Source: an uncultured Chloroflexia bacterium (lineage in GTDB: Bacteria > Chloroflexota > Dehalococcoidia > DSTF01 > JALHUB01). From it: DNA of 64,000 nucleotides. This document shows, piece by piece, positions 1 through 64,000 of the stretch (position 1 is the stretch's first letter; the number at the start of each line of letters is the position of its first letter). The position numbers were made by a program, and so were the translations under genes. The stretch lies in assembly GCA_963842845.1 (NCBI GenBank), contig CAWJHZ010000019.1, positions 64,995 to 128,994 of the forward strand, in the 5' to 3' direction. The notes under the pieces are model-generated. The model saw only the letters and a list, made by a program, of their open reading frames with translations, was not told the origin of the DNA and did not search any database.

Positions 1-147
1 AGCCAATCGGCGGACGTGCTCGGCGCGAAGAACGCCGGGTTGCCGGTGGCGTGGCTCAACCGCGACGGCTCGTCGTTGCGGGAAGGCGTCCCGCAGCCCG
101 ATCACGAGATCGCTTCGCTCACCGACTTGTTGGACTTGCTTTCTTAG
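1..147 (+). CDS. HAD-superfamily hydrolase, C-terminal fragment (5-prime end outside window)
   Basis: Frame 1 reads SQSADVLGAKNAGLPVAWLNRDGSSLREGVPQPDHEIASLTDLLDLLS, then TAG at 145-147. The D-x-x-GA-x-NAG...W-x-NR pattern resembles the last motif of haloacid-dehalogenase-like hydrolases. Confidence 0.5.
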   Translation, partial: SQSADVLGAKNAGLPVAWLNRDGSSLREGVPQPDHEIASLTDLLDLLS

Positions 148-168
148 CGCAGTCGAATCTAAGGACCG

Positions 169-1461
169 ATGCCACTTTCCCATGACCGCTCGCATGAGGT
201 GTTCCAGCGCTCGCTGCGCTACCTGCCCGGCGGCGTGAACAGCCCCGTGCGCGCCTTCCGTGCCGTCGGCGGCGAGCCCGTCGTCATCGCCCGCGGCGAA
301 GGCCCCTACCTGTACGACGTCGACGGCAACCGCTACGTCGACTACGTCTGCTCGTGGGGCGCGCTCATCCTCGGGCACGCTCATCCGGCGGTTGTTGAGG
401 CAGTGCGGCTCGCAGCGGAGCGCGGCACAAGCTACGGCACGCCTACGGAGGCGGAGGCCGATCTGGCGCAGCTAATTGTCGAAGCCGTCCCGTCGGTCGA
501 ATCGGTGCGCTTCGTCAACTCCGGCAGCGAGGCGACGATGTCCGCCTTGCGGCTCGCCCGCGCGTTCACCAACCGCAACAAGATCGTCAAATTCGAGGGC
601 AGCTACCACGGCCACGCCGACGGCCTCCTCGTGCGCGCCGGCTCCGGTGTGGCGACGCTCGGCCTGCCGGACAGCCCTGGCGTGCCGGCCTCCTACGCGC
701 AAGAAACTCTCGTGGCGCGCTACAACGACGTCGAGAGCGTCGAGCGCCTGTTCGAGCGGCACGCGGGCGAGATTGCGGCGATCATCGTCGAGCCGGTAGC
801 CGGCAACATGGGCGTCGTAGCGCCGCAGCCCGGCTTCCTGGAGTCGCTGCGCGAGATAACGCGTCGCGAGGGCGCGCTGCTGGTCTTCGACGAGGTGATC
901 ACGGGCTTTCGAGTCGCTTACGGCGGCGCGCAGTCGCTCTTCGGCGTCGCGCCGGACCTGACGTGCCTGGGGAAGATAATCGGCGGCGGCCTGCCGGTCG
1001 GAGCCTACGGCGGCAGGCGCGATATCATGGAAATGCTGGCGCCGCTGGGACCCGTCTACCAGGCGGGCACGCTCTCCGGCAACCCCCTGGCGATGGCGGC
1101 TGGACTAGCGACGCTGCGGGAGCTGAGGGCGCCGGGCTTCTACGAGCGGCTGGAGACGCCTTCGGCGAAGCTGGTCGAAGGGGTTGGACGGGCGGCTGCC
1201 CGCGCCGGGGTCCCGCTGCGGCTCAATCGTGTCGGCTCGATGCGGACGCCCTTCTTCGTCGACGCGCCGGTCACCGACTACGAGAGCGCCCGTCGCGCGG
1301 ACACCGTTCGTTACGCCCGCTTCTTCCACGCGATGCTGGAGCGCGGCGTCTACCTGGCGCCGTCGCAGTTCGAGGCGGTGTTCATGTCGTCGGCGCACGG
1401 CGACGAAGAGATCGACGCAACGATCACCGCCGCCAAAACCGTCTTCGCCGAACTCGTCTAG
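169..1461 (+). CDS. hemL: glutamate-1-semialdehyde 2,1-aminomutase
   Basis: 430-aa ORF with full-length resemblance to HemL class-III aminotransferases ([40 protein letters not shown]). Confidence 0.95.
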
Positions 1462-1531
1462 CCTCCCAGCGGTAGCTTCCCAGAACGTGAAGAAGTTGAC
1501 AAACGCTCCTCGCAGTGTTAATTTACGAGCA

Positions 1532-1679
1532 CAGGGCCTAGCTCGCCTGTCGCCAGAGGCGACTCGCCAGCGGCGAGAGGCGGGACGGGGGAACCGAAGG
1601 CAGCATGGGGTGTACTCGCCTTAGGCGAGGGGGTAGTCTCTTTCAGCCCTAACCCGACAGCTAACCTCGTAGGCCACTG
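1532..1679 (+). promoter_or_regulatory. c-di-AMP riboswitch (ydaO-yuaA class)
   Basis: Conserved blocks in the expected order: GACGGGGGAACC (1584-1595), AUGGGGUGUACUC (1605-1617) and AACCCGACAGCUAACCUCGUAGGCC (1651-1675). The last is close to the hallmark CCGACAGCUAACCUCGUAAGC. A closing P1 helix pairs CAGGGCCUA (1532-1540) with UAGGCCACUG (1670-1679). It sits in the 365-nt gap upstream of the GT20 gene. Confidence 0.8.
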
Positions 1680-1704
1680 AAAGAGGGCTGGTTCCAAACA
1701 AGAC

Positions 1705-1733
1705 GGCCGGAGCCAAGGTCCTCCGGCCTTTTT
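1705..1733 (+). terminator. intrinsic terminator (likely riboswitch expression platform)
   Basis: GGCCGGAG (1705-1712) pairs perfectly with CTCCGGCC (1721-1728) and is followed by TTTTT (1729-1733). It lies about 25 nt after the riboswitch and about 95 nt before the downstream start codon. Confidence 0.75.
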
Positions 1734-1826
1734 GTACCCTCCTTTTCCGGCCCGCTCGGTTTGGTCGTGTGTCAGTATCGCTAGAAGCGGTGATACCCTC
1801 CCCGCGACATACGGAAGGAGGCCGAC

Positions 1827-3404
1827 GTGAACTCCGGGGACCCAGCATATACCCCTTTGCGGCGGATCGGCCGACCGGGCCCGCTCATCGTCGTCAGCAA
1901 TCGCGGTCCATTCGAGCACTATCGAGACGATAGCGCTGCCCTGGCGCGTCGCCCGACGAGCGGCGGCGTGGCGGTCGCTCTTTCCAGCATCCTGGGGCGC
2001 CAGGAACTAACATGGATCGTCGGCGCCGTGGGCCAAGTGGACAGGGAGCTCGTAGCGCACAATATGCGCCGCTTCTCATTCGCCGATGGCCACCGCCTGT
2101 GTTTGGCAGCGACAGACTCGCACTCATACGATCTTTTCTATCGCACCTTCAGCAACCCGATCCTCTGGTTCCTCCAGCACTCGCTCTGGCATCTCCTCGA
2201 AGGCCGTCCAAACCTGCCGGAGCAGATCGCGCGCTCCTGGGAGGAAGGCTACGTGCCGGTCAACCGCGCCTTCGCCGACGCCGTCGACGAGGAGATCGGC
2301 GCGGCGAGCGGCCCGGCCCGGGTCATGCTCCACGACTATCATCTCTATCTGGCGCCGCTGTTTATCCGCATGCGGCACCCTGACGCGCTGCTGCAGCACT
2401 TCAACCACATCCCCTGGCCGGGGCCGAACGCTTGGCGCGCGCTTCCGGAGGGCATCGTCGCGCGGATCTGCGAGGGGATGCTTGCGAACGACAGCGTGGC
2501 GTTCCAGACGGAGGAGTCGAAGCGCAACTTCGCGCTCACCTGCCTGACGTACCTTCCCGGCGCGGGCGTCGACCTGGCGGAGACGGCGGTCCGCTACGGT
2601 GGGCGGTCGGTCGCAATCTTCGCCAATCCGATATCGGTGGACGTGTTCGACTTGCGGCGAAAGCTCGTCTCGCCGGAGACCAGGTCATACCAACAGGCGC
2701 TGGCCGGCGATCCGGACGTGAAGACCGTCGTCTGCGTTGATCGGCTGGACCCGGCGAAGAACATCGCCGGCGCGCTTAAGGCGTTCAACCTGTTTCTGGA
2801 GCGTTCCCGCGAGTGGGCGGGAAGGGTGCGAATGCTCGCGTTCCTCGTGCCGACGCGGGAGGCGATCCCCGAGTACCGCCAGTACCGGGACGAGGTATTC
2901 GCGCTCATCGACGAGATCAATCTGCGCCACGGCAACGGGCGGTGGCGGCCGATAGCGCTCTTCTTCGAGCAGAACCGGACGCAGGCGTTGGCCGGCCTCA
3001 GCCTGTACGACGTGCTCATCGCCAACTCAATCGCCGACGGCATGAACCTTGTCGTTAAAGAAGGGCCGATCCTGAACGAGCGCGACGGCGTCGTCATCCT
3101 TTCGACCGCGGTCGGAGCAGCGCAGGAGCTTGCCGGCGCGGCGCTGACGGTTGAGGCTGCGGACATCGAAGGGACGGCGGAGGCGCTGCGGCGCGCGCTG
3201 CTGATGGACGCGGACGAGCGTCGGCAGCGGGCGCGGGCGTCACGCCAGACAATTGCTCGCCACGACATCAATCGCTGGCTGGAGGTGCAGATGGCGGCTT
3301 TCCGGGAGCCGGCGGCGAAGCCGTTTCCAACGCCGACGCCGTTGCTGGAACATTCCGCCTCGCGGGAGGAACCGCCCGCGCTCATTGCCGGCGGAATCCC
3401 TTGA
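1827..3404 (+). CDS. otsA: glycosyltransferase family 20, trehalose-6-phosphate synthase-like (could equally be a glucosylglycerol-phosphate synthase type)
   Basis: 525-aa ORF with a GTG start preceded by GGAAGGAGG. It has LIVVSNRGPF...GGVAVAL near the N-terminus and VDRLDPAKNI...FLVPTR...NLVVKEG, typical of OtsA/GT20. Confidence 0.8.
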   Translation: MNSGDPAYTPLRRIGRPGPLIVVSNRGPFEHYRDDSAALARRPTSGGVAVALSSILGRQELTWIVGAVGQVDRELVAHNMRRFSFADGHRLCLAATDSHSYDLFYRTFSNPILWFLQHSLWHLLEGRPNLPEQIARSWEEGYVPVNRAFADAVDEEIGAASGPARVMLHDYHLYLAPLFIRMRHPDALLQHFNHIPWPGPNAWRALPEGIVARICEGMLANDSVAFQTEESKRNFALTCLTYLPGAGVDLAETAVRYGGRSVAIFANPISVDVFDLRRKLVSPETRSYQQALAGDPDVKTVVCVDRLDPAKNIAGALKAFNLFLERSREWAGRVRMLAFLVPTREAIPEYRQYRDEVFALIDEINLRHGNGRWRPIALFFEQNRTQALAGLSLYDVLIANSIADGMNLVVKEGPILNERDGVVILSTAVGAAQELAGAALTVEAADIEGTAEALRRALLMDADERRQRARASRQTIARHDINRWLEVQMAAFREPAAKPFPTPTPLLEHSASREEPPALIAGGIP

Positions 3405-3489
3405 CACTGTGATCGGGCCTGAATAGAATTATTGATGGGCGGCGCCTCCCGTTCGCCAACCGGCGAATCGAGGGCCGCTTATCTTATAG

Positions 3490-5172
<1,683 letters not shown>

Positions 5173-5258
5173 CCACCGGCATTCCTGATCCCGGCACAAG
5201 AACGTCTCCTCGATTTCGAGGCCGGGCGTCTGTAGTTAAATATCGAGGGAAGTGAGAA

Positions 5259-5945
5259 ATGCGCATATTCCTTGACACGGCGAATATCGACGAGGTGCGC
5301 GAGGCGGTCAAGCTGGGCATCGTCTCCGGCGTCACGACGAATCCGACGCTGATGGCGAAGGAGCGCGGCGTCACCTACCGGGAACGAGTAGTCGAGATAT
5401 GCGAGACGGTGCACGGGCCCGTCTCCGCCGAATGCATTGCCCGCGACGTCCCGGAGATCATCGCCGAGGCGCGCGAGGTGGCCGGCTGGCACCCGGACGT
5501 CGTCGTCAAGATCCCGATCGACGCCGCCGGCCTGGAGGCGACCGCGAGGCTGGCACAGGAAGGCGTCAAAGTAAACATGACGCTCATCTTCTCCGTCAAC
5601 CAGGCGCTGCTTGCGGCTCTGGCCGGCGCGACGTACATCAGCCCCTTCGTCGGACGGCTGGACGACGCCGGCCACGACGGCATGGAAGTCGTGCGGGAGA
5701 GCGTCGCGCTGCTGGACCGCTACCGGCTGCCGTCGCAGGTCATCTCCGCCAGCCTGCGGCATCCGCGGCACGTCATTGCTTCGGCGAATGCCGGTGCCCA
5801 CATCGCGACGATGCCCTTCGCGGTGCTGATGGCGATGCTGAAGCATCCCCTGACAGACGTCGGCATCGAGCGCTTTCTGGCGGACGCCCGGGAATACTCG
5901 GAAGTGAGCCCAGTAGGACATCTACTGCTTGAAAAGAACGAGTAG
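5259..5945 (+). CDS. tal: transaldolase / fructose-6-phosphate aldolase family (short type 3B)
   Basis: 228-aa ORF. MRIFLDTANIDEV...GVTTNPTL...VVKIP...ISPFVGR are typical of short transaldolases. Confidence 0.9.
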   Translation: MRIFLDTANIDEVREAVKLGIVSGVTTNPTLMAKERGVTYRERVVEICETVHGPVSAECIARDVPEIIAEAREVAGWHPDVVVKIPIDAAGLEATARLAQEGVKVNMTLIFSVNQALLAALAGATYISPFVGRLDDAGHDGMEVVRESVALLDRYRLPSQVISASLRHPRHVIASANAGAHIATMPFAVLMAMLKHPLTDVGIERFLADAREYSEVSPVGHLLLEKNE

Positions 5946-6043
5946 ATGCTGTATCATACATTCGGCCGCGAGTACTACTGCACTTTTCCCTCTGTGTTTT
6001 CTCTTGAGGCCCCACATACTAATCCTAATCCGAGGTTTGAACG

Positions 6044-7324
6044 ATGAAGCCAGCAGGCGAACTTAACATCGCTGAGCTAGAGACCAGGACCCGCGAGGAC
6101 CTGATGGAGATCGCCAAGGAGCTTGGAATCTCCGGCTACAGCGCACTCAAGAAACAAGACCTTATCTTCCGCCTACTCCAGGCGCAGACGGAGCGGGAAG
6201 GGAACATCTTCAGCGGCGGCGTCCTCGAAATCGTCGACGACGGCTACGGCTTCTTGCGCGGCGAAAGCCTCCTACCGTCGCTGAACGACGTTTACGTTTC
6301 GCAGTCGCAGATCCGGCGCTTCGCGTTGCGCACCGGCGACTACGTGACCGGCCAGGTGCGGCCGCCGAAGGACAGCGAACGCTACTACGGGCTGCTTCGC
6401 GTGGAAGCGGTGAACGGCCTTGACCCCGAGGTCGCAAAGGGCCGTCCCTACTTCGAGAGCCTGACGGCCATTTTCCCTAACCGCCTCTTCAACCTGGAGA
6501 CGACGCCGGACAAGCTGTCAGCGCGCGTCATTAATCTCATCGCACCTGTTGGCCGCGGCCAGCGCGGCCTCATCGTCTCGCCGCCGAAAGCGGGCAAGAC
6601 GTTCTTGCTCAAGGCGATCGCCAACGGCATTACCGCCAACTACAGCGACGTGCACCTCATGGTGCTGCTCATCGGTGAGCGGCCTGAGGAAGTGACGGAT
6701 ATGCGACGCTCCGTCCACGGCGAGGTCATCGCGTCCACGTTCGACGAGCCGGTGGAAGACCACACGCGCGTCGCCGACATGGGACTGGAGCGGGCGAAGA
6801 GACTGGTGGAGTGCGGTACGGACGTCGTCGTCCTGCTGGACAGCATCACGCGTCTCACCCGCGCCTACAACCTGGCGATGCCGACGAGCGGTCGAACGCT
6901 TTCCGGCGGCATCGACCCGATCGCCCTCCACCCGCCGAAGCGCTTCTTCGGCGCGGCCCGCAACACAGAGGAAAGCGGTAGCCTCACGATTATCGGCACC
7001 TGCCTGGTCGACACCGGCAGCCGCATGGACGAGGTGATCTACGAGGAGTTCAAGGGCACTGGCAACATGGAGATCCACCTCGACCGCCGCCTGGCCGAGC
7101 GGCGCATGTGGCCGGCAATCGACATCCACCGCAGCGGCACCCGTCGCGAGGAGCTGCTGCTCGACGAGGAGACGCTGCGTCAGGTCTGGCTGGTGCGGCG
7201 CATGACGTCGATGATCAGCCAGAACGCGCCAAATCCCACCGAGGCGACGGAGAGGCTGCTGGAGAGGCTGGCGCGGACGCGCAGCAACGAAGAGTTCCTG
7301 GCCACGCTGAAACAGGAGATCTAG
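6044..7324 (+). CDS. rho: transcription termination factor Rho
   Basis: 426-aa ORF with a Rho N-terminal domain (LNIAELE...[11 protein letters not shown]), a cold-shock-like RNA-binding domain (YGFLR) and a Walker A motif (SPPKAGKT). Confidence 0.97.
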
Positions 7325-7515
7325 CCCCAAAGACCTTCCCTGCGAATACATCGCCACGGGCCGCGGTCCCTACAGGATAGCGGCCCTTTAGTTGCCCGGA
7401 GGGTGGCGGTGGCAGAGCCAGACATCGCGGGAGGACCAGAGTTCTTCCGTAGCAGGAGGCCTTCCTTGCGCCGCCGGGATGTCCAGAAAAGCCCGTAAAT
7501 TGCGCCCTTTTGCCC

Positions 7516-7545
7516 TTGACAACAGCTAACGGCCTCTGGTAAGGT
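7516..7545 (+). promoter_or_regulatory. sigma-70-like promoter candidate (TTGACA-18-TAAGGT)
   Basis: TTGACA at 7516-7521, an 18-nt spacer and TAAGGT at 7540-7545, about 120 nt upstream of the LysM/M23 ORF. It overlaps a segment that could instead be the 3-prime part of a degenerate ydaO-like RNA (see findings). Confidence 0.35.
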
Positions 7546-7665
7546 CTCGGGGATGTTGCGGGTTGCCGGGTGGAGGAGGCAGGCTCTCTGAGTTTGGCCA
7601 ACAAGTAGGAGGCGAGGAGCATCAGAGGCACGCTCAGCCCGCGAACTCCCAAACCGGAAGACCGG

Positions 7666-8829
7666 TTGGAGTCGCGACCAAGTCTGGGACGACAGCTTCC
7701 CACCGCTGCCGGGTTCCGCAGGCGATACAGGCCCTGCGTTCACTTCTTTATCCTGGCCCTGGTAGCGCTTGTTCTCCTCTCTACCGTTTCCTTCTCTACG
7801 CACCTTCGTTTGCCGACCAAGAGCGTCTCCATGCGCGTAGACAGCGCCTCCGTATCTAGTGCGGTCGCTGCTGCGCCTGTGCTAGAGGACGCCGCGCTCC
7901 AGGCGTCGATTCTTCCGCAGACCCTTGTCACCGCACAGTCAACGCAGACACCGGCGCCGCTGCTTCACTCTACGGCGCTTCCGACAGACGACGCGCTCAT
8001 GATGGCCGCCAGCATGCCGCCGACTCCCGCACCGACGCCGGTCCCCATCTACGTCGTCTACGCCATCCAAGCGGGCGACACGGTCGACGGGTTGGCAGCG
8101 CGCTACGGCATCTCTCCTGATTCTATCCTCTGGAACAATACCGACCTTGAGAGCGCGGACAGCCTGGCTCTGGGCCAGTTCCTGCGGATCCCATTGTCCG
8201 ACGGGATTATCTACGACGTGAAGCTGGGTGATACGCTCAGCGACATCGCCGACCAGTACGGCGTGAACGTATCGTCCATCACGGGCTTCGCCGGCAATCA
8301 CCTGGTGGACGCCGACGGCATCGCCGAACACCAGGTCATCTTTATTCCCAACGGCAAGATGCCGGCGCCGCCACCGCCACCAACGCCCGAGCCAGCCGGG
8401 GCGGGCAGTTCGGGCAGCCCAGCGCCGGATTCGCCTTCGGAGCCTTCCACGCCTTCATCGGCGGGTTTCATATGGCCCGTGAACGGCCCTATCTCCAGCT
8501 ACTTCGGGCCGTCCCATCCTCTGGGTATCGACATAGACCAGTACGGCAAGGCAGGTGCGCCTATCCACGCCGCAGCCGCGGGTATTGTGACCTTCGCCGG
8601 CGGAGACCCCTGCTGTTCCTACGGCCTGTACGTCGTCGTTAACCACCAGAACGGCTTCGAGACGCTCTACGCCCACATGGCATCGATCGCGGTCACCCAG
8701 GGCCAGTACGTCCAACAGGGCGACGTCCTGGGCTACGTGGGGATCACAGGGCGCTCCACCGGCTACCACCTGCACTTCGAAGTGCACCTGAACGGGGTAG
8801 TGGTCAACCCGCTCGACTACCTGCCATAG
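7666..8829 (+). CDS. LysM-repeat / M23 family metallopeptidase (cell-wall hydrolase)
   Basis: 387-aa ORF with an N-terminal TM segment (FFILALVALVLLSTVSF) and two LysM repeats (YAIQAGDTVDGLAARYGI; YDVKLGDTLSDIADQYGV). The C-terminal M23 domain has GIDID...HAAAAG...LYAH...GYHLHFEV. The start codon (TTG at 7666) is uncertain. Confidence 0.85.
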   Translation: MESRPSLGRQLPTAAGFRRRYRPCVHFFILALVALVLLSTVSFSTHLRLPTKSVSMRVDSASVSSAVAAAPVLEDAALQASILPQTLVTAQSTQTPAPLLHSTALPTDDALMMAASMPPTPAPTPVPIYVVYAIQAGDTVDGLAARYGISPDSILWNNTDLESADSLALGQFLRIPLSDGIIYDVKLGDTLSDIADQYGVNVSSITGFAGNHLVDADGIAEHQVIFIPNGKMPAPPPPPTPEPAGAGSSGSPAPDSPSEPSTPSSAGFIWPVNGPISSYFGPSHPLGIDIDQYGKAGAPIHAAAAGIVTFAGGDPCCSYGLYVVVNHQNGFETLYAHMASIAVTQGQYVQQGDVLGYVGITGRSTGYHLHFEVHLNGVVVNPLDYLP

Positions 8830-8854
8830 GCGCGGGAATCGCCGGAAACAGCGA

Positions 8855-8884
8855 GGCGGCCGGATGGGCCGCCTTCTTGTTTGT
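8855..8884 (+). terminator. intrinsic terminator after the M23 peptidase gene
   Basis: GGCGGCC (8855-8861) pairs with GGCCGCC (8867-8873) and is followed by the T-rich run TTCTTGTTTGT. Confidence 0.6.
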
Positions 8885-8962
8885 CCGAACGCCGGCCGGG
8901 GCGCCGTCAGCGCTTGTAATCTAGGACAAACACCTCCGGCTCGTGCGGGAGCGACGAGTGGT

Positions 8963-9544
8963 TCACGGAAAGCCGCGGCTGCGGCTCCAGTGCCGCCGCG
9001 CCCCTCTCTCGCGCAGGAAGCGCTCCAGCGGGTCGAGCTTCTCGGTGGAAGCGGACGTGGCGTAGTGCATCGGCACAATCAGCTTCGGCTCCAGGAGCGT
9101 GATCGTCTCCTCCGCCTGCGCGGCATCGAGCGCGCCGCCGCCGCCGACCGGCACCAGCAGCAGGTCGATGTTGCTCATCTCCTCGACCTCGTCTGACGTC
9201 GGCACGTGCTGGATCCGCCCCAGGTGGCAGACGCGAAGGTTCTCCGTCTCGATGACGTAGGACGTGTTTGTCGGGCCTTTTTCGCCGTCGCGGCCTCGTT
9301 CCGTAGCGACGCCGGTGATAAGGACCTGGGCGCTCTCGTACTCGCCGGGACCCCAGATGACGAGAGGCGAGCCGCCGACGGCCGACAGATTCGTGCTGCC
9401 GGGATGGTCAGAGCTGACGGTGACGATGTCGGCGGTGACCTTACCGATGGCGTAGCCGCTGCTCTTCGGAGTCGGGTCGGTGAGTATCGTCGCTTCGCGA
9501 CTGCGTATACGGAAGCAGAAGCTTCCCAGCCAGATGAGTTCCAT
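8963..9544 (-). CDS. MBL-fold metallo-hydrolase (UPF0173/UlaG-like)
   Basis: 193-aa ORF. MELIWLGSFCFRI...ILTDP...VTVSSDH...LLLVPVGG...PKLIVPMHY fits the short beta-lactamase-fold hydrolases. The C-terminal tail is uncertain. Confidence 0.7.
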   Translation of the reverse strand: MELIWLGSFCFRIRSREATILTDPTPKSSGYAIGKVTADIVTVSSDHPGSTNLSAVGGSPLVIWGPGEYESAQVLITGVATERGRDGEKGPTNTSYVIETENLRVCHLGRIQHVPTSDEVEEMSNIDLLLVPVGGGGALDAAQAEETITLLEPKLIVPMHYATSASTEKLDPLERFLRERGARRHWSRSRGFP

Positions 9545-9705
9545 CGCCAGCAGTATAGCATGAGATGACCGGTCAGCAGGAGCAGGGGCGCGGCAGCAGC
9601 ACTTGACAGGTCAAGGGAGCCGATGGTTAACTAAACTCGTGCAGGGAGGCCGGTTGGAGGAGGAAGGAGCCTCGGTTCGACTGCAATTACCCCGTTATCT
9701 GACAA

Positions 9706-10500
9706 TTGCTTGAAAGCAGCTCGGCAGTGTTGGCGGAAAGACGGGCCCGCATTCTGGGCCACATCGTAAGTGAATACGTAAGCACAGCTCTGCCGGTAGG
9801 TTCCGAGACCATCGTCCGCAAGTACGCGCTTCCCATCTCTCCGGCAACCGTGCGCAGCGAGATGGCCAGGTTGGAAGAGGAAGGCTACATCACGCACCCT
9901 CACACTTCCGCCGGCCGCGTGCCTTCCGACAGAGGCTATCGATTCTACGTTGAAAGCCTCATGGAAGAAGAGGACCTGCCCTGGTATGCGAAGCAGTCGA
10001 TCCAGCGGCGCCTGCAGACGGCGGCCAGGGCGGCCTCCGGTCGCGCCGAGTTGCTGGCGGAGCGGGCGCGAATCGCGGCGACGGTGCTGGCGGAGAGCGT
10101 CCGCAACGCCGCGGTCGCTACGGCGCCCCGGACGGACGAAGAGGACCAGGCGCTGTACGACCGGGCCTACCTGGAAGGACTGCGAAACGTGCTCAGCCAG
10201 CCGGAGTTCTCGCAGACAGAGGACGTCATTGACCTGGTGTGCGTGCTCGAGGAGGGCAACCTGATGCGGGCGATACCCTTCGACAACCTCTCCGACGAGG
10301 ACGTGACCGTCGTCATCGGCGAGGAGAACCGCGAGGACGTCTTGCGCCGCTGCAGTGTCGTGCTCACCCGCTACGGAGTGCCGGGCACGGCCGTCGGCGT
10401 GCTGGCCGTCCTGGGCCCGACGCGGATGGCCTATTCGCGCGTCATTCCTACCGTACGTTACCTCTCACTGCTAATGGGCGATCTCGTCGCCCGGGGCTAG
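9706..10500 (+). CDS. hrcA: heat-inducible transcription repressor HrcA (short form)
   Basis: 264-aa ORF with RRARILGHIVSEYVSTALPVGSETI...SPATVRSEMARLEEEGYITHPHTSAGRVPSDRGYRFYV, followed by grpE. It is shorter than typical HrcA (about 340 aa). Confidence 0.85.
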   Translation: MLESSSAVLAERRARILGHIVSEYVSTALPVGSETIVRKYALPISPATVRSEMARLEEEGYITHPHTSAGRVPSDRGYRFYVESLMEEEDLPWYAKQSIQRRLQTAARAASGRAELLAERARIAATVLAESVRNAAVATAPRTDEEDQALYDRAYLEGLRNVLSQPEFSQTEDVIDLVCVLEEGNLMRAIPFDNLSDEDVTVVIGEENREDVLRRCSVVLTRYGVPGTAVGVLAVLGPTRMAYSRVIPTVRYLSLLMGDLVARG

Positions 10501-10527
10501 CGCCGGCCCAAAGGCGCGGGGGCAAGG

Positions 10528-11121
10528 ATGTCCGAGCAAGAGCAAGACCACCAGCATCCGTCTCACGTCGACAAGCGCAGTTCCACGGGCGGTAAGCATC
10601 ACGGCGAGCACTCCGCGTCAGCGCCGTCGGAGGACGTAGCGACGCTGAGAGCGCAGCTCGAGGAAGAGAAGAAGAAGGCGGAAAGCTGCCTGGCAAGCTG
10701 GCAACGCGCGGCCGCCGACTTCCAGAACTACAAGCGTCGCACGGAGCAGGAGCGTCAGGAGGTGGCGCTGTTCGCCAACGCGTCGCTCATCATCAACATC
10801 CTGCCGATCCTTGACGACCTGGAGCGCGCCCTCCAGAGCGTCGAGGCGCATCTCGCCGGCCTGACCTGGGTCGACGGCATCCGCCTGATCTATCGCAAGT
10901 TCCTGGCGGTGCTGGAGGCGAGCGGCGTGAAGGAGATCCAGACGGAGGGCCAGGACTTCGACCCGCGCTATCACGAGGCGACGATGTACGGCGAGGGCGA
11001 GGACGGCAAGGTGGTCGCCGAAGTGCAGAAGGGTTACATGCTCGGCGACCGCGTCCTGCGCCCGGCGATGGTGATAGTTGGCCGCGGGAAGCACCAGGAC
11101 GAGACAGGCGCCGGAAGATAA
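10528..11121 (+). CDS. grpE: nucleotide exchange factor GrpE
   Basis: 197-aa ORF. DFQNYKRR...ILPILDDLERAL...FDPRYHEA...GYMLGDRVLRPAMV is the canonical GrpE pattern. Confidence 0.93.
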   Translation: MSEQEQDHQHPSHVDKRSSTGGKHHGEHSASAPSEDVATLRAQLEEEKKKAESCLASWQRAAADFQNYKRRTEQERQEVALFANASLIINILPILDDLERALQSVEAHLAGLTWVDGIRLIYRKFLAVLEASGVKEIQTEGQDFDPRYHEATMYGEGEDGKVVAEVQKGYMLGDRVLRPAMVIVGRGKHQDETGAGR

Positions 11122-11158
11122 CCTGACGGCGGTGTTTGACACCTAACGCTAGAACGAG

Positions 11159-11470
11159 GTGGTTGTGACCAGGATTTCGCTCGGCGAACTGCCATTTCCG
11201 CCTGAGCCTGTGGAAGGCAGGCGGCAGTGGCAACGGCTTCTTCGCGAGGATTACCGGTCGGCCAGAGCCGTGATCAAACAGAGCACGGCGATTGCGAGTC
11301 CCTTGTGGACCGGCTCTGGCTGGGGCATAGTGCTGAAGCGGCACCACGTGACGTGGCAGAGATTCATGGAGGCTGTTCGCGACTGTTACCCTTCACGGGT
11401 GGACTGGGTGGAGGGCAAGATCTCCTGGAAGGACGCACTCGCGCGACTTGTAGACAGTCTGCAGCAGTGA
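11159..11470 (+). CDS. hypothetical protein between grpE and dnaK
   Basis: 103-aa ORF with protein-like composition on the same strand as its neighbours. No recognisable motif and a weak ribosome-binding site. Confidence 0.35.
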   Translation: MVVTRISLGELPFPPEPVEGRRQWQRLLREDYRSARAVIKQSTAIASPLWTGSGWGIVLKRHHVTWQRFMEAVRDCYPSRVDWVEGKISWKDALARLVDSLQQ

Positions 11471-11670
11471 ATTCGCCTCAGGGCGGCTAGAACGGGAGGC
11501 CCAGAGGGCCTTCCCTCTGGCGGGGGCTCTGGGGATGTCCCCCAGAAGAACCTTCCTGGGCGGGCCGGGTGGGAAGATCAAGCGCTGCATGGGGCTATGG
11601 CGCCGAGCGCTTCTTGGCCGACGGGCGGTATCATTAGATTGGACATATCTCCAGACCGGAGGGAACCGTC

Positions 11671-13563
11671 ATGGCAAAGGTAATCGGAATCGACCTGGGG
11701 ACCACTAATAGCTGCGTCGCCGTCATCGAAGCGGGCGAGCCAACCGTCATCCCGAACTCGGAGGGCGGGCGCACCACGCCGTCGGTCGTCGCCATCAGCA
11801 AGTCGGGAGAGCGGCTCGTCGGCACGGTGGCAAAGCGACAGGCCATCACTAACCCCGACAACACGATCTACTCCATCAAACGCCTCATGGGCCGCAAGTT
11901 CGACGACTCGGAGGTCGAACGCGACAAGACGCTGCTCGCCTACAAGATCGCGCAGGGCCCCAACAACGACGCCCACGTCATGATGGGCGGCCGCGACTAC
12001 TCGCCGGCGGAGATCTCCGCAATGATCCTCCAGAAACTGAAGACCGACGCGGAGGCCTACCTCGGCGAGCCGGTGACGGAGGCGGTCATCACCGTTCCGG
12101 CGTATTTCAACGACAGCCAGCGCCAGGCGACGAAGGACGCCGGCAAGATCGCCGGCATGGACGTGCTGCGCATCATCAACGAGCCGACCGCCGCTTCGCT
12201 CGCCTACGGGCTCGACAAGAAGGCGGAGGAGACGATCGCGGTCTACGACCTCGGCGGCGGCACTTTCGACATCTCGATCCTGGAGATCGGCGAAGGCACG
12301 TTCCAGGTCAAATCGACCAGCGGCAACACGCACCTCGGCGGCGACGACTTCGACCAGCGCGTCATCGACTGGCTCTGCGACGAGTTCCGCCGCGACCAGG
12401 GAATCGACCTGAAGCAGGACCGCATGGCGCTGCAGCGTCTGAAGGAGGCCGCCGAGAAGGCAAAGGTGGAGCTCTCCTCCGTCCTCCAGACCGACATCAA
12501 CCTTCCCTTCATCACCGCCGACGCCTCCGGTCCCAAGCACATGAACATCATGCTCGCGCGCTCCAAGCTGGAGCAGCTCGTCGGCGACCTGGTGGAGAGC
12601 ACACTGGGCCCGTGCAAGCAGGCGCTGTCGGACGCCGGCATCACCGCGTCGCAGGTCGACGAGGTCGTCCTGGTCGGCGGGCAAACGCGCATGCCGATGG
12701 TGCAGGAGACGGTGCGGCAGCTCTTCGGCAAGGAGGCGCACAAGGGCGTCAACCCGGACGAGGTCGTCGCCGTCGGCGCGGCAATCCAGGCCGGTGTGCT
12801 CAAGGGCGAGGTCCACGACGTCCTCCTGCTGGACGTGACGCCGCTTACGCTCGGCATCGAGACGCTCGGCGGCGTGATGACGCCCCTCATCCAACGCAAC
12901 ACGACGATCCCGACGAGCAAGAGCCAGACTTTCAGCACCGCGGCCGATAGCCAGCCGAGCGTGGAGATCCACGTCCTTCAGGGCGAACGCGCGCTGGCGG
13001 CGGACAACAAGTCGCTGGGGCGGTTCATGCTCGATGGCATCCTGCCGGCGCCGCGCGGCGTCCCGCAAATCGAGGTGACGTTCGACATCGACGCCAACGG
13101 CATCCTCAACGTCTCAGCGCGTGACAAGGCGACCGGCCGCGAACAGAAGATAACCATCACCGCCGGCTCCGGCCTGAGCAAAGAGGAGGTCGAGAAGCTC
13201 CAGCACGAGGCGGAGTCACACGCCGAAGAGGACCGCCGCCGTCGTGAGGAGATCGAGACGCGGAACACGGCGGACAGCATGGCCTACAACGCCGAGAAGA
13301 TTCTCCGCGATCAGGGGGAGCGCATCCCGGCGGACATCAAGAGCGACGTCGAGGCGAAGATCGCGGCCTTGCGCCAGGTCCTGCCTTCCGGCACGGTCGA
13401 GCAAATACGCAGCGCCATGAACGAGCTGTCGGAGTCGATGCAAAAGATCGGCGCCGCGGCGTACGGGCAAGACGGCGGCCAGCAGCCTCCGCCCGGCGGC
13501 GAGGGCGAGGGCCAGGCGCCACCGGAGGAAGGGACCGTCGAGGGCGAGTACCGCGAAGTCTAG
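11671..13563 (+). CDS. dnaK: molecular chaperone DnaK (Hsp70)
   Basis: 630-aa [25 protein letters not shown] and [10 protein letters not shown] are Hsp70 signatures. Confidence 0.98.
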
Positions 13564-13692
13564 GCCCACGCCGTCTGGCCATCCCGCACAGCATCAACCC
13601 TACGCACCCGATCATTCGGTTATGGTCGACCGCCGATTGGCCCGAAATAGGCCTTATGCTATGATTGCGCGCAGCACGCTTGGAGGAGAAAC

Positions 13693-14457
13693 ATGCCGGT
13701 TGAAGGATTCGATCTGACAGGAAAGAAAGCCCTGGTTATCGGCGCAGAGTCCAGCGTTGGACGCGCCATTGCCCTGGCGTTGAAAGAGGCGGGCGCGGAA
13801 GTCGCCGTCACGTCGACGCGGAAGGATGCCGCGGACAACGGAGCAGCGGAAGAGACGGCTCGTCTGCTCGGCGGCGCGGCAGCGCGGTCTATGGACGCGA
13901 CTTCGGCGGCGCAGGTGAACGAAGCGGTCGACGAGGCCGTCCAGCGCCTGGGGCGCCTGGACATCCTCGTGACCTGTCCTGACCTCTTCTTCGCCAAGCC
14001 GGCGGGCGATATCTCCGACGCTGAGTGGGAGAAGGTGTTCGCGGTCAATCTCAGCAGTGTCTTTTTCGCCTGCCGCGCCGCCGGCCCTCGGATGGCGAAG
14101 CAGGGATATGGACGGATCATCAACGTCGCTTCCGGCCTCGGCGAGAGAGGCCTGCCGAACTGCTCGGCGTACTGCGCCGTCAAGGGCGGCGTCTTCAACC
14201 TCACGCGGGCGCTGGCGCAAGAGTGGGCAGCCGCCGGCGTGACCGTCAACGTCATCGCACCGGGCTGGCTGGAGGACACGCCGGGCCTGGGCGACCCGGA
14301 CCCTCAGACGAATCGCCTCCTGCGCTACATTCCCATGCGCCGGCCCGGCCGCGCGGACGACATCGGGCCGCTGGCCGTCTACGTGGCCTCCGATTCGGCG
14401 GGCTATCTGACCGGACGGACGCTTTTCGTGGACGGCGGCCTGACCGCGCACCTCTAG
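13693..14457 (+). CDS. SDR-family oxidoreductase (FabG-like)
   Basis: 254-aa ORF with a glycine-rich N-terminus (KKALVIGAESSVGRAIA), catalytic Y-x-x-x-K (YCAVKGG) and a NVIAPG motif. Confidence 0.9.
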   Translation: MPVEGFDLTGKKALVIGAESSVGRAIALALKEAGAEVAVTSTRKDAADNGAAEETARLLGGAAARSMDATSAAQVNEAVDEAVQRLGRLDILVTCPDLFFAKPAGDISDAEWEKVFAVNLSSVFFACRAAGPRMAKQGYGRIINVASGLGERGLPNCSAYCAVKGGVFNLTRALAQEWAAAGVTVNVIAPGWLEDTPGLGDPDPQTNRLLRYIPMRRPGRADDIGPLAVYVASDSAGYLTGRTLFVDGGLTAHL

Positions 14458-14466
14458 AGGCCGCAA

Positions 14467-15285
14467 ATGCCCTTCACAAACGTGAACGGCTTTCAGATGC
14501 ACTACCAGGTGCGCGGCGATGGACCGCCCCTGGTCATCGCACACGGCCTGCTGAGCAGCATGCTCATGGCGGACATCCTCGGTGAGGTGCCGATAGCGCT
14601 GTTCCAGCACTTCAGCGTCGTCACATACGACGCGCGCGGCCACGGCGAGTCCGGTTTCACGACCAACACCGCCGACTACGAGTGGGAATCGCTGGCGGCG
14701 GACCTTCTCGGCCTGTTCAACCATCTCGGCATCAAGCAGGCCCACCTGGGCGGCAGCTCAATGGGCGGCGGCACGGTGCTCGTCTTCGCGCTCCGGCACC
14801 CCGAAATGGTGGACAAGATCGTCCTGCAATCGCCACCGCCGGTCGGGCAGCAGCAATCCGCTCCGGGCGCGGCGCTGTTCGGCGGGCTCGCGCTGCTGAT
14901 CGAAGGGCTGGGGCTGAAGAAGGCCGTGGAGACGGTGCTCAAGATTCCGCCCTGGGCTGACCTCAAGAAGACGGCGCCGCTGATGTTCACCTTTATGCGG
15001 CAGTGGCTGCTCTCGCTCAACGCGCAGGCCGTCGTGCCGGCGATCCGCGGCATCGCCTACGGCCCGGCACTGGACGAGGAGGACTTTTCGCGGATACAGG
15101 CGGAATCGCTGCTGATCGCCCATCCCGATGACGAGCTCCACCCGGTCGCCTCCGCCGAGCGCCTCCACGACGCTATCCCGAACTCGCAACTCATGGTCGC
15201 GCCCGACGCTTTCTACTACAATCTCCATCGCGACGAGCTGGCGTCGACGATCCAGACCTTCCTCCGAGACGGCCAGGCACGATGA
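14467..15285 (+). CDS. alpha/beta-fold hydrolase
   Basis: 272-aa ORF with HGLL near the N-terminus, a nucleophile elbow GGSSMGG and a C-terminal His region. Confidence 0.85.
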   Translation: MPFTNVNGFQMHYQVRGDGPPLVIAHGLLSSMLMADILGEVPIALFQHFSVVTYDARGHGESGFTTNTADYEWESLAADLLGLFNHLGIKQAHLGGSSMGGGTVLVFALRHPEMVDKIVLQSPPPVGQQQSAPGAALFGGLALLIEGLGLKKAVETVLKIPPWADLKKTAPLMFTFMRQWLLSLNAQAVVPAIRGIAYGPALDEEDFSRIQAESLLIAHPDDELHPVASAERLHDAIPNSQLMVAPDAFYYNLHRDELASTIQTFLRDGQAR

Positions 15286-16184
15286 ACGAACGGGCAGACG
15301 GGGGACCGCCGGCAAGCGAAAGCGTTGCCCCCGACGCCTATGACAATCGCTATTTCTTCGATTCCTGTGAGGGCTACAAGGAGTTCCGCGAGTCCGGCGG
15401 GCGCAAGCTGAGCAGCCGCTTCCAGAAGGCGCTGCGCTTCGCGAAGATACGCCCCGGCGAGCGCGTCCTCGACGTCGGCTGCGGGCGCGGCGAGATGGTG
15501 CTGCACGCGGCGATGCTCGGCGCGGAAGCTGTCGGCATCGACTACGCCGAAGAGGCGGTGCGCATAGCAAACGAATCGCTGGCGATGGCGCCGGATGACG
15601 TGCGAGAGCGGGCGCAGGTGCGCCTCATGAACGCACGCGCGCTGGCGTTCGACGACGCGTCTTTCGACGTGGCCCTGATGAGCGACATCGTCGAGCACCT
15701 GTACCCGCCGGAGCTGGCCGAAGCACTGCGCGAGACGTGGCGGGTGCTGCGGCCGGGAGGAAGGCTCATCGTTCACACGAGTCCCAACCGCCTCTTCTAC
15801 GATATAACGTTCCCGCTCTACGTCCGGCGCGTCCACCTGGTGGCCCGCCGCCTGGCCGACTTCGCCCATTACGGCAGCTACGTCATTGGCCCGAGCCTGC
15901 CGGTCGGAAGGCAGTACCCGCGAACGGACGATGAGCTGCGTGTGCACGTCAACGAGCAGACTGAGTCAGCGCTGACGCGCTCGCTCACGGACGCCGGCTT
16001 CCACATTCGCAAAACGGAACGCTGGGAGATACCGAACCAGCTTCCCTACATGTCCCGGCAGATGACAATCGAGCTGATGCTCCTCGACAGCGTCCGCTAT
16101 CTTCGCCCGTTCAGCTACCTGCCGCCGCTGAACCGGCTGTTCACCAACCACATCTGGGCCATCGCGGAGAAGCCGCGCGCCTAG
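15282..16184 (+). CDS. class I SAM-dependent methyltransferase
   Basis: 300-aa ORF with SAM-binding motif I VLDVGCGRGE and the post-I/II pattern (FDVALMSDIVEHL). Its start overlaps the upstream stop (ATGA). Confidence 0.85.
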   Translation: MNERADGGPPASESVAPDAYDNRYFFDSCEGYKEFRESGGRKLSSRFQKALRFAKIRPGERVLDVGCGRGEMVLHAAMLGAEAVGIDYAEEAVRIANESLAMAPDDVRERAQVRLMNARALAFDDASFDVALMSDIVEHLYPPELAEALRETWRVLRPGGRLIVHTSPNRLFYDITFPLYVRRVHLVARRLADFAHYGSYVIGPSLPVGRQYPRTDDELRVHVNEQTESALTRSLTDAGFHIRKTERWEIPNQLPYMSRQMTIELMLLDSVRYLRPFSYLPPLNRLFTNHIWAIAEKPRA

Positions 16185-16967
16185 CCGGACGCGCCGCCTG
16201 CAACAGTCGTCGCATTCGCTTCAAGCCTAGCTATCTCCTCGTCGGAGAGGGCAAGCAGGGCAGAGAACACATAACGATTGTGCTGTCCGGGCTCCGGCGC
16301 CGGCAGGCGGACGTGACAGGGCGTCATGCCCAGGCGCCAGGGGAGCGCCGGCATCTCGATAACGCCGCCTTCGAGGTGAGAGACCGGCTCGAAGAAACGG
16401 CGTTCGCGCAGGTGAGAGTCGGCGAAGATCTCGATCGCGCGACAGCAGCCTCGCCACGAAGGCAGGGGGACAGGCCGCGGCGTCTACGGCGACGTGCTGT
16501 CCTTTGCCGGTGTCGCGGATGTGAAGCAGGGCGACGCATACGGCGGCAGCCGCGGCCCCCCCGGCAGCCACGTCGGCAAACGTCGCGTTTGCGCCGTCTG
16601 CGCTCGCTCCGGCGACCGATGCGACGATGACGTCGCGCCGCAACGCACGAAAGGCCTCGTAGCCGAAGCCGAAACGCTCGCGCTCTGCCTCGTCGAATCC
16701 CTCGATCACAACGTCGCAAAGAGCGACAAGACGACGCAAGAGCTCCGCACCGTCGGGAGTCGCGAAGTCGAGCATGCAGCCCAGCTTGTCGCGATTGAGA
16801 TGTCGAAACGCATCGTTCCGCGCCGTTGCAGCCCGTTCGACGGCGATGACCTCCGCGCCCGCGTCGCCGAGGAGTCGCGCCGCATACCTTGCGGCCGCCC
16901 CCGGGCCGAGATCGAGGACGCGGTAGGCGACAAGCGGCAAGCGGTAGATCGTCGAAGGCTCAGACAA
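16181..16967 (-). pseudogene. short CaiB/BaiF-like family III CoA-transferase, reading frame broken
   Basis: The N-terminal 160 aa (YRVLDLGPGAAARYAARLLGDAGAEVIAVE...GKGQHVAVD) are in the frame of ORF 16227-16967. The family-typical C-terminus (AIEIFADSHLRERRFFEPVSH...APEPGQHNRYVFSALLALSDEEIARLEAN) is in another frame ending at TAG 16181-16183. The switch lies at or near the G5 run at 16465-16469. Confidence 0.55.
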
Positions 16968-17619
16968 TCGCTTCCCTCCTCAAGCGCGCCAGTTCTTCGG
17001 CGGTCAGGCCCAGGAGCTCGCAGTAGATCTCGTCGTTGTGCCGGCCCGCTCGTGAGACGGGCTCCGCTGGCGTGACGCCTTCGACGGTGAAAGGCAACTC
17101 GGGCAACGCCGATTCGCTCGTTTGGAGCGGCATCTCGCCGTCGTCAACGAGCAGCGCCGCCGCGGCGAGGCACTCCGCGCCATCGACTTCGACCCGCTGC
17201 CCGCGTCCCAACACAGACATCGTTATCAGCGGTAGCAGCGTCGCCGTAAAGGCGTTGAGCCCAACGAAGCGTTGCGCCGCGTCGTCCAGCGGCGCTCCGG
17301 AGATGCACGTCACGATTAGCCGGGGGTTCCGGCGACTGAGCGTCGCATAGTGGAGCTCTGCGGGCAGCGAATCGTCAGCGACCAGGACGTCAGCCTGCTC
17401 AGCGAGCCGGCCGAGGAGAGTGCCACCCTCGGGCCGGGCCACGTCCAACGTTATCGATTCCTTGCCGGCGTTGAGATCGCTGGTCGGCTCGTCGCTGCCG
17501 GGCGGCTCGACTACAAGGACGGTTGCGCCGAGGCGACCGAAAAGCAGGCCGCAATAGCGCACCGCTATTTGCCGGCCGAGCTCCACAACAAGCAGCTCGC
17601 TCAGCGCCGGCTCGGTCAT
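16960..17619 (-). CDS. short CaiB/BaiF-like family III CoA-transferase homolog
   Basis: 219-aa ORF with LLVVELGRQIAVRYCGLLFGRLGATVLVVEPP at the N-terminus and GRHNDEIYCELLGLTAEELARLRREAIV at the C-terminus. It lacks roughly 150 aa of the usual central/small domain. Confidence 0.65.
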   Translation of the reverse strand: MTEPALSELLVVELGRQIAVRYCGLLFGRLGATVLVVEPPGSDEPTSDLNAGKESITLDVARPEGGTLLGRLAEQADVLVADDSLPAELHYATLSRRNPRLIVTCISGAPLDDAAQRFVGLNAFTATLLPLITMSVLGRGQRVEVDGAECLAAAALLVDDGEMPLQTSESALPELPFTVEGVTPAEPVSRAGRHNDEIYCELLGLTAEELARLRREAIV

Positions 17620-17791
17620 TGAAGGGACCCTCTACATGTTCGACCGCGAGGGGTCGCCATCGACATTGACGCAGGGCCAACGCCTCCGCTAGAGCCAGTA
17701 ACGACGGCCGTCTTGCCCTCCAGACCGAGGTCCATCTCAGCCTCCTCGCCATCAATATAGCACAGCGTTAGCGCGCGGCGCGGCGGTCGAG

Positions 17792-17820
17792 TTGACTTGA
17801 TATTTGATGCTTGCTACGAT
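17792..17820 (+). promoter_or_regulatory. sigma-70-like promoter candidate (TTGACT-17-TACGAT) for the etfD-etfBA cluster
   Basis: TTGACT at 17792-17797, a 17-nt spacer and TACGAT at 17815-17820, about 160 nt upstream of the GTG start at 17981. Confidence 0.45.
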
Positions 17821-17980
17821 TTCGCTCGCCCCTCGGATCACGCTTAGGGTCGCCGACGGTAAGGGGCGTTGCTTCCTTTTCGAGGCTGGCGTTATGATGG
17901 GTTCGACTGTGAAGAGAAGCACATACCATTGGCCAATGGTCATGTCGCGTGTTGGCGCTGTGGCTTAGAGGAGGCACACA

Positions 17981-20062
17981 GTGGCACCTTCAACCGAGTT
18001 ACCCGGGAACATCTTCTTCTATCTCATCGTCGTTGGGTTCTCCGCCTTTTTTGTGCTGACGATCGCGGCGCGGCTCATCCCGTTCCTTCAGGCGAAGGGC
18101 GCGCCCCGCTTCGACCACCTGCCGCAACGCATCAGCGATTTCATGCTGGTGATGGTGGGGCAATCGAAGTTTTTCCGTAAGAAGTACTGGTATTCCGGTA
18201 TTCTGCATCCGCTTATCTTCTGGGGGTTCCTCGTCCTGCTCATCCGCAGCCTGAACATGCTGCTGGGTGGCATCGCCGACCCGCTTAGCCTGCAGCACCT
18301 GCCCGGGGACATATTCAACTACTGGCGTCCGGTGATGGACCTGTTCAACGTGGCCGTCATGGTCGGCCTGGCGATGGGCGCCTACGAGCGCTTCTTCGTC
18401 AAGCCGCAACGCCTGACGCTGAACCTGGACGCCTGGCGGATCATCGGCCTCATCTTCTTCCTGATGGTCACCGACATCCTCGCCAACAGCTTCGAGCTGG
18501 ACCTCGAGGCCAAGAAGGAAGCCTGGTCGTTCGTCGCTTACGGCGTTTCCGGCATCTGGACCGGCATGGGCCTTTCTCACAACGCCATCGGCGACCTGCA
18601 CGCGACCTTCTGGTACGTGCACCTCACAATCTTGTTCGCATTCCTCTGTTATCTTCCTTACTCCAAGCACTCCCACGTGCTGACGGTAGCCTTCAACGTG
18701 TTCTTCCACAGCCGCGAGCGCACCGGCGTGCTCCAGCCCATCAACATCGAAGCGATGATGGAGAACGCCGAGGAGGGCGCGACCTTCGGCGTCGGCAAGG
18801 TTACGGACTTCAACTGGAAATCGCTGCTGGACTTCATGACCTGCACCGAATGCGGACGCTGCCAGTCGAACTGCCCCGCATACCTCACGGATAAAGAGCT
18901 CTCCCCGAAGGATATCGAGCACCACGGCCGCATGACCCTTCTTTCCAAGACGCCGACCCTCGGCTCCATGCTTAGGGGCAAGCCCGCCGCGGCCGGCGAG
19001 CCGCTCAACCTGGTCGACACGATGGGATTCGATTCGATCTGGGACTGCGTGACCTGCGGCTCCTGCATGTACTGGTGCCCGGTCTGCATCGAGCACGTGC
19101 CGGAGATAATGGACGTGCGCCGCTACCTGGTCATGGACGAGGCGCGTATGCCGGAGACGGCGCAGGCAACGCTGATGCAGATCGAGCAGCGCGGCCACCC
19201 CTGGCGCGGCACGCAGTTCTCACGCTCCGACTGGATGCAGGGGCTGGACGTGCCCCTCTTCGACGGCTCGCAGGAGTACCTGCTGTGGGTCGGCTGCTCA
19301 GGCTCCCTTTCCGAGCGCAATATCCCGATCACGCAGTCGCTGGCCAGGCTGCTCCTGCAGGCCGGCGTCAGCTTCGGCGTCCTCGGTGAGGAAGAGACGT
19401 GCTGCGGCGACCCGGCCAGGCGCCTGGGCAACGAATACCTCTTCCAGATGCAGGCGCAGCAGGCGATCGAGACCATGAAATCGAAGAACGTAAAGAAAAT
19501 CGTCACCGCCTGCCCGCACGGCTACAACACGATGCGCAACGAGTACCTCCAGTTCGACGGCAAGTTCGAAGTCCTGCACCACACGGAGCTTCTCGACCAG
19601 CTTCTAAAGGCAGGCAAGCTCCAGCCGAAGCAGGGCATCGCCGAGACCATCGTCTACCACGACTCCTGCTATCTGGCGCGTCACAACGAGATCGACGCGG
19701 CCCCCAGGCGCATCCTGGAGAACATCCCGCAGGCCCACCTGGTGGAGATGGAGCGATCGCGGAAGACAACGTTCTGCTGTGGCGCGGGCGGCGGCCATAT
19801 GTGGGTGGAAGAGAGCAAGGGACGGCACATCAACCACGCCCGCACCGAGGAAGCGATGGGCACCGGCGCCAAGATCGTCGCCACCGCCTGCCCCTTCTGC
19901 ATCCAGATGTTCGAGGACGGCATTCCAGCGCTGGAGCCAGACGAAGAGAAGCGCATGCGGGCACAGGACGTTGCCGAGCTGCTGGAAGCCGCCGTCAGTG
20001 GCGCAGCTGGGCCACCGCCGCCGACCGCCGCTCAGGGCGAAGAGGTGGGCGCCAGTCTCTAG
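17981..20062 (+). CDS. membrane-bound Fe-S oxidoreductase, EtfD/HdrD-like (cytochrome-b-like TM domain + 2x[4Fe-4S] + two CCG domains)
   Basis: 693-aa ORF with several N-terminal TM helices, ferredoxin-type motifs CTECGRCQSNCP and CVTCGSCMYWCP, and CCG motifs (EETCCGDP, TFCCGAGGG). It lies directly upstream of etfB-etfA. Confidence 0.85.
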   Translation: MAPSTELPGNIFFYLIVVGFSAFFVLTIAARLIPFLQAKGAPRFDHLPQRISDFMLVMVGQSKFFRKKYWYSGILHPLIFWGFLVLLIRSLNMLLGGIADPLSLQHLPGDIFNYWRPVMDLFNVAVMVGLAMGAYERFFVKPQRLTLNLDAWRIIGLIFFLMVTDILANSFELDLEAKKEAWSFVAYGVSGIWTGMGLSHNAIGDLHATFWYVHLTILFAFLCYLPYSKHSHVLTVAFNVFFHSRERTGVLQPINIEAMMENAEEGATFGVGKVTDFNWKSLLDFMTCTECGRCQSNCPAYLTDKELSPKDIEHHGRMTLLSKTPTLGSMLRGKPAAAGEPLNLVDTMGFDSIWDCVTCGSCMYWCPVCIEHVPEIMDVRRYLVMDEARMPETAQATLMQIEQRGHPWRGTQFSRSDWMQGLDVPLFDGSQEYLLWVGCSGSLSERNIPITQSLARLLLQAGVSFGVLGEEETCCGDPARRLGNEYLFQMQAQQAIETMKSKNVKKIVTACPHGYNTMRNEYLQFDGKFEVLHHTELLDQLLKAGKLQPKQGIAETIVYHDSCYLARHNEIDAAPRRILENIPQAHLVEMERSRKTTFCCGAGGGHMWVEESKGRHINHARTEEAMGTGAKIVATACPFCIQMFEDGIPALEPDEEKRMRAQDVAELLEAAVSGAAGPPPPTAAQGEEVGASL

Positions 20063-20137
20063 TCACGACTGTTCACGGCAGAGCCGGGACCAGCATACAG
20101 GCAACAGAAAAACGCGGACCAAGGAGGAAGCAGAAAG

Positions 20138-20929
20138 ATGCCTTTGCACATCATAGCTTGCGTCAAACAGGTGCCAGACCCGGAGGCCCCGGCATCATCG
20201 TTCAGGGTCGACGAGGCGGCGAAGAAGGTCATTGCGGCCGCGGGAGTGGCGCCGGTAATAAGCCAGTTCGACGCGCTGGCAGTCGAAGCGGCGCTGCGGA
20301 TCAAGGACGCGGCCGCGGACACCAAGGTCACGGTCGTTAGCCTCGGCCCGGAAGGCGCCCGCGACGTAATCAAGCACAGCCTGGCAATGGGCGCCGATGA
20401 AGGCGTCCTCCTCACAGACGGCGCATTCGAGGGCGACAGCTATACTACGGCGCTGGCGCTGTCGAAGGCGATCGAAAAGCTCGGCGACTACAATCTCGTC
20501 CTTTGCGGGCGCCAGGCGACCGACTGGGACGCCGGTGTTGTCGGCTACGGCATCGCCGAGCTCCTGGGCGTGGCAAGCGTCAGCCTCGCGAAGGCCGTCA
20601 CCATCCAGGACGGCAAAGTCGTTGTCGAGCGCGTGCTGATGGAGGGCTATGACACTGTGGAAGCGCCCCTGCCCGCGCTGGTGACGGTCAGCAACGAGCT
20701 GGGCGAGCCCCGATACCCGAAGCTGCAGCAGATCATGATGGCCGCGCGCAAGCAGGTCACGGTCTGGGGCGCCGGCGACATCGGCTTCGCCTCGAGCGGC
20801 GTTCGCGCCAACCTGGAGCGGCTCTTCCAGCCGGTCAGCGAAGTCGAGTGCGAGGTTGTCGAGGGCGAGACGCCCGACGAGGTCGCACAGAAGCTGGCTC
20901 AGCGGCTGCGCGATCAGAAGATAATCTAG
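20138..20929 (+). CDS. etfB: electron transfer flavoprotein beta subunit
   Basis: 263-aa ORF. MPLHIIACVKQVPD...VVSLGP...LVLCGRQATD is the typical EtfB pattern. Confidence 0.93.
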   Translation: MPLHIIACVKQVPDPEAPASSFRVDEAAKKVIAAAGVAPVISQFDALAVEAALRIKDAAADTKVTVVSLGPEGARDVIKHSLAMGADEGVLLTDGAFEGDSYTTALALSKAIEKLGDYNLVLCGRQATDWDAGVVGYGIAELLGVASVSLAKAVTIQDGKVVVERVLMEGYDTVEAPLPALVTVSNELGEPRYPKLQQIMMAARKQVTVWGAGDIGFASSGVRANLERLFQPVSEVECEVVEGETPDEVAQKLAQRLRDQKII

Positions 20930-20961
20930 GCTTTGTCCTACCATAGATAAGGAGAGTTGAC

Positions 20962-21945
20962 ATGGCTAACGGAATCTTGGTGGCAGCCGAGGTAAGCGGC
21001 GGCGCGGTGGCCCCCATCAGCCTGGAAGTCCTGGGCGCAGCCCGCCGTCTCGCTGACCAGAACGGCGAACCCGTACAGGCGGCGGTCATCGGCTCCGGCG
21101 TCGAGGGCCTGGCCAAGGAGCTCATCGCTCACGGAGCGGACAAGGTGTTCGTCGTCGACGAGCCCGCTCTGGCGAAGTACAGTTGCGACGGCTTCGTCGC
21201 GGCTATGGAGAAGGTGAACGCGGCGGCAAGCCCTGGCGCCATTCTGATGGGCCAGAGCGACATGGGCCGCGACCTGGGGCCGCGCCTGGCCTTCCGGCTG
21301 GGCAGCACAGCGGCGATGGACTGCCTGGGCGTCTCAGCAGCGGGCGGCAAGCTCATCGCCGAGCGACCCTGCTACGGCGGCAACGCGCGGGCGAACTTCT
21401 CGTTCAACACTTCGCCGGCCGTCGTCACAATCCGCTCGAAGGCGCAGGAGCCGCTGGCCCGCGACGACTCGCGTCAGGGCCAGATAACGAAAGTCGACGC
21501 CGGCATCGACGCCGCGGCCATCCGCGACAAGATTACCGGTCACCAGGAGGTCGCTGAGGAGGGCATCCGGCTAGAGGACGCCGAAGTGATCGTCGCCGGC
21601 GGACGCGGCATTGGCGGCGCGGAAGGCTTCGCGGTCCTCGAAGAGCTGGCGAAGGCGCTGGGCGGCGCGGTCGGCGCCACGCGCGCGGCCTGTGACAACG
21701 GCTGGCGGCCTGTCTCCGAGCAGATCGGCCTCACCGGCAAGATCGTCGGCCCGACGCTCTACTTCGCGGTCGGCATCTCCGGCGCCAGCCAGCACATGGC
21801 GGGCTGCTCGGGCGCGAAGAATATCGTCGCCATCAACAAGGACCCGGAAGCGATAATCTTCAAGTCCTCCCGCTTCGGCATCGTGGACGACTACAAGAAG
21901 GTGCTGCCGGCACTGGTTGAGGCCTGCCGGAAGCTGAGGGCATAG
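20962..21945 (+). CDS. etfA: electron transfer flavoprotein alpha subunit
   Basis: 327-aa ORF whose C-terminal FAD domain has VIVAGGRG...[28 protein letters not shown]. Confidence 0.93.
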
Positions 21946-22115
21946 GCTTTTCGCCGGCAATCCAGCGGCCGCTCCTCTCGTTCTGAGTGGGGCGGCCGTT
22001 GCTGTGGCTCTGTGCGCGACACGCCGTCGCCCCGATGCGCTATAGTTGAATTTGACAGAGGTTCTACGGCGCAGATATCATCCCGTTCAGTACTTTCAGC
22101 CTGGAAGGGGCGACT

Positions 22116-22877
22116 ATGAGCAAGCTTGGCGACAGGATACGCAAGACGATGCGCCCGGAAGCGGCGCCTATCGGTTTCCGTGCGGTGAGACCCGCGAAGA
22201 CGCCCCCGCTGCTGACAGCGCTGCTCCTCAACGATGCGGCGAAGGTGGCACAGGCGATCGCGGCAGGCGCCGGCGTCGCAATTCTGAAGGACGCGAACCC
22301 GGGCGACGTCGAAGCTGCGGTGAAGGCGGCGGACGAGACGCCGCTGGGCGTCTGGCCCCAGCGCATCGAGGCGGCGGACACGAAGGCGCTGATTGCGGCG
22401 TCAGTGGACTTCATCGTCTTCGAGGCGGAATCGACGCCGGCGACGGCGCTCCTGGAAGACAAGCTCGGCTACGTGCTGGCGCTGAAAGACGGCTCGGACG
22501 ACACCTATCTCCGCGTGCTGGAGTCCGTCGCGCTCGACGCTATCCTTTTGCCCGACTGGAAAGGTCCGCTCACTCTCAAGATGCAGCTCGACCTGCGTCG
22601 CATCGCCGCCCTGGCACGCAAACCACTGCTCCTGCCGGTGGATCTGCCGGTCGAAAGCGCCGACCTGGAATGCCTGCGCGACGCCGGTGTCTCGATCCTG
22701 CTGCTCGACGGAAGCGACAGGAAGACGTTGGAGGAGGTACCAGCGCTGATCAAGACCATCGAAGCGCTGCCCGGCCCACGACGGCAGCGCGAAACCACGC
22801 TGGAGGTTCTGCTGCCGCGGGCGGCGGAGATGGCTGCGGAGGAAGAGGGCGAAGAGGAAGAAGAGGACGACGAGTAG
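22116..22877 (+). CDS. hypothetical protein with a poly-acidic C-terminal tail
   Basis: 253-aa ORF with balanced composition, ending in AEEEGEEEEEDDE. It is preferred over the Arg/Gly-rich overlapping ORF 22046-23041. No family recognised. Confidence 0.5.
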   Translation: MSKLGDRIRKTMRPEAAPIGFRAVRPAKTPPLLTALLLNDAAKVAQAIAAGAGVAILKDANPGDVEAAVKAADETPLGVWPQRIEAADTKALIAASVDFIVFEAESTPATALLEDKLGYVLALKDGSDDTYLRVLESVALDAILLPDWKGPLTLKMQLDLRRIAALARKPLLLPVDLPVESADLECLRDAGVSILLLDGSDRKTLEEVPALIKTIEALPGPRRQRETTLEVLLPRAAEMAAEEEGEEEEEDDE

Positions 22878-23139
22878 TCGAATCCGAATCTGACGCGGGG
22901 CGGTCTAGTGAGGTTTGTCCTCTTCAGGCGGCGGAGGCTGGACCAGGCCGAGAGCGCGTCGTAAGAGGTAGGCGAGATAAGCCAGGAACGCCGCCGCAAC
23001 CGCGGCCGCCAGCGCCCACAACTGCAGGTGGCCGGCGGTGATAGCCGGCGGCAGAAGAACGGCCAACACCCGTCCATTCCCTTTCATCGCATCCAAGCTC
23101 CGCTTCACAGCTTCAGCCTCCGCCGATACGATCCTCACG

Positions 23140-24339
23140 TCATGCTTCCTCGCCGGCAACAACCGGCGCTTCCTGCGATGTTGCCTCCACCAGCGTCTGC
23201 ACGGCGACGGTCCGTCCATCGCGAAGGTAGAGCCGCGGCACGCGCGCCGTAATGCCCGTCAGCATTTCGTAGCTAATCGTGTCGCAAAGCTGGGCCACTT
23301 CCTCCGCCGCGATCTCTTCGTTGCGCTGACGGCCTATCAGCACCACCTCGTCGTCGATGGCGACGTAAGGAATGTCTGTGACATCGGCTACGCACATGTC
23401 CATAGCGATACGCCCCACTATCGGCGCGCGGCGCCCGCGAATCAGCACGCTGCCCTTGTTCGACAGCGCGCGCCGCAGCCCATCGCCGTAGCCGGCCATG
23501 ACGAGCGCGACGACGCTCGCTCGCGCCGCCGTCCAGGTGCAGCCATAGCCGGCGCTGGCGCCCACCTCGATGCGTCGCAGCCGGGCGACGCGGCTCTTCA
23601 GCGAGAGGACCGGACGCAGGGCAAGGTCGCGCGCCACCTCTGACGATGGGTAACAGCCGTAGATGCCGATGCCAACGCGCACCATGCCCAGCGAGAGCTC
23701 TGGCATGTCAAGGACCGTCGCCGTGTTGGCCACGTGGAGCAGGCGGATCCAGGGCAGCCGGCCTGCGACCTCGCTGAAGGCCCTGAACTGACGCAAAACG
23801 TAGCTCTTGTCCGTCTCGTCGCCGGTCGCGAAGTGGGTCCACAGCCCTTCGACGTCGAGGCCCGGTAAGTGCCGGATCGATTCCGCCAAGGGCAGAAGCT
23901 GCTCGGGCGGGAGGCCATAGCGATTCAGCCCTGTCTCGAGCTTGAGGTGCACGGGCAAAGTCACGCCGGCCGAAATCGCCGCTTCCGACAGCGCTTCGGC
24001 GAACGGGCGGTTCCCAACGCTGGGTGTAAGCGAGAGGCTGACGACCCGCTCGGCCTGAGCGGTCGGCGTGTGCCCCATGACCAGGATCGGAGCGTCGATG
24101 CCGGCGCGACGCAACTCTTCGCCTTCGTCGACGCAAACGACGCCCAGGCGGTCGGCGCCGACTGCCAGCACGGCCTTCGCCACCGGGACGGCCCCGTGGC
24201 CGTAGGCATTTGCCTTGACCACCGCCATCAGCAGCGCGCCGCCGGCCTGTCGCTTGAGCTGGCGGGCGTTGTGCTCCAGCGCGTCCAGGTCTATCTCGGC
24301 CCAGACCGGCCGTCCCTGCCAGGAAGATTCCTCTCCGAT
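23140..24339 (-). CDS. alr: alanine racemase
   Basis: It contains AVVKANAYGHG (the PLP lysine) and the remaining Alr pattern. The conserved N-terminal RPVWAEIDLDALEHNARQL lies upstream of the first ATG (24228). The proposed start is therefore ATC at 24337-24339 behind GGGAGG (see findings). The stop is at 23140. Confidence 0.88.
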   Translation of the reverse strand: MGEESSWQGRPVWAEIDLDALEHNARQLKRQAGGALLMAVVKANAYGHGAVPVAKAVLAVGADRLGVVCVDEGEELRRAGIDAPILVMGHTPTAQAERVVSLSLTPSVGNRPFAEALSEAAISAGVTLPVHLKLETGLNRYGLPPEQLLPLAESIRHLPGLDVEGLWTHFATGDETDKSYVLRQFRAFSEVAGRLPWIRLLHVANTATVLDMPELSLGMVRVGIGIYGCYPSSEVARDLALRPVLSLKSRVARLRRIEVGASAGYGCTWTAARASVVALVMAGYGDGLRRALSNKGSVLIRGRRAPIVGRIAMDMCVADVTDIPYVAIDDEVVLIGRQRNEEIAAEEVAQLCDTISYEMLTGITARVPRLYLRDGRTVAVQTLVEATSQEAPVVAGEEA

Positions 24340-24525
24340 GTCTCAACCTCCCTATCTGAATCGCGCTCCGTCGCGCACCGGGCCGTTAAGTCCCACACGC
24401 GCCCGTCGCATATCATCGTCACCGTCCGCGGCTTTGACGGCGCCGTCCGCGAATAGTACCATTGACCAAAACAGCCGTCAACGTGTCCCACAGCAGGCAG
24501 CTTCTGGCCCGGAAGGCCGCGCCGG

Positions 24526-26787
24526 ATGATCAAGGCTATCATACCAGAGAATCGATCCCCTGTTCACCGTCTATCTCTGTCGACGCTGCTACTCGTCGCC
24601 ACAGCCCTCATCTGCGGCGGCTGCGGCATCGTCGGAAGCTCCGCTTCGACGCCCGCAGCCAAGGACGATTCGCCCGCCACGGCGACGCCCGCACCCGCCA
24701 ACCTGGGTCTTGCTCAGAGCTACGAGCGCAACGGTCAATACGACGAGGCGATAGCGGCGTACGAGGACGTGCTCACCAACGGGACTGACGCCGACCGGCA
24801 GACGGCGCGGCTCGCGCTGGCCCGCCGCTATCTTGCCAAGAACGATTACCAGGCGGCTCAGGAGCAGGTGCTGGCCTATCAGAGCGCCGGCGGCCAGGGC
24901 GGTGACGCGGAGTTCTTGCTGGCGGAGGCCCTCGTCGGGCTAGGACAGACCGAGCAGGCCCTCGCCGCCTACGGCAGCTACGTTGACCAGGGGGGTGTCG
25001 CCTCCGCCAACGCCGAGTCAGAGATGGCGGACCTCCTGGTCAAGCTGAACCGCTTCGATGAAGCCCAACGGGACGAGGAAGCCGCCCTCAAGGTGCTGCC
25101 GGCCAGCCTCCGGCCGGGCATACTCCTCGCCATGGCGCAGGAGCTCGAAGCGGCGGGCGCGACCGGCGCGGCGCTCAACTGGTACGCGCGGCTGGGCAAA
25201 GAGAGCGACTCGTCGTCCGACCAGGCGTTGGCGCTAGAGCGAACCGGTGTGCTGGAGCAGCAACTCGGCGAAAGCGGCTGGCAGGCGGACCTGCAGCAGG
25301 TCGTAACGCAGTACTCAAGCACCGACGCCGCATCCGACGCCCTGACCGAGCTCCAGCAGGCCGGCGTTCCAGTCGACCCCTACGCCGAGGCGCTGGTCCA
25401 TTACCGCCACTTCGAGAACGACGCGGCGATGCAATTGTTCCAGAGTTACCTTTCCGCCCAACCGACGGGCTCGCGGGCGGCCGCCGCTCACTACTACACA
25501 GCCGCCCTCGACGAGCGGCTGGGCAACCCAGACGCCGCGCTGGACGAATACGCGAAATCACTCGATCTCGACCCAACCGGCGATCTGGCAGACGACGCCC
25601 TCTGGTGGAGCGGCCTCATCCTGGAGAAACAGTCGCGCTGGGACGAGGCGGACCAGGACTACAGCCGCATCCTGGCTATGACTCCCCCGTCGACATGGGC
25701 GGACGACGCCGCATTCCGCCATGGGCTGGTCCTCTACGAGCAGAAGCGCTACGCGGACGCCGCCACCGCCTGGAGCGACTTCGCCTCCGCAACGTCAGAC
25801 GCGGAAACAGCATCGCATGCCCTCTACTGGGCCGCGAAGGCGGAGCAGGCCGCCGGCGACGCGGCTGGCGCCCGAACGCACCTCGCACAGCTCGTCCAGA
25901 ACTACCCTCTCGACTACTACGGCCTCCGAGCGGCCCAACTCCTCTCCAGCGATAAGAAGGCGACCCCAGTGCCCGCCGTCGCTGAAGCGGCCACCGACGC
26001 CACTTCCTGGCTAGCGTCGATAAGCGGCAAGGCGCCGGTCCCGCTCTGGAAGGTCTGGCTCGATCCGCGCTGGGCGGAATCGCAGGAGCTTAGCACCGTC
26101 GGGTTTCCCCGCTCGGCGGCGGCGGAGTTGCGCGACATGATGTGGGCGAACGCCGGCGATCCGATGACGCTCTGGGCGCTCGCGCAGGCTTACGACCGTC
26201 TGGGCTCCACGGAGATGTCGTCGCGAAGCGCGCAGCTTGTCCTGGAGTCGCTGTCGCCGGATGAGCAGGCCGTCGCGCCGAAGGATCTGCTGAGACTAGC
26301 CTATCCGCGCGACTACATGCCGCTGCTTCAGGACGCGCAGCAGGCGGAGGCTGTGTCGCCGGACGTGATGCTGGCGCTGATCCGTCAGGAAAGCTTTTTC
26401 GACCCGCTGGCCGGCTCAGGCGCGGGCGCTACCGGCCTCACGCAGGTCATTCCATCGACGGGACAAGAGATCGCCACTGACATGGGGATGAGCGACTTCG
26501 CCGGCGATGACCTTCTGCGGCCCGTCGTGAGCATCAGCTTCGGCGCCCACTACCTTCAGCAGCAGCTCGCCGACTTCAACGGCAACCTCTATTTCGCGCT
26601 GGCCGCCTATAACGCCGGCCCCGGCGCGGCGCAAGGCTGGGCCGATGCCGCCGGCGGCGACGTGGACCTCTTCCTCGAGCAGGTGGACGTCGGCGAGGCG
26701 AATCTGTACGTGCGGCTGGTCATGCAGAACCTGGCCGTCTACCGCTATCTCTACGAAGGGGCGCCGCGGCCCTCCCTGCCTCGCTGA
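24526..26787 (+). CDS. lytic transglycosylase (SLT domain) with TPR-like N-terminal superhelix; probable lipoprotein
   Basis: 753-aa ORF with a lipobox-like signal (LLLVATALICGGCG), Ala/Leu-rich TPR-like repeats, and a C-terminal SLT domain (IRQESFFDP...TGLTQVIPSTG...AYNAGPGA). Confidence 0.85.
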   Translation: MIKAIIPENRSPVHRLSLSTLLLVATALICGGCGIVGSSASTPAAKDDSPATATPAPANLGLAQSYERNGQYDEAIAAYEDVLTNGTDADRQTARLALARRYLAKNDYQAAQEQVLAYQSAGGQGGDAEFLLAEALVGLGQTEQALAAYGSYVDQGGVASANAESEMADLLVKLNRFDEAQRDEEAALKVLPASLRPGILLAMAQELEAAGATGAALNWYARLGKESDSSSDQALALERTGVLEQQLGESGWQADLQQVVTQYSSTDAASDALTELQQAGVPVDPYAEALVHYRHFENDAAMQLFQSYLSAQPTGSRAAAAHYYTAALDERLGNPDAALDEYAKSLDLDPTGDLADDALWWSGLILEKQSRWDEADQDYSRILAMTPPSTWADDAAFRHGLVLYEQKRYADAATAWSDFASATSDAETASHALYWAAKAEQAAGDAAGARTHLAQLVQNYPLDYYGLRAAQLLSSDKKATPVPAVAEAATDATSWLASISGKAPVPLWKVWLDPRWAESQELSTVGFPRSAAAELRDMMWANAGDPMTLWALAQAYDRLGSTEMSSRSAQLVLESLSPDEQAVAPKDLLRLAYPRDYMPLLQDAQQAEAVSPDVMLALIRQESFFDPLAGSGAGATGLTQVIPSTGQEIATDMGMSDFAGDDLLRPVVSISFGAHYLQQQLADFNGNLYFALAAYNAGPGAAQGWADAAGGDVDLFLEQVDVGEANLYVRLVMQNLAVYRYLYEGAPRPSLPR

Positions 26788-26817
26788 GCGGCAGCCTTCG
26801 CCGTCCTTCCGCGACGA

Positions 26818-26846
26818 TTGACACCCCCAAGCCGCTAATCTATCAT
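26818..26846 (+). promoter_or_regulatory. sigma-70-like promoter candidate (TTGACA-17-TATCAT) for rpmH operon
   Basis: TTGACA at 26818-26823, a 17-nt spacer and TATCAT at 26841-26846, about 30 nt upstream of the rpmH start. Confidence 0.5.
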
Positions 26847-26878
26847 TGTGTTCGGAAGCACAACTGGAAGGAAGTGAA

Positions 26879-27016
26879 GTGCCTAAACGCACCTACCAGC
26901 CGAAACGTATTCCGCGGAAACGAGTCCACGGATTTCTTGCCCGCATGAGCACCCGCGGCGGACGCCTCGTGCTACGCGCACGCCGCGCCAAGGGCCGCTA
27001 CCGGCTGACGGTCTAG
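26879..27016 (+). CDS. rpmH: 50S ribosomal protein L34
   Basis: Not in the ORF track because it is under 60 aa. GTG at 26879 gives [45 protein letters not shown], then TAG at 27014-27016. This is the canonical L34 sequence, and rnpA follows. Confidence 0.92.
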
Positions 27017-27045
27017 AGCGCGGCCCGGGCCTTGGCCGGGGCCAG

Positions 27046-27417
27046 ATGCGAAGGGAACAGCGTCTCAGGAAGAGCAGCGATTTCGCCACTGCCTATCGAG
27101 AAGGACAGTCTTTCTCCGGCAGGCTGTTGGCGATACGGCCGCGGGCCAACGGTCTGCCCCACAATCGCTATGGCTTCGTAACAGCGCGCGCCGTCGGCAA
27201 GGCGGTGGTACGGAACAGGGTGCGACGCCGTCTGCGTGAAGCGGCGCGCTCGCTGCCGCTGGCGAACGGCTGGGATGTTGTGATGATCGCCCGCAGGTCG
27301 GCGGCGGAGGCGACGTACTGGGAGTTGCGGCTGTCGCTGGCGTCACTGCTGGAGCGGGCGGGCATCTTGCCCAGGTCAGCACTGAACGAGGTGCGAAAAG
27401 GGACCGTCGAAGGATGA
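27046..27417 (+). CDS. rnpA: ribonuclease P protein component
   Basis: 123-aa basic ORF with RLRKSSDF...[23 protein letters not shown] in the conserved position after rpmH. Confidence 0.9.
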
Positions 27418-27626
27418 AGAGATTGACGCTGGGCGCAATCAGGGTTTATCAGCGATGGCTTTCGCCTCACCGGCCGGCATCCTGCCGCTTCCTGCCGACG
27501 TGCTCGGAATACGGTTATGAGGCGATAGCCCGTCACGGCCTGCTGAAAGGCGGCTGGCTGACGGTCCGTCGTCTGGGTCGCTGCCATCCCTTCCAAAAGG
27601 GCGGCTACGACCCCGTGCCGCAGTAA
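27414..27626 (+). CDS. yidD: membrane protein insertion efficiency factor YidD
   Basis: 70-aa ORF with [10 protein letters not shown]...[37 protein letters not shown]. Its start overlaps the rnpA stop. Confidence 0.9.
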
Positions 27627-27630
27627 GCGC

Positions 27631-27646
27631 TGTTTCACGTGAAACA
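27631..27646. promoter_or_regulatory. parS centromere-like site
   Basis: Perfect 16-bp palindrome TGTTTCACGTGAAACA, identical to the widely conserved ParB-binding consensus. It sits in the yidD-PQQ intergenic spacer about 3.7 kb upstream of parA-parB. Confidence 0.8.
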
Positions 27647-27702
27647 ACGTCCCGCCGCTGAACGGGACTTACCGGAGGAGTGAGATTCACACATCGCGTA
27701 GC

Positions 27703-28773
27703 GTGAGGGCCCTGACGCTGGCCCTTCTTTTCCTGCCCCTTGTCCTCGTTACGACGGCTTGCTCGCGCATAACCAACCCGCAGGGCTGGGCGAGCCCGCT
27801 CATTACCAACGGAACGCTTCTCGCGGAACCCAACCATCAAACGCTGGCCTCCGCCGACCTGAGCACTGGGACCAGGAACTGGACGTTTCCCGGGAACAAC
27901 TCGAAGGTGGCGCTGAAGGCGATCTACGGCACGCCCGCGATATCGCAGGGACTGGCGCTGCTCGGCGGCTACGACGGCAATCTCTACGCGCTGAACCTGA
28001 CCGACGGCAGCCAGAAGTGGTCGCAGCCGGCAGGAGCCCACATCGTCGGCGGGCTGGCGACGAGCGACGACACTGTCTATGTCGGTTCCGCCGACCAGTG
28101 CCTCCATGCATTCGCCGTCGCCACCGGAGACCAGCGCTTCAGCCCGTTCTGCACCGGCGCCAAGATCTGGTCTACGCCGACATTCGACGGCAGCACAGTC
28201 TACGTAGCTTCGATGGACAAGAAGCTGTACGCCATTGGCGCCACCAGCGGCACGGCGGTGTGGCCGAAGCCATTCCAAACGGGCGGTGCCATCGCCTCCA
28301 CGCCGGTGGTGGACAGCGGCACGGTCTACGTGGGCGCCTTCGACGACAAATTCTACGCCGTCGACGCTTCGAACGGCGAGATGCGCTGGTCGTTCAAGGC
28401 GGACGACTGGATCTGGAACCGGGCGGTCGTGAGCGGCGGCGCGGTCTATTTCGGCTCGCTCGGCGGCAAAGTGTACAGCCTTGACGCTTCGACGGGGCAG
28501 TCGCGCTGGGACAAGCCGTTCCAGGGCAGCGGCGTCGTGCGCGGCGGACCGGCGCTGGTAGGCTCGACGCTCGTGGTCGCCACCGACAACGGCTCAGTCT
28601 ACGGGCTGGACGCGTCGAGCGGTAGCCAGATCTGGTCTTCGAAAGCGAACGCGGGCGTCCTGTCGGACCTCACAGTCGACAGCGGTATGGTTTACTACAG
28701 CACAAAGAGCGGCAACGTCCAGGAGGTCGACCCGGCGACCGGGACGATAACGGACGTGCCGATTTCGAGTTAA
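27703..28773 (+). CDS. PQQ-like beta-propeller repeat lipoprotein (BamB-like fold)
   Basis: 356-aa ORF with a lipoprotein signal (LLFLPLVLVTTAC). It has repeated motifs of the type G.VY.GS.D..LYA.D...G...W across about 8 blades. Confidence 0.8.
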   Translation: MRALTLALLFLPLVLVTTACSRITNPQGWASPLITNGTLLAEPNHQTLASADLSTGTRNWTFPGNNSKVALKAIYGTPAISQGLALLGGYDGNLYALNLTDGSQKWSQPAGAHIVGGLATSDDTVYVGSADQCLHAFAVATGDQRFSPFCTGAKIWSTPTFDGSTVYVASMDKKLYAIGATSGTAVWPKPFQTGGAIASTPVVDSGTVYVGAFDDKFYAVDASNGEMRWSFKADDWIWNRAVVSGGAVYFGSLGGKVYSLDASTGQSRWDKPFQGSGVVRGGPALVGSTLVVATDNGSVYGLDASSGSQIWSSKANAGVLSDLTVDSGMVYYSTKSGNVQEVDPATGTITDVPISS

Positions 28774-28788
28774 GAGCAGGTCCAAGCA

Positions 28789-29688
28789 GTGCAAATCATC
28801 GGCCTAATCTGGAATACGGTGCTCGTCAATCCGATGGCGAACGCCCTCGTGCTGCTGAACAACGTCTTCTTCGGTAGCTTTGGCCTGTCCATCATCGTCC
28901 TCACGGTGTTCATGCGCGGCATAACCTTCCCGCTGACGCTGCGGCAGCTTCGCTCGTCGCGGGCCCTTTCCGCGATGCAGGGACGCCTGGCGGAGATACA
29001 GAAGAAGTACAAGGACCCCAAGCGTCGCTCCGAAGAGACGATGAAGATCTATCGGGAAGCGGGCGTCAATCCGCTCGGCTGCCTGCTGCCGATGGTCGCC
29101 CAGATACCGATCTGGATCGCCCTCTACCAGGTTATCCGCCTGACGGTCGGCGACGTGCCGGAGAGCACGATTAACCTTTCGCATCACCTGTACCCCTGGT
29201 CTTTCATCCAGAAGGCCGTGCCCCTGAGCGACCACTTCTTCGGCCTGAGCCTGGGCGCGCCTAACCTGTTCTTGGCACTGACCGTCGGCGCAAGCATGTT
29301 CGTCCAGCAGAAGATGACCTCGCCGCCGGCGCTGGACGAGAAGTCGGCGTCGATGAACAGCACGATGCTCTGGATGATGCCGCTGATGTTCACCTATTTC
29401 GCGATTTCATTCCCCAGCGGGCTTGCCCTATACTGGGTCGTATCGAGCGTCGTCAGCATCGTGCTTCAGTACATCTTCGTGGGCTCCGGCGGCCTCACGT
29501 GGAAGACTCTGTTCTCGCTCCAGCCGGTCCCGGCGAAGACGGCCGTCACAAGGTCGCCGGCGCCGACAGTGATAGAGGAAGACGAACCGGACGAGACGGA
29601 CGAAGAGGACGAAGCGGCGGAAGCGGTTACGGACGAACGCCGTTACAGGAAGAGGTCCCGTCGTGGAAAGCGTAGACGCAAGCGGTAA
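28789..29688 (+). CDS. yidC: membrane protein insertase YidC (short, Gram-positive-like type)
   Basis: 299-aa ORF with multiple TM segments, the conserved PLT..Q and NPLGGCLP-like motif (VNPLGCLLPMVAQIPIWIALY), and a basic C-terminal tail. Confidence 0.9.
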   Translation: MQIIGLIWNTVLVNPMANALVLLNNVFFGSFGLSIIVLTVFMRGITFPLTLRQLRSSRALSAMQGRLAEIQKKYKDPKRRSEETMKIYREAGVNPLGCLLPMVAQIPIWIALYQVIRLTVGDVPESTINLSHHLYPWSFIQKAVPLSDHFFGLSLGAPNLFLALTVGASMFVQQKMTSPPALDEKSASMNSTMLWMMPLMFTYFAISFPSGLALYWVVSSVVSIVLQYIFVGSGGLTWKTLFSLQPVPAKTAVTRSPAPTVIEEDEPDETDEEDEAAEAVTDERRYRKRSRRGKRRRKR

Positions 29689-30442
29689 GACAGTCGAAGA
29701 GGCCATTGAGAAGGCGCTGGCAGAGATCGGTCTCGAGCGGACGCAGGTGGAGGTGGAGGTGGTCAAGGAAGGGCGGGCCGGCATCCTGGGCATCGGCGGC
29801 GAAGACGCGCGCGTCGTCGTGCGGGCGAAGTCGGAAGCAGCGTCTGTCGACGAGCGGCCACGACTGGAACAGGTCGACGACCGCGCTAGCCGCGAGGGCG
29901 GGCGCCTCGCCGCACGGGCGAGGTCAGAGACGCCGCCTGTCGACGAGCGGCCGCGACTGGAAGAGACCGAAGAGGATATCGCGCTGGCCGTCGAGGTGCT
30001 GGAGAAGCTCCTCGAGCTGATGAGTGTCGACGCCACAGTGCGGGTACGCCAGCCGGAAACGCTCGGCGACGGCGCCGCCATCGTCAAGACGGTGCTGGAC
30101 ATCAGCGGCGACGACCTGGGCATCCTGATTGGCCGTCGCGGCGACACGCTCAGCTCGCTTCAATACCTCGTCAACCTGATCGTCGGGCGCAAGCTTAAGG
30201 CCAAAGCGTCGTTTGGCGTCGACGTCGCGGGCTACCGGCGACGGCGGGAGCAGTCCCTGAAGAGCCTGGCGGAGCACATGGCGGAACGCGTCCGGGCGAC
30301 GCACCAGGTAATGACGCTGGAGCCGATGCCGCCGAACGAACGTCGTATCGTCCACCTGGCGCTCGCGCAGGACGAGACGGTGATAACGGAGAGCATCGGC
30401 GAGGGCGAGAACCGAAAGGTCATCATTCGCCCCAGCCGCTAG
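29663..30442 (+). CDS. jag: Jag/KhpB RNA-binding protein (Jag_N + KH + R3H)
   Basis: 259-aa ORF with a Jag_N start (GKTVEEAIEKALAEIGL), a KH-like region (IGRRGDTLSSLQYLVN) and an R3H motif (MPPNERRIVHLAL). The linker contains the duplicated peptide VDERPRLE. Confidence 0.88.
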   Translation: MESVDASGKTVEEAIEKALAEIGLERTQVEVEVVKEGRAGILGIGGEDARVVVRAKSEAASVDERPRLEQVDDRASREGGRLAARARSETPPVDERPRLEETEEDIALAVEVLEKLLELMSVDATVRVRQPETLGDGAAIVKTVLDISGDDLGILIGRRGDTLSSLQYLVNLIVGRKLKAKASFGVDVAGYRRRREQSLKSLAEHMAERVRATHQVMTLEPMPPNERRIVHLALAQDETVITESIGEGENRKVIIRPSR

Positions 30443-30477
30443 CCTTTCAGTCCCTTTCTCTTGCATACCCTCCAGGC

Positions 30478-31325
30478 GTGGCGATGAGCATCCCCGACTT
30501 CCTCGTTGTCGGCCACGTGGCGAAGGACCTGGACGCGAGCGGCTGGCGGCTCGGCGGTACAGTCGCCTATGCTGCAACGCAGGCCTGCCGACTGGGGCTG
30601 ACCGCGGCCATCGTCACGCGCGCTTCCGACGACATCGGCTTGACTCACTTGCTTCCCGGCATTCGAGTCCACTGCATTCCCTCGGAAACGACGACAACCT
30701 TCGAGAACCGCTATGACGCAGGCCGGCGCGTTCAGCGCGTCTGGGCGCAGGCGCCGTCGATCCGTCCGGAGGACGTGCCCCAAGAGCTCCGCGGCGCTAG
30801 AATCGTCTTGCTGGGGCCGCTGCTCAGCGAAGTGACGCCTGATATGGCGGGCCTGTTCATCGGCAGCCTCGTCGGCTGCTGCCTCCAGGGCTGGCTGCGC
30901 CACGTCGGCAGCGACGGGCTCGTCCGAAAACGGGCGTGGCCGGACGGCGCGTCGCTGCGGGGAGTCAACGTCGCCTTCGTCTCAGAAGACGACATGGAAG
31001 ACGACGAGCCGGCGTTGGAGCGCTGGCGGCGGGAGGCGGAGATCGTGGTCATAACGTGCGGCAGAGGCGGCGCAACTGTGTGGACGGAAGGCAAGCCGCG
31101 TCGGATCGCCGCATTCCCGCACGCGGAAATCGACCCGACGGGCGCCGGCGACGTGTTTGCTGCGGCGTTTCTGGTCGCCTTCGACGAGACGCGCGACGTC
31201 GCGGCCGCCGCCAGGTTCGCCGATGCCGCCGCTGGCCTCAGCGTCCAGCGCACCAGCACATCGAAGGCGCCGACGCGGGATCAGGTAGAGCGAGTGCTCG
31301 CGGAGCACCGGGAGATCGTTCTGGC

Positions 31326-31329
<4 letters not shown>
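30478..31329 (+). CDS. PfkB-family carbohydrate kinase
   Basis: 283-aa ORF. FLVVGHVAKD...GGTVAYAA and the C-terminal DPTGAGDVFAAAF motif are typical of the ribokinase/PfkB family. Confidence 0.8.
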
Positions 31330-32087
<758 letters not shown>

Positions 32088-32104
32088 GGCTAAGGAGAAA
32101 GCCG

Positions 32105-32962
32105 ATGGCACGAGCAAAGACAGGACTCGGCAGAGGACTGGGCGCTCTTATCCCCGACATGGCAGCGCCGCCACCGGAGTCCGTAGACATCGATCTTATC
32201 GTCTCCAATCCTTTCCAGCCGCGCTTCGAAATGAACGAGATGGCGCTACAGGAGCTGGCCGAGAGCGTCCGGGAGCACGGCGTCCTGCAGCCGCTGCTCG
32301 TCAGTCGTCTGGACAGCGATTCCGGCGCCCCGACGTACCAGGTCATCGCCGGCGGCCGTCGCCTGGAAGCCGCGAAGCTGGCCGGCCTGACGCAGGTGCC
32401 GGTCGTCATCAAGGAGACAACGCCGCGCCAGGGACTGGAGCTGGCGCTGGTCGAAAACCTGATGCGCCAGGACTTGAACGCGCTGGAGGAAGCGCAGGCC
32501 TACCGGCGGCTTCTGGAGGAGTTCGGGCTGAATCAGACGGAGATTTCGACGCGGGTCGGGCGCAGCCGGTCGGCAGTGGCGAATGCGCTGCGCTTGCTGA
32601 ATCTCGGCGAAGAGTTGCGGGCAAGCCTGGCGCGCGACGAGATCAGCGAGGGCCACGCCCGCGCCCTTCTCGCCCTGCCCGAGGAGCACCGGCGGCAGGC
32701 CTGGGAACTGGTCGTAACGAAAGGGCTGTCGGTGCGGCAGACGGAGGAGCTGGCGCGCGCCTGGCCGGCCGGCGGCGAGAAGACGCCGCGACGGGAAAGG
32801 CCTCGCAACGTGGAGCTGGAAGCGCTGGAGGAGCGGCTGCGGGCATCGCTGGGGACACGGGTCAGCCTGGTGAAAGGCCGTCGCGGCGGTCGAATCACGA
32901 TTCACTACTACAGCGACGAGGAGCTGGACGGCCTGCTGGAACGTCTCGGCGCCCTGGAATGA
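32105..32962 (+). CDS. parB: chromosome partitioning protein ParB/Spo0J
   Basis: 285-aa ORF with GLGRGLGALI, the ParB box (GVLQPLLV...YQVIAGGRRLEAA) and an HTH (TQTEISTRVGRSRSAVANALRLL). Confidence 0.93.
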   Translation: MARAKTGLGRGLGALIPDMAAPPPESVDIDLIVSNPFQPRFEMNEMALQELAESVREHGVLQPLLVSRLDSDSGAPTYQVIAGGRRLEAAKLAGLTQVPVVIKETTPRQGLELALVENLMRQDLNALEEAQAYRRLLEEFGLNQTEISTRVGRSRSAVANALRLLNLGEELRASLARDEISEGHARALLALPEEHRRQAWELVVTKGLSVRQTEELARAWPAGGEKTPRRERPRNVELEALEERLRASLGTRVSLVKGRRGGRITIHYYSDEELDGLLERLGALE

Positions 32963-32975
32963 CGGAGGCAATACG

Positions 32976-33452
32976 ATGACACCGGAAGACGAGGAGTTAG
33001 TTCAAAAAGTCAGGACGCTGCCCGACCGCATCGACGCCGTCGTCGCCGGCCTGTCCGATCAGAAGCTTGGCTGGCGCCCAGCCGAGGGCGAATGGTCCAT
33101 TAAGGAGGTCTGCGGCCACATCTGCGACGACTCCCAGATGTGGCGCCATCGCCTCGCCTTGATGCTGAACGAGGACAACCCGACGCTACCGACGTACGAA
33201 CAGGAGAAGCTCGTCCGCGAGCACGCCTATCAAGCAACTGATCTGGACGCGATCCTCGCCCGTCTCAGGCGCAACCGGGAAGAGATCGCGGCGCAGCTAT
33301 CATCGCTGGCCCCGGCGGATTGGGAGCGCGTCGGAACGCATCCGGAGCACGGCCCGCGCACGGTCCGCACCGGCATGGAGCTGATGGTCACCCACACTGA
33401 AGGCCACCTGGAGCAGTTGCGGGAGTTGAGGAAACAGGCGAAGGCGCAGTAG
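32976..33452 (+). CDS. DinB-family (DinB_2/YfiT-like) protein
   Basis: 158-aa ORF with a four-helix-bundle style pattern and conserved His residues (EWSIKEVCGHICD...HTEGHLEQL). Confidence 0.75.
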   Translation: MTPEDEELVQKVRTLPDRIDAVVAGLSDQKLGWRPAEGEWSIKEVCGHICDDSQMWRHRLALMLNEDNPTLPTYEQEKLVREHAYQATDLDAILARLRRNREEIAAQLSSLAPADWERVGTHPEHGPRTVRTGMELMVTHTEGHLEQLRELRKQAKAQ

Positions 33453-33458
33453 CCGGAT

Positions 33459-34343
33459 TCACCTAGCCGGCGGTCCCAGCGCCAGGCCGATGAGACGCTG
33501 AACCAGCCTCGCCGCCAGCGTTGCGCAGGCCGGCGGGCCCAGGTCCGGCGCCAGTTCCGTCAGGTCGCAGCCGACAATCCGTTTCGTCGCCGCGAGCGCG
33601 GTCAGAAGCGCAATCACCTCGTCCCAGAAGAGCCCTCCCGGCTCCGGCGTCCCCACCGCCGCCATCTGCGCCGGGTCGAGACCGTCCAGATCGATATCAA
33701 CGTAGACGTTCGACGACAGGCGCCGCAGCAATTCTGCCGGACTTGGAAGCGCGCGGTAGGCCACGGGGGTTAGGAACGTAAGATCGCGCTCGCGGATGAA
33801 CTCGACCTGGTCGGCGCTTACGCTTCGCATGCCCACCATGACGACGGGGCAGGTCTCGACGATACGCCGCAACACGCAGGCATGGTTGTACGGCGAGTCC
33901 AGGTATTCGTCGCGCAAGTCGGCGTGGGCGTCGATGGCTAGCACCGAGAGGTCGGGATAGCGACGCGCATGAGCGCGCACCGCGCCGACCGCAACCGTGT
34001 GCTCGCCGCCCAGCGTGACGACGAACTTGCCGGCCGCCAGGAGGTCGCTCACCGCCGCTTCGACCCGTTCAACCATCGCCTGCGGGCTACCGCTATGGGG
34101 CGCCAGCTCCGGCAGGGTGTGGATGCCGTCCTGCGTAGTATCGAAGCCGAGCGTTAGATCGTACGGCTCCAGGTCCTGCGAGGCATGGATGATAGCGGCA
34201 GGACCGTTGCGGGCGCCGGCGCGGGCCGTCGTTGTGGCGTCGTACGGCACCGGCAGTACGGCGACGCGGGCGGTCTCGAAAGCGGTGAGCGCGGGCTCGG
34301 GCACGAGGAAGCCGAACGGCGGATAGAACAGATCCTTACGCAT
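33459..34343 (-). CDS. speB: agmatinase / ureohydrolase family protein
   Basis: ATG at 34343 (MRKDLFYPPFGF...) lies just after the upstream stop. The ureohydrolase metal motifs are present: GGEHTV, DAHADLRD, DIDLDGLDP and DLTELAP. The track ORF extending to 34565 has a junk N-terminus overlapping the upstream gene. Confidence 0.88.
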   Translation of the reverse strand: MRKDLFYPPFGFLVPEPALTAFETARVAVLPVPYDATTTARAGARNGPAAIIHASQDLEPYDLTLGFDTTQDGIHTLPELAPHSGSPQAMVERVEAAVSDLLAAGKFVVTLGGEHTVAVGAVRAHARRYPDLSVLAIDAHADLRDEYLDSPYNHACVLRRIVETCPVVMVGMRSVSADQVEFIRERDLTFLTPVAYRALPSPAELLRRLSSNVYVDIDLDGLDPAQMAAVGTPEPGGLFWDEVIALLTALAATKRIVGCDLTELAPDLGPPACATLAARLVQRLIGLALGPPAR

Positions 34344-34351
34344 CGCCGCGC

Positions 34352-35410
34352 TCAGCCCTCGCGCCATGCGCCGAGCATGCCGTCGAAGTTGATCGCCGGT
34401 GGTCGGCGCTTTTCGATGATGCCGGCACTGCTCTCGGCCAGGGCGCTCACGATGAGCGGCAGCGCGACGGTCGCCTCTACATTCACAGTCGCCATCGTCG
34501 CGTCCGCGGCGATCTTCCGCCACGACTGCGCCTCCTCGAACGTGCAGCCGGATAGGCCGCCCCATTGCGGCTGGTCCATAGTAACCTGGATCGCGTACTT
34601 GTGGCCGGGAAGCTCCCGCCGGAAGATGTAGCCGCCGACCTCCGCCTGCTGGATGAAGTTCTTCGGCGTGCCGCCGCCGATGTAGATGACGCCGGTTGCC
34701 GGCGCCGTCGTCGCGATGTGCGCCGTCTCCAGCACGTCGCCGACGATGTCGAAGAGAACGGGCGGAGACTTGCGGCCCGACCGAGCGCTGCGAACGCGTC
34801 CAACGGCGATCGCCAGGCCGTGAACGCTGTCGCCGAGGGCGGGCGAATAGACCGGCAGGCCGCGCCGCGCGGCGGCGGTAAGAATACCCTCCTCTTGCGC
34901 CACCGGCAGGAGCGCCTCGCCGAGTCGCTGGAAGTACTCACGCGTGCTGTAGGGACGCGAGCCGTCGAGGGTGAACGAGAACTGGGTGATGAACTCCTCG
35001 GCGGCGGAGAAATCGGCCTCCGGGGCCAGTACATCGTAGAAGCGGTTGATGCGTCGGCGGCCCAGCTCCTGATCATCGGATTCGGCGCTGCCCTGGTAGT
35101 GCGGCTTCCCCAGCGTCTCGTAGACGTCGTGAAACAGGTTCGCGCCGGTGCTGACGAGAACGTCGATCATGCGGTTCTCAATCAGGTAGGCGACAACCTT
35201 CCGCATTCCTCCCGGCACCATCGCGCCGGCCAGCCCGAACATGATCACGACGTCGTCCTCGAGCATGCGCGACCAGATGCGCGCGGCGTCAGCGAGGTTC
35301 CGCGCCTGAAACGCCGTGCCGCCCATCGCGTCGAGAAGCTGCGCCGCGGTAACGGGACAGCCGACGGAGAACGGCCGGACGCGAGAGTGAAGGAGGTCGT
35401 CCACGAGCAA
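34352..35410 (-). CDS. deoxyhypusine synthase-like protein (DHS / homospermidine-synthase-related)
   Basis: 352-aa ORF. FQARNLADAARIW...MFGLAGAMVPGGMRKVVAYLIENRMIDVLVSTGANLFHD...IYIGGGTPKNFI follows the DHS-family pattern. Confidence 0.85.
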   Translation of the reverse strand: MLVDDLLHSRVRPFSVGCPVTAAQLLDAMGGTAFQARNLADAARIWSRMLEDDVVIMFGLAGAMVPGGMRKVVAYLIENRMIDVLVSTGANLFHDVYETLGKPHYQGSAESDDQELGRRRINRFYDVLAPEADFSAAEEFITQFSFTLDGSRPYSTREYFQRLGEALLPVAQEEGILTAAARRGLPVYSPALGDSVHGLAIAVGRVRSARSGRKSPPVLFDIVGDVLETAHIATTAPATGVIYIGGGTPKNFIQQAEVGGYIFRRELPGHKYAIQVTMDQPQWGGLSGCTFEEAQSWRKIAADATMATVNVEATVALPLIVSALAESSAGIIEKRRPPAINFDGMLGAWREG

Positions 35411-35433
35411 GTCTCCCGGAAGATGAATGCTGG

Positions 35434-35916
35434 TCAGGAGGGTAACAAGGGGTGGGCCGCGTTCGCCTCCGTGCTCGGCCTGCCATCAGACAGGTCCTGC
35501 AGGGCGTCGGCGACCCGATGCCGTTCCGAGCCGGCAAGCGGCACGGCTTCCGGCACACTATGCGGAAACTCCAGACCACGCGGCAGGGTGTGGACGCGCA
35601 GTTCGCTGAGCTTGAAGCGCTGCCGAATCTCGTCTACCGCCTGCTCGGCGTTGAAGCTCTTGCAGGAGAAGACGTCCACCCATATGTAGCCGTGGTCGGG
35701 AAAAGTATGAGCCGAGATGTGGCTTTCAGCGATGAGGACGAAGCCCGAGACGCCCCAGTCTTCCGGCTTCGCGCCGACGTAGCGGCAAACGTAAGGAGGC
35801 GCGATCTTGGTCATCCCTATCGAAGAGGGGCAGAGGTCCAAGAACGCGCGCACCAGGTTCTCGTCGGCCAGCTTCTGGGGGTCACCGCCGTACCCGTCGA
35901 TTGTAACGTGCATCAA
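35434..35916 (-). CDS. speD: pyruvoyl-dependent decarboxylase of the SpeD/SpeH (AdoMetDC class 1) family
   Basis: 160-aa ORF with LIAESHISAHTFPD containing the Glu-Ser self-cleavage site motif. It is the first gene of the speD-like/DHS-like/agmatinase operon. Confidence 0.85.
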   Translation of the reverse strand: MMHVTIDGYGGDPQKLADENLVRAFLDLCPSSIGMTKIAPPYVCRYVGAKPEDWGVSGFVLIAESHISAHTFPDHGYIWVDVFSCKSFNAEQAVDEIRQRFKLSELRVHTLPRGLEFPHSVPEAVPLAGSERHRVADALQDLSDGRPSTEANAAHPLLPS

Positions 35917-36212
35917 TCCCCCCTTTCCTTGCTGCCCAGCGGGGCCCTATTCGCGACGGCGAACAGTCGAAACAGCATACAGCGCCCTTCACAGCTTAAG
36001 CATATGGAGTCAAAGGCGCTGCGGGCCGCAGCGACCGAAAGACACAGCAAACGGCATAATAGCACGGCGAGACGCGGCCACGCAATAAGTTTGGCGTACT
36101 TCAGAAGAACGTTTGCGGAGCGCCCTACACGCCTTCAGCGGCGTCGAAAACGCCATCGACAACGCAGTTACGCGCTTGTACCGCAGCATAATGATGGTAT
36201 AATCTGCAACCG

Positions 36213-38306
36213 ATGGCTGTCAGGACGTGGGTGGGGCAGTTCGGCATCGTGCGGGGTCAGGCGCAGCAAGCCGGACCCTGGCAAGGAAAGTTCAGCCTTC
36301 AACCCTCCGGCGAAGAACCTATCGACCTCTACGTCCTGGCGCAGCCCGCCCTTCCCGGTAGCGAAGAGTTCTGTGGCCAGCTTGTGGCCGTCGTCGGCCA
36401 CCTCTTCGAGCGCCAGAACCTCTCCATAACCGGCGCCCTGACGAAGGCGATAAGCGCCGCCCACGAGAACCTGCGCGACTGGAACCGCCGCAGCCTGCGC
36501 GAGCACCAGGTGGGCGCGGGCCTGAGTTGCCTTGTCGTTCGCGGGACGGTCGCTTATCTCGCCCAGGCCGGGCCCAGCCTGGCCTATTTCCGCCACGAGG
36601 ACTCGGTTACCCGCCTCGTCGCCGAAGACCCCGCAGCGAGCGTCACCCTCGGCCTCGGTGACGAGTTGCGACCGCAACTGCGTCGCTACGAGCTCTCGCC
36701 TGGCGATCTTCTTCTCGTCGCCTCGCCGGCGCTGACGGAGGTCGTCGACGAAGACCACATCCGTACGCTGCTGGCGCTGGATGCGGAAGAGGCGCTCTCC
36801 GAGCTCTACCTCCTCACCCGCGACCAGCCGGACTTCTCCGTCTTCCTGCTGGCCTGCTTCGAGGCCGAGGAGACTGCGCTCGAGCGAGAAACAACACCGA
36901 GCGGCCTGCCCGCGGAAGCAGCGCCGCCGGTCGCCGTCTCCCCAACACCCGCCGCTGCTCCGCCGTCCTCCCTCCGTCGCGAGCCTGCTCCGTACGAAGA
37001 GGACAGCCAGACCGACTTCCACTTGCTGTCGCCGCTGGAGCTGGCGCCGGTGGCCGTCAGCGCGCCGGCGCCCGGCAGACAGACCGTCCGGCTGCGGGCT
37101 TCCCAACCGGGGCTCCGTCACAACGGCCCGGCGCCGGTGAGCCGCCTCACGAAGCGCCTCCCCGTCTGGCTGCTGCCGGGTGTTCTTCTTCTTGTTGTCA
37201 TCGGGCTGCTCGCCTGGTGGGTGATGCCCAGCTCGATCCAGGGCACGCGCGACCAGAAGTTCGACTCCCTGATGACGACGGCGAGGAACGACTACAACGC
37301 CTCGGTTTCCACCTCCGACCCATCGGAGCAGCGCCGCCTCCTCAACGAGGCGAGCAGCAGCCTGGCCCAGGCCGAAGGCATCCGCGCCGCCGATGTCGGG
37401 CTGCTCAGCCTGAAGAGCGAAGTGGCCGGGGCCGTCGCGACCATGAACGGCGTCCAGGAGCTGGCAGACCTGCGCCTCGTCGCCGACTTGAAGACGCAGC
37501 TCACCGGCGACCTCGCGCTCCAGCAGCTCGTCATCGGCGATGGGCAAGCCTATCTTCTCGACGGCAAGAAGAATCGCATCGTCTCCGTCAAGCTGACCGA
37601 CCCGGAAGGCGAAACGAAAGAAGTGCTTAACGAGGGCGACCTTGTGGGAATGATAAAGGCGGCAAAACCCGTCCAGATCACCTGGTTGCCCGACCCGAAC
37701 GGCGGCAGCCTGCTCGTCCTCGATAGCGACAACCATCTGTTCTCTCTGAGCCCCAGCGCCGAGCCGCGGCCGCTGTCGCTGGGCGGCGACGGCGAGTGGC
37801 GCTCTCTGGATAGCCTCTATGCCGGCGACGACGGCCTCTACGCCCTCGACAAGCAGAGCGGCCAGGTATGGCACTATCCGGCGGGCGAAGACGGCACGGC
37901 GCGGGAGCCAACGGCCTCGATCGAAGGGTCGGACTTCTCCAGCGCGATCGGACTGGCCGTGAACGGCGATATCTACGTCCTCGACGAAGACGGAAAGATC
38001 CGCCGCTTCTCCGCCGGCCAGGAGGTCGCCTTCGACATGGCGGGGCTGGACAGACCGCTTACCTCCGCCGCTTCGCTGCTGCCCCTGTCCGACGGCAGTC
38101 TGATGGTGGTGGACCGCGGCAACAAGCGCATCGTCCTCTTTAGCGGCGACGGTCGCTTCGAGCGCCAGTTCGTCAGCAGCCAACTTACCGACCCGCAGGC
38201 GGTGGCGGTGGACGAGGTGACCGCCCGCATCTACGTTCTCAACGGCGACTCCCTCTTCGTCGCCGGTCTTCCGTCCGCGCCCGGCCCGCAAGACGCCAAC
38301 CCCTGA
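36213..38306 (+). CDS. membrane protein with N-terminal PP2C/SpoIIE-like domain and C-terminal NHL-type beta-propeller repeats
   Basis: 697-aa ORF. The N-terminal 190 aa resemble the PP2C fold ([22 protein letters not shown]...[14 protein letters not shown]). A TM helix lies around [23 protein letters not shown]-terminal repeats such as [18 protein letters not shown] and [17 protein letters not shown] are NHL-like. Confidence 0.6.
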
Positions 38307-38317
38307 AGACGCAGTCG

Positions 38318-39334
38318 ATGAATATCCTGGGCATCGAGTCCTCCTGCGACGAGTCGGCAGCCGCCGTCGTCGAGGACGGCCGGCGCATCGTTAGCAGCGT
38401 CATCGCTTCTCAGGTGAGCCTGCACGCCCGCTACGGCGGCGTGGTGCCGGAGATGGCGTCGCGAAAACATCTCGAGAGCCTGTTGCCGGTCGTCGAGGAG
38501 ACCCTCTCCGAGGCGGGCTGCGCCTGGAGCGATCTCGCGGCCATCGCCGTGACCGTCGGGCCCGGCCTCTCGGGCTCCCTGCTGGTAGGTCTGAACACGG
38601 CCAAGGCGATCGCCTTCGCCCGCGGGCTGCCGCTCGTCGGTGTCAGCCATTTGGAGGCGCACATTTATGCCAACTGGCTGGACGTAGACGGCTCAGGGCG
38701 AGAGCCGCCGGAGTTCCCGCTTCTCGCCCTCATCGTCTCCGGCGGCCACACCGATCTGCTGGTCATGAGCGACCACGGCCGCTACCGGCTGCTCGGTCGC
38801 ACGCGGGACGACGCCGCCGGCGAGGCGTTCGACAAGGTGGCGCGACTGCTCGATCTGGGCTTTCCGGGCGGCCCGGCCGTCGAGAAGGCGGCGGAGGGAG
38901 TGCCGGCGGAGGCGCGACGGCGCTGGCGGCTGCCGCGGGCCTGGCTGGCAGGCGGCTACGATTTCAGCTTCAGCGGCCTGAAGACCGCCGTTTTGCGCCT
39001 GGTTCGCGAACAGGGCGAGGAGGATCTACCACGGGCAGAGATCGCCGCCGCCTTTCAGGACGCAGTCGTCGACGTGCTGGTCACCAAGACCGTGCGGGCG
39101 GCGCGCGACGAGCGGGTGACGGAGATAGTGGTGTCCGGCGGCGTGGCCGCCAACAGGGCGCTGCGTGAGGCCCTCGTCCGGCGCGCTCCGGTCTCGGTCC
39201 GCCTGCCGCCACCGGTCCTCTGCACCGACAACGCCGCTATGGTCGCGGCCTGCGGCTACTTTCGCTTCCAACGCGGCGATCGGGCCGGTCTCGAGCAGGA
39301 CGTTCTCAGCGGCCTCGGCCTCCCGCAGTCGTAG
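38318..39334 (+). CDS. tsaD: tRNA N6-adenosine threonylcarbamoyltransferase TsaD
   Basis: 338-aa ORF with [18 protein letters not shown]...HLEAHI...SGGHT...[10 protein letters not shown], the Kae1/TsaD signature. Confidence 0.95.
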
Positions 39335-39414
39335 CAGCCGAGCAGACCATCGGCTCCTCGCCCGTTTCCCTTCAATCGTCGGATTTCCGGATTGACGGTT
39401 CTGGAACAGGCGCC

Positions 39415-40872
39415 TCACACAGCGTGCGGGCCGGAGAGGGGGCAAACCGTGCACTCGCCGGCGGCGCAGTACTGGCGGTAGAGGTGGAGGCGCCCCTGCT
39501 GAAGGCAAGCGCCACCGCCGCGGTCTGAACCGGCAAGCGGCCGGAAGTTCGCTTCCAGGAAGCGGGTGCCGCCGTAGGAACCGGCCGAGGGCAGGCGCAG
39601 GAAGACCGCCAGGGCCTGCCGCGAGAGGACATCGAGGGAGCGGGCCTCTCCCCAGGCGGCGGCGAACGGCAGCACGACGTTGATGAGCATCTCCAGCGCC
39701 CTGCCGCGGCCGATGAAGGCGCCGGCCGGCACACCGCTCCCCTCCGAGAGGTCGTGATGATTGCGCCAGAAGCCATCCGCAGGCACCTGCCAGGCGGCGA
39801 GCACCTTCGACAGGGGAAGGCGGTCCGCTTCCTCCTGGAAGGAGAGGCCGGCCACAAGGCTGGGCCAGCGCGAGAAAAGACGCACGAAGCCGGCCAGGCG
39901 GCGGGCAGGCAGGTTGCTGGGACGAAGCCCGCTCAACTGCCACAGCATAGACGCCGGCGGCTCCGAGCGTCGCCGCGCCCAGAGCTCCTCCAGGCGCGAG
40001 ACGTAGGGCGAGCCGGCTGCTTTCAGGCGGCGCTGGCTGGGGAGAAGGCCGGCCCGGCCAAAAAGGAGCGCCTCCGCCACCGTCTGCCCGTCGCGGTCGA
40101 GGGTGCGACGCAGCTCTTCGTAGGGAAGCGCCTGGGCCAGGCGGGAGAAGGCCTCCTCGTTCCGGCTGTAGCCCAGCGCCTTGAGTAGGCCTTCGTAGAG
40201 CGTCTGGTTGGCACCCTGGCGGCGAAGCGCGGCGGCGAAGCGACCCTGTTTCTGACGGAAACGCATCTGCCCGAGCCTCTCTAGGAGTGCCCTGACTTCC
40301 GGCCAACCGTTTCTGGCGACAGCGCTGCGACAGGGCTCGGACCAGGAGGAAGGCTGGGCCAGCCAGAGCCGCAGCTCCTCGGCGCGGCGGGCCACCCAGG
40401 GCGCCAGGGCGACCACGGCGACGCGCCGGCCGCAGCGGAGCAGTGTTGGAGCGCCGGCGTCGTCGTGGAAGACGACGTGGAGAATAAGGTTGTCGTAGCG
40501 CGGGTCGAGGTGATGGCCGTGGGAGACGAAGGCGCTGGAGCGGACGTGCAGCTCTACGTCGCCCTTCAGCAGGCGGCCCCGCTCGTCGGCGATGAGGGCG
40601 CTCAGGAAGTCAGGGCCGGCGGACAGGTTGCGACGGCCGCGATAGACTACTTGCAGGGCCTGCCCGTCGCGGAGACGCAGCGCCTCGCGGGGAAAGCGCT
40701 GCCCTTCCCAGAGGCGCACCAGCTCTTCTTCATGGAGCTGCGGCGCGCTGGCCGGGAAATCGAGGAGGAGAGCGCTTTCGCCCGGATCTTCCGGGCACGC
40801 CTCTTCTTCCGCCGGCTCTCCTGCTCTCCCGGTCTCATAGCGCGCCTGTCTTTCCCGCAGAAGCAGCGACAT
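39415..40872 (-). CDS. DUF2851-family protein
   Basis: 485-aa ORF. The N-terminal region (EELVRLWEGQRF...VVYRGRRNLSAGPDFLSALI...GDVELHVRSSAFVSHGHHLDPRYDNLILHVVF) matches my recollection of DUF2851. The start is 1 nt after the upstream HTH gene stop. Confidence 0.7.
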   Translation of the reverse strand: MSLLLRERQARYETGRAGEPAEEEACPEDPGESALLLDFPASAPQLHEEELVRLWEGQRFPREALRLRDGQALQVVYRGRRNLSAGPDFLSALIADERGRLLKGDVELHVRSSAFVSHGHHLDPRYDNLILHVVFHDDAGAPTLLRCGRRVAVVALAPWVARRAEELRLWLAQPSSWSEPCRSAVARNGWPEVRALLERLGQMRFRQKQGRFAAALRRQGANQTLYEGLLKALGYSRNEEAFSRLAQALPYEELRRTLDRDGQTVAEALLFGRAGLLPSQRRLKAAGSPYVSRLEELWARRRSEPPASMLWQLSGLRPSNLPARRLAGFVRLFSRWPSLVAGLSFQEEADRLPLSKVLAAWQVPADGFWRNHHDLSEGSGVPAGAFIGRGRALEMLINVVLPFAAAWGEARSLDVLSRQALAVFLRLPSAGSYGGTRFLEANFRPLAGSDRGGGACLQQGRLHLYRQYCAAGECTVCPLSGPHAV

Positions 40873-40873
40873 C

Positions 40874-41125
40874 CTAGCCTTCGCGCTCCTCTTCGACGAT
40901 CTCGGCGCCCTTCCCCTCGTAGACGAAGCCGGCCCGCTCCGCGATTAGCGTCAGGAGCTGGGCGGACGCTCCGCGCGGTTCGTACTGCCCCGTCTCCCAC
41001 TCGCTTATCGTCTGCTGGCGGGTGCCCATCTCCTCGGCCATCTGCGTCTGTGTCAGGCCCAGGTGGTCTCGCAGCCCGTGAATGCGGCCGGCGTTCCAAA
41101 CGGCCTTTCGCTTCCTCTTCGCCAT
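40874..41125 (-). CDS. XRE-family helix-turn-helix protein (YiaG/MqsA-HTH-like, antitoxin-type)
   Basis: ATG at 41125 gives MAKRKRKAVWNAGRIHGLRDHLGLTQTQMAEEMGTRQQTISEWETGQYEPRGASAQLLTLIAE... The longer track ORF (TTG at 41161) would translate through a 22-bp perfect palindrome. Confidence 0.75.
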   Translation of the reverse strand: MAKRKRKAVWNAGRIHGLRDHLGLTQTQMAEEMGTRQQTISEWETGQYEPRGASAQLLTLIAERAGFVYEGKGAEIVEEEREG

Positions 41126-41132
41126 GCGGTCA

Positions 41133-41154
41133 TCGTACACGCTAGCGTGTACGA
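41133..41154. promoter_or_regulatory. 22-bp perfect palindrome, candidate operator
   Basis: TCGTACACGCT/AGCGTGTACGA is perfectly self-complementary. It lies 8 nt upstream of the ATG of the XRE-HTH gene (minus strand). Confidence 0.5.
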
Positions 41155-41182
41155 AAGTCAATAGCCCGTTGCGAAACTCGGG

Positions 41183-41425
41183 CTAGTCGGCGACAGCCAC
41201 AGTAAGTTCTTCTGTGCCCTCGGTCACTTGCAGCCCAGATCGATGCAGTTCCTTTTCGAGGGAGCCCTGCCGCTCCAGCGGTTTCAGTAGAAGCAGAACC
41301 GTTCTTTCCAGATTCCGGCGCGCCATGTCTGGGGAAGCCCCATGTGCCGTCAGCCCCAACTGAGGGCTGCGTGCCGCAAACCCGTTCTTAATCCGATACA
41401 CGTCGTGTTTGAGTACGACTAGCAT
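41183..41425 (-). CDS. HicB-like (UPF0150) antitoxin-fold protein
   Basis: ATG at 41425 preceded by GGAGG gives MLVVLKHDVYRIKNGFAARSPQLGLTAHGASPDMARRNLERTVLLLLKPLERQG... This fits the HicB N-terminal-domain pattern (x-G-F-x-A-x-x-P-x-L-G-x-x-x-x-G-x-S-x-x-x-A). No hicA was found nearby. Confidence 0.45.
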   Translation of the reverse strand: MLVVLKHDVYRIKNGFAARSPQLGLTAHGASPDMARRNLERTVLLLLKPLERQGSLEKELHRSGLQVTEGTEELTVAVAD

Positions 41426-41519
41426 CTCTGTCCTCCAAATCGTCGATTTTCTATTCACTTTAGGCAACCGACGGACGGACTGCAAATAACGTACCCAGAA
41501 AATAAGGCGTCGCTACCCC

Positions 41520-41548
41520 TTGACAAGCTCGGATACGGTCGCTAGAAT
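41520..41548 (+). promoter_or_regulatory. sigma-70-like promoter candidate (TTGACA-17-TAGAAT)
   Basis: TTGACA at 41520-41525, a 17-nt spacer and TAGAAT at 41543-41548, about 30 nt upstream of the DUF5343-like ORF, which has AGGAGG before its ATG. Confidence 0.55.
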
Positions 41549-41580
41549 ACAGCTAAGTTGAGTTACAGGAGGTCAGTTTC

Positions 41581-42306
41581 ATGGTCGCAGTCGGGCAGGA
41601 GAACAACCGGCCGTATCCACCCCCTTCAAACGTAGTGAGCGTGCTCCAGCGGCTGAGGTCGCGCAACTTACCCGAGCGCATAGACGCTGAGTATCTACGG
41701 GATGCCAGCATTCCTGAGGGTACGATTGGGCGTACGTTATTCGCCCTCCGCTTTCTCGGTATCATCTCAGAAGAGGGCGAACCGACTCAGGCTCTTCAAT
41801 CGATTCACACGAGCACCGACGAAGAGTATCGGGCAATCCTAGGTGGATTGGTGCGGGAGGCATACAAAGAAGTCTTCAACGTGCTCGACCCAGCGGAAGA
41901 CTCCCAGGATCGTATCATCAACGTTTTTCGGCGATACACACCCGCCTCTCAGCGCAACCGCATGGCCGTGTTCTTCTTGGGGATGTGTCGTGAAGCCGCC
42001 ATCGCGACCCTGGATGTGCCACGGCAGCGCGCGATGGTAGGCGGGAGACCGGGGACGCGACCGTCACCGGCTAGAGCAACTCGCGCACCGGTGGTCGCAC
42101 CGCCCAAGCCAAGGTACTCGTCTGACGTAGCGCCAGCGCTTGAGGGTCTGATCAAGAGTCTACCAATCCCTGGTACACCCCTGAGTCTGGAGCGCCGTCA
42201 GCAGTGGCTTAAGATGGCAGAGGCTACTCTGGCCTTCGTCTATCCAGACGAAACGGATGTGCCCTTATCAGCACCGGTGGACGAAGAAACGGAGGAGGTG
42301 GACTAG
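41581..42306 (+). CDS. DUF5343-like hypothetical protein
   Basis: 241-aa ORF. The N-terminal part (YPPPSNVVSVLQRLRSRNLPERIDAEYLRDASIPEGTIGRTLFALRFLGIISEEGEPT) resembles my recollection of the DUF5343 family. The C-terminal half is Pro/Ala-rich with an acidic tail. Confidence 0.45.
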   Translation: MVAVGQENNRPYPPPSNVVSVLQRLRSRNLPERIDAEYLRDASIPEGTIGRTLFALRFLGIISEEGEPTQALQSIHTSTDEEYRAILGGLVREAYKEVFNVLDPAEDSQDRIINVFRRYTPASQRNRMAVFFLGMCREAAIATLDVPRQRAMVGGRPGTRPSPARATRAPVVAPPKPRYSSDVAPALEGLIKSLPIPGTPLSLERRQQWLKMAEATLAFVYPDETDVPLSAPVDEETEEVD

Positions 42307-42366
42307 CAGACAAAGAACGGCGGAGCGTCCACGTGGTAAGTGTCCAACGCTCCGCCGTCGAGAGAT

Positions 42367-42445
42367 GCGCCGGTAGCTCAGTTTGGACCAGAGCAGGGGC
42401 CTGCTAAGCCCCAAGTCGGCGGTTCGAATCCGCCCCGGCGCACCA
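42367..42445 (+). tRNA. class-I tRNA with anticodon GCU (nominally Ser) but Arg-like architecture; CCA encoded
   Basis: Hand-folded cloverleaf. The acceptor stem GCGCCGG/CCGGCGC has 7 bp, the D stem GCUC/GAGC has 4 bp, and the D loop is AGUUUGGACCA. The anticodon stem GGGGC/GCCCC has 5 bp with loop CUGCUAA, and the variable loop is AAGUC (5 nt). The T stem GGCGG/CCGCC has 5 bp with loop UUCGAAU, the discriminator is A, and CCA follows. All stems are Watson-Crick. Confidence 0.88.
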
Positions 42446-42513
42446 ACCAGTTAGTGGCACTCAGAGCGCGGCAAACACCCTGAGCGCCGTGGCACACAGG
42501 AGGGCTAGCTCCT

Positions 42514-43692
42514 ATGCACGCATCCCATTATAACACGGGTCGGCAAGCCCGTGAACGGCGACCATTCGAGGACTTAGGAAGACTGTTTGACGCGCTGGAC
42601 GATGCGGCACTCCTTGAGCGTCTAGTAGAGACACGTTGGACAGGGCGACCGGGCTATCCCGTCAAGATAATGTGGCGAACCTTGATCGCATCCTTCGCGC
42701 TCGGGATTGTGCACGACACTGACCTAGTTCGAGCGCTGCACGCTAACTCACAGCTCGCAGCCATCTGTGGGATTAACCAGCGGCGGAGCATACCGAGCAA
42801 GTTCGCCTACTGTCGCTTCCGTCGCAAGCTTGTCGCCTTCAACGGGCTAGTGGCTGACGTGCTCGCTCGCTGTGTTGAGCGGCTGCGGGAGAACCTGCCG
42901 GAACTTGGCCAGACCCTCGCAGTCGATTCGACAGATATCAAAGCGTGGGCCAACTGCGGACACCATGATACCGATCCAGATGCTGGCACCGGCGCGAAGA
43001 AGAAGTCTGGCGGTACGCACTACTGGTACGGCTACAAGGTCCACACGGTTGTGGACGCGGACGCCGAGTTACCGGTGTGGTTCACGGTTACAGCAGCCAA
43101 CACTTACGATGGCTCGATGCTCCCGCCCGTATTAGAGGAGGCTCAGGCACAATACGGTTGGCTGAAGCCGAGGTATGTGACTGCGGACAAGGGCTACAAC
43201 GCTCGGGCTTGCTTTGACTTCGTGGGCGAGACAATGAAGGCAATCCCCGTGATTGACGTTCAAGCGCGTCAGGCTAAGAAAAGGGAAGGCCGACCATGCG
43301 AAGCGAAGCCGATAGTGACATCGACTGGCCTTCATTGGGAGTGCAATCGCCTTCCCTACGATCCGGTTTGCCCGCGCTTCGGCAAATGCCCACTCCTACC
43401 TATGTTCGCGGACGGGGAACTCAACAAGAGCATCGCTGGTCGCTACTTCGAACGGCACAGTCCCTTCCCTTACGGCTCGTGCCAGTGGAAGGCCATCTAC
43501 AATAAGCGAGTGTCAGTGGAAAGGGTGTTCAGTAGACTGAAAGGCTACCGGAAGTTGGATGCAATCAGGACGCGAGGCTTGCTCAAGGTGCGGCTACATG
43601 TTGCTCTCAGTATGTTGGCAATGGTTGGGCTAGCTCTCGCCAATATGACGGGAGGGTACGCAATGGGGAAGCAGTGTCTCGAAGTCGCATAA
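42514..43692 (+). mobile_element. DDE transposase gene of an IS5/IS1182-like insertion sequence (element ends not defined)
   Basis: 392-aa ORF with an InsH-type N-terminal domain (GRPGYPVKIMWRTLIASFALGI...CGI...FAYCRFRRKL). The DDE_Tnp_1-type catalytic region has LAVDSTDIKAW, YGYKVHTVVDADAELPV, YVTADKGYN and YNKRVSVERVFSRLKG. I could not find convincing terminal inverted repeats. Confidence 0.85.
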
Positions 43693-43870
43693 TCCTACGT
43701 TGGCCCCGTGGACTTTCGACTGGAAACGTAGTAGGATTCTAGGCGGAGAAAAGAATAGAAGCCGCTCTGGCAAGCGGCTCCTGTAGTTCCAAGGGTGTAG
43801 TCCTTTACTGGTTCCTCGCCGTAAGGATACGCCCTTGTTGGCGTTGTGTCAACAGGCGAGGAGGCAGAAT

Positions 43871-44599
43871 ATGGGGACGCTCTCTGACACACAGATACGC
43901 CGCTTAGTCAAATCGGGCGAGCTGGTCATCGAGCCATTTGACGATAGTTTGGTTCAGCCCGCAAGTTATGATCTCCGGCTTGGCGGGAAAATCCTTGCGA
44001 GCCCCCTTGGTGTGGACATTCTGGGAGCAACCATTGAATTGAATGAGAAGACGCCGAGCTATCGTGTGCAGCCTGGGCAAATGGTCGCAATCATCTCGGC
44101 AGAAGTGCTCGGACTTCCATTGGATGTATGCGGCAGATTCGGAATCCGATCAGAATTCGCACGTCGTGGGCTCGATCCTTTTGGCGGGCCGCAACTTGAT
44201 CCGGGATTCAGGGGCCGCCTCACCCTCTCTCTCGTTAATGTCGGACCGGAGCCCGTCACACTCACCCGAGGAATGCCAATGCTCAGCGTCGAGTTCAACA
44301 GGCTGGAAGAACCGGCGGAGAGGGGATATCAAGGCCAATACCAAGGGCAGGAGGATTTCCCGCCGGATCAATACGAGTTTATCCTCTCAGCGCACACGAC
44401 GAGTCTTGCCGAGATACCATCTCTGCGGCTAGAAGTAGCGCGATTGAGCATACTGGTGGAGGAATTGGACGAGAAGCTGCCCGACCCAGACGAGGGCTTA
44501 GAACTGAGGCCCGAAGCTGAGGATCGGCTCCGCCGTTCGCTACAGAAGCCTCGGGAGTCGTTCCTGTCAGCTGATATCATCCGTAAGAAGGTAGGTTGA
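43871..44599 (+). CDS. dCTP deaminase/dUTPase-fold (Dcd-like) protein with about 80-aa C-terminal extension; catalytic Glu apparently replaced by Ser
   Basis: ATG at 43871 behind GAGGAGG gives MGTLSDTQIRRLVKSGELVIEPF...ASYDLRLG...GRFGIRSEFARRGL...LDPGFRGRLTLSLVNVG. This aligns by eye with the E. coli Dcd motifs GRSSLARLG and IDPGWSGCIVLEFYN. The C-terminal part (LAEIPSLRLEVARLSILVEELDEKLPDPDEGLELRPEAEDRLRRSLQKPRESFLSADIIRKKVG) is not part of the Dcd fold. The stop overlaps the next gene start (TTGA). Confidence 0.75.
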   Translation: MGTLSDTQIRRLVKSGELVIEPFDDSLVQPASYDLRLGGKILASPLGVDILGATIELNEKTPSYRVQPGQMVAIISAEVLGLPLDVCGRFGIRSEFARRGLDPFGGPQLDPGFRGRLTLSLVNVGPEPVTLTRGMPMLSVEFNRLEEPAERGYQGQYQGQEDFPPDQYEFILSAHTTSLAEIPSLRLEVARLSILVEELDEKLPDPDEGLELRPEAEDRLRRSLQKPRESFLSADIIRKKVG

Positions 44600-44862
44600 C
44601 TGCGCCTCCCATGCCGCTCCTGTACGACGACGATGCACTCTCAGATGTTCCCGCACAAGACCTCCAGCGCATCGTCGAAAAGGCAGAGTGGCTCTGGGTA
44701 TATCGGCAAGCCGTGACTCATCACCCCTTGCGTCATAATCTTAGCGGTTTCTACAAACGTCGTGCAGGCAACTATCGGATCATTTATACCTATGACACAG
44801 AACTTGACGAACTGGTGATCCGCTTGGTCGGCACTCGTGACGATGTATACAAACCCCGCTGA
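44596..44862 (+). CDS. RelE/ParE-superfamily toxin-like protein
   Basis: 88-aa ORF. DDALSDVPAQDLQRIVEKAEWL...LRHNLSGFYKRRAGNYRIIYTYDTELDELVIRLVGTRDDVY follows the RelE/StbE pattern (L.G....R.R.G.YR.IY......-..V.....G.R..VY). TTG at 44596 overlaps the TGA of the upstream gene; ATG at 44611 is an alternative start. Confidence 0.75.
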   Translation: MTAPPMPLLYDDDALSDVPAQDLQRIVEKAEWLWVYRQAVTHHPLRHNLSGFYKRRAGNYRIIYTYDTELDELVIRLVGTRDDVYKPR

Positions 44863-44893
44863 TCCTTGGTCTTTCCATTGGCCGCTCCCCGTG

Positions 44894-44931
44894 AGTTTCG
44901 CAACAGGCTATCAATAGCTCGTTGCGAAACT
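44894..44931. repeat. 38-nt imperfect palindrome upstream of the RelA/SpoT-domain gene; one half is repeated at 41158-41182
   Basis: AGTTTCGCAAC-AG-GCTAT-CA-ATAGC-TC-GTTGCGAAACT has 11-bp outer arms and 5-bp inner arms and ends 5 nt before ATG 44936. TCAATAGCTCGTTGCGAAACTACGG (44911-44935) matches TCAATAGCCCGTTGCGAAACTCGGG (41158-41182) at 22 of 25 positions. Confidence 0.6.
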
Positions 44932-44935
44932 ACGG

Positions 44936-46054
44936 ATGTTGCAGATGGTACTTGAGCTAGAGAGAACGGGTGAGGTAGCCTATCAAACTGATATGGGGTG
45001 GACGAAACGTGCGTACAGCCGCGAGCAAGTGAACGCCGCCGGAGCCGCGCTTGTTCACTCTGCAACCACCGCAGATGAGATGGAACACGCGCTGCTTGTT
45101 ATCAACAATTGGCGTGCCTCTCACGCCTTCCCGCTGAACACTCTTCAAATGAACTTGAGAGGAAAAACCAAGCAAGTGGACAAACGCGGCTTGGTTGCCC
45201 AACGCATCAAAAGACTGCCCGCTATCCAACTCAAGCTCAGTCTCATGCCAGACTTGCGGCTGACCCAGATGCAGGACATCGGCGGGTGCCGAGCTGTGGT
45301 GGGCTCAATTTCTGCCGTCAATCGTCTTCGTCGCTTGTATGACCTGACTGAATTCAAACACGAACGCGCTCATTTTGATGACTACATCGGTACCCCCCGA
45401 GACTCGGGCTACAGGGGGATTCACTTCGTCTGGCGCTACTACAGTGACAAAAACGAATCCTACAATGACCTGAAGATAGAAATGCAGTTGCGCACGAGGC
45501 TTCAGCACGCTTGGGCTACAGCCGTGGAGACAGTCGGCACGTTCAAGCAGCAGTCATTGAAATCGGGATTAGGCGACGAACAATGGCTAAGGTTTTTTGC
45601 GCTGATGGGCAGCGCTATTGCTCGTCGAGAGAGAAGTCCTCTTGTGTCAGCTACCCCGACCGAGGAGGCTGAACTGATTCGCGAGTTGAAGTACTACGTC
45701 GAGGAACTTGACGTGATTGGCCACCTAACAGGATACCGGCTCGTACTGGACAACGTATTATTGGGCCGTTTCAAGGGCCTTCGCTACTTCTTGCTTGACT
45801 TGAAACCTCGCGAGGGCCGACTACTGGTAACGCCGTATCTGAAGAAGGAAGTTGAAGCCGCGTCGAACCAGTATTTAGATGTTGAGCGACAAGCGAGGCT
45901 GCCATTCGCCGAACAGCGTGACGCAGTGCTCGTTTCCGTCGATTCGCTAAGAGAGTTGCGCGCTGCTTACCCCAATTACTTTGCGGACACACAGCGATTC
46001 GTGGAGGAAGTGACGCGTGCTATCCAAGGTCCAACTACCGGAGCGAGGGCCTAG
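44936..46054 (+). CDS. RelA/SpoT-domain protein (small alarmone synthetase / toxSAS-like) with about 150-aa C-terminal domain
   Basis: 372-aa ORF with synthetase motifs RIKRLPAIQLKL, MQDIGGCRAVV, DYIGTPRDSGYRGIHFV and IEMQLRTRLQHAWATAVE. The C-terminal region has no motif I recognise. The start is uncertain (ATG at 44936, 44945 or 44993). Confidence 0.8.
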   Translation: MLQMVLELERTGEVAYQTDMGWTKRAYSREQVNAAGAALVHSATTADEMEHALLVINNWRASHAFPLNTLQMNLRGKTKQVDKRGLVAQRIKRLPAIQLKLSLMPDLRLTQMQDIGGCRAVVGSISAVNRLRRLYDLTEFKHERAHFDDYIGTPRDSGYRGIHFVWRYYSDKNESYNDLKIEMQLRTRLQHAWATAVETVGTFKQQSLKSGLGDEQWLRFFALMGSAIARRERSPLVSATPTEEAELIRELKYYVEELDVIGHLTGYRLVLDNVLLGRFKGLRYFLLDLKPREGRLLVTPYLKKEVEAASNQYLDVERQARLPFAEQRDAVLVSVDSLRELRAAYPNYFADTQRFVEEVTRAIQGPTTGARA

Positions 46055-46200
46055 GCAACACACCTCCGTAATTCTCCAGACAATTGCGGGTTCGCCAGCG
46101 CTGCTATATTCATCACTAGTAAGTTGAGCGCCACGTGCAGCCACACCTTGGCCAAGCCTCGCGTCCTGATTGCGTCCAGTTTCCGATAGCCTTTCAGTCT
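46051..46200 (-). pseudogene. 3-prime remnant of a second IS5/IS1182-like transposase gene (inverted relative to the intact copy)
   Basis: The minus-strand translation RLKGYRKLDAIRTRGLAKVWLHVALNLLVMNIAALANPQLSGELRRCVA* parallels the intact transposase C-terminus RLKGYRKLDAIRTRGLLKVRLHVALSMLAMVGLALAN. The first 75 nt or so are about 85% identical to 43534-43608 by hand alignment. Similarity stops abruptly upstream of 46200. Confidence 0.65.
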
Positions 46201-46271
46201 GCCTCTGCCAAAGAAGCATCGGGAGGGACCGCAGCTTATTGCATCGCATGGCGGTGTGAGCTAATATTGGG

Positions 46272-46298
46272 TTAGCACTCTCGTTTCGAGAGTGCTAA
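46272..46298. promoter_or_regulatory. CIRCE operator (HrcA binding site)
   Basis: TTAGCACTC-tcgtttcga-GAGTGCTAA is a perfect match to the CIRCE consensus with its 9-nt spacer, about 90 nt upstream of groES. Confidence 0.92.
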
Positions 46299-46385
46299 CC
46301 ACGAGAGCGGCCCGGTCCCAATGTTCCTTTGCCCGGCCTCTCGTGGCCCAGAACCCGGAAGCCTGTACAGAAGGAGGACCCTCGG

Positions 46386-46697
46386 TTGGCAACGAAACTC
46401 ATTCCCCTGGCAGATAGACTGGTGATTAAGGCCGTCGTGCAAGAAGAGGTGCTGGCAAGCGGCATCGTCATCCCCGACACGGCGAAGGAGAAGCCGCAGC
46501 AGGGCGAGGTCATCGCCGTCGGCCCCGGCCGCCTGGACGAAGACGGCAAGCGCATTCCGATGGACCTGAAGGTCGGCGACCGCGTCCTCTACGCCAAGTA
46601 CAGCGGCCAGGACATCAAGATCGACCTCGAGGAGTACATCGTCCTCTCCGAGAAGGACGTTCTCTGCAAAGTCGAGATAAAATCTCGCAAGAAGTAG
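46386..46697 (+). CDS. groES: co-chaperonin GroES
   Basis: TTG at 46386 behind AGGAGGA gives [17 protein letters not shown]...[23 protein letters not shown]... The track ORF start at 46329 adds a non-conserved extension. Confidence 0.93.
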
Positions 46698-48377
<1,680 letters not shown>

Positions 48378-48499
48378 TAGACTAACGCTTGGAACTGTTA
48401 GGGCCGCTCGGCAACCCGAGCGGCCCCGCCTTGCGCGCAACATGTAGCTCCTGCCGGCGACGGTCTGGCACGTCGACCGCGACGTGCGGCGCCCCCTCG

Positions 48500-49798
48500 T
48501 CAGAGATCGAGCAGCGATAGAAAACGGCCGTCGCTGCGGAAGGGTCCGACGACCGCCAGGTTCAGCGCCTCCCGTCGCAGCGTCTGTTTCGCCACGCGCA
48601 GCAGGTCCGCCGTCGTTACCGCCATCACGCGCTCCAGCACGTCGTCCACCGTCAGTACTTTCCCTGTCAGCAACTCCTGCACGCCGGTCCAGCCGGAAAC
48701 GCTGCGCGTGTCCTCCATCCGCAGGAGAACCCGGCCGCGGGAAAGCTCCTTCGCCCTTGCCACTTCCTCGTCGTCGATGTCTTCGCGGATCCGCGCCAGC
48801 TCCCCCATGAGGGCGGTCAAGGCCTTGAAGGCGTTCTTCGGGTCGACAGCGGCGTAGACGGCCAGCGAGCCGGTATCCTGATAATGACTGGCGTAGCTGT
48901 GCACGTCGTAGCACAGGCCCAGCCGCTCGCGCAGCTCCAGGAAAAGGCGGCTGCTCATCCCTTCACCCAGGATCACGCTCAGAAGGTCCAGTGCCGGCCG
49001 GTCCGGATGCTCCATCGCCATCCCTTCGACGGCGAGCGAGATGTGCGCCTGCTCCGTCTTTTTATACTGCACCGCTAGCCGCGGCCCCTCCGGCGGGCTC
49101 CAGGCGGGGCGCCAGCCTCCCGGCAAACCGCGCTGCCAGTCGCCCATCTCCCGCTTGACCAGCGCCAGCGCCTCATCGTGGCTAACGTTGCCAGCGATGC
49201 CGACGACCGCATTCTCCGCCACGTACTGCCTGTCCATATAGGCAAGCACCATCTCGCGCGTCATCGTCGAGACCGTCTCGCGGCTGCCGCCAACGTCGCG
49301 TCCCAGCGGCTGGTCCGGCCACATCACCTGATCGATAAGCTGGTCGACGAGCTGCGGCGGCGAGTCGGCCACGGCGGCCAGCTCTTCCAGGATGACGCCG
49401 CGCTCTTTCTCCATCTCCTGCGCGGCGAGGAGCGGATGACGCAGCAAGTCGCTGAGGATGTCGCCGAGCATGTCGAAGTGGGGACGCGCCACCTTGCCGT
49501 AGTAGACGGTCAACTCGCGATCCGTAACCGCATTCATCACCCCGCCGACGCTGTCGACGATCTGGGAGATCTCGCGTGAGGTCGGATAGCGCTCCGTCCC
49601 CTTGAAGACGAGGTGCTCGGCCATGTGCGAGATGCCGGCCTGAGCTGGCTCCTCATAGCGGGAGCCGGCGCCGAGATAGATGCTGATACTTACCGAACGC
49701 GTGAAAGGCATCGGCGCGGTCACCACGCGCAATCCATTGCTGAGAGTCGTTCGCTGGTAAATCTCGTCGACCATCTGTTGGCCCTCTCCTGAAGCCAT
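48500..49798 (-). CDS. M16-family (pitrilysin/insulinase-like) zinc peptidase
   Basis: 432-aa ORF with the inverted zinc motif HxxEH (GISHMAEHLVFKGT) and the downstream Glu region (REL...VILEE). Confidence 0.88.
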   Translation of the reverse strand: MASGEGQQMVDEIYQRTTLSNGLRVVTAPMPFTRSVSISIYLGAGSRYEEPAQAGISHMAEHLVFKGTERYPTSREISQIVDSVGGVMNAVTDRELTVYYGKVARPHFDMLGDILSDLLRHPLLAAQEMEKERGVILEELAAVADSPPQLVDQLIDQVMWPDQPLGRDVGGSRETVSTMTREMVLAYMDRQYVAENAVVGIAGNVSHDEALALVKREMGDWQRGLPGGWRPAWSPPEGPRLAVQYKKTEQAHISLAVEGMAMEHPDRPALDLLSVILGEGMSSRLFLELRERLGLCYDVHSYASHYQDTGSLAVYAAVDPKNAFKALTALMGELARIREDIDDEEVARAKELSRGRVLLRMEDTRSVSGWTGVQELLTGKVLTVDDVLERVMAVTTADLLRVAKQTLRREALNLAVVGPFRSDGRFLSLLDL

Positions 49799-49912
49799 TC
49801 TAAGGGCGATTGAGCGTCTCTTTCAACGGGGGCCGGCGCATCTGCTGAACCAGCCTTCCCTTGCCGAACCTAATAGCAGAGGCACCGACAGACCGATACC
49901 TTTGGGATTTGC

Positions 49913-51508
49913 GTGGTGACTGAAAAGGTCACTTCTCTGTATAAGCTGGCGGACGCCGCCATCGACGGCAAGGCGGGCGAACAATCGCTCGTCCGCATCG
50001 CCGATCTCGTTCGCGAGGCGATAGCGGCGGAACGCATCTTCCTTGTCTACCCGGAGAACAAGGAGTTCATACTGTGTGGCGATTCCAGCGCAGCCGAAGG
50101 ACTGGGAACAAACCAGATGGGGCTATGGCTGGTCCAGCACCAGTGCGAGATAGTCGGCGGTCCTGTCGCCTTCGACATAGTCGGCGAGCGCGTTAGCGAC
50201 ATCGTCGATGCCCGCCAGGGAGGTGCAAAGCGCTTTCTTGGCTTCCAGCTCGACGGTGGCGGCGAGATGCTCATCATTAAGACACGGGCGAATTCCCCCG
50301 CAGGCGCGGGCGTCTTCGCTTTCATCGAAGCCGCAACGCCCGCCATCACGCTCGTGCTCGGTCGCGTGCTGAGCGTAGCCAAGGCCGACCGCCAGCGCGA
50401 GCAGATGTCGGCGGTGGCGGATGCCGCGCAACTCTTGATCCAAGCGGAGCACATATCGCCGGTGCTCAGACACCTGGCCAACGCCATCTCCATTTCCACC
50501 GGCAACGACCTGGTGTCGATAGACGTTTTCGACAAGGACTCGCAAACGTTCGTGCTCAGCGTTCTGAACATTGGGCCGCAGATTGACACGTCCCTCGGTG
50601 ATGAATGGAAGCAGCGACAGCCCACCGCTCTTTACCCCGAAGCGCTTCTCAGGGCGGCCATGGCAACGCGCCAACCACTGCTTCTGCCCGACCTTCAGAA
50701 CGACGAAAGGATACCGGAAACCGGAAGAGAGTTCTTTCGGCGGGCTCACATATTCTCGGCCGCCCAGTTCCCGATCACTTTCCGCGATGACTTCCTCGGC
50801 GTCCTGCGGGTGGCCAATCAGCGGCCACGGGATTTCGCGGACACGGAGGTGGAGGTCCTGAATGGCTTCGCCAGCCAGTTGGGCGCGGCCCTCAAAGCGG
50901 TAGAGATGTACCAGTCGCTGGCCCAGTCGGAGAAACAACTGAGAGAGTACGCCGAGGAACTGCAGTCCAGCAACGAGGTGCAGCACCGTCTGGCGCGGAC
51001 GGATGCGCTGACCGGCGTCCCAAATCGACGCTATATCGATGAGGTGGTAAAGGGCGAATGCTCGCGCGCCATCCGCCACAAGACGGCCCTCTGCGTTGCC
51101 CTGGCCGACCTCGATAAGTTCAAGGCGATTAATGACAACTACGGCCACAAAGCGGGGGACGCCGCTCTTGTCCAGCTCGCCGACCTGGCCAGGCGAACGT
51201 GCCGGCGCGGCGACGTGGTCGGGCGCTATGGCGGTGACGAGTTCATTTTCGTACTGCCCCGGGCGGACCTCGCCGCGGCCCAGAGATTCGCCAACCGCTT
51301 TCGGGCCGCGGTCGCCGGACGGGTGTTTGATTTCGCCGGCGACGGGAGCGCGAGAATGAGCATTAGCATCGGCGTTGCGCAGCTCGACCCTCATAATGCA
51401 CAGAAACCCTTCGCGCTGATAAAGCAGGCCGACGAAGCACTTTATGAGGCCAAAGCCAGAGGTGGCAACAAAACCTGCTCGCGCTCCGCCCGGAAAAGCG
51501 CGGCCTGA
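49913..51508 (+). CDS. GAF-domain diguanylate cyclase (GGDEF)
   Basis: 531-aa ORF with two GAF-like N-terminal regions, a coiled linker, and RTDALTGVPNRRY...GRYGGDEFIFVLP...ADEALYEAKARGGN. Confidence 0.85.
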   Translation: MVTEKVTSLYKLADAAIDGKAGEQSLVRIADLVREAIAAERIFLVYPENKEFILCGDSSAAEGLGTNQMGLWLVQHQCEIVGGPVAFDIVGERVSDIVDARQGGAKRFLGFQLDGGGEMLIIKTRANSPAGAGVFAFIEAATPAITLVLGRVLSVAKADRQREQMSAVADAAQLLIQAEHISPVLRHLANAISISTGNDLVSIDVFDKDSQTFVLSVLNIGPQIDTSLGDEWKQRQPTALYPEALLRAAMATRQPLLLPDLQNDERIPETGREFFRRAHIFSAAQFPITFRDDFLGVLRVANQRPRDFADTEVEVLNGFASQLGAALKAVEMYQSLAQSEKQLREYAEELQSSNEVQHRLARTDALTGVPNRRYIDEVVKGECSRAIRHKTALCVALADLDKFKAINDNYGHKAGDAALVQLADLARRTCRRGDVVGRYGGDEFIFVLPRADLAAAQRFANRFRAAVAGRVFDFAGDGSARMSISIGVAQLDPHNAQKPFALIKQADEALYEAKARGGNKTCSRSARKSAA

Positions 51509-51611
51509 CGGTGGATCGCGCGTCTCCAGCCAAAGCGTATTTAGAATGCTGACCCACCTACCGAATCTAAGTGTGGAGTGAGTTGACGACGTCGAACCGG
51601 AGAAGGTCATT

Positions 51612-53198
51612 GTGAAGCCCGGGCTTGATGCGCTCCAGCAGCTTGCCGATCTCGCCGCAAGGGGGCCAGCGAGCAGGCTGGGGCTAACGCGTATAGCCGA
51701 CACCCTTAGGGAAGCGCTCGGCGCCGAACGCGTCTGCTTTGTCTACGCTGAAGGCCTGGACTGGCTGCGCTGCGGCGATTCGCGCTGCGGCGATGAGATC
51801 GGCACTGGCGAGAAGGGGCTCTGGCTGGTCCAGCAGCGGACACAAAAGCAGAAGGCGCCCGTTGCCTTCAGCATCCAGGCGGGACGCGTGGAAGGCCTAG
51901 TGAGCGCCACGGCCGGACAGAGGTGTGAGTACCTTGGCATCAGGATCCCTACCAAAGAGAGCCCAGCAGAGATGGTGATCATCCGCGGGCCCTGGGAGAC
52001 GGGATTGGACCGCTCCCTGCTGACTGTCATCGAGGCGGCGCGGCCGTCGCTCATCATGTTCCTCGAGCGTATGCTCAACGCCCGCTGGTCGGAGCGCCAG
52101 CGTCAGCAGATGTCGGCCCTGGCGAACGCGGCCGAGGTGCTGACGCAGGGGGAGGACACACAATCGCTGCTGGAGCACCTGGCCGGCGCCATCTCCGACA
52201 CGACAGGCTACGAGATCGTGCGGATCGAGATCTGGGATAACGCCTCCCAGCGAGTCACAACACAGGCACTCAACTCCGTCCGCTGGCAGGGCACAGGGGC
52301 AGAACTTCGCTCGACAGGAGGGGTCATGGACGGGCCGCTCCGAGAGGCGATACGAACGCGGCAGCCGGTCCTGATGCCCGATTTGCAGAATTGCCCAATC
52401 GTCGCGGAAGAAGAAAGGCGCCAGTTTCAGTGGGTAATGCTTGTATCGGCAGCGCGCGTGCCTATTCTCTTCGCCGACGAGATGCTGGGACTGATCGCTC
52501 TTGCCAGCTTCCGGCCGCGGACGTTCCCGCCGGAAGAGGTCGAGGGATTCAAGGCAATCGCCACTCAACTATCGGTGGGCTTGAAGGCGAGAAACATGTA
52601 CTCGGCGCTGGCGGAATCGAAGGAGCAGCTCGAAAGGTACTCCAAACGGCTCCAGGAAAGCACCGAGATCCAGCACCGCCTGGCGCGCACCGACGCCCTT
52701 ACCGGCATTCCCAACCGGCGCTATGTGGAAGAGGTCATCGAGGCGGAACGAGCGCGCGCCCTTCGCCACGGCGGATCGCTGAGCGTCGGCCTGCTGGACG
52801 TGGACAAGCTGAAGTCGGTGAACGACCAGTTCGGCCACGACGCCGGCGATGAGGTTCTGCTGCAACTGGCGCGACTAGCCCGCCAGAGCTGTCGCAAGGG
52901 CGACGTCGTCGGGCGCTACGGCGGCGATGAGTTCCTCTTCGTGCTGCCGGAAGCGGACTTGGGCGCGGCGCGGCGCTTCGGCGAGCGCTTCCGCAGCCGG
53001 GTCGAGAAGCAACCGTTCTATCTTCCGCGCGGCGATACGCTGGGCCTCAACGTGAGCCTGGGCGTCGCCGAGGCGGACTTCCTGGCGCTCCAAGAGGCGC
53101 AGGACCTGATCGCGACGGCCGACGCGGCCCTCTACGAGGCAAAATCCAGCGGCGGCAACATTGTCTGCTCGCGATCGCAGGGGACGCGCGTCGCCTAG
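51612..53198 (+). CDS. GAF-domain diguanylate cyclase (GGDEF), tandem paralog
   Basis: 528-aa ORF colinear with the upstream paralog: RTDALTGIPNRRY...GRYGGDEFLFVLP...ADAALYEAKSSGGN. Confidence 0.85.
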   Translation: MKPGLDALQQLADLAARGPASRLGLTRIADTLREALGAERVCFVYAEGLDWLRCGDSRCGDEIGTGEKGLWLVQQRTQKQKAPVAFSIQAGRVEGLVSATAGQRCEYLGIRIPTKESPAEMVIIRGPWETGLDRSLLTVIEAARPSLIMFLERMLNARWSERQRQQMSALANAAEVLTQGEDTQSLLEHLAGAISDTTGYEIVRIEIWDNASQRVTTQALNSVRWQGTGAELRSTGGVMDGPLREAIRTRQPVLMPDLQNCPIVAEEERRQFQWVMLVSAARVPILFADEMLGLIALASFRPRTFPPEEVEGFKAIATQLSVGLKARNMYSALAESKEQLERYSKRLQESTEIQHRLARTDALTGIPNRRYVEEVIEAERARALRHGGSLSVGLLDVDKLKSVNDQFGHDAGDEVLLQLARLARQSCRKGDVVGRYGGDEFLFVLPEADLGAARRFGERFRSRVEKQPFYLPRGDTLGLNVSLGVAEADFLALQEAQDLIATADAALYEAKSSGGNIVCSRSQGTRVA

Positions 53199-53316
53199 GC
53201 TACCCTCCCTCTCCTCGACCCAAATCATTGGTGACCCCTTCTCATTTGCCGCGCGGTCGAAGCAGCAGGCAAACGCCTGTTAGAATGATCCCGCCAGTAT
53301 CGAAGCGAGGCGGCGA

Positions 53317-54177
53317 GTGCAGCTTACTCCGAACGTCCACGTCTTGCGGGCTCCTTCCGCGCCGTACGCCGGTCCCTACGAGCCGAACGTCTACCTCGTC
53401 GTCGACGGCGGGAGCGCTATCATCATCGACGGCGGCCTGGAGGACGAGGCGGCGGCGAATGAACGGCTGACATACCTGAAGGACCTGGGCGCACCGCGCG
53501 TCGGGCTGATCGCGCTGACGCATCATCATCGCGACCACGCGGGCGGCGCCCTCCTGCTCACCGCAGCCACGGGAGCGCCGATCCGGATGCATGCGGAAGA
53601 GGAACGCCTCCTGGGTGACGACCCGAAGCGCCGGCATCCGGATGTCCGCTTCGGTCCGCCCCTCGTCGATGGCGAGGCATTGGCGGCGGGACGCCTGCGG
53701 CTGCGCGTCGTTCATACGCCCGGACACAGCGCCGGCCACGTCTGCTTCTTCCTGGAAGAGCAGGCGGTCCTGTTCAGCGGCGACAACGTGCTCGGGCTGG
53801 GCACCACGGCGATCCCACCCCCTCCCACCGGCGACATGGCCCTCTACGTCCGTTCGCTGGAGCGCATGAAGTCGCTCGGCGCGTCGCTGCTTTGCCCGGG
53901 ACACGGCCCGCCGGTGCGGGAGCCCCAGCGCAAGATACAGGAGCTCATCGACCACCGGCACCAGCGCGAAGAGCAACTCCTGTCGCTCCTTAGCGGCGGC
54001 GAATCGAGCGTCGACGCGTTGGTCCGTCGGATCTACCCGGAGCTGGCGCCGCAATTGCTAAGAATGGCCGGGGGCCAGGTGACGGCCCATCTCTGCAAGC
54101 TCCGCGACGAAGGCAAGGTGAGCCTGCGCACCGAGGACGGCGACTTGGTTGCAACGATGCGTCCATCGAGCGGCTGA
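53317..54177 (+). CDS. MBL-fold metallo-hydrolase
   Basis: 286-aa ORF with the THHHRDHAGG metal motif, HTPGHSAGH, and a C-terminal winged-helix-like tail. Confidence 0.8.
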   Translation: MQLTPNVHVLRAPSAPYAGPYEPNVYLVVDGGSAIIIDGGLEDEAAANERLTYLKDLGAPRVGLIALTHHHRDHAGGALLLTAATGAPIRMHAEEERLLGDDPKRRHPDVRFGPPLVDGEALAAGRLRLRVVHTPGHSAGHVCFFLEEQAVLFSGDNVLGLGTTAIPPPPTGDMALYVRSLERMKSLGASLLCPGHGPPVREPQRKIQELIDHRHQREEQLLSLLSGGESSVDALVRRIYPELAPQLLRMAGGQVTAHLCKLRDEGKVSLRTEDGDLVATMRPSSG

Positions 54178-54248
54178 TCGTCGCCTAGACCCTCCCACTT
54201 CAGCACCGTATAATCATTCGTGAAGAACGTATTCCTCAGGAAGAAGCG

Positions 54249-55580
54249 ATGTATCTCGATCCCGCCTTCGTTCCCATATTGCCGCGCACCGCCGGCCTGA
54301 CGCCGCAGGGCCACCTGAGCCTCGGCGGCTGCGACGCCGTCGATCTGGTGGGTGAGTTCGGGACGCCGCTGTACGTGTTCGACGAGACCGAGTTGCGCGA
54401 GGGCGCCCGCGAATGGCGCTCCGCCTTCGCCGCGTACCCTGACACGACGGTCGTCTATGCCGCGAAGGCGTACCTGGGACGCGCCGTCGCCGCGCTCTTC
54501 GCGCAAGAAGGGCTGGGGCTGGACGTTGCCTCCGGCGGTGAGCTGGCGATTGCCCTGGCGGCCGGGTTTCCGGCGGAACGCATCTACCTCCACGGCAACA
54601 ACAAGTCGCGCCGCGAGCTTGGTGAGGCGCTGGACGCCGGCGTCGGCCACGTCGTCATCGACAACCTCCGCGAGATCGCCTTACTAGATGGACTGGCGAC
54701 CGCGGCCGGAAAGCGTCAGTCGGTCCTCCTGCGCGTCTCGCCGAACGTCGACCCGCACACGCACCGCTACATCTCGACCGGCGCTCTCGACTCGAAGTTC
54801 GGCGTATCGCTCGCCACCGGCGACGCGGATGCTGCTGTCGAGGCGGTGACGGCATCGAAGGCGCTCGATCTCGCCGGCCTGCACGCACACATCGGCTCGC
54901 AGATATTCGAAATCGAGCCGTTCCAGCAGTCGCTCAAGGCCCTCCTCGAGTTCGCCGCGCGCCTGAAGGGATGTCATCAGTTCGCACAGATCAGTGCTGG
55001 CGGCGGCTTTGCCGTCCAGTACCAGCGCGGCCTTCCCGCTCCGTCCCGACGCGAGTATGCAGAGGCGTTGGCGACCACGCTGAAGGAATCGTGCCGGGCG
55101 TTCGACCTGCCGCCGCCGCGACTCGTCATCGAGCCCGGGCGGTCGCTCGTCGCCCGCGCCGGCGTCGCGCTCTATGGCGTCGGTGGGCGAAAGGAGATCG
55201 CCGGCGTGCGCACATACGTCCTCGTCGACGGCGGCATGGCGGACAACATCCGTCCCGCCCTCTACGGCGCCGCTTACGAGGCGCTCCGGGCCAGCCGCGT
55301 CGACGAAGAAGGACCGCGGGAGCGCGTCACAATCGCCGGCAAGTACTGCGAGTCCGGCGACGTGCTGGTCCGCGACATCGAGCTGCCGAAGCTGCAGCCT
55401 GACGACGTCCTGGCCATTCCCGCGTCCGGCGCCTATTGCCTGCCGCTGGCCAGCAACTACAACGCCTCGCTGCGACCGGCCGTCGTCTTCGTGAAGGACG
55501 GACGCGCCCGGCTCGTGCGCCGTCGCGAGAGCTACGACGATCTGCTGCGCTGCGAGTGCGGCGACGGAGCGGCGGACTAG
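54249..55580 (+). CDS. lysA: diaminopimelate decarboxylase
   Basis: 443-aa ORF. YAAKAY (PLP Lys), HIGSQ, GGGFAV, EPGRSLVA and CESGD are the typical LysA/group IV decarboxylase motifs. Confidence 0.95.
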   Translation: MYLDPAFVPILPRTAGLTPQGHLSLGGCDAVDLVGEFGTPLYVFDETELREGAREWRSAFAAYPDTTVVYAAKAYLGRAVAALFAQEGLGLDVASGGELAIALAAGFPAERIYLHGNNKSRRELGEALDAGVGHVVIDNLREIALLDGLATAAGKRQSVLLRVSPNVDPHTHRYISTGALDSKFGVSLATGDADAAVEAVTASKALDLAGLHAHIGSQIFEIEPFQQSLKALLEFAARLKGCHQFAQISAGGGFAVQYQRGLPAPSRREYAEALATTLKESCRAFDLPPPRLVIEPGRSLVARAGVALYGVGGRKEIAGVRTYVLVDGGMADNIRPALYGAAYEALRASRVDEEGPRERVTIAGKYCESGDVLVRDIELPKLQPDDVLAIPASGAYCLPLASNYNASLRPAVVFVKDGRARLVRRRESYDDLLRCECGDGAAD

Positions 55581-55584
55581 CGCT

Positions 55585-56657
55585 ATGTGGAAAGTGATTG
55601 GTCAGGAGCGGGCTCAGGCGTCGCTTAGCCGTGCGCTGGCGGAGGGGCGCGCTTCCCATGCCTATCTCTTCGCCGGCCCGCCGCAGGTCGGCAAGGCGAC
55701 GGCGGCCCTGGAGTTCGCGCAGGCGTTGAACTGCCGCGGCGAAGATCCACCATGTCATCGCTGCCGCCAGTGCCAGCTCATCGAGGAAGGCAGGCACCCA
55801 GACGTCGAGGTCATAGGCATCGGCGGCCTCTGCGAGGAGGCGGGCCCGGACCACAAAGACCACGCGGCGGACGGCTCGAAGGAGATACGCATCTGCCAGA
55901 TACGGCGGCTGAAGCGGATCGCCAGCCGAGCGCCGTTCGAAGGCCGCTTTCGCGTCGCCATAATCGACCCGGCGGACGCCCTGAACGCGGAGTCGTCAAA
56001 CGCGCTGCTGAAGACGCTGGAGGAGCCGGTAGCTTCGATGGTGCTCATTCTGGTGACGAGCCGCGAGGAAGCTCTCTTGCCGACGGTCCGCTCGCGCTGC
56101 CGCCTGGTGCCTTTCAGCAACATGTCCGTGGCTGCTGTGGCGGAGGCGCTGCAGGAGACGTGGGAGACGCCGGCCGAGGACGCGGCGCTGCTCGCCAGGC
56201 TTAGCGGCGGGCGGCTCGGCTGGGCGGTGACGGCCTGGGAGGACGAAACGGTTCTCCCAGCCCGCGAGTCGATGCTCGAGGACGTCTATCGCCTGAGCGC
56301 CGCCGGCCGCGACGAGCGCTTCGCCTGGGCGGCGGAGATGTCGAGACGCTTCTACCGTGACCGAAACAACGTCTTCGCCCTGCTGGAGCTTTGGCGCGAG
56401 TGGTGGCGCGACGTGCTTCTGACGGCGTCGGGCCAGACGGAAATCGTCACCAACGCCGGTCTTCTGGACAGACTGGCCCTGATGGCCGGAAAATATACGA
56501 TAGGAGACATTGTGTCGTTTCTGCGGGCGCTGGGTCGGACAGCGGAGTACCTGGCCGACAACGTGAACCCGCAACTGGCGCTGGAGGTGCTTATGCTCCA
56601 GATGCCGGCGCCAAGAAGGAGAGACAGCTCGCCGCGGCCGCCGCCAGGCCCGCCTGA
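55585..56657 (+). CDS. holB: DNA polymerase III delta-prime subunit (3-prime end unresolved)
   Basis: It has HAYLFAGPPQVGKATAALEFAQALNC, a Cys-rich zinc module CHRCRQCQ, SNALLKTLEEP and VRSRC. The annotated frame has no stop until 57348 and runs across ricT. The end given here is the TGA of the adjacent frame (see findings). Confidence 0.75.
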
Positions 56658-56680
56658 GACGGAGCGGAGAGCTTGCAGAT

Positions 56681-57706
56681 ATGACCGAAGAACCAGCGAC
56701 AGCAACGCCGCGTCGCATTGCCGGTGTCCGCTTCGACGGCGCCGGCAGAGTGTGCTACTTCGACGCCAAGGACATCGAGCTGAAGACAGGCCAGCGGGTC
56801 GTCGTTCAGACAGCGCGCGGCTCGTCCGTCGGGCGAGTGGTTATCGCGCCGGAGCAGGTGGTGGCCGAAGAGATCGGCGACCAGCTCGATCCCGTTCTCC
56901 GCATCGCCGACGACGAAGACATAGCGAAGGCAGAGTCGCTCAGAGGCGAGGTCCACACGGACCTGACGCTCGCCCGCAAGAAGGTAGACGAGCACGGCCT
57001 GGACATGCGCCTGGTCGGCGGCGAATCCAACCTGGAGGGCTCCCGGCTCACGCTCTATTTCACCGCCCAGCAGCGCGTCGACTTCCGCGCCCTCGTGCGC
57101 GACCTCTCGTCGGCCCTGCAGAAGCGGGTGCAGCTCCTCCAGGTGGGCGAGCGCGACCGCGCCAAGCTCGCCGGCGATATCGGCCAGTGCGGCTATACCC
57201 TCTGCTGCCGCTCCTGGCTCGCCGCCTTCCCATCGATTTCGATTCGGATGGCGAAGGAGCAGGACGTGCCGTTGAATCCGTCGAAGATATCCGGCGTTTG
57301 CGGCCGCCTCCTTTGCTGCCTGGCTTACGAGCACGAGCAGTACCGTGAGCTTCGCGGCCAGCTGCCGAAGGTGGGGCAAATGCTCTCGACGCCCGCCGGC
57401 GAGGCGAAGCTCATCGCTGTGCACGTCCTCAAGCAGACCGTCTCGCTGCGCATGGCGGACACGCTAACTGTTGTCGACATGTCGATGGACGAGCTGCGCG
57501 GCCAGTACGGCACCGCGGTGCGACCGGCGGAGCTCGTCAAAGAAGAGCTTCAGTCGGCACTAGAGGCGCCGCCTCGGTCGCAGCCTCCGACGCAGGCCGC
57601 GTCAGAGCAGAGCGAAGCTGAGCCGCATCGGCGAAGACGCCGCCGGGGTGGGCGCGGACGCCGGGGCCAGGGCCCGCGAAACGATAATCCGCCACAACCG
57701 TCGTAG
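56681..57706 (+). CDS. ricT: PSP1-domain protein RicT/YaaT
   Basis: 341-aa ORF with GVRFDGAGRVCYFDAKD...GQRVVVQTARG and the Cys cluster GQCGYTLCCRSWL...CGRLLCCLAYE. It has a basic Arg-rich tail. Confidence 0.88.
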   Translation: MTEEPATATPRRIAGVRFDGAGRVCYFDAKDIELKTGQRVVVQTARGSSVGRVVIAPEQVVAEEIGDQLDPVLRIADDEDIAKAESLRGEVHTDLTLARKKVDEHGLDMRLVGGESNLEGSRLTLYFTAQQRVDFRALVRDLSSALQKRVQLLQVGERDRAKLAGDIGQCGYTLCCRSWLAAFPSISIRMAKEQDVPLNPSKISGVCGRLLCCLAYEHEQYRELRGQLPKVGQMLSTPAGEAKLIAVHVLKQTVSLRMADTLTVVDMSMDELRGQYGTAVRPAELVKEELQSALEAPPRSQPPTQAASEQSEAEPHRRRRRRGGRGRRGQGPRNDNPPQPS

Positions 57707-57730
57707 CAGAAGGACCGCGAGGAGGTTGAT

Positions 57731-58978
57731 TTGAAGGAGCTACAGCAGGTCGACCCGGAGGTCTACGCGCTGATCGAAGCGGAGGCGCGCTACGAGTTCG
57801 AGACGCTGCGCCTCATCCCCTCGGAGAACTACGCCTCGGCAGCGGTCATCCAGGCGCTGGGCTCCGTGCTGACGAACAAGTACTCCGAGGGGTACGCCGG
57901 CAAGCGCTACTACGAAGGCCAGCGCTACGTCGACGCCATCGAGGAGCTGGCGATCCAGCGGGCAAAGAGCCTCTTCGGCGTCGACCACGCCAACGTTCAG
58001 CCTTACTCCGGTTCGCCCGCTAACATGGCGGCCTACTACGCGCTGCTGGAGCCCGGCGAAACGATAATGGGCCTCAGCCTGCCTCACGGCGGTCACCTGA
58101 CGCACGGCTGGGAAGTCAACTTCTCCGCCCGCTTCTACCACTCTGTCCAGTACACGGTCGACAGGCAGACGAACCTGGTCGACTACGACTCCGTGCGAGC
58201 GCTGGCGAAGGAGGTAAGGCCGAAGGTCATCGTCTGCGGCGCCACGGCCTACCCGCGCCTGTGGGACTTCAAGGCCTTCGCCGACATTGCGAAAGAGGTC
58301 GACGCCTATTTCCTGGCCGACATCGCCCACATAGCGGGGCTCATCGCCGCCGGCGTCCATCCCGACCCGGCGCCCTACGCCGACGTCATCACCACGACGA
58401 CCCACAAGACCCTCCGTGGCCCCCGCGGCGCGATGATCATGTGCCGCGAACAGTTCGCGCAGAGCATCGACCGCGCGGTCTTCCCGGCGCTCCAGGGCGG
58501 CCCGCACGACCACACGACGGCCGCCATCGCCGTCGCCCTGAAAGAGGCGGCATCGCCGGAGTTCAAGGAATACGGCGCCCAGGTCGTCCGGAACGCGAAG
58601 GCGCTGGCCGGCGAGCTGCTGGAGCGCGGCTTCCAGCTCGTCTCCGGCGGCACCGACAACCACCTCGTCCTCATCGACCTGACGAACAAGGGCGTGACGG
58701 GCAAGAAGGCGTCGAAGGCGCTGGACCGGGCGGGAATCGTCGTCAACGCCAACACCGTCCCCTTCGACCCGCGCAAGCCGTTCAGCCCCAGCGGCATTCG
58801 CATCGGCAGCCCGGCCGTCACCTCCCGCGGCATGAAAGAGCCGGAGATGCGCCGCATCGTCGTCTGGATGGACGAAGTCGTCGCCAGCGTGGACGACGAG
58901 CCGACGCTGGAGCGCGTCCGCAACGAAGTCAAGGAGTTCTGCGCTGCATTCCCGGCGCCGGGCATTCCGATCGAATAG
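57731..58978 (+). CDS. glyA: serine hydroxymethyltransferase
   Basis: 415-aa ORF with LIPSENY, YSEGYAGKRYY, TTTTHKTLRGPRG (PLP Lys) and GGTDNHL. The start is TTG. Confidence 0.97.
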   Translation: MKELQQVDPEVYALIEAEARYEFETLRLIPSENYASAAVIQALGSVLTNKYSEGYAGKRYYEGQRYVDAIEELAIQRAKSLFGVDHANVQPYSGSPANMAAYYALLEPGETIMGLSLPHGGHLTHGWEVNFSARFYHSVQYTVDRQTNLVDYDSVRALAKEVRPKVIVCGATAYPRLWDFKAFADIAKEVDAYFLADIAHIAGLIAAGVHPDPAPYADVITTTTHKTLRGPRGAMIMCREQFAQSIDRAVFPALQGGPHDHTTAAIAVALKEAASPEFKEYGAQVVRNAKALAGELLERGFQLVSGGTDNHLVLIDLTNKGVTGKKASKALDRAGIVVNANTVPFDPRKPFSPSGIRIGSPAVTSRGMKEPEMRRIVVWMDEVVASVDDEPTLERVRNEVKEFCAAFPAPGIPIE

Positions 58979-59004
58979 CGCAGCGAGGCGAAGCAACCCG
59001 CGTA

Positions 59005-59059
59005 GGCCAGGCTTTCCAGCCTGGCCGTGTGTTGGCCGCCGAGGCTGGAAAGCCTCGGC
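59005..59059. repeat. pair of short GC-rich hairpins downstream of glyA (terminator-like, no U tract)
   Basis: GGCCAGGCT-ttcc-AGCCTGGCC (59005-59026) and GCCGAGGCT-ggaa-AGCCTCGGC (59038-59059). The cores AGGCTTTCCAGCCT and AGGCTGGAAAGCCT are reverse complements of each other. Confidence 0.5.
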
Positions 59060-59228
59060 TACGGCTACGGTTGGCTTCAAGAAACCGCCCTCTCCCTATG
59101 CAAAAATGTAAAATATCGTTGACCTTTCGCCCCCGATCATCCCTGGCCCTTGACATAGTTTCCGCCTATGGGCCAGAATAATTAGGTATCAGGCGGGGAC
59201 TGCGTGCGTCCGCCCCGCGGCGGACTAG

Positions 59229-60188
59229 TTGAGAAGGAGACTCAATATGGAGAGATGGAAAGGATCCTGGTTGTGGGCGGTGGCCGCAGCAGCGGGGCTC
59301 GCCCTGGTAATGGGAGCATTCGTGGCCTCTTCGGCGGGATCTGCCGTGTATGCGACCGCCGACGACACCGCTACAGCCCAGGCCAACGGGACGGCCACGG
59401 CGGCGGCGGCGACGCAGACGGCGGGACCGACGGCCACACAAGCAGCTATTGAAACGGCGACCGCTGGGCCGGGCGCAACCGCCACGTCGGTATCTGCAAC
59501 CGCGACGGCCCAGGCTACGACGCCGACGGCCACGGCTACTAGCACCGGCTGCGACTTGCAAGTCACCAAGGACTCCAACGAATCGGACGTGCCCGAAGGC
59601 GGCGAGATCACCTACACGATCAGGGTCAGGAACGAAGCCACCTCGGGTTCTTGCACCAACCTCGACGTCACTGACAACGTTCCCAACGATGTGGACTGCA
59701 CAAGCGCGTCCGTCACGGACGATGGCGGCCTCAGCTTTAACGACACCGACATCACCAATAGCTGCAATGACGACAATACCGTCAGGTGGACCACCTCCGA
59801 CAATCTGGACAACGGAGGCGAGGTCACCCTGGAGATGATCGTCACGCTCAACTCGAACGCCCAAGACGGTGACACCATCACCAACGAGGCGTGCGCCGAT
59901 TCTGACAACGGCAGCAGCAACTGTGATTCGGTGGACGTTGACGTAACCGGCGCGACGGCAACGCCGACGTCAGGCCCGACGGCAACGCCGTTCCCGACGG
60001 TCGTAGTCCCGACAGCGCGGCCGGTGGTTCCACCGGCAGCAGTCGTTGCCCCCTCGCTTACCGGCCCGCTTACCGGTACCGGCCCGTCGTCCGGCGGCGG
60101 ATCATCTCCGCTGCCGCTGGCGCTTGGTCTGCTGGGCGGCGTTCTGCTGCTGGCATCGGGCACGCTGCTCGTCAAGCGCACACGCTAG
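59229..60188 (+). CDS. secreted DUF11-repeat protein with C-terminal membrane-anchor/sorting-like signal
   Basis: 319-aa ORF with a signal peptide (WLWAVAAAAGLALVMGAFVASSAGSAVYA) and a Thr/Ala-rich linker. It has a DUF11-like domain (CDLQVTKDSN...GGEITYTIRVRNE...VTDNVP...GEVTLEMIV). The C-terminus is a Gly-rich segment, a hydrophobic helix and KRTR. The start may be ATG at 59247. Confidence 0.65.
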   Translation: MRRRLNMERWKGSWLWAVAAAAGLALVMGAFVASSAGSAVYATADDTATAQANGTATAAAATQTAGPTATQAAIETATAGPGATATSVSATATAQATTPTATATSTGCDLQVTKDSNESDVPEGGEITYTIRVRNEATSGSCTNLDVTDNVPNDVDCTSASVTDDGGLSFNDTDITNSCNDDNTVRWTTSDNLDNGGEVTLEMIVTLNSNAQDGDTITNEACADSDNGSSNCDSVDVDVTGATATPTSGPTATPFPTVVVPTARPVVPPAAVVAPSLTGPLTGTGPSSGGGSSPLPLALGLLGGVLLLASGTLLVKRTR

Positions 60189-60263
60189 GCTAGCCTGGCG
60201 ATCACGGGATAAGCGAAACAAAGGCCTGCGTTCGAGCAGGTAGGGAATCTATTAGGAAATAGC

Positions 60264-60300
60264 GAGAGAGGCGGGAGTTGTCCCGCCTCTCTTTTCTTCT
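60264..60300 (+). terminator. intrinsic terminator after the DUF11 gene
   Basis: GAGAGAGGCGGGA-gttg-TCCCGCCTCTC followed by TTTTCTTCT. Confidence 0.7.
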
Positions 60301-60310
60301 CTCCGACGGA

Positions 60311-60338
60311 CAAAAGTAGAGGAGGGCTTTACCCCTCC
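60311..60338 (-). terminator. intrinsic terminator after the acyl-CoA ligase gene (minus strand)
   Basis: On the minus strand GGAGGGG-taaa-GCCCTCC is followed by TCTACTTTTG. Confidence 0.5.
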
Positions 60339-60401
60339 ACATCACGCCTGGCCCGCGCACACTCGGTGTGGACGGGATCGCGCCCGGCACAGGTGCCGCC
60401 T

Positions 60402-61955
60402 CTACTTGGCCAGCCGCTCTTTCTCCCGCTGGATCAGGTCGCGGCGCAGTATCTTGCCCGATAGCGTCTTCGGGATAGTCTCCATGAACTCCACTTCCCG
60501 GATCTTCTTGTACGGCGCCACTTTCCCGGCGATGAACGTCATCAGCTCTTCAGCGCTCGCCTGCATCTCCGGCCTCAGCACCACACAGGCCTTCGGTATC
60601 TCGCCGCCCGCCTCGTCCGGCTTCGGTATGACCGCCGCGTCGAGAACGGCGGGATGCTGGTGCAACAGCGCCTCCAGCTCCGCCGGCGCAACCTGGTAGC
60701 CCTTGTACTTGATCATCTCTTTCTTCCGCTCGATGAGGTACAGATAGCCGTCTTCATCGAAGCGGCCGATATCGCCGGTACGTAGCCAGCCGTCGGAGGT
60801 GAGGCAGTCCGCCGTCTCCTTCGGGTTGTTCCAGTAGCCCTTCATGACCTGCGGGCCCTTCACCATAAGCTCGCCCACTTCGCCTACGGGCAGCTCGTCG
60901 CCCGTGTCCAGGCTGACGATCTTCTCCAGCGTGTCGGGCGAAGGCGGGCCCACCGATTCGAGCTTGATGCGCTCGAAGGGGTTCGTGTTGATCGTCGGGC
61001 TCGTCTCCGTCATGCCGTATCCCTGCGACACGATGCACTTGAACAGCGTCTTCGCCCGCTCGCCTATCTCCAGCGGCAGCGGCGCCGCGCCCGAGCTGAT
61101 AACCTGCAGCGACGACGTGTCGTAGCGCTCGGGATGGGCGTTCACCATCGCCAGGATGGCCGGCGGCGCCAGGTAGAGGTCGGTTATTCGGTGCTGCTGG
61201 ATGAGCTGGAGCATTTGCTCAACGTCGAAGCGCGCCATGACCACGCCGGTGCCGCCGCGGGCCAGGGAGGCGCTCATCAGCACCGTCATGCCGTAGATGT
61301 GGAAGAGCGGCAGCGTCCAGAGGCCCACCATGTCCGAGTTGAAGAAGCGAGTGCCCAGCCCCTGGGTAACGTTCGCGTAGATGTTGAAGTGGGTGAGCAT
61401 CACGCCCTTGGGCAGACCGGTGGTGCCGCTGGAGTAAGGAAGGGCGGCGATGTCCTCGTGAACGTTGATCGCGACCTGCCGGAAATCCTCCGGGACGCCT
61501 TCCAGAACCGACGGCAGGTCGTCGATTGGGAAGACCTTGCGCAGCAACGGCAGGCTTTTGCGCGCCTCCTCGACGGCGGCGGCCATCGGCGTGAACGCGA
61601 AGAGGACAACCGCCTGCGCGTCGCCGAGCTGGGTCGCAATCTCGTGCGCCGTGTACAGCGGATTGAGCGTCGTCACCGTGGCGCCGGCGAGCAGCGAGCC
61701 GTAGAAGACGGCCGGGTACTCGATGTGGTTGGGCGAGAAGATGCCGACCTTGTCGCCCTTCTGTACGCCGTTGTCCTGGAGGAGACGCGCCACTTTGCGG
61801 GCGTCGCTGAGGACGCGGGCGTAGGTGCGCGTTGAGCCGTCGGCGCTGACCAGGGCGATCTTCTCGCCGAAGGTAGCCGCGGAGTTTAGGAGAATGTCCG
61901 GCAGCGGCTGTTCCGGGTATGGCGCCTGGCTGGGCCAGTAGCTGGAGACGATCAT
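60402..61955 (-). CDS. AMP-dependent synthetase/ligase (long-chain acyl-CoA / 4-coumarate-CoA ligase-like)
   Basis: The start is placed at MIVSSYWPSQAPY (ATG 61955) by analogy with the paralog. The AMP-binding motif is LPYSSGTTGLPKGVMLTH, with GYGMTET, GELMVKGPQVMKGYW, TGD and the C-terminal IPKTLSGKILRR. Confidence 0.88.
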   Translation of the reverse strand: MIVSSYWPSQAPYPEQPLPDILLNSAATFGEKIALVSADGSTRTYARVLSDARKVARLLQDNGVQKGDKVGIFSPNHIEYPAVFYGSLLAGATVTTLNPLYTAHEIATQLGDAQAVVLFAFTPMAAAVEEARKSLPLLRKVFPIDDLPSVLEGVPEDFRQVAINVHEDIAALPYSSGTTGLPKGVMLTHFNIYANVTQGLGTRFFNSDMVGLWTLPLFHIYGMTVLMSASLARGGTGVVMARFDVEQMLQLIQQHRITDLYLAPPAILAMVNAHPERYDTSSLQVISSGAAPLPLEIGERAKTLFKCIVSQGYGMTETSPTINTNPFERIKLESVGPPSPDTLEKIVSLDTGDELPVGEVGELMVKGPQVMKGYWNNPKETADCLTSDGWLRTGDIGRFDEDGYLYLIERKKEMIKYKGYQVAPAELEALLHQHPAVLDAAVIPKPDEAGGEIPKACVVLRPEMQASAEELMTFIAGKVAPYKKIREVEFMETIPKTLSGKILRRDLIQREKERLAK

Positions 61956-62028
61956 GCCATCACCTGCCTCCACTCATCGAGACGAACCCGGGGCACGGCT
62001 GCCCGCCCGTCTTTTGGGGGCGCGGCCT

Positions 62029-63585
62029 CTATTTGGCCAGGCGCTCTTTCTCCCGCTGGATCAGGTCGCGGCGCAGTATCTTGCCCGAGAGCGTCTTCGG
62101 GATGGCGTCCATGAACTCCACTTCCCGGATCTTCTTATACGGCGCCACTTTCCCGGCGATGAACGCCATCAGCTCCTCGGCGCTCGCCTGCTTCTCCGGC
62201 CTCAGCACCACGCAGGCCTTCGGTATCTCGCCGCCCGCCTCGTCCGGCTTCGGTATGACCGCCGCGTCGAGAACGGCAGGATGCTCGTAGAGGAGAGCCT
62301 CCAGCTCCGCCGGCGCCACCTGGTAGCCCTTGTACTTGATCATCTCTTTCTTCCGCTCGATGAGGTACAGGTAGCCGTCCTCGTCGAAGCGGGCGATGTC
62401 GCCGGTGTGCAGCCAGCCGTCTGGGGTAAGACAGTCCGCGGTCTCCTTCGGGTTGTTCCAGTAGCCCTTCATGACCTGCGGACCCTTCACCATCAGCTCG
62501 CCGACGCCGCCGGTGGGCAGCTCTTCGCCGCTGTCCAGGCTGACGATCTTCTCCAGCGTGTCCGGGAAGGGCGGGCCGACCGATTCGATCTTTATCTTGT
62601 TGAAGGGCTGAGTGTTCACCGTGGGGCTCGTCTCTGTCATTCCATACCCTTGCGTGACGATGCACTTGAACATCGCCTTCGCCCGCTCGGCCAGCTCCAG
62701 CGCCAGCGGCGCCGCGCCTGAGCTGATGAGCCGCAGCGACGACGCGTCGTGGCGGGAAGGATCCGGCAGGTTGACCATCGCCAGTATGGCCGGCGGGGCA
62801 AGATAGAGATCGGTGATCCGGTACCTCTCGATGAGCTGCATCATCTGCTCGACGTCGAAGCGCAACATAACGACGCCCGTGTTTGCCGTTGCGATGCCAC
62901 TGCTCATGAGCACGGTCATCCCATAGATGTGAAACAAAGGGAGTAACCAGAGGCCTACCATGTCCGAGGGTATCTCCCTCGTCGCGTGCCCTTGCTTGAC
63001 ATCGCAGGTGATATTGTAGTGTGTGAGCATCACGCCCTTCGGGAGACCGGTTGTGCCGCTGGAGTAGGGAAGGGCGGCGATGTCCTCGCGCGGGTTGATG
63101 GTAACCGGACGGTACTCTTCGGACACGCCTTCCAGGACGGCGGGCAGCGCATCGATAGTGAAGATGTTGCGCACGAGAGGCAAGTTCTTGCGAGCCTCTT
63201 CGGCAGCGGGCCTCATGAAGGAGAAGGCGAACAGGATCACCGCTTTGGCGTCCACGAGCTGGTGCTCAATCTCATTCGGCGTATACAACGGGTTGAGCGT
63301 CGTGACGGTTGCCCCGGCAAGGAGCGAGCCGAAGAATACGGCGGGAAAATCGATATGGTTGGGTGAGAAGATGCCGACGGTCTCGCCTTTGACGACGCCG
63401 TTATCCTGCAGGAGATGCGCCACCTTACGGGCGTCGCTCCAGATGCGCTCGTAGGTGCGGGTACTGCCATCCGCCCCTATCACGCCCGTTTTGCCGCCCT
63501 GTGTGGTCGCCGTTCGCCTGAGCAACTCGTAGACCGGTATCTCTTCATAGGGCGCCTGACTGGGCCAGTAGCTGCTGACAACCAT
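62029..63585 (-). CDS. AMP-dependent synthetase/ligase, tandem paralog
   Basis: 518-aa ORF colinear with the downstream paralog and carrying the same AMP-binding motifs. Confidence 0.9.
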   Translation of the reverse strand: MVVSSYWPSQAPYEEIPVYELLRRTATTQGGKTGVIGADGSTRTYERIWSDARKVAHLLQDNGVVKGETVGIFSPNHIDFPAVFFGSLLAGATVTTLNPLYTPNEIEHQLVDAKAVILFAFSFMRPAAEEARKNLPLVRNIFTIDALPAVLEGVSEEYRPVTINPREDIAALPYSSGTTGLPKGVMLTHYNITCDVKQGHATREIPSDMVGLWLLPLFHIYGMTVLMSSGIATANTGVVMLRFDVEQMMQLIERYRITDLYLAPPAILAMVNLPDPSRHDASSLRLISSGAAPLALELAERAKAMFKCIVTQGYGMTETSPTVNTQPFNKIKIESVGPPFPDTLEKIVSLDSGEELPTGGVGELMVKGPQVMKGYWNNPKETADCLTPDGWLHTGDIARFDEDGYLYLIERKKEMIKYKGYQVAPAELEALLYEHPAVLDAAVIPKPDEAGGEIPKACVVLRPEKQASAEELMAFIAGKVAPYKKIREVEFMDAIPKTLSGKILRRDLIQREKERLAK

Positions 63586-63698
63586 GATAACCTTCCCTCC
63601 GCAATTCGGTCCGACAAAGTCAGATGGAAGAATTGGAATTCGTCATCAGAATGCCAGTCAAGGCGGAATCGGTCAAGTCCCGTGTCGGATTGCGGGTG

Positions 63699-64000
63699 CT
63701 ACGCTGAAGGTGGCACTGACGCCGACGAGGCGCCCGCTAGCGGCAAGGTGACGCTGAACTCCGTCCCCTCGCGCCGCGAGCTCTGCGCCGACAACGTTCC
63801 GCCGTGCCCGTGCACCACCTCAGAGGCGATCGCCAGGCCGAGGCCGGTGTGCCCCTCGTCGTTCGTCGACTTGTTGACCTGGTAGAAGCGTTCGCAGACG
63901 TGGGGCAGGTGCTCCGGCGGTATGAAGGAGCCGGTGTTGTGGATGCCGACACGCACGTTGCCGTTGCTGGCCTGCGCGGCGACGGTTATGGTGCCCTCTC
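63699..64000 (-). CDS. sensor histidine kinase, C-terminal HATPase_c fragment (5-prime end outside window)
   Basis: VGIHNTGSFIPPEHLPHVCERFYQVNKSTNDEGHTGLGLAIASEVVHGHGGTL...GTEFSVTLP shows the N, G1 and G2 boxes of HATPase_c. The ORF is open to the window edge. Confidence 0.8.
   Translation of the reverse strand, partial: EGTITVAAQASNGNVRVGIHNTGSFIPPEHLPHVCERFYQVNKSTNDEGHTGLGLAIASEVVHGHGGTLSAQSSRREGTEFSVTLPLAGASSASVPPSA

Follow-up and report, generated by a model that had tools for sequence, protein, structure and literature searches.

What does a tRNA do when its body belongs to one amino acid and its anticodon to another? Natural tRNAs of this kind are rare. The question is raised here by a single gene in the window, the 64,000-nucleotide stretch of DNA that was analysed. 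This gene has the body of an arginine tRNA and an anticodon that pairs with serine codons.

An arginine-type tRNA with the anticodon GCU

The gene is located at 42367..42445 on the forward strand and is the single tRNA called by ARAGORN in the 64-kb window (anticodon gct, 79 nt including CCA). Rfam model RF00005 matches it over its full length with 67.6 bits (gathering threshold 29; E 1.4e-12), and the number of non-standard pairs flagged is 0. The minimum-free-energy fold is exactly the cloverleaf, with -38.4 kcal/mol and a z-score of -2.84. A flawless class-I cloverleaf with a GCU anticodon had been proposed from the letters of the sequence, and these three results confirm it.

As read from the sequence, the acceptor stem is GCGCCGG/CCGGCGC and the D stem GCUC/GAGC. 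The D loop of 11 nt, AGUUUGGACCA, contains G18, G19 and A20. The anticodon stem is GGGGC/GCCCC and its loop is CUGCUAA, with a normal U33 in the window copy. The variable loop, AAGUC, has 5 nt, and the long variable arm of class-II tRNAs is absent. The T arm is GGCGG-UUCGAAU-CCGCC, the discriminator A73 is at 42442, and the CCA end is encoded. The anticodon occupies 42403-42405, with G34 at 42403, C35 at 42404 and U36 at 42405. The sequence-only reading had put G34 at 42400, which is C31; the correct position is 42403 because the D loop has three extra bases. The anticodon GCU pairs with the serine codons AGC and AGU, and it reads no arginine codon, for which NCG or YCU is needed.

Bacterial ArgRS recognizes its tRNAs by A20 (the main determinant), C35, U or G at position 36, and A or G at position 73 (PMC9976931). 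The window tRNA carries the full bacterial arginine identity set, A20, C35, U36 and A73 (PMC9976931, Table 1). Bacterial SerRS needs the long variable arm as its main determinant (established knowledge; PMC9976931). Thus, with a variable loop of 5 nt, recognition by SerRS is not expected.

Further evidence for the origin of the body comes from searches that disregard the anticodon. The anticodon-blind motif GGACCAGAGC-N6-CT-NNN-AA-N13-GGTTCGAATCC, in which the anticodon is free, was searched in metagenomic contigs, and 117 of the first 120 matches are tRNA-Arg (TCT 98, ACG 10, TCG 6, CCG 2, GCG 1). Among these first 120 matches, the specificity of the GGACCAGAGC motif for tRNA-Arg is 97.5%, and the body is therefore of arginine type. 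With the anticodon masked, the nearest neighbours of the window tRNA are tRNA-Arg(UCU), at 76-79%. Its best annotated phage matches are mostly tRNA-Arg as well. The arginine-type body and the ArgRS identity set, both suggested earlier, are upheld by these results. The window gene is a genuine, intact tRNA with the anticodon GCU, and its ancestor was a tRNA-Arg of the UCU/CCU type.

It shares with tRNA-Arg(UCU) the cloverleaf, the GGA motif of the D loop with A20, C32, C35, U36, A37, A38, a purine at position 73, and the T loop. It differs in G34, which leads to pairing with AGC/AGU (serine) instead of AGA/AGG, and in its D loop of 11 nt. Some tRNA-Arg(UCU) genes are carried by phages and islands, where they serve to read rare AGA codons. 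Like these, the window tRNA is found on a mobile element, with genes that are relatively rich in AGA and AGG. It differs in lying inside a transposon with a protein gene on either side, and in lacking a promoter-like site of its own.

A single base separates this anticodon from UCU, which is enough for an error to have produced it, and a one-base error in an ordinary tRNA-Arg was among the explanations first considered. It is refuted by further copies. Eight contigs, which stem from at least seven samples, carry the tRNA gene with GCU; the sources include Logan (one contig), an NCBI MAG, an ENA assembly and four assemblies of JGI. The gene occurs there in two alleles, one D-loop base apart, and G34 recurs in diverged positional copies in related elements. 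Because the same gene recurs in this way, G34 is not a sequencing error, and an assembly error is ruled out on the same evidence.

Class-I tRNAs with GCU and an arginine-type body can also be found sporadically in other phyla. A survey of 185,579 species genomes gave 50 class-I GCU loci; ARAGORN called 43 of them, and A20 is present in 34 of these 43. Several are clear decayed duplicates. For instance, locus L003 has a diverged partial copy adjoining an intact tRNA-Arg(UCU). In viral contigs, all three well-formed GCU tRNAs of this body class have C33 (3/3), compared to 0/93 with other anticodons. Of the 15 class-I GCU matches in viral contigs, most are fragments of tRNAs, left uncalled by ARAGORN, and these matches are uninformative. 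Dehalococcoidia use ordinary serine tRNAs, as follows from a class-II tRNA-Ser(GGA) of 83 nt in a Dehalococcoidia chromosome (L035).

The transposon around the tRNA

The tRNA had been described as lying next to an insertion sequence. This can now be refined. The tRNA is a conserved internal part of a 3.75-kb transposon (41161-44911) with 19-bp inverted repeats at both ends, and it sits between the DUF5343 gene and the transposase gene. The order of parts is a small ORF, DUF5343, a conserved hairpin, the tRNA, an IS1182/IS5-like transposase, and variable toxin/defence cargo. The tRNA is about 60 nt 3' of the DUF5343 gene and about 70 nt 5' of the transposase gene, all on the same strand.

Homology to L050/L307 begins exactly at the left terminal repeat (ATAGCCCGTTGCGAAACTC; 41161..41179, forward strand). 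The right terminal repeat (44893..44911, reverse strand) has 1 mismatch to the left one. The window has three copies of the repeat, where 0.02 would be expected by chance. The same pair of repeats flanks the element in L307, and a diverged but perfect pair flanks it in L316.

A direct repeat that would mark a target-site duplication is not evident at the three junction pairs inspected. At all three, a palindrome, TACACG..CGTGTA, is found about 8 nt outside one end. In L307 the element is inserted at the same junction in the opposite orientation. The order from small ORF through DUF5343, hairpin and tRNA to transposase recurs in other genomic contexts, and the module is also present at the loci L313, L325, L321, L324 and L335. 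Exact-protein look-ups of the GroEL and DUF2851 proteins of the window, aimed at strains with an empty site, found neither on record.

The small conserved ORF (41183..41485, reverse strand; 80-100 aa), recognized by its conservation across loci, is divergent from the DUF5343 gene. It is found next to DUF5343 in 10 of 11 distinct loci, the exception being L335, where no such ORF was called. Pfam, PADLOC and NCBIfam gave no match for it, and the PDB no meaningful one. A by-eye impression that it is HicB-like was dropped, as PDB sequence and profile searches gave no support; for this ORF and for DUF5343 they returned designed-repeat or chance matches only.

The DUF5343 gene (41581..42306, forward strand) encodes a protein of 241 aa that is matched by Pfam PF17278 (E 3.2e-17) and by the PADLOC candidate defence component PDC-M34A (E 1.9e-10 and 9.7e-8). 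In a PADLOC scan of the other five proteins, no PDC-M34 model gave a match. There are at least 261 homologues of DUF5343, the named ones from Dehalococcoidia; no relatives were found in viral contigs. Only 2 of 68 class-I GCU loci have a DUF5343 gene nearby. The AlphaFold model is all-helical, with a pLDDT of 78. Compared with the PDB using Foldseek, it has no match below E 0.36 and only weak winged-helix-like fold matches. The protein is rich in conserved arginines, and these, together with the weak fold matches of the model, would be compatible with nucleic-acid binding. A literature search on PDC-M34 or DUF5343 found nothing specific.

A sigma-70-like promoter, TTGACA-17-TAGAAT, precedes the DUF5343 gene (41520..41548, forward strand; 11 of 12 matches in a consensus scan). 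Compared to L050 it has a single difference, in the -10 hexamer (TAGAAT versus TAAAAT). Upstream of the tRNA, the scan found no other promoter-like site on the same strand, and the interval from the DUF5343 gene to the tRNA has none. This interval, from the DUF5343 stop codon to the tRNA, holds a 9-bp hairpin (GGCGGAGCG...CGCUCCGCC; 42319..42356, forward strand), which was read from the sequence. A hairpin with other stem sequences is found at the same position in L316, L313, L325, L324, L335 and L334, and a T-rich tail comes after it in L334 and L324. It is possible that the hairpin acts as a leaky terminator or a processing site.

The transposase (42514..43692, forward strand; 392 aa) is a DDE enzyme for which Pfam DDE_Tnp_1 and DUF772 score above their cut-offs. 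Its best NCBIfam matches are IS1182 with 157 bits (cut-off 270) and IS5_4 with 91 (cut-off 140), both below the cut-off. Identity to L050/L307 falls right after the CCA of the tRNA, and the transposase proteins are only 80% identical. The element resembles transporter insertion sequences of the IS1182/IS5 kind in having a DDE transposase, short terminal inverted repeats and a few kb of passengers, and in occurring in varied genomic contexts and orientations. Unlike them, it has a conserved tRNA passenger between DUF5343 and the transposase, a target-site duplication is not evident, and the IS1182 score is below cut-off.

The cargo is variable. In the window it consists of a dCTP deaminase-like gene (43835..44599, forward strand; Pfam DCD; NCBIfam TIGR02274, 111 bits, above cut-off), which is not present in other copies of the element, and a ParE/RelE-like toxin ORF of 88 aa (44596..44862, forward strand). 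The latter rests on weak matches to Pfam ParE_toxin (E 5.7e-4, below cut-off) and NCBIfam RelE_StbE. Elsewhere in the family the cargo is Gp49/HTH/SecB (L313) or SocA_Panacea (L335).

A RelA/SpoT-like enzyme encoded nearby had been linked to the tRNA. This link is not supported. The gene (44936-46054; PADLOC PDC-S33, E 8.5e-116) lies in a separate partial unit (44914..46222, forward strand) with its own terminal repeat, the third copy in the window (44914-44932). The same unit includes an inverted remnant of a transposase 3' end, 76 nt long (46125-46200, from sequence comparison), and backbone homology restarts at 46222. The RelA/SpoT gene is found in the window and the identical contig L001 only, and is absent from the other family loci (L307-L320). 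Because it belongs to this separate adjacent unit, its proximity is coincidental. A toxSAS enzyme acting on the tRNA was rejected accordingly, as conserved linkage is lacking and the gene sits behind a separate terminal repeat. The upstream TsaD gene was also rejected as a partner of the tRNA, since it belongs to the backbone. No synthetase or other obvious tRNA partner gene was found among the genes of the element.

Conservation and decay in related elements

Related elements provide copies of the tRNA at the same position. The analysis covered about ten lineages of the element family, with five to six distinct cloverleaf copies. Six copies were aligned to look at covariation: those of the window, L307, L316, L335, L334 and L004. 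In this alignment 98.4% of the stem cells pair, and compensatory double changes are seen in 14 of 21 pairs. None of 500 shuffles reached the observed level, and slid controls gave 30-50%. On this pattern of covariation, the positional copies are judged to be under selection for the cloverleaf.

The identity elements have been kept along with the fold. A20 is invariant in the six copies. G34-C35-U36-A37-A38 is constant while the variable, D and T loops and all four stems have changed, with L334 as the exception. GCUAA is in register in three of four related lineages. In L334 the insertion of an A turns the anticodon into AGC by a shift, with the loss of C35. The arginine set and GCU are kept together in window/L307, L316, L335 and L004, with covarying stems. 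Position 33 is C in three related lineages (L316, L335 and L334).

In the DUF5343 tree, the GCU state is found on both sides of the deepest split, which indicates that GCU is ancestral and not a recent accident of the window copy. Locus L004 has a second arginine-type tRNA(GCU), 1.3 kb from a DUF5343 gene that is 42% identical. There the tRNA stands alone, convergent to the DUF5343 gene, and a promoter-like site (TTGACT-17-TCGAAT) can be seen by eye 8 nt upstream.

Other lineages show decay. L313, L325 and L324 have tRNA-like remnants without a D arm and with a loop of 8-10 nt, in which the acceptor and T arms are kept. The acceptor stem of these remnants has 7 bp with compensatory changes, and ACCA is kept in L313 and L325. 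In L321 and L333 DUF5343 is present and the tRNA is absent. The DNA 3' of the tRNA is also conserved, including a GGAG...CTCC palindrome at the start of the transposase gene.

Being conserved inside a Dehalococcoidia transposon, the tRNA with the wrong anticodon is probably a selected feature. The remnant or absent tRNA in sister lineages means that the element can do without decoding, and the role common to the family could be one of structure only. The decayed copies thus favour a non-decoding role, as a crippled or decoy tRNA.

Possible roles of the tRNA

Codon usage bears on what such a tRNA could do. AGC had been said to be abundant in the window, and it is in fact the commonest serine codon there, at 20.7 per 1000 codons. 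It is the most used serine codon of the host, and strong harm should follow from an Arg-tRNA(GCU) that works efficiently. It can also be asked whether AGY stands for arginine in the genes of the element itself. This was rejected: the AGY codons of DUF5343 and the transposase align with Ser, Thr, Ala and Gly and interchange with TCN, and so mark serine or small-residue positions rather than arginine positions. A single column has AGT for CGT, in a lineage without a functional tRNA.

The explanation preferred here, with a confidence somewhat short of even, is that the gene is a conserved, transposon-borne derivative of tRNA-Arg with the anticodon GCU, which is charged by ArgRS and inserts arginine at AGC and AGU at a low level. 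Transcription, charging, decoding and any benefit are putative. As the tRNA has no promoter-like site of its own, its transcript would come from the DUF5343 promoter by read-through past the conserved hairpin, probably at a low level. Normal tRNA-processing enzymes would then excise the tRNA, and ArgRS, which in bacteria does not read position 34, would charge it. The resulting Arg-tRNA(GCU) would pair with AGC and AGU in competition with the host tRNA-Ser(GCU), leading to rare insertion of arginine. Possible benefits are addiction or defence by means of a toxic tRNA, or adaptive mistranslation.

Possible signs of attenuation are the lack of a promoter-like site between DUF5343 and the tRNA and C33 in L316, L335 and L334. 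The restriction of C33 to GCU tRNAs in this body class in viral contigs, and the absence of U33 from known natural mistranslating tRNAs, fit with this. A more specific form of the preferred explanation couples a selected Arg-charged tRNA(GCU) that rewrites AGC/AGU to DUF5343 (PDC-M34A). The tRNA would be a toxin that serves abortive infection or addiction, or else a source of mistranslation that can be switched, with its dose limited by read-through and, in the sister lineages, by C33. This form is improbable.

The main rival to a mistranslating tRNA is a role in cis, which is possible though on the whole unlikely. The tRNA would be a tRNA-shaped RNA of the transposon, a processing signal of the RNase P/RNase Z type or a regulator of stability or translation. 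It would separate the DUF5343 and transposase messages and set transposase expression, with no decoding and an anticodon loop that is incidental or bound by a protein. Such a role would suit a tRNA that always lies between the DUF5343 and transposase ORFs, on their strand, after a hairpin and without its own promoter-like site, and it would suit remnants that keep the acceptor and T arms (with ACCA in L313/L325), the parts recognized by processing enzymes. The conserved sequence after the tRNA, palindrome included, points the same way. However, processing needs neither A20 nor a fixed GCUAA, and the solitary, convergent tRNA of L004 has its own promoter-like site. The two roles are also compatible with each other. 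Alternatively, a tRNA-Arg(UCU), captured or once serving AGA/AGG-rich genes, may have hitch-hiked on the element, changed U34 to G, and become a silent or tolerated decaying pseudogene. AGA and AGG together make up about 19 per 1000 codons in the genes of the element, against 7.9 per 1000 in the host, which makes such a passenger plausible. The sporadic arginine-type GCU tRNAs of other phyla, some of them decayed duplicates, and the decay or loss in sister lineages agree with this. A pseudogene, on the other hand, would not stay 98% paired with compensatory changes at 14 pairs, and it would not retain GCUAA and A20 in lineages as distant as these, with DUF5343 identities of just 65-75%. The ancestral GCU state is also at odds with a recent change in the window copy. 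Hitch-hiking is thus improbable.

The tRNA could instead work outside translation, as the RNA partner of a module for defence or of the toxin-antitoxin kind, serving as decoy, sensor, antitoxin or substrate of DUF5343 or of tRNA-targeting toxins in the cargo. DUF5343 does match a candidate phage-defence component and may bind nucleic acid, the family carries toxin and defence genes as cargo, and the association of DUF5343 with tRNA(GCU) is seen again in L004. Yet no significant structural or sequence relative points to the function of DUF5343, two lineages have DUF5343 without any tRNA, and the RelA/SpoT-like toxin candidate lies outside the element. This partnership is conjectural and quite improbable. 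Finally, the anticodon alone points to tRNA-Ser, and the ARAGORN name tRNA-Ser rests on the anticodon. A true tRNA-Ser, charged by SerRS despite the short variable loop, is nonetheless hardly credible, and an error is refuted. G34 is shared by the eight contigs and by diverged relatives, the gene has A73 and lacks the arm that SerRS needs, and an ordinary class-II tRNA-Ser is present in Dehalococcoidia.

Several known systems can be compared with the preferred explanation. Mitochondrial tRNA punctuation and the tRNA-like 3' ends of long non-coding or viral RNAs are examples of tRNA-like punctuation signals. As in these, a tRNA-shaped module lies here between two same-strand coding regions, and decayed relatives keep the acceptor/T-arm half, with CCA in L313 and L325. 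Unlike them, the tRNA of the window is canonical and complete, has the full arginylation identity set and a conserved anticodon, and its processing is putative.

A closer parallel is found in tRNAProX and tRNAProA of Streptomyces and Kitasatospora, which are natural dual-identity, mistranslating bacterial tRNAs (PMC11415595, PMC10404621). The proline tRNAProX family is the sole bacterial case of a mismatch between body and anticodon described in a review (PMC11415595). In both cases an accessory gene, not a housekeeping one, combines an anticodon for one amino acid with identity elements for a different one. The natural mistranslating tRNAs known so far lack U33, and G33 curtails decoding (PMC11415595); tRNAProX relatives have A33, and three sister lineages here have C33. 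In contrast to tRNAProX, which places proline on Ala, Asn and Thr codons, the window tRNA would place an arginine identity on serine AGY codons. It is carried in a DDE transposon in Chloroflexota, its U33 is normal, and mistranslation is only predicted. The element encodes no dedicated synthetase of the ProRSx kind, and none is needed because ArgRS ignores position 34.

A literature search for natural arginine-type tRNAs with GCU, and for IS elements that have a tRNA as passenger, gave no specific result. We know of no earlier tRNA with mismatched body and anticodon that travels within a transposon.

If the preferred explanation is true, the window tRNA would be a second case of such a mismatch, aimed at the most used serine codon, and mechanistically simpler than tRNAProX in that a special synthetase is unnecessary. 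If the tRNA decodes, it would be either an RNA toxin or a mobile gene that causes Ser-to-Arg substitution throughout the proteome. If it has no part in decoding, a transposon would have recruited a tRNA as a structural module of its transcript. In both cases, the tRNA offers a concrete handle on the function of DUF5343 / PDC-M34A. There is also a warning for annotation: calls of 'tRNA-Ser(GCU)' with a length of 72-79 nt usually have arginine-type bodies.

The tRNA and its identity

The sole tRNA that ARAGORN detects in the 64-kb window is a 79-nt gene, CCA included, at 42367-42445 on the forward strand, with anticodon gct. The Rfam tRNA model matches it over its full length at 67.6 bits (gathering threshold 29) with zero non-standard pairs, and its minimum free energy structure is a cloverleaf (-38.4 kcal/mol, z -2.84). 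Read from the sequence, this consists of a 7-bp acceptor stem, a 4-bp D stem with an 11-nt D loop (AGUUUGGACCA), a 5-bp anticodon stem with loop CUGCUAA, a 5-nt variable loop (AAGUC), a canonical T arm, A73 and an encoded CCA. These results agree with an earlier, sequence-only reading except for the position of G34, which was placed at 42400 and is found at 42403 because of three additional bases in the D loop.

Bacterial SerRS relies on the long variable arm of tRNA-Ser, which the focal tRNA lacks. Its relatives can be identified without reference to the anticodon. Metagenome contigs were searched with a pattern fixing the T loop (GGTTCGAATCC) and, in the D arm, the end of the loop plus the 3' strand of the stem (GGACCAGAGC), while the anticodon and the remaining stems were left unconstrained. 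Among the 120 matches listed, 117 are tRNA-Arg (anticodons TCT 98, ACG 10, TCG 6, CCG 2 and GCG 1; the others are CTT 2 and CAT 1). With the anticodon masked, the closest of about 500 collected tRNAs are tRNA-Arg(UCU), at 76-79%, and most of the top annotated matches among phage records are tRNA-Arg as well. Arginine identity in bacteria is set by A20, C35, U/G36 and A/G73, with position 34 outside this set (PMC9976931, Table 1); all four elements are present. The gene departs from tRNA-Arg in one defining feature, the anticodon, and from tRNA-Ser in its defining feature, the long variable arm. Thus, as had been proposed, an arginine-type body carries a serine-type anticodon.

AGC was also correctly noted as abundant: it is the host's most used serine codon (20.7 per 1000). 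The arginine codons AGA (2.5 per 1000) and AGG (5.4 per 1000) are both rare.

The anticodon could in principle have arisen from a one-base error in an ordinary tRNA-Arg, as was once suggested. Sequencing error is excluded by the recurrence of GCU in other assemblies. The Logan contig L001 carries an identical gene, and a variant with a single D-loop change (UUUGG to UUAGG) and the same anticodon occurs in contigs L050 and L307-L312 (an NCBI MAG, four JGI assemblies, one ENA assembly, peat Dehalococcoidia). That the gene is an error of any kind, or a true tRNA-Ser, is very improbable.

A transposon carrying the tRNA

The window shares a backbone with L050 and L307 at about 95% identity: TsaD, DUF2851 and an HTH gene, followed by GroES/GroEL. 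The stretch that separates the HTH gene from GroES is rearranged. A 19-nt repeat, ATAGCCCGTTGCGAAACTC, for which 0.02 copies are expected by chance, occurs at 41161-41179(+), 44893-44911(-) and 44914-44932(+). In L307 the same repeat flanks an inserted segment as an inverted pair, and in L316 a diverged, perfectly inverted pair does so. The first two copies in the window are thus the terminal inverted repeats of a 3.75-kb transposon, 41161-44911, and the tRNA is inside it. The gene had been described as next to an IS; the bounding repeats place it within the element.

From the left repeat, the element contains a minus-strand small ORF, a sigma-70-like promoter (TTGACA-17-TAGAAT), the DUF5343 gene, a 9-bp hairpin, the tRNA, a DDE transposase gene of IS1182/IS5-like type, cargo at 43835-44862 and the second repeat. 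The cargo consists of a dCTP deaminase-like gene (TIGR02274 above cut-off), whose stop overlaps the start of an 88-aa ParE/RelE-like ORF. That of L307 differs (63-aa and 243-aa ORFs), and other toxin or defence cargo is found in the family loci L313 (Gp49/HTH/SecB) and L335 (SocA_Panacea).

The L307 element has the same HTH-side junction as the window, in reversed orientation. In L316, from a more distantly related genome (HTH protein 53%, GroES 84% identical), the backbone locus is again the same. About 8 nt beyond one terminal repeat of all three elements is a palindrome, TACACG(N4-6)CGTGTA, which adjoins the start of the XRE-type HTH gene (window 41140-41160, L307 13455-13480, L316 about 145-171). 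It may be the operator of the HTH gene, a preferred transposon target, or both. Because it lies outside all three elements, their shared locus may reflect a preference for that target site and not a single ancient insertion; the GC3 of the element genes, 0.60-0.65 versus about 0.83 in the host, points the same way. In L004, a contig of a Ca. Limnocylindrales MAG, a similar palindrome stands 3' of the hairpin that follows DUF5343.

From the left repeat through the CCA of the tRNA, the window and L050 are about 96-97% identical; the match collapses right after it, and the transposases of the window and L050/L307 are only 80% identical. Thus, two modules join where the tRNA ends. At two loci, HTH/DUF2851 ... 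GroES (window and L307) and Trm112p/HPPK ... p450 (L313 and L325), the block formed by small ORF, DUF5343 gene and tRNA-like sequence occurs in both orientations relative to the same backbone, an arrangement that suggests recurrent in-place inversion or re-insertion.

A partial second mobile unit (44914-46222) abuts the transposon. It holds the third copy of the 19-bp repeat, a RelA/SpoT-like gene that matches PDC-S33, one of PADLOC's single-gene candidates (E 8.5e-116), and, at 46125-46200, 76 nt left over in inverted orientation from the 3' end of a transposase gene (86% complementary to 43534-43609). The RelA/SpoT-like gene is absent from all other element copies fetched up to the search for it. 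Its proximity to the tRNA had seemed suggestive; since it sits behind the third repeat in a separate unit and is missing from those copies, the nearness is coincidental. So is that of TsaD, which belongs to the backbone.

Far from the element, at window 1555-1690(+), Rfam RF00379 identifies a c-di-AMP riboswitch aptamer of the ydaO/yuaA type (62.6 bits, gathering threshold 38), immediately 5' of an ORF whose start is at 1827.

Conservation and possible function

Searches detect 261 homologues of the DUF5343 protein, and the named ones are from Dehalococcoidia. The state of the tRNA was surveyed in the contigs of nine of them. The window and L307 have the canonical tRNA with U33 and GCU. In L316-L320 (DUF5343 76% identical) the tRNA scores 60.9 Rfam bits and has GCU, C33 and T loop AUCGUAC; L335 and L336 (67%) also have GCU and C33. 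L334 (68%) has a cloverleaf with an extra A and loop CCAGCUA, which ARAGORN calls as anticodon AGC. Remnants in L313-L315, L325-L332 and L324 have no D arm and an 8-10-nt loop, but retain the 7-bp acceptor stem and the T arm, with an ACCA end in L313 and L325. No tRNA-like element is found at the DUF5343 locus of L321 or L333. A hairpin follows the DUF5343 stop codon in all family loci, with differing stem sequences; in L334 and L324 it has a T-rich, terminator-like tail.

GNAT toxins that acetylate aminoacyl-tRNA exist, and in L333 a GNAT acetyltransferase gene replaces the tRNA and transposase (1051-2325). After L307, the L333 DUF5343 protein is the closest to the window's (77% over 81% of the query by BLASTP; 74% in the tree alignment).

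In a neighbour-joining tree of DUF5343, the GCU-tRNA is found in both branches of the deepest split as well as in the outgroup. It is therefore the ancestral state, followed by several losses or degradations. L004, one of 50 class-I GCU loci from a separate scan of species genomes, has an arginine-type tRNA(GCU) that an IS separates from a 42%-identical DUF5343 gene 1.3 kb away; read by eye, this tRNA has its own promoter-like site. A DUF5343 profile finds the gene at just 2 of 68 class-I GCU loci, L050 and L004, so the recurrence of the pair is unlikely to be due to chance.

Evidence for selection can be provided by counting cloverleaf pairs in the aligned tRNAs of the window, L307, L316, L335, L334 and L004. 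Paired stem cells make up 98.4%, and 14 of 21 stem pairs have changed on both sides. None of 500 shuffles attains any of the five measures, and sliding the 3' partners by 1-3 columns lowers pairing to 30-50%. The variable loop, D loop, T loop and position 33 vary; A20 is identical throughout, and G34-C35-U36-A37-A38 is retained except for the L334 insertion. At the level of aligned sequence, selection is shown to act on the cloverleaf, A20 and GCUAA, and the pattern is not that of a fresh pseudogene. Recognition by ArgRS explains the conservation of C35 and U36 and leaves that of G34 unexplained.

That a real tRNA with an arginine-type body and a GCU anticodon lies inside the transposon is shown. 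How it acts is a matter of probability. In the reading tentatively preferred here, with slightly less than even confidence, a read-through transcript from the DUF5343 promoter would include the tRNA, normal processing would free it, and the arginylated tRNA would decode AGC/AGU as arginine at a low level. The observation of the sequence-only reading is confirmed, and its interpretation is supported in part. The main rival, rather unlikely but compatible with decoding, is a module shaped like a tRNA that would act in cis, in processing or regulation. It draws on the fixed position between the DUF5343 and transposase genes, the lack of a promoter for the tRNA, and the decayed copies, which are reduced to the acceptor and T-arm half. 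A decaying hitch-hiker is improbable, and a defence-related RNA partner of DUF5343 slightly more so. Recoding of the element's own genes is rejected, because these have no AGY codons where relatives have arginine.

Low-level decoding would resemble that of the Streptomyces dual-identity tRNAProX/tRNAProA (PMC11415595, PMC10404621). Unlike these, the focal tRNA has arginine identity and serine AGY codons as its target, needs no dedicated synthetase, is carried by a transposon and comes from Chloroflexota. In the literature searched, no report was found of a natural arginine-type tRNA(GCU), of DUF5343 or PDC-M34, or of tRNA passengers within IS-type transposons. The gene belongs with the known identity-mismatched tRNAs, in an unexpected genetic setting.

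Class-I GCU tRNAs elsewhere

The 185,579 species genomes scanned contain, in all, 50 loci for class-I tRNAs with the common D arm and a CUGCUAA loop, spread across many phyla; A20 is present in 34 of the 43 called by ARAGORN. Some are evidently decayed duplicates. In a Thermomicrobiales MAG (L003), an intact tRNA-Arg(UCU) at 1042-1117 is followed by a toxin-antitoxin-like insertion and a diverged partial copy (about 1700-1776) with anticodon GCU, in which the 5' acceptor strand has lost its pairing; it resembles an att-site copy that has been displaced. Neobacillus cucumis (L009, 1594-2160 and 5550-6118) has a duplicated block of class-II tRNA-Ser(GCU), tmRNA and a third tRNA. This last is tRNA-Asn(GUU) in one block and class-I GCU, an Asn-derived anticodon mutant, in the other; the tag peptides of the tmRNA copies differ. 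On the complete Dehalococcoidia chromosome OX638353.1 (L035, 1075-1236), 13 nt separate tRNA-Arg(CCU) from a class-I arginine-type tRNA(GCU) upstream of it, in a place where tRNA-Arg(UCU) might be expected.

Viral contigs searched for D arm GTAGYTSAATCGGA and loop CYNCUAA yield UCU 87 times, CCU 4, ACU 2, GCU with C33 3, and one non-tRNA. Within this D-arm class C33 is restricted to GCU (3/3 versus 0/93 for UCU, CCU and ACU). All three are well-formed arginine-type tRNAs (L337 8771-8847, L338 292-365, L339 12281-12357). L337 and L339 are the same sequence, and the L337 tRNA abuts a phage integrase gene. Natural mistranslating tRNAs are often without U33, and G33 curtails decoding (PMC11415595). 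The C33 of sister lineages would fit an attenuated decoder; the window copy, however, has U33.

Two viral contigs, L421 and L425, carry identical arginine-type tRNAs whose ACU anticodon would pair with AGU. In a Phycisphaeraceae MAG (L051, 1311-1513), class-I tRNAs with GCU and ACU stand in tandem, 52 nt apart.

Follow-up and report, generated by a model that had tools for sequence, protein, structure and literature searches.

A putative RelBE-like toxin–antitoxin operon in which the antitoxin carries a dCTP deaminase/dUTPase-fold domain lacking the deaminase glutamate

The operon considered here lies on the forward strand of a 64,000-nucleotide stretch of DNA from an uncultured Chloroflexia bacterium (hereafter the window, whose first letter is position 1), and comprises two adjacent, co-oriented genes. 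The upstream gene (43871..44599, +), the ATG of which has GGAGG upstream, encodes a putative antitoxin of 242 aa, comprising a Dcd/dUTPase-fold head devoid of the deaminase Glu, a predicted coiled coil, and a C-terminal tail. The downstream gene (44611..44862, +) encodes a RelE-family toxin of 83 aa from ATG 44611, or of 88 aa if the open reading frame 44596-44862 (+) is read from the alternative TTG at 44596. An earlier note, made from the DNA letters and their translations, had placed the toxin start in a TTGA stop/start overlap of the two genes; the overlap is present in the DNA, but as a toxin start it is disfavoured by 38 unique homolog pairs and by the database gene call (83 aa), which support ATG 44611. 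This ATG stands 11 nt past the antitoxin stop, the typical gap in homologs being 7-11 nt, and is probably the real start. Scans for promoters and terminators near the operon gave no signal beyond that expected by chance, and the DNA upstream of the antitoxin gene has no operator-like palindrome. An IS element adjoins the operon in the window.

The head of the upstream protein (residues 1-160; 43871..44350, +) matches Pfam DCD (PF22769; E = 1.3e-22, residues 4-144) and exceeds the cutoff of TIGR02274 dCTP_deam (111 bits against 92.8), and the AF2 model of the whole protein (pLDDT 89.6) finds M. tuberculosis DCD-DUT (1.2e-15), followed by archaeal dUTPases, as its best Foldseek matches. The Dcd fold proposed earlier for the N-terminal ~165 aa is thus confirmed by both profile and structure comparison (Foldseek at 1e-15). 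In the head, a Dcd/dUTPase β-barrel carries the nucleotide-site motifs RSxxARxG and DPG(W/F), and E. coli Dcd and the DCD-DUT enzymes of M. tuberculosis and M. jannaschii share this fold and these motifs; however, the catalytic Glu of Dcd (E138 in E. coli, according to the PDB titles of the E138A/D mutants; ITLELSN in M. tuberculosis) is absent from the head family. An alignment by phmmer pairs LTLSLVN of the antitoxin with ITLELSN of the M. tuberculosis enzyme, which places Ser120 (codon TCT, 44228-44230, +) opposite the Glu. Among 120 homologs, this position is occupied by Asn (99), Ser (14), Thr (6), or Ala (1), and never by Glu or Asp, and the proposed Glu-to-Ser substitution therefore withstands a profile check (0/120 homologs with Glu). 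The homolog set comprises >120 full-length proteins of 60-82% identity, all from MAGs or metagenomes. Because the catalytic Glu is absent across the whole family, the antitoxin protein cannot, judging by its sequence, deaminate by the known mechanism. In the same 120 homologs there is little or no variation at D34, S94, R98, Q108, D110, Y153, G155, and Q158; Y153, G155, and Q158, which are invariant in all 120 sequences, belong to a C-terminal lid motif (residues 147-164, EPAERGYQGQYQGQEDFP; 44309..44362, +) that aligns with ...NPYRGNYQGS of Pyrococcus furiosus P45 and with the arm by which Dcd and dUTPases cover the nucleotide.

P45 (PDB 9ln0/9ln3) is also the best sequence match to the head, with at most 38% identity in Foldseek, and the T. 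pacificus dUTPase (8y1w) is 35% identical to it. Both archaeal proteins likewise lack the deaminase Glu, with Met in its place (LTLMLYN), and the head has the motifs IRSxxARxG, DPG, and Y-G-x-YQG in common with the archaeal Dcd-family dUTPases. Foldseek and PDB titles name 9ln0 and 8y1w as dUTPases, and a P. furiosus protein annotated as a dCTP deaminase is an efficient dUTPase without deaminase activity (PMC5122711). Since the closest solved relatives without the Glu are named as dUTPases, the loss of this residue removes deamination, but not necessarily catalysis; hence, of the earlier description of a pseudo-enzyme that binds nucleotides without deaminating them, the Glu loss stands, whereas "pseudo-enzyme" is not justified in view of these relatives. 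The head is likely to bind a pyrimidine dNTP, and by analogy with the Glu-less archaeal dUTPases there is a little less than an even chance that it hydrolyses one. Unlike the putative antitoxin, the archaeal dUTPases are stand-alone enzymes of ~155 aa without stalk, tail, or toxin partner, and the loop before DPG reads FGGxQ in the antitoxin family as against SFAWV in P45. We rejected a role as a housekeeping Dcd or Dut, because only 43 loci are found among 185,579 species genomes, and in varying contexts.

The downstream protein reaches 20.8 bits with Pfam ParE_toxin (E = 5.7e-4; cutoff 23) and 17.3 bits with RelE_StbE (cutoff 27.9). Its best PDB sequence match is RelE2 Rv2866 of M. tuberculosis (5.6e-5), which a PDB profile search recovers at 4.8e-6, and the latter search matches only RelE, YoeB, HigB, and RelK structures. 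The AF2 model (pLDDT 89) has a RelE-type α/β fold with Foldseek TM scores of 0.77-0.79 to RelE and lower scores to ParE. The pairs K49/K54, R56/R61, R76/R81, and Y80/Y87 (toxin/E. coli RelE) were obtained by hhalign in a weak alignment (E = 9e-4) to an approximate E. coli sequence, and none of these toxin residues varies among 18 sequences; the catalytic residues of E. coli RelE are K52/K54, R61, R81, and Y87. Within the RelE/ParE superfamily the protein is divergent, and it is predicted to act as a ribosome-dependent mRNA endonuclease. The earlier label "RelE/ParE-like" holds as to the RelE superfamily but not as to ParE: profile search and Foldseek indicate a RelE/YoeB-like protein, and the identity of a ParE gyrase poison was rejected because the profile matches are of the RelE/YoeB type and Foldseek ranks RelE above ParE. 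The arrangement of the operon is likewise that of RelBE and YefM-YoeB systems, such as RelBE2 of M. tuberculosis (Rv2865-Rv2866, PDB 3g5o), in which the antitoxin comes first and a RelE-fold toxin follows a few nucleotides downstream; Rv2866 of this system is the best match to the present toxin in both sequence and structure.

The adjacent, co-oriented pairing is conserved across genomes in varied contexts. Each close homolog with the tail is followed, after 0-15 nt, by the RelE-like gene, whatever its unrelated surroundings, the gap being mostly 7-11 nt and the flanking genes differing between loci. In a genome scan based on the Dcd-like protein, the toxin lies directly downstream in 11/11 tail-bearing homologs and is absent from 6/6 tail-less or decayed ones, and the pairing noted at the present locus is thus upheld by the survey of homolog neighbourhoods. 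A metagenome scan based on the toxin (toxin at least 45% identical, upstream DNA visible) finds a Dcd-like gene upstream at nearly every locus, the exception being L077, a tail-only deletion variant. At three loci (L006, L087, and L088) the toxin is frameshifted or interrupted beside an intact antitoxin, and no intact toxin beside a broken tail was found among the loci with visible upstream DNA; decay of the toxin first is typical of toxin-antitoxin modules.

Beyond the head, AF2 predicts helices at residues 165-172, 178-202, 214-224, and 234-241. The longest (residues 178-202, SLAEIPSLRLEVARLSILVEELDEK; 44402..44476, +) is a predicted coiled coil, and the stalk contains a nearly invariant SLAEIPxLR across homologs; the stalk region is common to relatives that carry a transmembrane (TM) helix, are paired with a PIN toxin, or are fused to MazE. 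The predicted toxin-neutralising tail (residues 203-242, LPDPDEGLELRPEAEDRLRRSLQKPRESFLSADIIRKKVG; 44477..44596, +) is delineated by its co-occurrence with the toxin and by reuse of its motif (LPDPDEGLELRPE...RKK, ~40 aa), which is also borne by a protein with a MazE/AbrB domain and by small proteins that stand alone. A phmmer search with the tail only yields 44 representatives, including proteins of 57-95 aa, some of which are fragments at contig ends; P0144 is a fusion of a MazE/AbrB domain with the tail (Pfam 3.5e-8), and L086 joins an RHH-like N-terminus to the same tail beside a toxin of 43% identity. The isolated tail matches no Pfam family and no curated antitoxin family, and stand-alone tail-bearing relatives match the RelB-like NF048017 of NCBIfam below threshold. 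Furthermore, P0183, a paralog with the same head and stalk, has a different tail and precedes a PIN toxin; recurrence of this pairing was sought, but P0183 is a singleton. In other relatives the head and stalk are joined to a TM helix. Three different internal deletions have removed the Dcd domain while residues 1 to ~13, the stalk, and the tail are kept, and an intact toxin accompanies L077, the sole one whose context is visible. The head is dispensable for keeping an intact toxin gene and, because it has been lost recurrently, would not be needed for neutralisation.

The tail most probably contacts the toxin directly, and it would bind and neutralise the toxin as the C-termini of RelB and YefM do; its assignment as the neutralising element, first made from its resemblance to antitoxin C-termini, now draws on the conserved pairing, the tracking of tail and toxin, the presence of such tails on antitoxins of canonical type, and the natural tail-only derivatives. 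The same observations bear on whether the genes form a toxin-antitoxin pair at all. It is extremely unlikely that the small protein, itself non-toxic, serves a dUTPase-like enzyme as an accessory or regulatory subunit: this would suit the sub-threshold family matches of the toxin, but it is opposed by the RelE fold, the invariance of catalytic-type residues (in a weak alignment, E = 9e-4), a tail common to a MazE-type antitoxin architecture, decay that strikes the toxin first, and a tail of different identity where a PIN toxin is the partner.

Taken as a whole, the operon is probably a type II RelBE-like toxin-antitoxin system with a nucleotide-binding-fold antitoxin, the tail of which would neutralise the toxin, and the reading of the upstream protein as a putative antitoxin is well supported by the comparative evidence. 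RelBE antitoxins have a helical C-terminal tail, as here, whereas the N-terminus of RelBE and YefM antitoxins is an RHH, Phd/YefM, or AbrB DNA-binding dimer and that of the present protein is a 160-aa Dcd/dUTPase-fold domain followed by a coiled coil. The head would thus stand where ordinary antitoxins have their DNA-binding domain. No DNA-binding domain was found in the antitoxin by a Pfam scan, which detects DCD only, and autoregulation, usual in type II systems, is therefore not accounted for. Relatives with the same tail do bear a MazE/AbrB or RHH-like domain. In contrast to RelBE, the assembly is probably trimeric and without an operator-binding domain; to judge from the trimers of Dcd and dUTPase, the head may form a homotrimer that presents three tails.

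The head might serve only as a stable trimerisation scaffold in place of a DNA-binding or dimerisation domain, its ligand being irrelevant, and the tail-only and MazE- or RHH-like-fused versions, according to which neutralisation would need no head, fit such a role; nevertheless, we regard it as quite unlikely, as eight ligand-site residues are kept in 120 sequences of 60-80% overall identity while the formerly catalytic position drifts among Asn, Ser, Thr, and Ala. Conservation of the site may instead reflect an active dUTPase-type cargo enzyme, with the tail and RelE as an addiction device that stabilises the gene or its element and with no sensing involved. This is unlikely, although the nearest Glu-less solved relatives are named dUTPases in PDB titles and the P. 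furiosus protein is an efficient one (PMC5122711), the nucleotide-site residues are invariant or nearly so, and the distribution is patchy and mobile-like, with varied contexts and the adjoining IS element in the window. Against it, the head has been lost by deletion at least three times from loci that retained the toxin-antitoxin part, and this head and stalk are elsewhere attached to a TM helix or a PIN-type tail, a pattern that suits an input module better than a cargo enzyme; the base-contacting loop FGGxQxDPG is also unlike that of both Dcd and P45.

In the RelBE-like reading that we favour, a mechanism may be proposed in which the lid (residues 147-164), running straight into the stalk, would let its nucleotide occupancy modulate the grip of the tail on the toxin, and RelE would be set free when the dUTP/dCTP-type pool changes. 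That lid occupancy modulates the hold of the tail, so that a pool change releases RelE, is possible but doubtful; given that the head would not be needed for neutralisation, the sensing role draws on ligand-site conservation and on reuse with other outputs only. It is a more speculative and rather doubtful extension that the Glu-less head and coiled coil form a portable input module, either nucleotide-sensing or a hydrolysing timer, gating a RelE toxin and a PIN toxin through different tails and, in prophage-borne relatives, a membrane helix; if true, the family would be a class, previously unrecognised, of abortive-infection or toxin-antitoxin switches that respond to dNTP pools. The Panacea (DUF4065) domain of the NetFlax network (PMC10440598), a promiscuous antitoxin domain that does not bind DNA, is similarly one N-terminal module combined with various toxin-specific elements, although its fold is different and the partners here are a RelE-type tail, a PIN-type tail (single case), and a TM helix; the terms "deaminase", "dUTP", "dCTP", and "Dcd" do not occur in the main text of that paper.

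A further role for the head would be that of a guard or decoy, mimicking host Dcd or dUTPase so that a phage protein which binds or inhibits it frees the toxin. Phage dUTPase acts as a signalling protein on the SaPI Stl repressor, its dUTPase-fold trimer serving as a regulatory switch and not in a purely metabolic role, and such cases of dUTPase-fold proteins as protein-protein signalling partners favour the idea, although the partner there is non-homologous, there is no toxin, and the action is in trans. The TM-helix relatives occur in prophages and beside defence-like genes. However, neither the Dcd-like protein and the toxin nor the TM-helix relatives match any model of PADLOC (PADLOC-DB v2), and most loci lie among housekeeping genes, not in defence islands; a guard or decoy is very unlikely. 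A scan of viral contigs found a single close relative, which is decayed, and two TM-helix relatives that are distant, and the RelE-paired family is therefore not typically phage-borne. The dCTP deaminases of nucleotide-depletion defence and AvcD likewise employ a pyrimidine-nucleotide enzyme fold in conflict systems but are reportedly catalytically active effectors of another architecture, whereas the effector here is RelE and the Dcd-like part stands on the antitoxin side.

Full-text literature searches returned no description of a dCTP deaminase or dUTPase paired with an antitoxin or RelE, and a Dcd/dUTPase-fold antitoxin with a RelE toxin is, as first suspected, apparently undescribed. The unvalidated defence domains predicted by DefensePredictor include, in this respect, no more than "a dUTPase". 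The natural variants of the family (tail-only, tail-less, PIN-paired, and TM-helix) provide a ready set of control constructs, and many proteins annotated as "dCTP deaminase" are flagged as unable to be deaminases. The family bears on the question of how chromosomal toxin-antitoxin modules are triggered, since to our knowledge most antitoxins have no more than a degradable tail and a domain that binds DNA. The putative antitoxin described here bears a well-conserved small-molecule site of the dCTP/dUTP superfamily, linked via a predicted ligand-responsive lid to a tail that would hold the toxin. Even without sensing, it would add a new domain to antitoxin architectures, and the hypothesis offered is that pyrimidine dNTP status, which is perturbed by phages and replication stress, may control a RelE nuclease.

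The predicted antitoxin is encoded by an ATG-initiated ORF of 242 aa on the forward strand (43871-44599), with GGAGG preceding the ATG. Residues 4-144 match the Pfam DCD profile (PF22769, E=1.3e-22), and the protein scores above the cutoff of NCBIfam TIGR02274 (dCTP_deam; 111 bits, cutoff 92.8). An AlphaFold2 model based on an alignment of 120 homologs (mean pLDDT 89.6) comprises a Dcd/dUTPase β fold at residues 1-160, hereafter the head, followed by a short helix (165-172), a long helix (178-202; the stalk), a loop (203-213), and two short helices (214-224 and 234-241), the loop and last helices constituting the tail. Every PDB structure that Foldseek returned for this model is a dCTP deaminase, a bifunctional DCD-DUT enzyme, or a dUTPase, the top match being Mycobacterium tuberculosis (Mtb) DCD-DUT (1.2e-15), and the Dcd fold assigned by eye in the earlier note is thereby confirmed. 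More than 120 full-length homologs (241-245 aa, 60-82% identity) were found, and family members are annotated as "dCTP deaminase" or hypothetical protein by NCBI and JGI. The SLAEIPxLR segment of the stalk is internally duplicated in the homologs P0010 and P0013 (258 aa) and P0190 (300 aa).

For the predicted toxin, an 88-aa ORF from a TTG (44596-44862) overlaps the antitoxin stop codon as TTGA. The operon and its close coupling stand, whereas the exact overlap is probably not real: the public gene call on the same sequence is an 83-aa protein beginning MPLLYDDD at the ATG at 44611, all toxin homologs begin at the equivalent Met, and the gap from antitoxin stop to toxin ATG is mostly 7-11 nt among 38 unique pairs (from -1 to 15 overall, two outliers apart) and 11 nt in the window. 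The toxin is a divergent member of the RelE superfamily. Its matches to Pfam ParE_toxin and NCBIfam RelE_StbE are both under cutoff; the family profile matches RelE2 (Rv2866, 4.8e-6), YoeB, RelE, archaeal RelE, HigB, and RelK in the PDB, with ParE absent from these matches; and Foldseek ranks RelE structures best for the AlphaFold2 model (pLDDT 89; TM 0.77-0.79), followed by YafQ, with ParE lower. Of the "RelE/ParE-like" designation, only the former half is therefore retained. The invariant K49, R56, R76, and Y80 align with K54, R61, R81, and Y87 of E. coli RelE, although in a weak alignment.

In the neighbourhood survey of homologs, a small toxin-like gene lies directly 3′ of the Dcd-like gene on long contigs, and the flanks of homologous loci are unrelated (gyrB/MFS/TrmO; hemD/ALAD; sulfatase genes); a constant pair amid unrelated flanks is what marks a mobile two-gene unit. 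Scanning 185,579 species genomes, sampled without reference to the toxin, with the Dcd-like protein yielded 43 loci, mostly in Chloroflexota/Dehalococcoidia MAGs. A RelE-like gene follows 11/11 homologs that keep the tail and 0/6 tail-less homologs, i.e., L018-L020 (ending near residue 203), L022 (residue 176), L023 (different C-terminus), and the decayed L021; tail-less L018-L020 and tail-bearing L015-L017 are similarly close to the window antitoxin (57-59% and 55-56% identity, respectively). From the toxin side, where the toxin reached 45% identity or more and the DNA upstream was visible, a Dcd-like gene nearly always preceded it, the exception being the head-deletion variant L077. The operon is thus conserved. 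The rival view that the two genes do not form a toxin-antitoxin system has to be weighed against the pattern of decay: the toxin is frameshifted in L006 (about 4740-4992) and L087 (694-947) and interrupted in L088 (1006-3159) by a ~1.7-kb insertion, each time with the antitoxin intact, and an intact toxin beside a broken tail was not seen among the loci examined, which is the pattern predicted by a real toxin-antitoxin pair.

Upstream of the module in the window, a DDE transposase gene (DDE_Tnp_1 and DUF772; 42514-43692, forward) ends 178 nt before the antitoxin start, with a hairpin (43757-43782) between the two genes. A 372-aa RelA/SpoT-domain protein is encoded 74 nt downstream of the toxin (44936-46054, forward); it aligns over nearly its full length with PDC-S33, a single-gene candidate in PADLOC (E=8.5e-116), and an inverted repeat of 18 nt, almost perfect (AGTTTCGCAACAGGCTAT/ATAGCTCGTTGCGAAACT, 44894-44931), directly precedes its gene start. 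Further upstream are a DUF5343 gene (41581-42306, forward; weak PADLOC PDC-M34A match) and, on the reverse strand, an HTH_3/MqsA-like 95-aa ORF (40874-41161) preceded by a 100-aa ORF with no assigned family (41183-41485); these two ORFs may be a second small pair of toxin-antitoxin type. With the IS element and PDC-S33, these genes give the region the look of a small islet of accessory or defence genes adjoining groES/groEL. When neighbourhoods were compared, none of the transposase, RelA/SpoT-domain, and DUF5343 neighbours recurred at homologous loci, the RelA/SpoT-domain gene being unlinked to the module there, and these neighbours are therefore not part of the module.

A phmmer search with residues 166-242 alone against 1.84 billion representatives matched 44 proteins, and the tail motif, LPDPDEGLELRPE-x3-RL-x2-SL-x-P-x3-LLS-x2-E-x-RKKL, recurs in several settings. 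It ends Dcd-like proteins, lies on short proteins of 57-95 aa (some being contig-end fragments), and is fused in P0144 to an antitoxin domain of the MazE/AbrB family (Pfam 3.5e-8) and elsewhere to VRR-NUC and to several N-termini without an assigned family. In P0164 (183 aa), a small antitoxin-like unit bearing the tail occurs twice in tandem. At L086, a protein of ~86 aa with a ribbon-helix-helix-like N-terminus (E=0.1 only against Pfam RHH_1) and the same tail is encoded 5′ of a toxin of 43% identity, whose ORF is without a canonical start codon; more distant toxins are partnered by Phd/YefM or RHH antitoxins. In the small proteins P0140 (from L077), P0147, and P0150, the first 12-15 Dcd-like residues run directly into the stalk and tail, each protein with a junction of its own, and the downstream toxin of L077 is intact; the head has thus been lost repeatedly with the tail retained, and is dispensable for keeping an intact toxin. 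Furthermore, tandem paralogs occur at L013 (MAG Chloroflexota JADFPD010000073.1): P0183 (1266-2105) has the same head and stalk with a different tail (...LLGGWPDDDNFEEFL...), followed by a PIN-domain (VapC-like) gene (about 2110-2530, Pfam 4.3e-12), and P0184, directly downstream, has the RelE-type tail followed by a RelE-like gene. Toxin identity is matched by tail identity in these paralogs; a search for a second PIN-paired P0183-like case found none, so that P0183 is so far a singleton. The tail, likened in the earlier note to an antitoxin C-terminus, thus behaves as one, tracking toxin presence, being shared with a MazE/AbrB fusion, persisting in head deletions, and being swapped with the PIN partner. 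A toxin-antitoxin core built on this modular tail is considered likely.

At the catalytic Glu site, Ser120 (TCT, 44228-44230) occupies the position in the phmmer alignment (R-L-T-L-S-L-V-N against H-I-T-L-E-L-S-N of Mtb DCD-DUT), and the 120 full-length homologs have N (99), S (14), T (6), or A (1), with E or D in 0/120; the replacement and its register had been read correctly. By the known mechanism, the family cannot deaminate. The ligand site is kept, D34, S94, R98, Q108, D110, Y153, G155, and Q158 being invariant or nearly so, and nucleotide binding by the head is predicted with good confidence; this invariance argues against the head being a mere scaffold. Loss of the Glu does not make the head a "pseudo-enzyme", as had been proposed, because the best PDB sequence matches (9ln0/9ln3 and 8y1w; 78 bits, 35-38% identity in Foldseek) have Met at this position (LTLMLYN, LTLMLFN) and are titled "thermostable enzyme dUTPase P45" and "Thermococcus pacificus dUTPase complexed with dUMP", respectively, and the P. 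furiosus protein that bears a dCTP deaminase annotation is reported to act efficiently as a dUTPase and to have no deaminase activity (PMC5122711). By analogy, dUTPase-type pyrophosphatase activity is plausible, and catalysis is considered about as likely as not. In rival readings, considered unlikely, the head would be a cargo dUTPase stabilised by an addiction module, or a decoy for phage proteins targeting Dcd or Dut. The preferred base is uncertain because the loop before DPG, FGGxQ, is unlike those of both Dcd and P45.

In the proposed toxin-antitoxin mechanism, the tail would wrap the RelE-like toxin in the manner of RelB and YefM tails. The head would be a trimer, as is usual for Dcd and dUTPase proteins, with the stalk as a trimeric coiled coil, giving a 3:3 antitoxin:toxin complex. 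The head would bind, and possibly hydrolyse, a dUTP/dCTP-like nucleotide, and closure of a lid (147-164) over it might signal through helix 165-172 and the stalk to alter the grip of the tail on the toxin; such ligand-gated release is putative and rather unlikely.

Distant relatives (30-40% identity; L024-L046, L103, and L104) were found in Rhodobacteraceae, Ruegeria, Defluviicoccus, a Methanosarcinales MAG, and two viral contigs (IMG/VR). Their head is also Glu-less (S, A, or Q), the FGGPQIDPG loop is shared, and the coiled coil is present; the C-terminus is a transmembrane helix, there is no toxin, and PADLOC gave no match for them. Some are multi-copy (5-7 identical copies per MAG), including a 1.83-kb unit, also encoding an HExxH protein, present seven times in one Ruegeria MAG and a unit of at least 4.5 kb with at least 5 copies in a Rhodobacteraceae MAG, with Mu-like portal and head-morphogenesis genes judged by eye. 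At L023 (2113-3024, MAG CAZNSX010000020.1), head and stalk continue into a different C-terminal region of ~130 aa that matches nothing in Pfam; no toxin gene adjoins it, and it may be a further output type. In the portions of the literature open to full-text search, including the 2025 survey of the RelE/ParE superfamily and the paper on the NetFlax network, no antitoxin with a Dcd or dUTPase fold was found described, and the pairing is apparently undescribed, as the earlier note had supposed; DefensePredictor lists only "a dUTPase", among unvalidated predicted defence domains. The pair is classed as a RelBE-like system of type II whose antitoxin architecture is new, not as a new category, and, being found with a RelE tail, a PIN tail, or a transmembrane helix, its head and stalk behave as a module joined to alternative outputs.
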